A stretch of 63,713 bases of DNA, filler included, from Reticulomyxa filosa (taxonomy: Eukaryota > Protista > Foraminifera), in NCBI GenBank assembly GCA_000512085.1. It is 25 parts of 25 records of this genome, joined end to end, with 100 filler letters (N's around TTAATTAATTAA, not from the genome) between each part and the next. Parts side by side here need not be neighbours in the genome. Positions count along the whole stretch, not along the records: positions 33,670 to 38,783 come from ASPP01028050.1; 24 more parts are not named here. The stretch is one strand, 5' to 3'. Made by a program: the position numbers and the translations under genes. Below, one piece after another: positions 1 through 63,713 of the stretch (position 1 is the first letter of the stretch; every line of letters begins with the position of its first letter). The notes beneath the pieces were generated by a model, which was given only the letters and a program-made list of their open reading frames with translations, searched no databases and was not told the origin of the DNA.

Positions 1-24825: not shown

Positions 24826-27143
24826 TTATGACGTTCGCTTTTGAACTAAAAACTTCACAAGAGAATCCATTTTTTTGCGATCACTATTAAGGATTTCAAA
24901 TGTTGATTCTGTAGAAACGGTACTCATGATACTCTGTTCCATGTCTTTTCCTTCTCCGTAAGTAAAACGTGTTTTAACTAAACTACGTTCGCTTTTACCG
25001 TGTTTGAGTGATTTTCCACGGTTGCTTGTATGTCTATCGTAGTCAGTCTTGTGCATCCAATGCAGCAACGTTAAAACATCATTTAAATTGCTTTCGCTTA
25101 GTTCACTGTTATCATCACTTTCAATATCACTTTTGTGATCTTTCTCATCGACATTTTCATGGTTTTCTCCACTTCTAGAGCACCGCTCTCCTTCATTATA
25201 TATTACCTTTTGTTTTTTTGTTGCGTCATTGTTGCTTAGGGTATGTTCAGGTTCTTTCGATCCCCCATCCTTCAATGCCTCCTTTATTTTTAAGGAAATG
25301 ATTTGCTGACATCCATGTTTCTTTGCCTCTTGCATGTTCGCGCTACATATACATCCGTTTTCTTCTTCATCATCTTTTCTATCCATGCTGCGCTTTTCAC
25401 TTATTAAATCACTCCAACAATTTTCAAGTGTGTCACTATTGCTGTAACAAATAAAAGAAATGTTTTGTTCAAAGTGGAACAAAAAAAAAAACAAAGATGC
25501 TCCCAAAAAAAAAAAAAAAAATTGATAAATACGTTACTCTTCATCTGGTGTACCGTCATGGTCCATTCTTTCAAACCAAAAAGACGACAAAGTTGAGTAG
25601 GCATCCATAGAGGAATAATTTGAGTTATAAATGTCGTCATCGCCGTCGATATCGTTATTGTTGGCAATAGCACCAAACGCATAATACCGAGGGTCCCATA
25701 CTCCAGTGTCCAAGGGAATTTTGTCAGTGCTGTTACGCCAACGTTTGGCAAAGGTATTTCTGTTCGGGTAGCATGAAACACGACACTCCTTGCACAGGTG
25801 AAAAGGAATTTGAACCAAATCAGCTTGCGTGGACACTACTTCATGGAATAGTTCAATGTCCGCACGACAATGAGTTTGAAGCGATGTGGCATTTATTTGG
25901 TGTTGTTTATTGAGACAACCTTTGGTTGAACGTCCTTTGAGTGGATGAAATATGGACTGCTGAAAACCGCAGCATTCATAATGCATTGTATTGATCGCAC
26001 TGTTTCGTAAAAAGGAAAAGTAACAAACAAACAAACAAACAAACAAAATAATAGTCACTACAAAACAGATCAACTGATAATTACAAGTAGTTTGCGGAAC
26101 TAGTCAAGAGTAGGTAGTTTGGAGTGAGTGGCGCAATGATTGAAATGCGGTAGCACAAAATAGGATTGACACTGAGTGCAAAACAGAGGTGGTCTTGTTA
26201 GGCTCCACAAATGCCAAAAGATTTCTTTCCATGAATGGGAGTGCAATCTTAAGCATAACAGATACTTGTTGATATCCCATTTTTTATGGGCGCAGTGCTT
26301 GGCTGTGACCTGACCATGAAACGCTACGTATGTTGGGGATTGATGGCACTCGATTTTTTTATATTGTTCCATCGTATACAACTCTTTGCAATATACACAA
26401 TAATACAGTTCATTATCTTCCTCTACATTTTCTGTAGTATCTGTTGCTGCGTGCATGGACGTTTTTGTATAAGAATGCAACAAATCTTGGAGTTTGTAAC
26501 ATGCTATATTAGCTGTTAGCTTATTTTTATCATCTTTGAGGTGTAAGAATTGATGCAAAGTGATATGTCGAGATATTTCGTGCAACAGTTTCTCATGCAA
26601 ACAAGACAGGTCGATTGGCAACAAGAGTACGTCGTTGATATGTTTGCAAAAGTAGTCGATACACTCTTGCAACAACTGCTGTATTTGCAAAAAATCGGCG
26701 GACACTAAAATCGAGATGATGTTGTCAATCTGCAGTTTAGGTTGGTGGTTGTTAATATATTCCATAAGCCATTCAAACACCACAATATCGCAGTATACGT
26801 GCATATCCATCCCCTCTCTTTTTTTTTTGTGCTCGTTTTTGCTCTTGCCACTGCTTTCATTTGGCGCTTCGTCAGTAGGTAAGTATTGCTCAAAATATCG
26901 CATTTTTGAAACTAGTTGTCTTTTCTCACAAAAAAAGTGCTTTTCAACGTCGCGATTTTCATCACGAACACAAATTTTAATCAATTCACTTGTTGTTGTC
27001 TGCTTTGTATCAAGGTCTGCAGAGTTCATTTTTGAGATCAAAGAAAAAAAGTCAGTCAAACTAAAAGCTCTGTTCCCGTGATATTCGGTCAACTCGTTTT
27101 TTTAATAATTTTGCTCATCCAAAAAGTATGATTTACTGGTCAT
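24826..27143 (-). CDS. SANBR: SANBR/KIAA1841-like BTB protein (DUF3342), multi-exon
   Basis: IKICVRDE....KHFFCEKRQLVSKMRYFEQYL...MHVYCDIVVFEWLMEYI...IISILVSADFLQIQQLLQECIDY, followed by Cys/His clusters (CVYC, CTQC, YECC). The start is uncertain because a TAA lies just after the ATG at 27143. Confidence 0.8.
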
Positions 27144-27438
27144 TGTCTATTTTGTCATTTCAAGGGCTTTTTATTCTTTTTTTATTTTTTATATATCCAG
27201 GGCAGTAAACTCACTCTTTATTTCTTTTGATTAAAGATGTTGTGAACCGTTGGATTATCTTAATTGCATTTATCCTAAAAAACATTAAAAATTGTTTTTA
27301 TATTTTCTTTTAACTAGTCTGCCCAAAGTAGTTTCAGAACGAAAAAGAGGGGCGTGAACGTAACACAAAAAAGTTCGTGGCAGGGATTAGAGAAAAAGAA
27401 AAACATTTCATTTGTGAAGTATTTGACCAGTCTATAAA

Positions 27439-28047
27439 ATGGTTAGTTATTATTTTAAAAAAGTCTCTTGTTTGATTTGGCCGAATAAACTAATCTTGTC
27501 CGTACATGCTTCTAATAGACCGAAATTCCAGTCCTTAAAAGCGTTCAACTGTCAGTAACGAGTTTCAATGCTCATCGCAAGGATATCCAATCAAATCCTC
27601 CTCACCCACTTCAAGTCATTCAAGCCAAAACATTACATAAGGAGCAAACAGAAAGAAAAAAAATGCTTGCCATGACCTACGGTATTCATGCTGCATTTCG
27701 CCAAGATATGGATGAAGTTATGACTGGTTGAATTTTTTTGCCCCTTAAAAAAAAAATTTTAAATTGTTAAGTTGTAATAAAAAAAAAAATTACGATAGTA
27801 TGTTCTGCGAAAAGCAAAACCAGTAGGAAGAGGAGTCCCAATGGGATTGGAAGTGCTTTTTAGACGACACACGACTATTGATCACTTTGATATTTTATCT
27901 TATCCTGGTATTTTTTTATTTGTATTTGTTTGTCTTTTTTTCATAGCATATATACATGTATATGTTAAGTTATTTGTTTGAAATCTTTGATCAGATCCTA
28001 TGGGAACAACAGCAACCGCAGAAGATATGGAAAAAATCCTTGGTTAG
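27439..28047 (+). CDS. UMP1: Proteasome maturation factor UMP1/POMP, 4 exons
   Basis: Spliced product M|TEIPVLK...PHPLQVIQ...RKKMLAMTYGIHAAFRQDMDE|YVLRK...MGLEVLFRRHTTIDHFDIL..P|DPMG...MEKILG*. Absent from the ORF track. Confidence 0.8.
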
Positions 28048-28331
28048 ACCAAATACTTGTTTCTGATTTGATTGGTACACTTCTTATTGCAATTTTGTTG
28101 TCAACTCATAAAATTTACAACAATGACATCTTAAAAAAACACGGTGTTTTTTTTAACATCAAGCTTTTTCTTGCATGCAAATCAACTATTTCATCCAACT
28201 TTAATAAAAAAAACTTGTTGCTAGTTTCACAAGGTAAAATTGTTCTAAAAACCTCCTCACTTGAACCCTTTTTTGTTGACGCCTTTTTTTATCTGTTAGG
28301 TATAAATAGTAGCAAGTGAGGAGTGGCCACG

Positions 28332-29281
28332 ATGGCTAACTCAAATAGTAGAGCGTTTAAGATCGTTCTTATTGGGGACCCAGGTATGCCTCGTTCATAT
28401 CGTTCAACAACCAACGCCAAAACTTGGAGTCATTATAGGGGTTGGAAAGTCGTGTTTGCAGATACGCTATGGGGATATAAATTGTTTCGGTCCGAATATT
28501 TCCACTGTGGGACTCGATATGAAGACAAGGATAGTTGATTTGGGTTAGGCGATCACCTTTGCTTCTTTGTTTTCCTTAAAAAAAAGTGGTATGATATAGG
28601 AACAAAAAGTGTAAAGCTGCAATTATGGGACGTATCAACGAAGGATATCTTTCAACACTTGTTAATGAAGTTATGCGAAACAGCTCATGGCCTTATTATT
28701 GTATATGACATCACAAACAAAGAGTCGTTCGATAATGTTAGGCTATGGCTTGTTCAAATCTTACACCATGTTCACACACCTGTGCGCTTATTGTTAGCCG
28801 GAAACAAATGTGATTTGAGTGAAAAAAGAGTAATTGAATTTCAGGTCTTTTTTTTATAACCATACATGGATATATTTATATTACATGTATGAGCACGTAT
28901 ATCCAAATTTGTCGTAACTTTTGGCACTTTCTTTTAGTATCACTCATAAAATTTTGTCAAAAAATAGACCGCACAAGCATTTGCAGATGAATTGAACATC
29001 CCGTTTGTTGAAATTTCGGCTCGCTCCAATATAAACGTTGACAAGGCTTTTTTTACAATTGCAAGTCAAATTGATAACATGTTTCGTAACTTTATAGCTA
29101 TTTTTTTTGCCTTTATGTATACGTTGTATGTCACACTATTCTAATGTCAATCCTTTCTTTAATTGCGTTTTCAAACTTTTTCCTTGTTTTATCAAAAAAG
29201 ATTAACTAAAAAAAAAGGTTAGCAGTGCAACCTCCACCAGAAGCGTTGAATGGAGATCGAAAATGTTGTGTTATACTATAA
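28332..29281 (+). CDS. Divergent Rab1-like small GTPase, 5 exons, C-terminal CCVIL
   Basis: FKIVLIGDPG|VGKS, STVGLD, KLQLWDVSTKD, GLIIVYDITNKESFDNVRLW, GNKCDL, EISARSNINVDKAF, KCCVIL*. Confidence 0.88.
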
Positions 29282-29884
29282 AAAAAGCAGTGGAACACGG
29301 ACAATCTTTTTTTTCTATGCTCTTTTTTCCTTGCTTTTTTTGTTCTATTAACATTATGTCTCTAATCAATCCTAAAGCACAAATTTAGTCAATTTTGCCT
29401 TTTTTAAAATGTAAGTATCTTTTTGAAGCATACTTTTTTTTATCTTTTATAAATTGTTGGTTTTTTATTAAAAATGGAAATTTTTGGTCTGCCATAATCA
29501 AAAAAGATATTCAAAGTGATCACTGAGTATCGCATTAGCCCATCAGATCAACCTTAGCGATTATTTACATTTTTTGACCTTTTTCATTTTTTACGACATC
29601 AATGCAGGGTTCATAATGTTCAAAATGTATAGACAGGTGGATTTGGGTGTCACATTTGAAAAGTTGGTCAAAAAAGCATCACAATATGTTTTTTGGTTTG
29701 AAGTTGGTCAATAAGAAGCATTATCCACACGATATTTTATCACAGCCGAACTAAACAAATTTCTTCCCCAAACACCAAACTCTTCCATTGTTTTTTTTTC
29801 TCACGCTTTTCGCCCAATCAAGGAAATGTAAAAACAAGGTTGCAACTCAAATATTTGTTTTTTAAGTAAACAAAACCAAACAAA

Positions 29885-31044
29885 TCACCTTTGGAACCAT
29901 CGTTTTGGTACCAAATATTGCGAATTGGTGTGAGAAATGGTGTGTCTGACGGTATGTTTGTGTTTGAATTTTTCGTCAATGTTCGGTATTTCTTTGATCA
30001 TTTCTTCGTCAATATGGATATGAATGTTGGTATGGATATGTTTAAATTCATGTCTGTGAACATGGATGTGCTTAAATCGGATCTGGCCCCTCTCTTGTTC
30101 AGCTCCAAGACCTTGTAACACCTTTCGTTCAATATCTATTCCTACTTTATCTTCCCATTCCTTTGCGGTCGCACTATTTTTGAAACACGTAAGAAAAAAA
30201 AAAGTAGTTTACAACATATGATATGTTATATGAATATAGTTTAGTTATCTCTCCCCTCCAAATGCAACAAAAAAATACTTTGAAAAATGTTTGTTTTTTT
30301 TTAAAAAGGCAAAACTCTTGTTTAAATTCTTGTTTTTCTTCTTCTTTCTCCTCACTTTTTTTTTCTTCCACCGGTACATTTTTCACAGCGGATTGGGCCT
30401 TTAACAATGGTTTCAAATCCTTGATATGATCTTTAAAAAGCGTAGCAAAAAAACAAGCATAAAAGTAATAATAACAACGTATACTTAAAAAAAAAAAAAA
30501 CAAAACTTTTCAAGTTTTGAATTTCAATTCGAAAAATGTCAGTAATTTTCTTTTTTTCAATGTCGATTTCGCGCTTAATTTTGGTTTCGACATCGGCGAT
30601 GGACAATTTATTTTTTTCCTTTTTCATTTGACTGACACGTTCGGTCATGTTTTCCACTTGGGATCTGTATTGCTCCAACTCTTGTTTCAAGGTTTCGTTT
30701 TCCTGTTTCACACGTTCAGGGCCATCGGGCCCGCTTGCAAATGCACCAACAACGTCTCCAGAAGTCAAGTCGGACAACAAATCATCCGCCGCGGCCACGC
30801 TGGCCCCAGTCCCAATCGCGACACCAACATTAGCGCTGGCGCCAGTGCTACCTCCGGTCGAAGCCGACACCGTGGCCGTTACCCCTACGCTCGTGGCAGT
30901 AGCTGCAACAGTCGTTGTCGGACTACTCATCGCCGAGGCTCCCTTGTTTGCCGAGCCTTCTCCAGGAAGCACTATCAAGTCGCTTCTCACCGATTTCACT
31001 TCCATTAAGAACAAACAAGCAATACAAACACGCATCATATGCAT
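29885..31044 (-). CDS. Hypothetical coiled-coil protein, multi-exon, partial
   Basis: An Ala/Thr-rich segment followed by a heptad-like ERVKQENETLKQELEQYRSQVENM... region. Coding blocks are separated by T-rich introns. Confidence 0.45.
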
Positions 31045-31055
31045 GAATTGTTAGA

Positions 31056-31096
<41 letters not shown>

Positions 31097-33731
31097 NNNN
31101 NNNNNNNNNNNNNNNNNNNNNNNNNNNNNNNNNNNNNNNNTTAATTAATTAANNNNNNNNNNNNNNNNNNNNNNNNNNNNNNNNNNNNNNNNNNNNTATT
31201 TTCTTTAAAAATCAACCTTTGTGAAAATATAGAACATTTTCTTTTCATTTCATTACTCAAAATAAGTTTGCCATGCGAAAGAGTATTAATGATATATGTT
31301 TGCATAACGATGACATGTATGAACAATTGTTTGCTTGCAATGTGATGTACATTTCAAATCCCTGTGTGCGCACATAAGGCGTATATATAGACAAATCTGT
31401 GACTTACCAAATTTTTCACAGTTTTGATACATTTGCAACTGTATTTTTCCAATAATTCTAGCACTTGAAGATGTCTTCATCGTTGGCAATCAACTGTATT
31501 AACATTACATCGTTTGTAGTGAATTTATTAAACCTATATTTGAGTTCAGAGATGTTATCGTGCGATTTTGGTTTACACTACTTTCAAAATTGATATCCTT
31601 CAAGTACAGACATGGACGTTTAAGTGTGTCAAATCAGAATATTGACTTGCGCCCAATGAAATGTTAACATATGTATGTATGAAATTGCCTTTATCCAAAT
31701 TATTATGTCAATAGGTTGTATATTGTATTCGAAGCATTTCTTATGATGTTGTCACATTTTTGTTATCAAATTTACATTGAGTTATGTCATATCTATTGTA
31801 TATGGCTTGGTTGCATTTATTCGTTTGATATTCAATACAAATACTCACGGTTTGATGTAATTAACATATTTTTGTGATGGTATCTATTCATCCAAACAAT
31901 TCGATCCATTTTTGGACATTCAAGTTACTCCAAACGTTGCATTCATTATCAATATCACTGGATTTCCATATGTTGTCATCTATAAAAGATGATACATAAC
32001 TCACATAATTTACCAAAGACCATATGTTATTTAGATTGTATAAACCCAATCTCCAATCATTGTTGTTGTTTCAAACGTACTTTGTTACATTCGATTGCAA
32101 TTTTATATTTCAATAGCTTGTCAACAATGCCATTATTATTTTACCAATAAACAAATTGTCATCCATATCAATGTATATAACATAGCCTAATATTACTGCT
32201 CACATTGCTATAACTCATTGTAGTCAAGCTTTGGATATACCTAACACATTTGCACATAACTTGATGAAACTCAACAATGGCACTCAGTACATACACGAAT
32301 TAAACACGCAAGTGCTGAAGAAAAATGACAGAGGTAATAACCAAATCCTAACGTGATGTTAAGAAACAGGGAATGACAAGACTGCAACTCGAAAAATATG
32401 CAAAAACCACGCATATTCTCCCTTTAATCCAAAAAAACCAAGAAAAAGTGGACAATATCATGCCGCAATTCCAAATTGAAACAATATGACAATTAAATGT
32501 GAATGGGCTTGAGTTGTTGTATAAAGCGATGATTGACCGAATGAAAGACTACTATGAGAAGCTAACAAAAAAAGTCCAGGATTTTGCAATAAAGCAGACA
32601 ACTACATTCCGGCTTGCACAACACCCAACAGCTATCACTACAAAAAAAACCACAGAAATTTTTGTTACTGGTTTTTTTTTTGAGGTGCCTTGTCATTAAA
32701 TTGGGGGAATGCTGCAAACACCACAACCCCTGACAAAACACAATCCAGACATCCATTCCTCGATGAAATATCACAGCAACGTTCAACAAATACAAGATAA
32801 ACTAATGTCGACAAACAAATATGACAACAACACTAAACATGCAAGAGGCAAATTCAATTCGTTGAACAAGAGAGATTTTGGCAGTCAACAGAGCAAACGG
32901 AATTACACGCGTCTAGAGGCCCCGAAATACGTAGAACGTACATACGTTCCGGTAACAGAAAAAATGAAGAAAGCCAATGCATAATGTCAAAACTTGAATT
33001 CGAAGTGGTAGAACGGCAAGAATTAATTTGGGAACTAATGATCCAAGACACATGCAAGCACAAGATAGCAAAGACAATGACAACTTGCTAACCGGTAGCA
33101 GTACGTTATCCAAATACGATTGTCCACAAAGTACGCTAAATTTATTTGTTGAAATGATTATTTTTTTGGTTTCACCACCTTTTTTTTCCAGTAAATGTTC
33201 TTTTTTCTTCTAGGAAGACTTTTTTTCTTCCAGATGGAATTTTTTTTATTTAATCTCCACTGTATATGATATTGTGTTGAAATGTATTAAAAAAATTAGT
33301 TTTTTTCCAAATTGATATATAGTCATTGAATTCATACTCAGATACGTATAGATTACTACATTTTATTTTTTTAAAATTCTTTTGTCCCCTTATGAGGAAA
33401 TAATTTCAAAAAGAAAAAGTAATATCTGTCCAATATAAATTTCTTGCATTTCAATCATCTTGCTTTTTTGACAATTGCTTACTTGAAATCAATATGCAAT
33501 CATAACATCCTTTTTGTTGCTGCAACAAATATTGTTAATTCTTTTGAGTGATCATTTTTTTATCACCGANNNNNNNNNNNNNNNNNNNNNNNNNNNNNNN
33601 NNNNNNNNNNNNNTTAATTAATTAANNNNNNNNNNNNNNNNNNNNNNNNNNNNNNNNNNNNNNNNNNNNAAAAAAAAAAAAAAAAAAAGATAATCATATT
33701 GCAAAAAAATAAAATAAAATAAACAAACTAG

Positions 33732-34471
33732 GGTACCTCAAATTGGTGATTTGTGGTCACAGCATCGGAGGTAGCTTTGCAACTTTAATGGGCTTGGAGC
33801 TTTTGGCTCATCAATTCAATCATCCGTTTGAAATATACACCTTTGGGAGTCCATTGGTATTGGAGGCGGATGTAGGCGACACAACCGAGATCGGTAATGC
33901 AATTCCATGAACTTATAACTGTGTGAAAAAAAGAAAATAAAATAATAATAATGTTGTAATACTATATGATGATTGTTATTGTTATTGTTATATGAAACAT
34001 AGGCAAAGCATTGGCCAAACGTATAAAGAATTTTGTGTACCAATTTGACATTGTCCCACGAATCCAAAGAGGCTGGTCGAAAAATGCAAACTTGCTTTGG
34101 ATTTGCGGACGCTTGAAGTGGAATGTGACAGAGATTGAACAGCTGTGTGTGAACAGCTTCGGTCCGATTGGCGAGTATTTCCTACTGTTTGATTACTTTG
34201 TCCCTCCAATGGTGTTGAAGAAGAAGAAAACGTTTGTGCGATGTCTGGAAGGACGATGCATTCAACTATTGAAATTGGACCACTTGTTCGAGTTAGTACC
34301 CTATTATCGAGGCACCAATGCCAATCAAGTCATGGACGACCACTCCATGCTTCGCTATCTGAGCAAACTCTTGTTCTTGGACACACTCCAACTCGAACGA
34401 AGTGATCGATGGAATGCCACACGTGTCGTCATTGCCAACCAGAAACAAGCCCTGGAGTCCTCCACTTCTAT

Positions 34472-34502
<31 letters not shown>

Positions 34503-35085
34503 GCTGCTGCTATTACTGCTGCTGATGTCTCTGCTTGTGCCAAAGATGTCTCTGCTGTTCCTGTTCCTGTCCGACCTTTGATCCCGCCTCCTGTTCCTCC
34601 CGAAATCTTGGCCAAAATCAAACAACGACAAGAACAAATCGAAAAGGAAACTTCCAAAGACAAAGACAAAGATATCGACTGCAAACCCTCTGTCTCGTCC
34701 CAATCTCTCCCTCCTCTTCCTCCTCCACCTCCGTCTTTGCCATCGACTAATGCCATCTCTAATTCGAGTGGTAGTCAACTTGTCGACCAAAAGACACCCT
34801 CTGCGTCCAGGCGAAATATGACTTCGTTGTTGTCTGCTATTCGAGAAGTTTGGTCTTTTTTTAACAAGGTGCTTTTTACACTTTTATATATATGAATTGT
34901 GTAATGTACATATATGTATTCAGAAACCTGCACTCAAACCGGTTAGCGCGGAAGAAAAACCCCCCACACAAGCGCAAGACGATCTCTCCCAAAATGTCAT
35001 GAGTGCCATCACCAAGAGACGGTACTTGATGATGGAATCTGACAGTAGTGAAGATGAAACCAACTGGGATTCGGAGGAAGATTGA
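33732..35085 (+). CDS. Class-3 lipase domain fused to poly-proline and a WH2-Central-Acidic (VCA) tail; 5' truncated, 3 exons visible
   Basis: Exons 33732-33893, 34003-34847 and 34924-35085 with GT-AG introns and consistent phases. Lipase motifs: LVICGHSIGG, YTFGSP, NFVYQFDIVPRI, DDHSMLRY. Tail: PPPVPP, LPPLPPPPPSLP, SLLSAIRE|KPALKPV, LSQNVMSAITKRRYLM, ESDSSEDETNWDSEED*. Confidence 0.85.
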
Positions 35086-35579
35086 ATTACTTTTTTATTT
35101 TTTTATTTTTTTTTAGTAAGTGTTCCTTTGCAATGTTTGCAATCATTTTCTTAGTTTTTAATTTCAAAAAAAAAAAAAACCACTTTCCAATCCAATCACA
35201 CGCGCAAATTACTTGTGTCTTGCTGTTAAATTCTCCACAAAACAGTGCTAGCTTCCAAGAAAAAAACAGCCTATAAACTCACAACTTACAGACAGAAACC
35301 TGCCACCTTCTAGTTTCAAAGACTAGATACAAACTAAAAAAAAAAAAAAATTCTATATCAACGATGCCAACGTGACAAAAAGTAACAATATTCCGTGATT
35401 ATCCAATTAGCTAAATTAAAAGATTTAAGGTTTCTCTGAAACAGCATTAATTAACGCAACAGCCGAAAACTAGTGCACGTTAGTAAATCTCAGTCATTAA
35501 TGGTCAAGGAAAAATAATTTAAAGGAAAAAGGGAAATATAAAATTATTTAAATTAAAAGCAGAATCACAATAGGAAACA

Positions 35580-37900
35580 TGTCTTCCTTATTGGAAAACA
35601 CAGGAAAAACAGAATTGAAAACACAACTTAAAAATAATAATGCCTCATCACCATCAAACATGCAAAATAGAACAATACACAACAAAAATAACAATTTGAA
35701 ATTACCATATATACAAAGAAAACAAAATAAAAGACAGAGACAGATATAAAGTGAAGATGAAGAAAGTATATTTCAAAGATATTCAACCAAAGGAATTGGA
35801 AGCAATCGCTGAAAATTTTAACAGATTTCACAAACAAGAAATCGACAATAGGAAAAACGCAAATGATAGAAAAGATCTATTAATTTTTCCCAGATGCATG
35901 ATATACAACCAAATGTACGCAATTAAAGAAAAGAAAAAAATAGAAGAATCAGTCCATAATCCTGAAATAAATATGTTCTTCTCAAAAACGTAGATAAAGC
36001 AGAAACAGAAGGGTCAATTAAGGATAGCATCGAACAGTAAGGCTACAATGTTAAAAAAATCGAAAGATTCAAACAAATCATATTATCAAAATATTAATGG
36101 AAAGTGCCGAAGATGTTACTAAAATTAAAGGATATGGAAATATGTATTGGATACATACACATACAGACATAAATATAAGATAATAATAGACGACGACATA
36201 GACGACATTTCTGACAATGCAAAAAATGTTTTTGCTTGAATCACATCCAAGAAAACTTTAACAAAAAACAAGTTTGCAAATACTGTGTAAAATAAAACCA
36301 TAAATCGGAAAATTGCAGATTTAAGAAAAACACTAAAAAATACAGATGCGTACTTTGCAAATGACAACATCGAATCGACTCATTAATGTGTCCAAAAATG
36401 CAGCAAGTACATGAACAAATAGGATTCAAATACACAATACATGAACAAAAATAATTGAAAAACAACAATACAAAATTGAAAATAAGGAAAAAATGAATGG
36501 ACAAGGAAAAATCTATAAAAATAAAATACAAAATGAAACTCAAAAGTAACTACTTTAATGCAAGAAACAACTAAACAAAATAGAAAAACATATCAATTCC
36601 AGCAAATTCAGCACAAAAAATAAACATTTTGCAAAAAACAAAAGATAACAAACAAAATGAAGAAATTAAAGAACTTCGCGAACAATTGTTCATTCTACGA
36701 GATACAGTCAATAATCTGACTAAACTAGTTGAAGCATTAATTCATAGCAATGGAATGCCAAAAGGTTCACAAATAAGTAACTTAGAGAATATGTATTTTC
36801 AGAAAGCCAAAACCACTTTAAATAATTTAGCACAATGACCCAACTACAAATATTCCAAAATAACATAAATGGATTCTACTCCAAAGTACAACTACTAGAA
36901 CAGAAGTTACACTCCAAACGACAACATGTTTGTCTGTTGCAATAATGTTTTCGTTCAGCAAAGAATAGCACAAATCACAACTTTCATATAGAAATAAGCA
37001 AAAAACAAAAAGTTACTCTCCATTCGGAGAAAGACAAATGAAAACGCTAACGATTCATTCTGATTGGACGAATTCTAAAAAGAACTTCAATTAGCAACAA
37101 AAACACAAAAAACATTATAATCGGAGGTGATTGGAACGCAAACTATCTGGCATGGATAGACCAAAAAACAGACGAAATTGGAGAAGCTATATTAAAGTTT
37201 ATAGTGTCAAATAACATGCACATACTAAACAGTTTTCCATTTAACTACACCTTTTTAAAGGACGAAGCAGTAGAATAGTTCAAATCTTCTGTTGAAGAAA
37301 TGGAGAAAGAGGCAGAAATTGACATTGATATATGGACTGAAGAACGGCATCAAACTGACATTACTGAAGGAGAAATTACCGATGCAATAAGAAGAATATC
37401 ATCATACAAAGCACAATGCACTGATAGCATTCACAATATAATACTGAAGAATGTAGGAATGCAATGGTTGAGTCATTAGCACATTTATTTAATTGGAGTT
37501 ACCGGATTGTATACGTTCCCATAAAGTGGAAAATTGCAAACATAGTCACTATTCCAAAACCATAGAAAGAACATACTATTTGCAAAAATTATAAACCTAT
37601 ATCTTTGCTATCGTTAGGAAAGGTACTTGATCGCATAGTGACAATGATGTTAATTGGATACCTTAATGAACACCAATTACTACATTATAGCCAAGCAGGA
37701 TTTCAATACTGGCACAATACATCGGAATTATTGCTACGAATATTGGAAACCATACATGCATACATGGACAAAAATACAGTCAAGTACGCTGTTATGTTGG
37801 GTATATCAGCTGCATACGATAGTGTCAGGCGAAATGGACTACGTTTCAAAATGAAAACACAATTTAATATCAAAGGACTAATAACGTGAAAAGTTATGTT
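35580..37900 (+). mobile_element. Degenerate non-LTR retrotransposon (ORF1-like region plus APE endonuclease and RT remnants)
   Basis: APE: LQIFQNNING (36844) and IIGGDWNA (about 37120). RT: WKIANIVTIPKP, YKPISLLS, SQAGFQ, AVMLGISAAYDSV (LDISKAFDSV-like). Many stops. The upstream boundary is approximate. Confidence 0.8.
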
Positions 37901-40900
37901 GAATCAATAACTGCATATCATCAAAAAAGTGGAGTCTGTGGAACATTTTTTGATGAAATGTTCATACTATGAACCCATTAGGAAAACCTGGTATTCAAAT
38001 GTCAAGATTTTGGTACCAGAATTACACGAAAGAAACTTAAAATTGAGTCTGTGAAATTCGTAGTAGCGTCAAAAAGAAATATATAACGTCAAATAACGAA
38101 ATGGAAAGCAACATATACAAATACACAGAGCTATGTAATTGAGAAAATAGTTGATTTGTTGCGATTGTTTCTTATTATATTTAATAGTGCTATATCCATG
38201 GATCAGGGCACTCTAACTTGCTTGTTATACGCAATTTGGTGAAAGAGAGAATATCCCTAAATTTTTTGTGAAAAAGTTGGTGACGGCAAGAAAAAGATTA
38301 TTATCATTTTCACACGTTGAACAAATCGTTGAGAGAGTTTCAAATATTCTAATAAGCCACGATGAGTGATGAATCCGGTCCAGATATGAATGAAGAGTAT
38401 GTTCCCGAAGACGGAGGAGAAGCGGAAGAGGTAGGCTGTTCCGGGCTCCTTCTTTGAGGAACTCCCTGAAGTATTGTGAGGAGAAGACCTACAAATGTGT
38501 ATGTGAATGGTTTGGCAAAAACCTTTTGCAAGAGTCCTTGCGAAGAAGAGGAAGAATACAAGCCGAAAAGACGCAGAAGCAGTAGAACAAAAAAAGCGAA
38601 GAAAACATCCAAGAAAGGGCCGACAGAAAGCGATAATGGTAAGTTTGAGACGTGTCATGTAATTTCCAAGAATTTTCAAACAAGCAAACAAAAAAAAAAA
38701 AAAGCACTCACACATTTTTGCATTTTGAGAGAGCAGAAAATGAAAGAGAAGAGAGATGGTGTATGTGTGTGTGTGTGTGGTGGNNNNNNNNNNNNNNNNN
38801 NNNNNNNNNNNNNNNNNNNNNNNNNNNTTAATTAATTAANNNNNNNNNNNNNNNNNNNNNNNNNNNNNNNNNNNNNNNNNNNNACTTGGTTGGGTTATGT
38901 GATGTTTAGTCTTGGAGTACTGTAATGAGGGATGAACAGACAATTACGAAGTTATAAAAGGATATAAGTATTGATATCAAAATTAAAATGTATAAAAAAT
39001 TGAAATGGCCAAACCAATTTGGGACGATAGTACAATATATTGCAAACATATTTGTGAAATTCATGTGAAAAAAGCTCGGTGTGGTAAAAAGTTAGACCAC
39101 AATCAGTTTTAGAGACAATTTTCTTGAGTTGAATCATTATTGCGACAATGTTAAGATAAAATAATTGACGAAATATATAGTTTAACTGTATTTATGTATA
39201 ATGATTGTAAAAAAAATTTGTTACTGTTAAAGCTTTAAGATATAATCAAATAATTTATACGAACGACTTATATGTGTATGTATTGAAGCAAAGTTCTTTA
39301 AAATTTTTTTATCACAACAGTATTAAATCGATTTAGTTGAATCAAACTTAAAATTATTATTTTTGTTCGCTTGTATGAAGATTGATATTTGTATTTACTT
39401 GCTTGAATGAATCGTTATGTTGTCCAATTTGAGATTATTGTTGTATCAATTTTCATTAATTCTAAGATTTATTCAATATATTTTTTTATTCAGTTGTAAT
39501 ATAACTATTGAAATAACTAATCTTTCGTTATTTGAATCATTATTACATATACTTCAAGTTGTTTCTTATGTTATATATTGTTTTTTCATGAAAAAAATGA
39601 TTATTTTTATAAAGTGTGATTTTAGTGTCAAACGTATAAAATAATATTTGAATATGTATTATACAAAATTTCAAATATGCAAAATATGTGCTTGATTTTA
39701 TTTTCTTTTTTTCATATAAATTAATTACAATTATACAATTTGTAGTTATAGCAATTTGTGTTATAAAATAAAATTCAGGATCCAGGTATTATATTATTTA
39801 TCGAATCCTTAAAATCAATTTTTTTTATATAATATAATTAAATTTTTCTTTATTATTTGCAAAACTAAATTTGAACATTTAAGAATATATTATTTTTGAA
39901 ATATATTGTAAATCATATTTAGTGTTACAATTATTTGCAAATTGTTTGAATTTGTGATAATTAGTATTATATTATGAAAAGCATTTGCCACAATTAATGC
40001 AATTTGCATTTTCTTTATATAGATAAGTGAATCTTTACATTGTTTGTTTGATATTAAATTCTTTTTTCATTAAGTTTTAGAATACTTAATTTCACTTTTA
40101 TAATAAAAAAAGAAACTATGTATATATTATCGGAACCTCAGTTTTTTTCGATAGTGAAATCTATTAACAGAAAAGTGTCTTTAAGGATCTGCATACAACT
40201 TGTTATGATGACTTATGATTTTGACAATTAAAATTTCAAATTATTTATACAACAAATATTTAGCTTGAAACACAGTCAAATAATATGCATTCTGATATAG
40301 CAATAGACTAATATTGCGCATTAGGTCGAGTTGATATTGATACAAAAGTCATTGAACGTTAAATTAATCAAAAAATTTTGAATACAACAAGATGTAATTA
40401 ATCAAACAGTCAAGTTTTTGACTATATATTCAAATGGAAAAAAAAGTACAAATTGCAGATTATATACTATACATATACACACTTTTCAAATATCAAAACG
40501 TTATCATTTTATCAAAGGAGAAGAAACTAAATTTGCACCATTATATCATCGTGCAAAGACATTTACAAAAAAATTTGTGTTTTAATATTATTTCAAATTA
40601 TTACTGTCTTGGTTTCTTTTGAAAATAGTAATGTGTTTTTCTATTTATAAATCGATGTCTTGTTCAATAAATCCCATAAGATTATTGACAGTAACGTCAG
40701 CTTTTAAAAATATTTTTGCTGTTTCTTACTATTTTCGGATATCATGTTGTCTGATATACATTTTCATATTTGTACTGTCATCTTTAACTTTGCTTTTACT
40801 TGTTCGATTTATATTTCTTTTAATAGTATTTATGGCCTATTTGTTTATTTTTTTTGTTAAAAAAAATAATAAAGTTGATTTTCGGNNNNNNNNNNNNNNN

Positions 40901-41207
40901 NNNNNNNNNNNNNNNNNNNNNNNNNNNNNTTAATTAATTAANNNNNNNNNNNNNNNNNNNNNNNNNNNNNNNNNNNNNNNNNNNNACATGTTTGTTGAAC
41001 TTTTGCAAGCAATCTTACAACAACACAACAAAAGATGTTTTGCATATATTTATTGTGCATATCTTTTTTTTTCCCAATAATTTTTTGTTGGAATGCTTTT
41101 GTTACTTGTGTTTTTTTTTTTGTTTTTTGTGATCATTTGTATGCGTATTGTATGTCAACGTGTGCATATGCGTCGCGCCTGCTCATGTGAATATGGCATA
41201 TGCCCAG

Positions 41208-43166
41208 ATGGGGTTTATTTTAGAAGCTGTTGTTGAAGGTACCGCTTGTATACATGGACACAAAGGGGGAGGTGGGTTGATGTTCACAGAGACGACAGTA
41301 AAAAAAAAAAAACACAAACAATAATACAATAGCGTTTCCACAAGCGATATTGCAAATGACGGCAATCGTGTTGTACAATGAAACCAATGTCGTCTCCATC
41401 ATCTCCATTCTTGTTTCCATGGCAAGCATCACCAGTAAGTCTTTGGTTTTCATTCGCGCTCCTGAAAAATATACTTTCATTTGGTCTTGGCTTTGCATCG
41501 TCACTGGTTTCGTTACATTTCCATTCATATTACTATATGTACAATATACAAATGAAATAAAACTCGAATTTTCAATACATTAACAATAATTAATAACAAT
41601 AATATATAATTTATTATTATTAATAGATTTTTTGGAATATTTTTTAGCGTGTCATTAGTGTTCCATCCACCGAAAGTTGGCGATGTTACGTATGATTTGA
41701 TGACAACTCTTTTCTTTTATAAGATGTACATAGCAGTGGCTCCGATCACTCTGTGGATATCAGTAAGTGGGATCATTACGTGGATCGCAATTCTTTTCCT
41801 TGACTTCAGAAGCACGGCATCGTCGCATGGATACACCCTGGCGTGGTACGGTACGGTTGCCGCTTGCATCACAGGACTCGTTTGTTTTGTCGGCGGCACT
41901 ATGCTTTTAGGAATGATGTTGAGAATGCAAATGTCTATTTCTGTATCTTTTATTTGTTATGTTGAAACAATGCCGTTTGTAATCACTCCACAAATGTGTT
42001 AATGAAAAGGTTTGAAATTGCTCATTGCACTTATATTGCGTTCACCCTTTTTGTTTTGTCATCGGAGCGAATGAAATTCGGTTATTTATTTATTTGTGTG
42101 TGTGTGTGGTTTTTTTTAATAATTGATTGATACATGGACATTACATGCACATACATACATTATCATGCGGGAAATCTTATCTTTCAAATAATAACAAAAA
42201 GGGTATGACTGGGAGAGCGAGGGACTGGCGGAGGTAATTAATTTTGTACAAGGAAGAGATGCACGTATACGTTTGGCATGTGTTAACCACGCACTGAAAA
42301 CTCAAGGAATGGAAAAAGAAATAGATACTTTTTATGCTAATGTCACATTCAAGAGCTTGCGAAAAGCACGAAATGCAAATATTTGGGAAGGTTGTATATA
42401 ATTTGTTGTATGCACATATACATATATGTGTATATGGCTTGTATGGAAGAGAGAACATATTAGACTGGCAAAAAAAAAAAAAACATAATACTTACATTCA
42501 CACATACGTACACATACACACGTGAGAACAGCTTTTAAGAGCTTTTATTTGGAGATTTGGAGAGAAATTGAAAGGGATGACCTTTCACGCTTGAGCTGGA
42601 ATCAAAATATGGAAGCAATAGCCGAAGCTCTATTTCGTGTTGTCGTTGGATTTGTGCTAGCGTTCATTATTGGACCTATATATTTGTTGTCGCGCTTTTT
42701 AAATGTGTTGTTCCCGGCAATATTTATCATCTACATATATTGGTATAATCTTTGGGCGCATGTTGGACTACTCCAAATTGTCATGACTTGCATTTACGTT
42801 TTGCTTTTGGTCATTTTGGGATTACTTTTTATCAAAGTCTTTTACATTCATTTTCTCATGTGGTTATGTTCTCTCTTTTTCGTTTTTTTGTTTTATTGTT
42901 GTTATTGGGCCAGATCAATTTCTGTTTGTGGTTGAAAAAGGCACGTGGGCCCAGGACAATCCTGTTCATCTTTTTCACAACTTATAATTACTGAGATAAA
43001 GAAGCGCTATTATTTAGTGAAAACGATCAATCTTCGCGAGCAAATAGTGATTGAAACGTTAGGTTTGGACATAGGCAATATCGTGGTCAGTTACTTGCCG
43101 AAATGGGAAGAATTGCACATGGTCGAAGAAACGGACCCCATTCCTATGACGTCTTCGCCATTGTAA
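41208..43166 (+). CDS. Multi-pass membrane protein, XK-related-like, multi-exon, 5' truncated
   Basis: Spliced LEAVVE|AFPQAILQ (E..PQ..LQ motif of the XK family) followed by ISILVSMASI and several hydrophobic segments. Confidence 0.55.
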
Positions 43167-43693
43167 ATGTGTTGGTAATTTTGATTTGTGTATTTTTTTG
43201 ACAACTTCGAACATGTCAATTTCATGCGGAAGGCTCATGAATGATACAGTTTAAAACAATCATGTACTTGCTTTTTTTTTTGTAAATTTCAAGTCGATTA
43301 ATAGCAGGTCCAATCTTAAAAAAACTGAGACCGAACATTGATTAAATAAGTTGTAATGTGATATTAAATTACGGACACTATTTTTTTAGTGTTAAAAAAA
43401 ACAGCTCACACATAAAGTTTATTTATCCATAGCGCAAGTACGCAAAAAAAAATAATTTAATAAGGGGTCCCACGCATTGAACTTATTTACTGTATTTGAA
43501 TGCAACACTTCAAAATACGATGTAGTAAAATTCAGATCGTGACAAAATTGAACCGAGTTAATAATATCACAACACCACCATTTTTTTTTTTTNNNNNNNN
43601 NNNNNNNNNNNNNNNNNNNNNNNNNNNNNNNNNNNNTTAATTAATTAANNNNNNNNNNNNNNNNNNNNNNNNNNNNNNNNNNNNNNNNNNNNA

Positions 43694-44235
43694 TCATCTT
43701 TGGCGGGATTGGGGGCAGCATCTGGGCCCTGATGGCCACGTACAAGCGCTCCCCGGCCATGCAAGTCGGCATGGATCGCTTGTTGTTACGCATGCCAGTC
43801 ATTGGCGACATCGTCCGCAAAGCTACCATTGCGCGCTGGTCACGCACTTTGTCGACGCTGTTTACCGCCGGTGTGCCCTTGGTCGAAGCGCTGGATTCAG
43901 TCGCCGGCGCGGCGGGTAACCAGGTGTATGCTGATGCTACCAAGGTCATTCAGGCCGACGTCAGTGCCGGTTCTACGCTGAACTTCTCCATGCAACGCAG
44001 CAACCTGTTCCCCAATATGGTGTTGCAGATGACCGCGATCGGTGAGGAGTCCGGCGCGCTTGACGACATGCTGGACAAGGTGGCCGACTTTTACGAAGAA
44101 GAGGTAGACAACGCGGTAGCGGCGCTGTCGAGCCTGCTGGAACCGATGATCATGGTGATTCTGGGGGTGCTGATCGGCGGCCTGGTGGTGGCCATGTACA
44201 TGCCGATTTTCAAGATGGGTCAGGTGGTGGGTTGA
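43694..44235 (+). CDS. pilC: Bacterial type IV pilus platform protein PilC (GspF family), C-terminal part
   Basis: [22 protein letters not shown]...[39 protein letters not shown]...AMYMPIF. GC-rich and intronless. Confidence 0.95.
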
Positions 44236-44909
44236 TGCTGGAGAATCTGCAAATGTTGCCACTGGCGTGGCAAACCGGTGTCGCGGTGTTACTTGGCCTG
44301 TTGTTGGGCAGTTTCCTGAATGTCGTCATCCACCGCTTGCCGCTGATGCTGGAACGACAATGGCAGCAGGAGTGCGCCGTGCTGCAAGGGCAAACGCCCG
44401 AGGTGCAAGCCCGCTACGATCTGCTGTACCCGCCCTCTGCCTGTGTGCATTGCCAGACGCCGATCCGGGCCTGGCAGAACATCCCCGTATTCAGTTTCTT
44501 GCTGCAGCGTGGCAAGTGCGCCAGCTGTGGCGGTGCCATCGCCTGGCGTTACCCGCTAGTAGAGCTGGTATCCGGCTTGTTGCTGGGCGGGTTTGCCTGG
44601 CAGCTGGGGCTGGGCCTGCCATGGTTGGCCGCCAGTGTATTTTGCCTGCTGCTGCTGGCGATGACGCTGATCGATGCCCAAACCCGCTGCTGCCGGACGA
44701 TCTCACCTTGCTGTTGTTATGGGCTGGCTTGCTGTTCAGCCTGCTGGGCGTGACCGTGCCGCTGGCAGACGCGGTAGTCGGCGCGATGGCGGGTTACTTG
44801 TCGCTATGGTCGATCTACTGGCTGTTCAAGCTGGCCACCGGTAAGGAGGGCATGGGCTACGGCGACTTCAAACTGTTGGCCGCATTGGGCGCCTGGCTGG
44901 GCTGGAGTC
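44235..44909 (+). CDS. pilD: Bacterial prepilin peptidase PilD, with a frameshift near 44686; 3' truncated
   Basis: [20 protein letters not shown] zinc motifs, RYPLVEL, ID...LLPD and [23 protein letters not shown] stop/start overlap with pilC. Confidence 0.95.
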
Positions 44910-46239
44910 NNNNNNNNNNNNNNNNNNNNNNNNNNNNNNNNNNNNNNNNNNNNTTAATTAATTAANNNNNNNNNNNNNNNNNNNNNNNNNNNNNNNNNNN
45001 NNNNNNNNNTATATCAGGTTCAGCAAAAAGGTGGTATTACAATTGTTAACAATTGCGACACTAAGAAGTGTTAGAATCCAAAATACTACAGCAGTCTATT
45101 GCATTTGTAGGTAACCCTTCGATTTGCGATTTAACTTTTATTTCGTCGCTAGAGCCTTCCATTCTGTCGCGCAATTCGGTCATTTGATTTAAGTCTTTCG
45201 TAGCACTGTCTTCGCTTATCATTGGGATAACGGAATTCTTTCACCATTTTCCGCTAACTTCTGTTCTTTGAGTTTGAACAGATTTCCAATGACCTCCTGT
45301 ACTTAATGATTTGTAAATCGGCTCAAGCTGGCCGCAAGCGACGTGTATTTGGCCGTACATCTGTTTTTTCAATCGCCTTGTGCTTTCTATAGCAGTAGCA
45401 ATAGCCCAGATCAACGCTTTTATCACATGTGATCAATGGATATGTCGCTTAAGCGCACGCACGTTTGCCGATTTCCTGCAACAAGAATAGGTGTATAATC
45501 CTCGTGGACATCGCTTGTAAGTGCCTTTGGGGCAGTCACACGTGCGCAGGCCACGTCTGCAAGTATACTTCTACCGAAGACTCACTCAGCTGGCTGTCTT
45601 TCTTCTTCGATTGCTGCATCGTATACTTCTCATGCAGTTGACCGCTGTTAGTAAGACAAGACAAGTGTCTAAACGTAGTTGTCTCTTTTTCCAACCATTG
45701 GTTGAGGATACTTGTTGACAATAATGCGTATCATTGTTCCACATTACCATTGTCATTTCCATTACTATTACTGGTATGATATGTTCTGCAGCACAAAATG
45801 AAACTAAAGAATGGAGAGTTGTTTGAAGGGTTTGATCCTTTTTAAATGAACTAAAAGTAATGCATTTCCTCCGCTAACTAACAAATATATTTTAGCATAT
45901 CCCTCATTTAAATTTTCACTTTACACTTGTTTAAAGGAATTATCAAATACACATTATACATTTTTACAAGTTTAATGTTATGATAGAAATAATTGTCGTA
46001 AATACTGATAATTTACTCCCTTTGTATAAAGTTAAAATTGACATCAGTGTAAGCCATTATTTTGTACATTAATTATTTGTAGTCATAAAAAATTTAATTA
46101 CAGTATGTTGCAAAGAAAANNNNNNNNNNNNNNNNNNNNNNNNNNNNNNNNNNNNNNNNNNNNTTAATTAATTAANNNNNNNNNNNNNNNNNNNNNNNNN
46201 NNNNNNNNNNNNNNNNNNNACTTGTAGCTGATTAGATTC

Positions 46240-47300
46240 AATATATCGCATTACAATTTGAAGGCATGTGATCATGTGAAATATCTTATATTGTTCCTTG
46301 ATTTACGCATAATTTATTACAAGCATGTTTATGGAAAAGCAGCAAGAAAATTTGGTTATTTAGCATATTTGTGTTTGACAAATATGTTCTATCAAGCTTA
46401 TTTATGTATAATTTACTATACAATACTATCATTCGTCAAATCTTGAGTATACGTCAGCCTTTTGGAATGGTGCTGTAGACATTTATAAAAGACTATTGAA
46501 AAAAATACAAATGATTGCAATGTCGCATTTTTGGAGTAATGAGCCAGACTGCATATGGTACAGTTAATATTATTTCCCAACTTCGATAAGAGGTGAAGTT
46601 GTATCACAAGTATAGTATATTGTCAGGTCGATTTAATGGTCATAATATTGTGTTGGCATACAATATTTGGAATAAACCAAGACCAAAGGTACATTTGAAT
46701 TACATTGGCAAATTGTTGACATTATATCGTGTGTGTGTGTTCACGCAGTTGTCGACAGTCGAACCAGATCACATGCAATTCTAAATATTCAGTCAATACA
46801 AATTACAATGATGCTACAATCCAATAAATCACCTTTTGCAATCTTAATGAACCAACTTCAGATCAGATTTTGTTATCGTTGTAATGATTGCACTGTGATA
46901 TTTTGTGATTGAAGCAAATGTTCAAATCCTGGTATTGGAAGATCATGGCGTGTAATTCAAGACCCAAATTTACCAATCACTGGCATTACAACAGACATTG
47001 GATCATAGACAGAAGCAATGAGACTTGCATTGTAATATTTGGGTAATCATTATAAATCATATTATGGAAGAGTGATATTCTGACTGATTGTAATGCAATA
47101 TTTAGCAAATGGGATTTTGACATCTATAAAGTGTAAATTATTGATTGTCAGAAGATATTTAGATCATTTAATGAGAATAATGTTCCAGAGTTTGCTGGAT
47201 TAAAGGTCATTCTGTATTCCTGGAAATGATAGAGTGGATCTTGTTGCAAATAATACTTACAGGAAAGCTATACAATTGCAAAAAGATTTAAACCAACAAA
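46240..47300 (+). mobile_element. Degenerate non-LTR retrotransposon 3' part (RT thumb plus RNase H)
   Basis: VKYL....D......KHV..KA.RK (RT C-terminus), NPGIG, a TDC motif and WIKGHS.IPGNDRVDLVA (RNase H motif WVKGH.GIPGNE.AD.LA). Multiple stops. Confidence 0.7.
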
Positions 47301-48639
47301 TATCAACAACATTCCTGAATAATCTTGGATTAAATTTATACTTTACATATCAATGGAATATACATTAGATACGCGAATAATGTGCTAATCCGAGATATGT
47401 AATGTCACGATATTTCTTATCTAACATAATGGAAGCAAAATCATTTGAAGAGATTGTTATCCATTCATTGACATTTAGTTAACGCAAATTGAATGATAGT
47501 AAAGACAAGGATATGTAAAAAAGGACTATTTAAATTAACAGAAGGACTTAAGAGACAATTTGAAACAAAATATGAAAACATCGACAAAGAGATATGCCAT
47601 AAATTTAATAAAATCCATATCAGAAAGGATAAAGAGAGTTTGCAAAGCGAACAGTGATTTAACTAAATGATAAAAACTCCATTTAAAGTTTTTGTTTTCT
47701 GACAGATTTACTTCTTTGTCAAAATAGAATAAAAAGATCCATATTGCTAAATTTTTAAGTAGTTTACCTTTTTTAAAAAAATTACATTTATCATTGAGTC
47801 AATCAAATTCAATAATTAACATTCAATCATAATTTTTTTATTTATATATCTTGAGGAATCCGAATCTGTAATCAGAATTCTTCCACGATGAATACAATGT
47901 AATATCAGCTTATTGTAAGTTCATTACATGAAACTGGAGTTGCTTTGTCATTTAAGTTTTACATTGTGGTTCAATGGACTCATTTTGTTTCGAATTCCAA
48001 TGCTAATAGACTATTCATATTTATAAAAATAAAAAGTATTTTCTANNNNNNNNNNNNNNNNNNNNNNNNNNNNNNNNNNNNNNNNNNNNTTAATTAATTA
48101 ANNNNNNNNNNNNNNNNNNNNNNNNNNNNNNNNNNNNNNNNNNNNTCCTTGTCAATACAACTTGTTTTAAAATAAAAAACAAAAAAAAACAGTTTAACAT
48201 TTAACAAAAAAGAAGACTAACAAAAACAGTTTTTGTCAGTGAAGAAAACTCAAACAAGGCTAACTTTCAAAAAACAATAATATAATTTTTATAAAGTGTT
48301 CACATAAACAACTTTTTGATGAAAACATTTTTTACAATAGAAATTTATTCATTTCGAAAATTAATGTTTCAAAATAAAAAAATATAAAACAGACACTAAA
48401 ATTGACTTTGTCTAAATGGAGTGATAACAACAGCCACCACTCGATAATGAAATAATTTTGAAACGGTCGATTGAAAATTATTAATTCTTGCTTTGTCATC
48501 AGATCTTTGACAATTGAAAATTGATTTATTTTGAACGTTGATCATTGATTATATTATACAAATTTTATTTTTTTATTTGAGAAGGACAGCGTTATTCATA
48601 TTATACTCTTAAATACATCAATTGTTATCCAATTAATGT

Positions 48640-49860
48640 TCAATTACGTGGACATTGTGTTATAAAATTGATAAATAATGATAAAAATACAAATGATATT
48701 ACTGTATTATCTTTTGGTGGTTATCATAAACATACATTGATAATAAAGTATGTAATTGTTTGGAATGATAATTATAATAATAGAAACATTACAACTAAAA
48801 TAACAAGATACCATTTGTAACAATAAAGTTCATATTGTGCATAATGAAAATAATTATGAAGGATTGCACGCAATAATTTATGGAAGTAACATTGATTAAA
48901 TACTTTTTGATTTATCAAAAAGAATTATTTTACTATCTGATGATTATATATTATCATTGCTTTATATTAAGGACTAAAAATGTGTTAACAACAATGAAAA
49001 AAAGTGTCAAGAAAAAGATTGAAATGTTGTTATTTTGTTATGAAACAATACTATCAATTACATACGATGAAAATTACAACACATTTCAATCACATAAATA
49101 TTATATTCCTTTCAAAATTATACAATTTAATTATTATGCTTACATTCATATTAACTATATCATTTTATTTTTTTGGTTGATGCTTCAAATCAAAATGTTT
49201 CAACAAAATGTGTATTATTGGAACACAATCTATCGATTGCATTGAACTGTAATATTGAGTGGACATAGTTTATTTATATATTAGGATGCTATAACGGCGA
49301 CGTATATCTACAATAGACACGCACGAAAACGAGAAAAAGAGACTGATACAAAAAAACACTGTATTATCATAAAAGAAGCAGATTTGAAAAAAATAAAAGA
49401 AAGTGAAGCCGATATGTACAAATTGGTTATTGTGAAATTTTTAGCAAATGGTCGAATGTTCACATTATCAACAAGCGCACAAGTAATTAGGATGAACAGC
49501 ATTTTTTCAACTTGTCGCCACAAGCATGATATTTTACAAACAGCAAAGCTTTCACCAGACAATCATTTTGTTACTGGTTGACAGACTATTAAAAAGTTAG
49601 TGTATGAAATAGAGCAGGAAAACAAATACTAAAATGGAAGGCGAATCATGGGGAAATAAATAATGTAAAAGTCTTACCAAATAGTCAAAGTATGTCACGC
49701 TTACTTCGATTGTTGGACGTGAGTTTGAACACAAACACAATTATTGAAAGGTGCTGCAACAAAAGCGAATATATCTCCAGATGATAATACAATTGTGTAA
49801 TTTTCTGAAGAGCAAACAATTCGAATTGGAGAGGTTATAACATAAATAAGGTAAAAAGAA
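48640..49860 (+). pseudogene. Decayed Kelch and WD40 gene fragments
   Basis: DITVLSFGGYHKHTLIIKYV..W (Kelch-like). AKLSPDNHFVTG and ISPDDNTIV (WD40-like). Many stops. Confidence 0.5.
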
Positions 49861-50642
49861 TTAACGCTATTTTTTGGTCTAGTAAAACAGCAATTTTCCC
49901 TTTTTGTGATAACTAAATAATTGGAAATGTAAAATAAATGATCAAACATTGGACATTAGCGACCAGATATTGTTTTTGAGAAAATAGAAAAATTCAAAAA
50001 AATCAAAAAAAAAAAGTCTTGAAGCTTTGACAAATGTGTCTTGATCAATAAGACGAAATCATTATTTATGGAAGTTTTTGCATGCACTAATATGTTCATA
50101 TGACGACTTGATCACAATATCGATATCCAATAAACAATGGAATATTTATTTCAAAAGTAAGTAAAATTACAGAATTGATACTCCTGGAATGAGTTATTTA
50201 AGTGATTTGGAAAGATTATAGTCACTTAGAAAATTAGTTTATATACTTTTGTGTTGTAATATCTTTTTTTTAATCCTTTTTTCAAAAATGTATATTATAT
50301 TTATAAAATCAAAGCATGATAATTATTTCAATCAATCCAATTACAATAATTCCGTTAATTGCATCTGGTGAATCAAGCAAGAACGCTCCTGTAACTGTTG
50401 TGTTCTGTGAGTTTTTGCTTAAGAAAAAGAGTAAGAATTGCTACTTGGAGCGATCGACTCAGAGTTTGTGACGGATTTTAGGAATGCGATCGCGAATGAG
50501 ATAGATACGAAGCAGAGTTGTTTTTNNNNNNNNNNNNNNNNNNNNNNNNNNNNNNNNNNNNNNNNNNNNTTAATTAATTAANNNNNNNNNNNNNNNNNNN
50601 NNNNNNNNNNNNNNNNNNNNNNNNNAAAAAAAAAAAAAAAAG

Positions 50643-51862
50643 TTAACCTTTCATTTCCCATCCAAAGCGTTGTCTCCATCTTTCCGGCGCCAAGTAGTTT
50701 TGTGTGCCAATAAAGTGCTGATAGATCTGCGTGTCTTGAACGACACATGCGTCCCCAAAGTCGACTAGCTTCCACAGCCCGGAGGACTCTCGGCTGTTGT
50801 TAACGTCCAATGGGTGGTCAATCGTTTGGGACTTGGGGACAAACACCATGTTTTCTGGTTTGATGTCGCAATGACATATCCCAAACTCATGCAATACGTC
50901 GAGCGTTTTCAGCAGACCTCCCACAATGTCACGAACACAATGTTCGGCTAATCGTTTCCCACCTTGGACGAGTCCTTTTTTTTATTTTATTTTTTATTTG
51001 CAAATTTTGTTCATTTTTTTTTTTTCCCTCATTAGAGAAGAGTAGGACTATGCACATGTATGTGTATGTGTGTATCATTTCAATCCTTTGCTTAGTACAT
51101 TGAGTGTGTGTATCCGAAACTGAAGAGATCATTGACCCCCAATTCGGTGACAATATAATGGAATCGATCATCCGAGAAATGATCCACTAATCTTGTTTTT
51201 TTGTTTTGTTTTATTTTGTCTTTTGTTTTAAGTGCACCCAATTTTATTGTTAAATCCTCTTTTTTTTTTTTTTTTTTTTTTTTGAAAAAAAAATTTAAAC
51301 TGGATGACCCCGTTCCAACGGATGGCCCTTAGCACGGTAGACTCGTTTTGAAATACACAGTCTGCCCATTTTTGGTCGCGCTGTACCATTTCAGAACAAA
51401 ACATATAACATACGCTCCATAGTTCATAGCTCACACCATCTTTTGAAACCAATAACAACAACAACAAAAAGTAACTGGTATTTGTTTCATAGCACACTCG
51501 ACTCCACTTTTTGTGTCTTGCACTTTCATCACTTGGCATGAACTGCCTCCACTTATTTTCTCTATGATATTGTAGCATCCGCATTTCTCGTTTTTCGTCT
51601 GGCATTGTATGGCCATCACGGGGTACTTCTTATTTCCATTGCTCTCGCTTTTCACTCCGTTTTCTACACTGTTGTTGCTGGTGCTGTCCAAACTACTGTA
51701 TTCCACTGGAGTCAATGTCGTCAACTTTGACGAACTGTCTTCCATTTGATCTTTGCATGTCGATTCCACTGTACTTGTTTTTTCACTGGCTTGGGAAGAA
51801 ATGGCTCTGTTTTCTTCCAAGGACCAGTGTCTCGCACTAGGAGTATTTGAAACATTACCCAT
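50643..51862 (-). CDS. Ser/Thr protein kinase, multi-exon, 3' truncated
   Basis: MGNV start, YNIIEKISGGSSCQV, CAMK, HCDIKPEN, KLVDFG, GTQNYLAPE. Confidence 0.85.
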
Positions 51863-52719
51863 CCTTGATAGTCGCCTTAACGAACACGATTTTTGCTTGT
51901 AGTTGTTTGAATAATCAATTTTCAAGGTATTTACCCCTTCTTGTCGTAATCGTAACCCAACATGAAAAAAGCAATATAGAACCACTTGAAATTTCAGTAT
52001 TGACAAAGAACAAAAAAATTGGAAAAATATCAGTGAATATGATTTAAAAGAAAGTTAAGTTGATTTATAATAATATTATAATAATTTTAATATTTGTTAG
52101 GGTATACGTCATGTACAGTAGGTTGCAAAGAAAACTGAACGCCTAAAACATATCTTATGATGATAATTGATTTTCTCAATGAAAAATCAACATTTAGACC
52201 TAATTTTTTTTNNNNNNNNNNNNNNNNNNNNNNNNNNNNNNNNNNNNNNNNNNNNTTAATTAATTAANNNNNNNNNNNNNNNNNNNNNNNNNNNNNNNNN
52301 NNNNNNNNNNNGCTTGCCTCCTGCACTTGTTAGTCCTTTTGAAAGTTTCAAAATCGAAGATATCGGCAATGAGTATAAGAAACAATGAATTTTTCAAAAT
52401 AACCCAAATAGTCCGAAAAAAAAGTTTTACTGTGAGATTTTTTGACACTTTAAGAGTCTTTTGTTATTGAAGCGGACGGCACTTGAAGATTTTTGCTTGC
52501 ATCCCATCAACAAGAGCCATTTAGACGTGTGCAAATCCCTCTCAAATTTTTTCACAGCCGAGACCAAAATAATTTCAAAAGAAAACTGTATTGTGGAATG
52601 GAAAGCCAAGAAAACAATCAGTATCATTCTGATTTGATTGTTCGCAATGCATTCTCAAAAGAAATACTCTTGGTCATAAAAACACGTGTGAAATAGAAGT
52701 TTACAGAAAATTTGAATAA

Positions 52720-53130
52720 CATTCTATACTTATTGCGATTGCATACTTTTCTCATACTTCTGGCCTCTTCAGCATTCCATGCAGTTTTTTTTGCCTAAAT
52801 TCCAATTTGAATCGTCAACAGATTTATTTGCATCTCCAAACATTGTTTCCTTGTTTGCAATGACTTTTTATAATATTCTATCGTCTTATAATACTGTTGA
52901 TTTCTTTTATATAGCCCAGGCAACACCAATGTGATTTTCTCCAAAAATAGCTACTTGTATTTTAAAGATTTTTGGTAATATTTTACTGCTATACCATACT
53001 CTGTTTTGCAATAAAAAGAATGCCCTAAATTGAAATACAATTGTCAACAAAAGAATAAGTGATTTCAAAGATATTGAATATATTCTCTATTGCTTTTTGG
53101 CAGAAGTGAGTTGCTTTTTCATTTTGTTAT
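52720..53130 (-). pseudogene. Decayed TPR-repeat gene
   Basis: YFNLGHSFYCKTEYGIAVKYYQKS.KIQVAIFGENHIGVA is a TPR-like repeat, interrupted by frameshifts and stops. Confidence 0.55.
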
Positions 53131-54649
53131 GGACAAATCCAAATTGTTACAAGAAACAGAAACAAAAGAGTGATTCGATCAAAAAATATCAATTGTAATT
53201 TGTAAAAATTTTTGACCATAAAATATGGACACCTTTCTTTTTGAATGAAATATTATGTTATATTTTTCTCATTGTTATCATTATTGTCTATTATTCTGGC
53301 AAAGCCAAAGTCACACAGTTTTAACAATGGTCGAGGAGACACATTAATAAGTAAGTTTTCTGGTTTGATATCTCNNNNNNNNNNNNNNNNNNNNNNNNNN
53401 NNNNNNNNNNNNNNNNNNTTAATTAATTAANNNNNNNNNNNNNNNNNNNNNNNNNNNNNNNNNNNNNNNNNNNNTTACTATGAGTCTCCAGCGTATACTC
53501 CAATATTCACCCACTCAACAACTTCTTTTTTTTTTTTGGTTTCAAACCACTTTCATGTCGGCACTGATTCTTCTGACCTTTGATAACAGGTACGTATAAA
53601 TGTGTATATACATCTGTACTTTCTTTTAATTGACATTAGCACCACATTTTTTTTTGTAGAGCCAGTGGATTGCAGTGAACTCGGTGAAAGCGTTGGATTG
53701 TGATTGGAAGTATTTGATGGTGACGGAAGCATGTAATCGTTAATATTATATGGCGATTGATTGCTGTAGACGGTAATATATGGCTGTGGATGGCTGTGCA
53801 TAGTTTATTGCGATTGATAATGTAAGTTACCACTATCGCAATAATTACACAACAATCAATTTTATTGCAATTGTTGTATCAATAATAGTACCAATGGTGC
53901 CTGCAAGATTGTTTCTATGGTGATTGTACCGAAAATAGTAAAAATTGGACACCAATATCGATATTCAACGATGAAACAATTACCTCCAAATATTGAAACT
54001 AATTCCAATGTCAAACGTTGGAGTCTGTTCTTGCTATTTTCTTCCTCTTTGCTCACTATTTTCACGATTCCAATCCCTGTGATTCTGTTGTCGCAAGTTC
54101 AAGCCTGTCGTCCGAAGAAAAAGAAAAACAAGCTGTAATGTCTTGTCAAATTATCAATAATTTCTGTGAGTTTTTTTTTGACGCCTCTAAGAAAATAAAA
54201 CCAAAAAGTTTTGTAAAAAGCGTTCACTTCTTGTTGTCTTCCAAAAAGGAAATTTAAATTGAGATTATTTTCATTCAATCAATTTCATCTTTTATTAACC
54301 AAACCAACACTTTGTCACAAATGAACGTGATCGTGTTTGGCTGATGATTTATTTATTTGTGATATTTGGAATTTTAGTAACCAAAGTTTTAAGAAAACCG
54401 AAAAAGGAGAAACAAATCAAAAAATGAGAAAACTACAGTGTAACATGGTGAGAAAATTACATTGAATTACCCCACACTACACGCAATGAGCAAATGTATG
54501 CACAGTTGCTATAAACAAATCTTTTTTTTCCATGTCCATTAACCCAGTGATCAAAAAAAAAAAAATTATGCACACTGACTTGTCATTTATTTATTTTGTT
54601 TTTTTTTTTTTTTAAAGTTGTCATTGGCAAAAAGAATCTCTAAATAAGT

Positions 54650-55821
54650 TTATCTCACCTCTACCTCATCTGCTATCACTTGGTCGCGCGTTGAGCGTTT
54701 TTGGTTGTTTCCCAAACTACAACAAGAAAACAATAGTTTGATGATACTCGCGGAAATAACCATTTTCCCAACGGGCGAATGTTTACAAGAAGAGCTTAAA
54801 TCACTGTACAGAACGCAACCACAAATACTCCAAGCAAGGAGGAACAAGTGAATAAGACTGAACAAGCGAGAGATTGGGCCCATTTTGCTTCGTATTCGTT
54901 GTGTCATTTCGACTTGGTCGACATTGTCAGAAAGACCATCAAATCCTATTTTCATTACTTGGCTGACGTCAAAAAAAAAAAAAAAAAAGTGTTTTTGAGG
55001 AACAATCTATTTATCTGATTCGGTGATATACATATTCAAATAAATTTTTTTTTTTTTTACTCACCAAGTGACAATACTCGAAAGGATTGCAAAGCCAATA
55101 CCAACCCACCCGGCAACGATAAGGTAAGTGTTGGGATCCACAAAGTATGAGCCCGTTGTACAAAAGGTATTCAATTTGGGCCCATGACCGATTACAACTG
55201 CAGCAATATCCACCGCACTAAATGTTAACAATACGCAAACCGTCATGCACATCGCCACCCCAAGTCCTGCTGTCAGAACTATCAATTTTTTTTGAAAAAA
55301 TTTTAAGTACTTCATCATATTTTTTACGGGAGGGGTGAGAAGGGAGAAGAATGAGGGAGGGGGGAAAGGGGGGCTTCTTTTAAAAAAAAAAAAGAAAAAA
55401 AAAAAACAAATGTCGCACATCTCTGAGCCATCTCCGCACTGGACGTTCGACGTAAGACAGGAGGAGCATCTGCCCCTGGCTCATTTGTGGCAGGCGGGGT
55501 GGTGACAACTGTTGCCTCGCCTGTTTGCTGGACTCGCAATGCGAGTTGCAGCGTTTGTCCTGATGTGACATTACATTGCTCTAGTGTCTCGTCGTTGAGG
55601 AGCTCACGACCTTTTTATTAATTTTGTAGTTTGTTTGCTTATTTTATTTTTTTTTTAAGACTGGTAGGAAGAAACTTTTTTTTACCAGCAAATATAAGTC
55701 TCATTCGTTCGACATCAATTCCTTCCTTTTCGTTAATTCCCTTCTTTATGTCCAGTATTGTTTTTTGACTGGCATAATCTAATTCGACGACTGTATTATC
55801 TTGTTTTTTTACACGAAGCAT
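54650..55821 (-). CDS. Ubiquitin-like domain fused to a four-transmembrane domain, 4 exons, apparently complete
   Basis: MLRVKK...TILDIKKGINEKEGIDVERMRLIFAG|RELLNDETLEQCNVTSGQTLQLALRVQ, a Pro/Thr linker, then four hydrophobic helices. Three GT-AG introns keep the frame. Confidence 0.8.
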
Positions 55822-56432
55822 ATTTTATTGTTGCTTATTTTTTATAAACTGAAAAGCGTTTGCTCCCGAAACAGATATTTATGGGGCTCCCTTTTGACAG
55901 CTGAACCTTTGGAAACTCGTAGATTTTCTATTGTGAAACGAAAAGTAGTTTAAAAATGTACCCATTTTTAATTGTTATATTTAATAGATTATCTAACAAG
56001 GTCATATTATACGCTAGTTCATCCTACAATTATTCTGCTCTTACTCTGGATATCAGCGATAGTGTTAATTTTCAACAAAAATACTCCGAAATGAAGGAAT
56101 AAAAAAGCCCAGTTTATCTCCAAAATGCAAACAAGCAATATATATTCCAAATTTGAACAATTAGAACAATTTTTATTTACGTTCATTCCCAGGTTGTTTG
56201 ACAAAACAACCTCAAACAAAAAACAAGCAATTAATTGACAACTAAGTAGGGAAATTACTAAACATAACATATATTTTGTTTGTTTGCAATTGCACCAAAA
56301 AATTGGACAGAAAAAAAACATACACAAACCAATTAACAAAACAAACAAGCCAAATCCCAAATAGAAAGATAGCTACATCAGAAAATTCTTTTCTTTTCCT
56401 AATATTCCTCCCTTTTTTTTTCTAATTTTTGT

Positions 56433-57635
56433 TCAGATCATTCCAACATCACGCATGGCCCGTTTGATTGATGCAACGTGAACTTTAGCAATAATGGACT
56501 GCATCATTGCGGTATCCAAGCAGCATGTATTATGAAAAAACAAGCTTCTTTTGTCACGCCATTGTTCAGGGCTCTCACTGAACCAAATTGATTCGAACCG
56601 ATCTTGAACGTACTTGATGACTTTTTCTTTGTCGTTTGTTTCATTAAAAGACGGATCAAAGCACGTAAATGGTATAGTCTTTAGCTTTTCCTCCAACAAA
56701 TCCACCTAACATTAATTTTCATTTTAACAGAAAAAAAAGGGGGGGGGGGAGGAAAGAAAAAAAGGGGCGTATTTTTTTTGCACATTAATAGGTTACGTTT
56801 TATAAAATAAAATAAAAAAGTGGGAGGCGAACAGAAAAGGAGAGCACTAAGAAAAAAAAAAAAAAAAAAACAAAACTTTGTTTAAAAATAAAACAAAGTC
56901 CGTGGTCTCAAAAGACGAATTGTTGACAATTTGTTGAAACACGCCAAAAGACTCGTCATAACATCTAACATCAACACTTTCATAAATGACTTGGTCGTAT
57001 CCGCTCAGTGACATGACGTAAATGACGACATTGACGCCGTTGAAGACTTTGATCCATTTCTTGCGTTCGCTGCGCTGTCCCCCGACGTCCGTAAGTCGAA
57101 CAGTCCACGTACGGTTTTGAATACGCGTAGGTATGTCGTAAGTCAACACACCCGTGGTTTGATCACGTATACGTAAGTAGTCTTCCCAATGTGGAACGTA
57201 GCGCATCTCCTTGGCGTCGATTGCTCCCACTTGATTGTTTTGGCCATTTACATACAACTCTTCAATTCGATCTAAAAAATATGGGGTATTGTCCATTACA
57301 TGCTGCTTCCGACGATACTCAAATGTCTTTTTTATTCCCGGACAACCCCAGATTTTCGCAATTTGCCCCGCTCGCGTTTTATCGATCTTTGCTCGCGTAA
57401 AAAACACTGTGCTGTCTTTCGCTATTGAATCTATCAGGTTTCGACACGCGTCATCTTCGATTGCAAATTCTGGGTTTGCTTCACGCTCTCGTAAATTACA
57501 TGCGCACAAATCAAACACGTCGTAACATAACATTCGATGGATATCTTCCAAACACTGCGCTGGGTCAAATATTGCGCTTTCTTTTCCTTTTTCTTCTTCT
57601 TCTTGATGTGATGATTTCAATATTTGCTTCACTAC
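56433..57635 (-). CDS. Heterotrimeric G-protein alpha subunit, 5' truncated
   Basis: DYLRIRDQTTGV, DVGGQRSERKKW, LFLNK|VDL (intron 56876-56706), TCCLDT. Confidence 0.93.
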
Positions 57636-58639
57636 GGTACTTTTACCACTCCTTTTTTTTTTTTTTTNNNNNNNNNNNNNNNNNNNNNNNNNNNNNNNNN
57701 NNNNNNNNNNNTTAATTAATTAANNNNNNNNNNNNNNNNNNNNNNNNNNNNNNNNNNNNNNNNNNNNCGAATATACTCCCCAACGATACCAATATTGGTA
57801 AAGGTATTGTTAGACTGTCCAACGTCACTACCGGAAGTGAATGAATCTTTTCACTTTTTTTTTTTAGAACAACAACAAAAAAGGGACTCCAGTACCAAGC
57901 CAACTCTATCCACAAGTTATATACATGTATATGTATATACAAACGACCCTCCAAAGTCTTTATGTGATTGAGAAGATGTCACATCAAAAGTTGTTGCTAA
58001 CGTTATTGGCACGCTCAAATAATAATAAAAAACCCACAGGAACTACGATATCTCCGGTCAACTGCTACAATAGTAACAGCAATGTGAACGCAAGCAACGC
58101 ACACGCGAATAATAGGAACAGTACACACAGCGTGGGCGTCATCGACGACAAGGCAAGCGCGACGATATACGCCACGATATCGACGTCGAAGAAAGATTCC
58201 ATTGTGGCCCGATGGTTACTACTTTCTACTGCTATGAGCGTGACCAAGACAAGGTCAAAGAGTCAAGTGCGGCCAACTCCAATGGTGCTGCTAGTAGTGG
58301 TGGATGAGGAAATGCAAAGTCTGTCGCTCAAAGCAATTCTAACGAGCCTTTGTCCTTTGATTGTGTCACAGTAAAGCAGTCTAATCAGTTAGTCAAGCAA
58401 GCAATTTCATTTTTTTTTATTGTATATGTGTGTGTATGTATTTTATTATTTAAGTAATTATAACTAAAAAAAAATAGAAAATAAAAGTTTTTGCATTTGA
58501 TTGATACTCCCGTTCCCCCTCATCCATTTGGTCAGGTCTTTTTTTTTCTGCAAGTGGCAATATTAATCCAATGGTAGCGCTCAGTAACAACTGTAATAAC
58601 ATAATCTATGAATGTGAATAACTCCAAAAATGAAAGTAT

Positions 58640-58994
58640 AATGAGCAATGGAGGATAGCCGACAAGCAATAGCAATAATAACAATAATAATGGCGGATAA
58701 AAGAATTTGTCGCATACCAGATTCACCGGGCCTATGTTCAATCAAGAAACGTTTGACTCAATATTTCCAGTGACATTTGTGGAGAACTTGTCCAACATAG
58801 CAGACGGCGTGAAACTGCATTACATGACCAAAGTCCAAGCCCAAGTGATTCAAGATTTGGTTGACAGCAATCACAATCAATTGTCAGATCGCTGCCACAT
58901 CATCGCTGGCGCGATGGGAAGTGGTAAGACCATAATGGTGCTTATCTTAGCTTATCTTTGTTTTTATTATTGTACCGCAAACATCAAGAATTGA
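58640..58994 (+). CDS. P-loop NTPase (SF2 helicase-like) fragment
   Basis: MTKVQAQVI...IIAGAMGSGKT resembles a Q-motif plus Walker A. No downstream helicase motifs were found. Confidence 0.35.
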
Positions 58995-61356
58995 CATTAT
59001 CGTCAACGTTTCGTACATATAGCACATATATACACGAATAATAATAATTATATAAATATAAATATGTATATTTTGTTTTGTTTACATAAAACTAAAAGTG
59101 GTTGGAACGTGCTCATTGCGTTTGCAAATTTCGCGTGCATTCGGCAAGCCGAAAATATGCTTTTCTTGACCCTCAGCGCCTTCAGAAAGGTTGCATTTGT
59201 TTGTTAGGACATCGGATAGCTTTGGTCCGGTACTGTCGCAACATTTGCATAGTCTAATCATGTTGCAAGCGGAAACATTGTTTTGCTCGAGACAATCAAG
59301 CTTTTTTCAATATGCTTCAGCACGTGTTAAACGCGCAATGTACGCCTACTGTGGACTCCGCATCTCTTTACATGCACTAAAGTTAAATAGTTTAAACAAT
59401 GGTGTTTATCATAAATTGAAAAAAGAACAGTTCCCACTCACAAACAAAATGCACCAATACAAAAGCAGAAATATACAATATCATTAAACAAGCGACAGCA
59501 AACTTGCAAATGGCTTTTTTTGTTTGGCTGGAGCATTAAGATAATTTTCTATTATCGCATACTGGACATACCGACTGAAGATATGATGCAAGGTTACCGT
59601 CATAATTGTTGTGTTAAGTAGATCTAAAAATATATAAATATAATTATGTATATATTTTGATATCTAAGTACTCGGAGTTGTCGTAGCGCAGCACGTGTTG
59701 CAAGGATCTGCTGTTGTAGTGATTCATCGACATTTCATCAGCCGTGTCTGTAAACATAGACTGCAAAAACGCCTTGCCCGGTTAGATCAGTTACCAGACA
59801 CAACTTGACACAAGTACACTGCTGTGTCCTCGCGACAGAGAAGCTTGAACAACTACTCGATATGACGGATGGGCACGCTGCGATCGTCCAACAGCTTTTC
59901 TTGTTCTGGCAAGCTCCTGCTCCTCAACCAGATCCAACAAACTGTATTTCAACTGCTCCAATATTCGCGAGTCCAGTTTGTCTTTCTGTTTTTCATTTGC
60001 TTCAAAAAGTACTTTTTGCTTCATCTCATTCCTACCCCAATTTTTTTTGATACGTATACGTTAATTTTTTTTTTTTTGCTTTTACTGTTGATCATAAACG
60101 TGTTCTTGTTCTTGCTTTTGGGAGAAGAAGAATCATTCGCAACTGGAGATGTGTTTTTTTAATGAAATTGATATTGTTGTTGATTCGACTATCTTTGCGA
60201 GTGTCCTGTATGTTCGAATGAGACCAATGCCGGTTGCGGTCATAGCTGGAGGTTAGTCATCAGTCGTGTCAATCCCATCACCGATGTTTCAATGGCTTTG
60301 TTTACAAAAGACATTGGGTTCAATAGTAGCAGCGTCGTCTTTGGCTGTGTCTTGGTTGCTGTCGCGATTGCGTCTGTAGTCACTGTCGTTTTCATAGGTT
60401 TTTTATTGGAGAGCCTATCTACGTGGCTTTACTTGTTGCAAAATTTGCCTTGTTTGGTGAGTGCATTGTACCAGCAGCAGTAGCAGTATTAGGCTGGTTC
60501 GTGCCGATGAGCCGATAGTTCAAAGAACTGACAAAATGCTCTTCTTCTTCGTCATCATCTTGCTGATTGAATTGGAAAAGTCCAGGAAGTCTAGTCGCGG
60601 ATAATACTGCAGCGATACGTACCTATATCTATGTCCATACGTGGGGGGGGAGTGTGAGGGATGGGGATAGTGACTCTTTGGCTGCATACTGTTTTATTGA
60701 AATCTCATGTTGTTGTTCTGTTGTTGATATTAACTAACCTTTGATACTGTTGTGGTTCTCTTGCCACGATTACGTTTCCATCATTTCGAAACCTTGTTCC
60801 TAATGTTCATCATCGTTTTTGGGTATACGTACAAAGATCAACATTGATAATAAACTGATGGCTATTGCTGCTATTGCCATTTTGTCATCCAAGTGTATAT
60901 TATCATTGCCACTTCGCTGTTGGAAATGCAATGGGCATATCGAATTCATTGGCATGTTGTATTATTTATCAGGACCGAATTTTTTTTATTATTTTTATTT
61001 ATACATTAAAAAAAAAAATTGCGTAAATATATTATGATGCATAATTAATAAAGAGTGGTTTTGCACACACAATAGAATACTTTTAATTGCTATTGATATG
61101 GGTTATATCTTTTTGTAAATTCAAAAAAGTTTTTAGCAAACACCTTTATTGACAGAAAAAGTCAAGTTTTTTTTATCATTATCATCATCAAAAGGACAAG
61201 AAGTGAATGTTCTTCTTTAAAAAAAGTCTATTGTGCTTTTGAATCATCTTAGCTCAAAGAAAAAGTAAAGTAAAAAATGGTGATGAAAATGTAAGTATAT
61301 TGTACGCTTTATCTTAATACGAACATGACGATTATTTGAATTTATTCTGAACAGTC

Positions 61357-61436
61357 TTGAAAATTTTAACTGGAAAAACAATCACGTTGGATGTCGAGCC
61401 CAACGACACGATCCAGAACGTGAAAGCCAAAATCCA
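61357..61436 (+). CDS. Ubiquitin N-terminal fragment at contig end
   Basis: LKILTGKTITLDVEPNDTIQNVKAKI, following an AG acceptor at 61354. Confidence 0.8.
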
Positions 61437-62864
61437 NNNNNNNNNNNNNNNNNNNNNNNNNNNNNNNNNNNNNNNNNNNNTTAATTAATTAANNNNNNNN
61501 NNNNNNNNNNNNNNNNNNNNNNNNNNNNNNNNNNNNAATAATAATGTCGCCAATCTCATTGCATTGTTGATCCAAGTGCTAAAGAAATGTCAAGAGTACT
61601 TGAAACAACTGACGACCAATCCATCCTATCACTATGACAATCCGCAACGATTTAGACATATGAAAAATGAAACGGTGATATTGGAATATGCATGATGAAA
61701 ATGAAATGACCTCCGAAATTGTGGTGCTTATCGATCAGATCATTGCCGACAATATGTCCTTATTTGCAACCGGCGTGGAGATACCTATACAATTGATTCA
61801 TCGACGACGTGAAAATAATATCAATGCTATCAAAGGTATCAATGTTGAAATCATTGGTATTGTGGTCTCTTCTTTCATCCAGTATCACATTGAAATCAAA
61901 ATGGAAAGGACGAATAACGGAAATGAGGATTATCAGAACGATAATTACAATAGTAATGACAATCTTTTGAACGGTGAAATGCAGACCAATTATGAACAAA
62001 AGATGAGACAACAGTATGAATTCTCTGTATTGCAATTCTTGGTCATATTTTTGTGTTTAAAACAGTGTAGTTCAGCTGGATTATTTACGATTTGTTAAAA
62101 ATTATAACCAAAAAAAGTTCCCCACTGTTGTTAGTTGGCTGTATTTTAACATTAAATAATGCGAATGATATATAAATATTTTTAGGAAAAGATAAAACTG
62201 CATGCAACTATTTGAAGAGTTAATTAATGAATCAGCGACAAAAGGATTATTTGATCTGAAAGTGTCAATATAAAGTTTATTGTTGTGAGTGAGTTATTGC
62301 TTTTTTTTCAAAATTTTGATTTAATTAGAATATATTCAAATAATTGTCAATTTGCATCTTTTAGTGTTTGGCATCAGTCAAATCAAACAAGTTTAATATC
62401 AATTTACTTTTCTTTTAATAAAACCTTTCAAACAAAAACACTTTCATTTCTTATTCGATAAAAAAAGTAAATTATCCCCAAACACGAATGGGACCTTTGC
62501 GTGAACCATAACACAAATTCAAATCATATTTAATATTCTTTGTCTTCTCTTTCTTTTTCAATTCAATACATTTAAGACAATATATTCCATCATCTTCTTT
62601 ATCATCTCCTTTGNNNNNNNNNNNNNNNNNNNNNNNNNNNNNNNNNNNNNNNNNNNNTTAATTAATTAANNNNNNNNNNNNNNNNNNNNNNNNNNNNNNN
62701 NNNNNNNNNNNNNTTTTTTTTTTTTTTTTTTGGGAAAATATTCGATAATTAAAAGAGAAAAAAACCAGCAAAAAGAGATAAAAAAACAAATCAGAGAAAT
62801 ATTAGTAATAGTATTTAAAGAGAGGAGGAAAAAAACAAAAAAATGTTTAAAATAAAACAGTGAC

Positions 62865-63713
62865 TTAATGAACTTGTTGGTGAAACCAATGATCAAAAAG
62901 TCGTCTGACATCTCTTCGTCCAGCAGCAACTAAAGCATGGATGCCCTCAGTGGCACCATCCCTATCAGAGTCTAACAACAGCATATTTTTGAAATAGTCG
63001 ATATCTTTTTCATGCATTAATTCGGGCATGCCAGCAGGGACCATTAAAGCAAATAAGACCAACAACAGTCGAGACTCTTGTCGCAAGACAAGGAAGGCTT
63101 CGGCAACCCAAGCTAAGAAGTCGTCATATTTCGAGGCTTGGTCGATGCAATACTTCATAGCCGGAGTGAAAAGTAGAGGCACTTTTTCTCTGTCCATGCC
63201 CATTTTTTTTTTGAAGTTGCCTAAAAAGTGGCCAAAATCGATATGAAAAAAATGCCCTCGATCAGTGACCAAAACATTGGATGGATGTCGATCCCCAATT
63301 CCCAACACACTTGTGGCAACACAATATCCTGCGCAAGAGCGCGTAAAGTTTTCACGCGCTTTAATCAAATCATCTGTTCCAGGATTATGCTTGACAATGT
63401 ACATATCAATACTTTCTTTGGCAAATGTGCCATACGTTTTGTTGATATCTTTGACAGTGACGGATGGCAACACGATCTCTAACATACCTACGCCTTCGTT
63501 ATTCGCGTTGACTCCAGTCGACAATACGCGATAAGGTTTCAAGTGCAAGTCGATTTTATGTTGGAGCCACATTTGATCCATGATTTCCAAAATTTGAATA
63601 GTCAGCATATCTTGTCGCAAATCATCGCCGGACTTGAACAGCACAGTGATAGCTTTCGCAAAAGGGTCACTATTTTCCAACTCTAACCACAAAGGTACCT
63701 TGGCCGAGTCCAT
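62865..63713 (-). CDS. Phosphoinositide 3-kinase catalytic domain (class I/II-like), C-terminal part
   Basis: MDSAKVPLWL, FKSGDDLRQDMLTIQ, FTRSCAGYCVAT.VLGIGDRH, HIDFGHFLGNFK, REKVP. Confidence 0.95.
   Translation of the reverse strand: MDSAKVPLWLELENSDPFAKAITVLFKSGDDLRQDMLTIQILEIMDQMWLQHKIDLHLKPYRVLSTGVNANNEGVGMLEIVLPSVTVKDINKTYGTFAKESIDMYIVKHNPGTDDLIKARENFTRSCAGYCVATSVLGIGDRHPSNVLVTDRGHFFHIDFGHFLGNFKKKMGMDREKVPLLFTPAMKYCIDQASKYDDFLAWVAEAFLVLRQESRLLLVLFALMVPAGMPELMHEKDIDYFKNMLLLDSDRDGATEGIHALVAAGRRDVRRLFDHWFHQQVH

What the first reader, a model, noticed from the sequence alone, without database searches (positions are those of the whole stretch)
33732..35085. Class-3 lipase fused to a WASP/WAVE-type poly-Pro-VCA tail: candidate lipase-coupled Arp2/3 activator
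Seen: three exons within one contig splice in frame through GT-AG introns (33894-34002, 34848-34923). The ORF track misses the first exon and splits the rest. The product has the lipase_3 nucleophile GHSIGG (33755-33772), YTFGSP, DIVPR and DHSM..Y, so a full Ser-Asp-His triad appears present. Two poly-proline tracts follow, then a WH2 assembled across the second intron (SLLSAIRE|KPALKPV), an amphipathic Central helix ending in KRR (LSQNVMSAITKRRYLM) and an acidic terminus with Trp (ESDSSEDETNWDSEED*). Established: poly-Pro + WH2 + C + A(W) at the extreme C-terminus is the Arp2/3-activating module of class I nucleation-promoting factors (WASP, WAVE/SCAR, WASH, WHAMM, JMY), whose N-termini are regulatory or targeting domains rather than lipases. 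Inference: this protein may couple membrane-lipid hydrolysis or sensing to branched-actin nucleation, plausibly in a pseudopodial protist. I know of no described Lipase_3-VCA architecture.
Basis: partly seen in the sequence, partly recalled or inferred. Interest (0 to 1): 0.92.

Follow-up and report, generated by a model that had tools for sequence, protein, structure and literature searches.

The report
Lipase-domain protein with WASP-type actin tail
A gene fragment of the foraminifer Reticulomyxa filosa joins a class-3 lipase domain to a C-terminal proline-rich, WH2, central and acidic-Trp tail like that of WASP/WAVE Arp2/3 activators; I found this combination described nowhere, and its activity is untested.

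Summary
The piece (33670-38783) is a whole 5,114-bp Reticulomyxa filosa contig.

- **Lipase:** exon 1 passes Pfam Lipase_3 (42 bits, cut-off 22).
- **One exon:** exon 2 is a single ORF holding DIVPR, DDHSM..Y, both proline tracts and the WH2 helix.
- **Second intron:** an intron-less homologue (L001, JGI contig) is colinear across both junctions and has the WH2 uninterrupted. Exons are 46-48% GC and introns 21-25%. pN is far below a saturated pS in every segment.
- **Tail homology:** L001's tail matches, at E=3.4e-5 against 1.84 billion proteins, a 4xWH2-C-A protein. That protein passes Pfam WH2 and aligns with N-WASP VCA at 6.5e-7. The window tail fits the published WH2, C and A patterns.

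Caveats:
- No RNA data were available.
- The N-terminus lies off the contig.
- Only two family members were found.
- L001 lacks the nucleophile Ser, the Trp and the stop codon, and has two frameshifts.
- Pfam WH2 does not score L001's tail.

Verdict: a real, apparently undescribed Lipase_3-VCA architecture. This is a new variant of WASP-family nucleation-promoting factors, with function still inferred.

The parts
33670..33731 (+). A/T-rich 3' end of an upstream intron, ending in AG at 33730-33731. It is cut by the contig edge, so the 5' exons (N-terminal part of the lipase domain and anything before it) are missing.
   Evidence: GC 0.11. The translation upstream of 33732 does not align with homologue L001, while the residues from Gly-Tyr onward do.
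33732..33893 (+). Exon 1: the nucleophile elbow of a class-3 lipase domain (GHSIGG 33755-33772, YTFGSP 33836-33853).
   Evidence: Pfam Lipase_3 42.1 bits against a cut-off of 22, E=1e-10. 81% identical to L001/P0002.
33894..34002 (+). Intron 1 (109 nt, GTAATG...ATAG), splitting a Gly codon.
   Evidence: It is used by the deposited model RFI_31891. It is absent from the colinear homologue L001. GC 0.21.
34003..34847 (+). Exon 2, one continuous ORF. It holds, in order: the rest of the lipase domain (Asp in DIVPR 34047-34061, His in DDHSMLRY 34335-34358); a poly-Thr/Ala linker (34473-34502); proline tract 1 (34557-34601); the conserved block EILAKIKQRQEQIEKE (34602-34649); proline tract 2 (34707-34742); and the WH2 helix LLSAIR (34827-34844).
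   Evidence: Aligned with P0002 at 68% identity and with the L001 tail at 46% identity. pN 0.18-0.39 against pS 0.74-0.86.
34848..34923 (+). Intron 2 (76 nt, GTTTGG...TCAG, phase 0). The deposited gene model does not remove it.
   Evidence: GC 0.25 against 0.46-0.48 in the flanking exons. In L001 the end of exon 2 aligns to nt 1297 and the start of exon 3 to nt 1298, with no gap. Read-through stops after 16 codons that have no counterpart in L001.
34924..35085 (+). Exon 3: the second half of the WH2 (LKPV 34933-34944), the central (C) motif LSQNVMSAITKRRY (34984-35025), the acidic region (35035-35082) with Trp 35065-35067, and the stop codon 35083-35085.
   Evidence: 52% identical to L001 with pN 0.27 against pS 0.78. 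Profiles that include it hit only N-WASP/WAVE1 in PDB. The C motif aligns with that of the WH2 protein P0003.

Best explanation
The piece carries the 3' part of a Reticulomyxa filosa gene. Its product is a class-3 (alpha/beta-hydrolase) lipase domain followed by:
- a low-complexity linker;
- two proline-rich tracts;
- one WH2 actin-monomer-binding motif;
- a WASP-type central amphipathic helix ending in KRR-Tyr;
- an acidic C-terminus with a penultimate-region Trp.

This is a PRD-V-C-A module homologous to that of WASP-family class I nucleation-promoting factors.

Shown: the architecture, the splice model by homology and composition, purifying selection on the tail, and sequence homology of the tail to real VCA modules.

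Inferred:
- The tail delivers an actin monomer (WH2) and binds and activates Arp2/3 complex (C + acidic Trp). The proline tracts would recruit profilin-actin or SH3 proteins.
- The lipase-like domain takes the place of the subfamily-specific N-terminal targeting or regulatory domain. It would place branched-actin nucleation on a lipid surface (membrane or lipid droplet).

Whether the lipase domain hydrolyses lipid or only binds it is open. The deposited model RFI_31891 misses the last intron and so hides the tail.
For: Identity and gene model:
- The piece is the whole 5,114-bp R. filosa contig of RFI_31891.
- Lipase_3: exon 1 scores 42 bits and homologue P0002 49 bits, both above the cut-off of 22. 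29 of 30 atlas neighbours are Lipase_3 clusters. The nearest solved structures are the EDS1 lipase-like domain and fungal lipases.
- The lipase half, both proline tracts and the WH2 helix sit in one uninterrupted ORF.

Second locus and splice model:
- The intron-less homologue L001 has the same domain order. It is colinear across both junctions and has the WH2 uninterrupted.
- pS is about 0.8 (saturated) against pN of 0.09-0.39 in all four segments.
- GC steps sharply at the junctions.

Tail homology:
- L001's tail matches P0003 at E=3.4e-5 over WH2-C-A in an exhaustive 1.84-billion-protein search, and at 2e-10 pairwise.
- P0003 passes Pfam WH2 (43.8 bits, cut-off 23.1). It aligns with N-WASP V-C-A in the Arp2/3 complex structure 6uhc at 6.5e-7.
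- A profile of L001, P0003 and window exon 3 hits only N-WASP and WAVE1 in the whole PDB, aligned across V, C and A.
- A profile of only L001 and exon 3 still ranks N-WASP tandem WH2 first, at E=0.0035.
- The window matches the published WASP-family patterns of PMC3298513: WH2 at 9 of 10 specified positions with a 4-residue linker, the C motif completely, and the acidic region with Trp.

Target present: Foraminifera express all seven Arp2/3 subunits (PMC5455982).
Against: - No transcript evidence for the 34847/34924 junction was available. No RNA run holds the stretch, and the one contig laid starts at 34957.
- Pfam WH2 gave no hit, even at E<=10, on L001's uninterrupted WH2. Exon 3 alone hits nothing in PDB or Pfam.
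- The third position of LKKV is Pro, although P0003's genuine WH2 repeats also carry LKPV.
- The only homologue has Gly for the nucleophile Ser and Leu for the Trp. It has no stop codon and two frameshifts at A-runs.
- Only two family members exist in the collections searched.
- The N-terminal part of the protein is unknown.
Confidence: 0.6

Rival explanations
1. The architecture is real, but the tail acts only as an actin-monomer or actin-filament binding module (WH2 plus a helical segment) and does not activate Arp2/3. The lipase-like domain would then be an actin-tethered enzyme or scaffold.
For: - In L001 the acidic-region Trp is Leu.
- Independent significance against solved structures rests on the WH2 part only.
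- Many WH2 proteins do not act through Arp2/3 (established knowledge).
Against: - The C motif fits the WASP-family rule exactly: three hydrophobic residues spaced by three, then KRR, then Tyr.
- It is the best conserved part of the tail.
- It aligns with the C motifs of P0003, N-WASP and WAVE1.
- The window copy and the 97%-identical contig from run X1 keep the Trp and the stop codon.
- Some accepted WASP-family members also lack the Trp (PMC3298513).
Confidence: 0.22
2. The deposited model is right and intron 2 is not removed. Exon 3 would then be a relic of a former tail, or the locus would be a decaying copy, and the protein would be a lipase with a proline-rich end only.
For: - RFI_31891 as deposited reads through the intron.
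- There is no RNA evidence either way.
- L001, the only relative, shows lesions typical of decay.
Against: - Exon 3 has exon-like GC and the intron has intron-like GC.
- L001 is colinear with no gap at the junction and has no counterpart of the read-through peptide.
- pN of 0.27 against pS of 0.78 in exon 3.
- Run X1's contig differs from exon 3 by 3 synonymous changes and 1 conservative change.
- A half WH2 at an exon end would be meaningless without its LKPV partner, which sits 4 residues into exon 3.
Confidence: 0.1
3. An assembly chimera, or two adjacent genes read as one.
For: The R. filosa assembly is highly fragmented, and this contig is only 5.1 kb.
Against: - The lipase Asp and His motifs and the proline-rich and WH2 parts share one ORF without a stop.
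- An independent contig from another sample has the same order.
Confidence: 0.03

Closest known systems
WASP-family class I nucleation-promoting factors (WASP/N-WASP, SCAR/WAVE, WASH, WHAMM/JMY, WAWH, WAML, WHIMP)
   Same: - A proline-rich region followed by WH2, a central amphipathic helix with a basic doublet or triplet, and an acidic end with Trp at the extreme C-terminus.
- The spacing of the C motif is identical to that of WAVE1.
- Profile hits in PDB are exclusively N-WASP and WAVE1.
- WAML (IMD-VCA in Entamoeba) is a precedent for a membrane-interacting domain fused to VCA (PMC3298513).
   Different: - None of the subfamily-defining N-terminal domains (WH1/GBD, SHD, WAHD1, IMD and others) is seen. 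A Lipase_3 domain, an enzyme fold, precedes the tail.
- The WH2 has LKPV in place of LKKV.
- Sequence similarity is detectable only through an intermediate (P0003) or a profile.
Class-3 lipases (Pfam PF01764): fungal triacylglycerol lipases, plant PLA1/DAD1-type enzymes, and the non-catalytic lipase-like domains of EDS1/PAD4
   Same: - GxSxG elbow (GHSIGG), a TFGSP strand, Asp in DIVPR, and His followed by x3-Tyr.
- Pfam score above the cut-off.
- The best solved matches are EDS1 and the Fusarium and Thermomyces lipases.
   Different: - The solved matches are weak (E about 1e-3).
- The segment between Asp and His is about 95 residues long.
- No known member carries a VCA tail.
- In homologue L001 the Ser is Gly, as in pseudo-lipases.
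P0003, an unnamed 246-aa partial protein from JGI sample 3300019051 (4 WH2 repeats, then C, then an acidic SDWDD end)
   Same: - It is the closest relative of the tail: E=3.4e-5 library-wide and 2e-10 pairwise.
- It shares the LKPV variant, the RR(K)-Tyr/Phe-Leu-Met C end and the Ser/Asp-rich acidic region.
   Different: - It has four WH2 repeats instead of one.
- No lipase domain lies in the part that is known, and the protein is truncated at its N-terminus.

Membership tests
Pfam Lipase_3 (PF01764) | Profile score above the curated gathering threshold | tested here: met
   Exon 1 alone scores 42.1 bits against 22. Homologue P0002 scores 49.1 bits. Exon 2 alone gives no hit, because the profile ends near DIVPR.
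Pfam Lipase_3 (PF01764) | Ser-Asp-His triad (GxSxG nucleophile, Asp after strand beta-7, His near the end) | tested here: inconclusive
   All three motifs are present in the window: GHSIGG, DIVPR and DDHSMLRY. They align with the EDS1 and fungal lipase motifs through P0002. No structure was modelled. The homologue has GHGVGG.
Pfam Lipase_3 (PF01764) | Complete alpha/beta-hydrolase core, including the N-terminal strands and the oxyanion-hole region | not testable with these tools
   The 5' exons lie off the contig. The corresponding 86 aa of L001 gave no Pfam hit.
WASP-family VCA module (class I NPF) | Proline-rich region N-terminal of the WH2 | tested here: met
   Two tracts, at 34557-34601 and 34707-34742. 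Both are conserved in position in L001.
WASP-family VCA module (class I NPF) | [quoted passage not shown] | tested here: inconclusive
   9 of 10 specified positions fit, with a 4-residue linker; Pro replaces the second basic residue. A profile of L001 and exon 3 ranks N-WASP tandem WH2 first in PDB, at E=0.0035. Pfam WH2 gave no hit on L001's uninterrupted motif. The window motif spans the intron and was not searched in joined form.
WASP-family VCA module (class I NPF) | C motif: three large hydrophobic residues spaced by three, a K/R doublet or triplet, and a terminal hydrophobic residue (PMC3298513) | tested here: met
   LSQNVMSAITKRRY at 34984-35025. The same motif is in L001 and P0003. It aligns with the C regions of N-WASP and WAVE1.
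WASP-family VCA module (class I NPF) | Acidic C-terminus with Trp (or another aromatic residue) near the end | tested here: met
   9 of the last 16 residues are acidic and none is basic. Trp is sixth from the end and the stop follows. L001 does not meet this feature: it has Leu and no stop.
WASP-family VCA module (class I NPF) | Statistically supported sequence homology to an accepted VCA | tested here: met
   L001's tail matches P0003 at E=3.4e-5. P0003 passes Pfam WH2 and matches N-WASP VCA at 6.5e-7. The link is transitive, not direct for the window sequence. Exon 3 against P0003 is only E=0.007 pairwise.
WASP-family VCA module (class I NPF) | Binds G-actin and activates Arp2/3 complex | not testable with these tools
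Existing WASP subfamilies (WASP, WAVE, WASH, WHAMM/JMY, WAWH, WAML) | Subfamily-specific N-terminal domain (WH1/GBD, SHD, WAHD1, IMD and others) | tested here: not met
   The only domain detected upstream of the tail is Lipase_3. The extreme N-terminus is unknown.

The most novel reading that the evidence does not exclude
The lipase domain is catalytically active and directly gates the tail. For example, the amphipathic C helix or the Trp could be held on the lipase lid or cleft and released on interfacial activation at a lipid surface. Lipid hydrolysis or binding would then switch on Arp2/3-dependent branched actin assembly in the reticulopodia of a foraminifer. This would be an enzyme-gated nucleation-promoting factor with no GTPase input.
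Probability: 0.12. Interest if true: 0.88.

Novelty: new variant of a known kind. Interest (0 to 1): 0.64.

Why it matters
WASP-family proteins are classified by what sits in front of the shared proline-rich-VCA module. Each new N-terminal domain has revealed a new place or signal for branched-actin assembly, as WASH did for endosomes and WHAMM for the ER-Golgi and autophagosomes. An alpha/beta-hydrolase lipase domain in that position would be the first enzyme-type head that I could find described. It would point to lipid surfaces as a nucleation site in foraminifera, whose actin regulation is almost unstudied. It also shows that the deposited R. filosa gene model hides the tail. Similar fusions may therefore be missed in fragmented protist genomes.

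Tried and rejected
Searches that gave nothing useful:
- Exon 3 alone against Pfam and PDB gave no hits.
- Pfam on L001's tail gave no WH2 hit. This is recorded as a failed membership feature, not explained away.
- The public-run search found no RNA holder. The one run laid (X1) gave only a 222-bp contig over 34957-35171, which does not reach the junction.
- Two scans of JGI metagenome contigs, with lipase and tail patterns, found no relatives.
- Three word-index protein searches returned only RFI_31891, P0002 and P0003 itself. These searches have length limits, so longer full-length relatives could be missed.
- The conserved block PPPVPxEILAKIKxxQEQIEKE found nothing significant in PDB.
- Rfam and tRNA scans of the piece were empty.
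- Literature searches for lipase with WH2, NPF or VCA, and for Reticulomyxa with WASP, WH2 or SCAR, found no description.

Hits set aside as chance or bias:
- P0004 (1,375 aa, repetitive, E=7.8e-4) is taken as a compositional or repeat hit.
- The weak EB1 CH-domain hits to P0002 114-173 (E about 0.07) are taken as chance.

Alignment problem: MAFFT placed the 21-aa exon-2 end on the C helix instead of the WH2 helix. That row was dropped from the profiles.

Steps not done:
- No complex prediction was run, because no actin or Arp2/3 sequence could be obtained by reference.

Full report
**What the piece is.** The only genomic sequence in the window is 33670-38783 (5,114 bases). A protein search with exon 2 returned a 100%-identical entry, 'hypothetical protein RFI_31891 [Reticulomyxa filosa]' (P0001, 332 aa). 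It comes from a contig of exactly 5,114 bases.

**Check of the observation.** I translated the three proposed exons separately and mapped every motif. All lie at the stated places.
- Exon 1 (33732-33893) holds GHSIGG (33755-33772) and YTFGSP.
- Intron 1 (33894-34002) is GT...AG and splits a Gly codon.
- Exon 2 (34003-34847) is one uninterrupted ORF. It contains DIVPR, DDHSMLRY, a poly-Thr/Ala linker encoded by an ACT microsatellite, proline tract 1, a charged helical block, proline tract 2, and LLSAIR followed by Glu at the exon end.
- Intron 2 (34848-34923) is GT...AG in phase 0.
- Exon 3 (34924-35085) starts K-P-A-LKPV. It continues to LSQNVMSAITKRRY and ends in a 16-residue stretch with 9 acidic residues, no basic residue, Trp sixth from the end, and a stop.
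- Upstream of 33732 the sequence is 11% GC and ends in AG. This is the tail of a further intron cut by the contig edge, so the N-terminal part of the protein is missing.

Everything was done exon by exon.

**Is the splice model right?** There is no RNA evidence. No public RNA run holds the stretch. The one run that could be laid gave a 222-bp contig over 34957-35171 that does not reach the junction. Three indirect lines support the model.
1. Composition steps sharply at each proposed junction: exons are 0.46-0.48 GC, introns 0.21-0.25, and flanks 0.11-0.29.
2. The deposited model itself uses intron 1. It reads through intron 2 and ends after 16 further residues.
3. A homologous contig gives the strongest support.
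   - L001 (JGI sample 3300030741, 1,543 bases) has no intron at either position and is colinear with the window. Exon 1 aligns to L001 nt 313-471, exon 2 from 475, exon 2 ends at 1297 and exon 3 begins at 1298.
   - In L001 the WH2 is uninterrupted (…TSLLSEIREKRNLKPV…).
   - L001 has no counterpart of the read-through peptide of RFI_31891.
   - Synonymous sites between the two loci are saturated (pS 0.74-0.86). Non-synonymous differences are few: pN is 0.09 in exon 1, 0.18 in the lipase half of exon 2, 0.39 in the tail half of exon 2, and 0.27 in exon 3. The tail, exon 3 included, has therefore been under purifying selection over a long divergence.

The near-identical contig in run X1 adds a little. 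It differs from exon 3 by three synonymous changes and one Ser-to-Asn change, and it keeps the Trp codon and the stop.

**The lipase part.**
- Exon 1 alone passes Pfam Lipase_3 (42.1 bits, cut-off 22). The homologue P0002 scores 49.1 bits.
- 29 of 30 language-model neighbours of P0002 are Lipase_3 clusters.
- The nearest solved structures are weak but consistent: the EDS1 lipase-like domain at about 1e-3, the Fusarium and Thermomyces lipases, and plant PLA1.
- Ser, Asp and His motifs are all present in the window.
- The N-terminal strands and the oxyanion region cannot be checked, because they lie off the contig.

**The tail.**
- An exhaustive HMMER search of 1.84 billion representative proteins with L001's uninterrupted tail found only three proteins below E=0.001.
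  - The first is RFI_31891.
  - The second is P0003, at E=3.4e-5 over query residues 94-167, which is WH2 through the acidic end.
  - The third is a repetitive 1,375-aa protein, which I discount.
- P0003 (246 aa, a partial protein from JGI sample 3300019051) has four WH2 repeats, a C motif and an ...SDWDD end. It passes Pfam WH2 (43.8 bits against 23.1). It aligns with N-WASP, including the chain in the Arp2/3-bound structure 6uhc, across V, C and A at 6.5e-7.
- Pairwise, L001 WH2-C against P0003 gives 2e-10. Window exon 3 against P0003 gives 0.007 over the C motif.
- A profile of L001, P0003 and exon 3 hits six PDB sequences at E<=10. All are N-WASP or WAVE1, and the long alignments span V-C-A.
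- P0003 could carry that result by itself, so I repeated the search with only L001 and exon 3. N-WASP tandem WH2 is still the top hit at E=0.0035, but nothing else is significant.
- Measured against the WASP-family patterns published from 1,080 WH2 and about 900 C domains (PMC3298513):
  - The window WH2 matches 9 of 10 specified positions with the standard 4-residue linker. Pro replaces the second Lys of LKKV, as it does in P0003's genuine repeats.
  - The C rule is met completely: three hydrophobic residues spaced by three, a basic triplet, then Tyr. The spacing is that of WAVE1.
  - The acidic-Trp end is met.
- In composition-preserving shuffles each feature is rare (1.6e-4 to 5.7e-3). None of 200,000 shuffles had the three exon-3 features together.
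- A language-model search with exon 3 also placed WH2-containing clusters among its neighbours. I treat this as a lead only.
- Against membership, Pfam WH2 did not report L001's motif even at E<=10, and exon 3 alone finds nothing in Pfam or PDB.

**One gene or two.** One ORF (exon 2) carries the lipase Asp and His motifs, the proline tracts and the WH2 helix. L001 repeats the same order. A chimera or two adjacent genes is therefore very unlikely.

**What weakens the functional reading.** L001 is the only other member found. It differs at exactly the critical residues.
- The nucleophile Ser is Gly (GHGVGG).
- The tail Trp is Leu (TGG to TTG).
- The stop is Leu (TGA to TTA).
- There are two one-base frameshifts in A-runs.

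With one low-coverage contig I cannot tell which explanation holds: a decaying paralogue, assembly errors, or a genuinely non-catalytic variant without Trp. The published survey notes accepted WASP-family members with Phe, or with no hydrophobic residue, in the A region. Loss of Trp is therefore not disqualifying. Still, conservation of Ser and Trp within the family is not shown.

**Mechanism proposed.** By homology, the WH2 would bind an actin monomer. The C helix and the acidic-Trp end would engage Arp2/3 complex. The proline tracts would feed profilin-actin or bind SH3 proteins. All seven Arp2/3 subunits are expressed in Foraminifera (PMC5455982). The lipase-like domain occupies the position of the subfamily-specific head. 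The most economical reading is that it targets nucleation to a lipid surface. Whether it hydrolyses lipid, or gates the tail, is inference only. The best conserved unassigned element is PPPVPxEILAKIKxxQEQIEKE, which matched nothing known.

**Comparison and novelty.** The module is the PRD-VCA of class I nucleation-promoting factors. The head is none of WH1/GBD, SHD, WAHD1 or IMD. The closest conceptual precedent is WAML (IMD-VCA) in Entamoeba. Full-text searches found no paper combining lipase with WH2, NPF or VCA, and none on WASP-family proteins in Reticulomyxa. The protein collections hold no other such architecture. I rate it a new variant of a known kind.

**The rest of the contig.** It is AT-rich. 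It carries a decayed reverse-transcriptase fragment and no RNA genes.

**Verdict.**
- Observation: confirmed.
- Architecture and homology: well supported (about 0.85).
- Arp2/3 activation: plausible but untested, with overall confidence of 0.6 for the full explanation.
- Coupling to lipid hydrolysis: speculative.

Noticed in passing
window 33670-35085 against P0001: The deposited gene model RFI_31891 starts at an internal Met (MGLELL...), downstream of the GHSIGG nucleophile. It also reads through intron 2. It therefore lacks both the catalytic Ser and the WH2-C-A tail, and carries no precomputed Pfam domain.
   Followed up: yes
L001 331-351, 246-251, 885-892, 1439-1456: The homologue has Gly for the nucleophile Ser, two one-base frameshifts in A-runs, Leu for the tail Trp (TGG to TTG) and Leu for the stop (TGA to TTA). 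Even so, pN is far below pS. It may be decay, assembly error or a real variant; this is undecided.
   Followed up: partly
window 34584-34649 (L001 about 1046-1120): The block PPPVPxEILAKIKxxQEQIEKE is nearly identical in both loci, and is more conserved than the linkers around it. It matches no known motif in PDB.
   Followed up: partly
window 34464-34524: An ACT/GCT trinucleotide microsatellite encodes the poly-Thr/Ala linker between the lipase domain and the tail. It is absent from L001.
   Followed up: no
window 37605-37886 (+), with neighbouring short ORFs 37300-38054: A reverse-transcriptase fragment (Pfam RVT_1, 25 bits, below the cut-off of 29.6, E=1.8e-5), broken into short ORFs. It looks like a decayed retroelement remnant downstream of the gene.
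   Followed up: partly
window 34957-35171 (run X1, record 1): A 222-bp contig in a 2023 public run is about 97% identical. In exon 3 it has three synonymous changes and one Ser-to-Asn change (35003). It also has one base missing at 35136 in the 3' UTR. It may be a second strain, allele or paralogue.
   Followed up: partly
L002/L003 3-743 (P0003): An orphan partial protein with four WH2 repeats (LKPA, LKPV and LKHV variants), a C motif and an SDWDD end. It comes from JGI sample 3300019051, has no close relatives in the word-index search, and is the nearest known relative of the tail.
   Followed up: partly
window 36408-36472: An imperfect 30-bp tandem repeat (2.1 copies) in the AT-rich intergenic region.
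   Followed up: no
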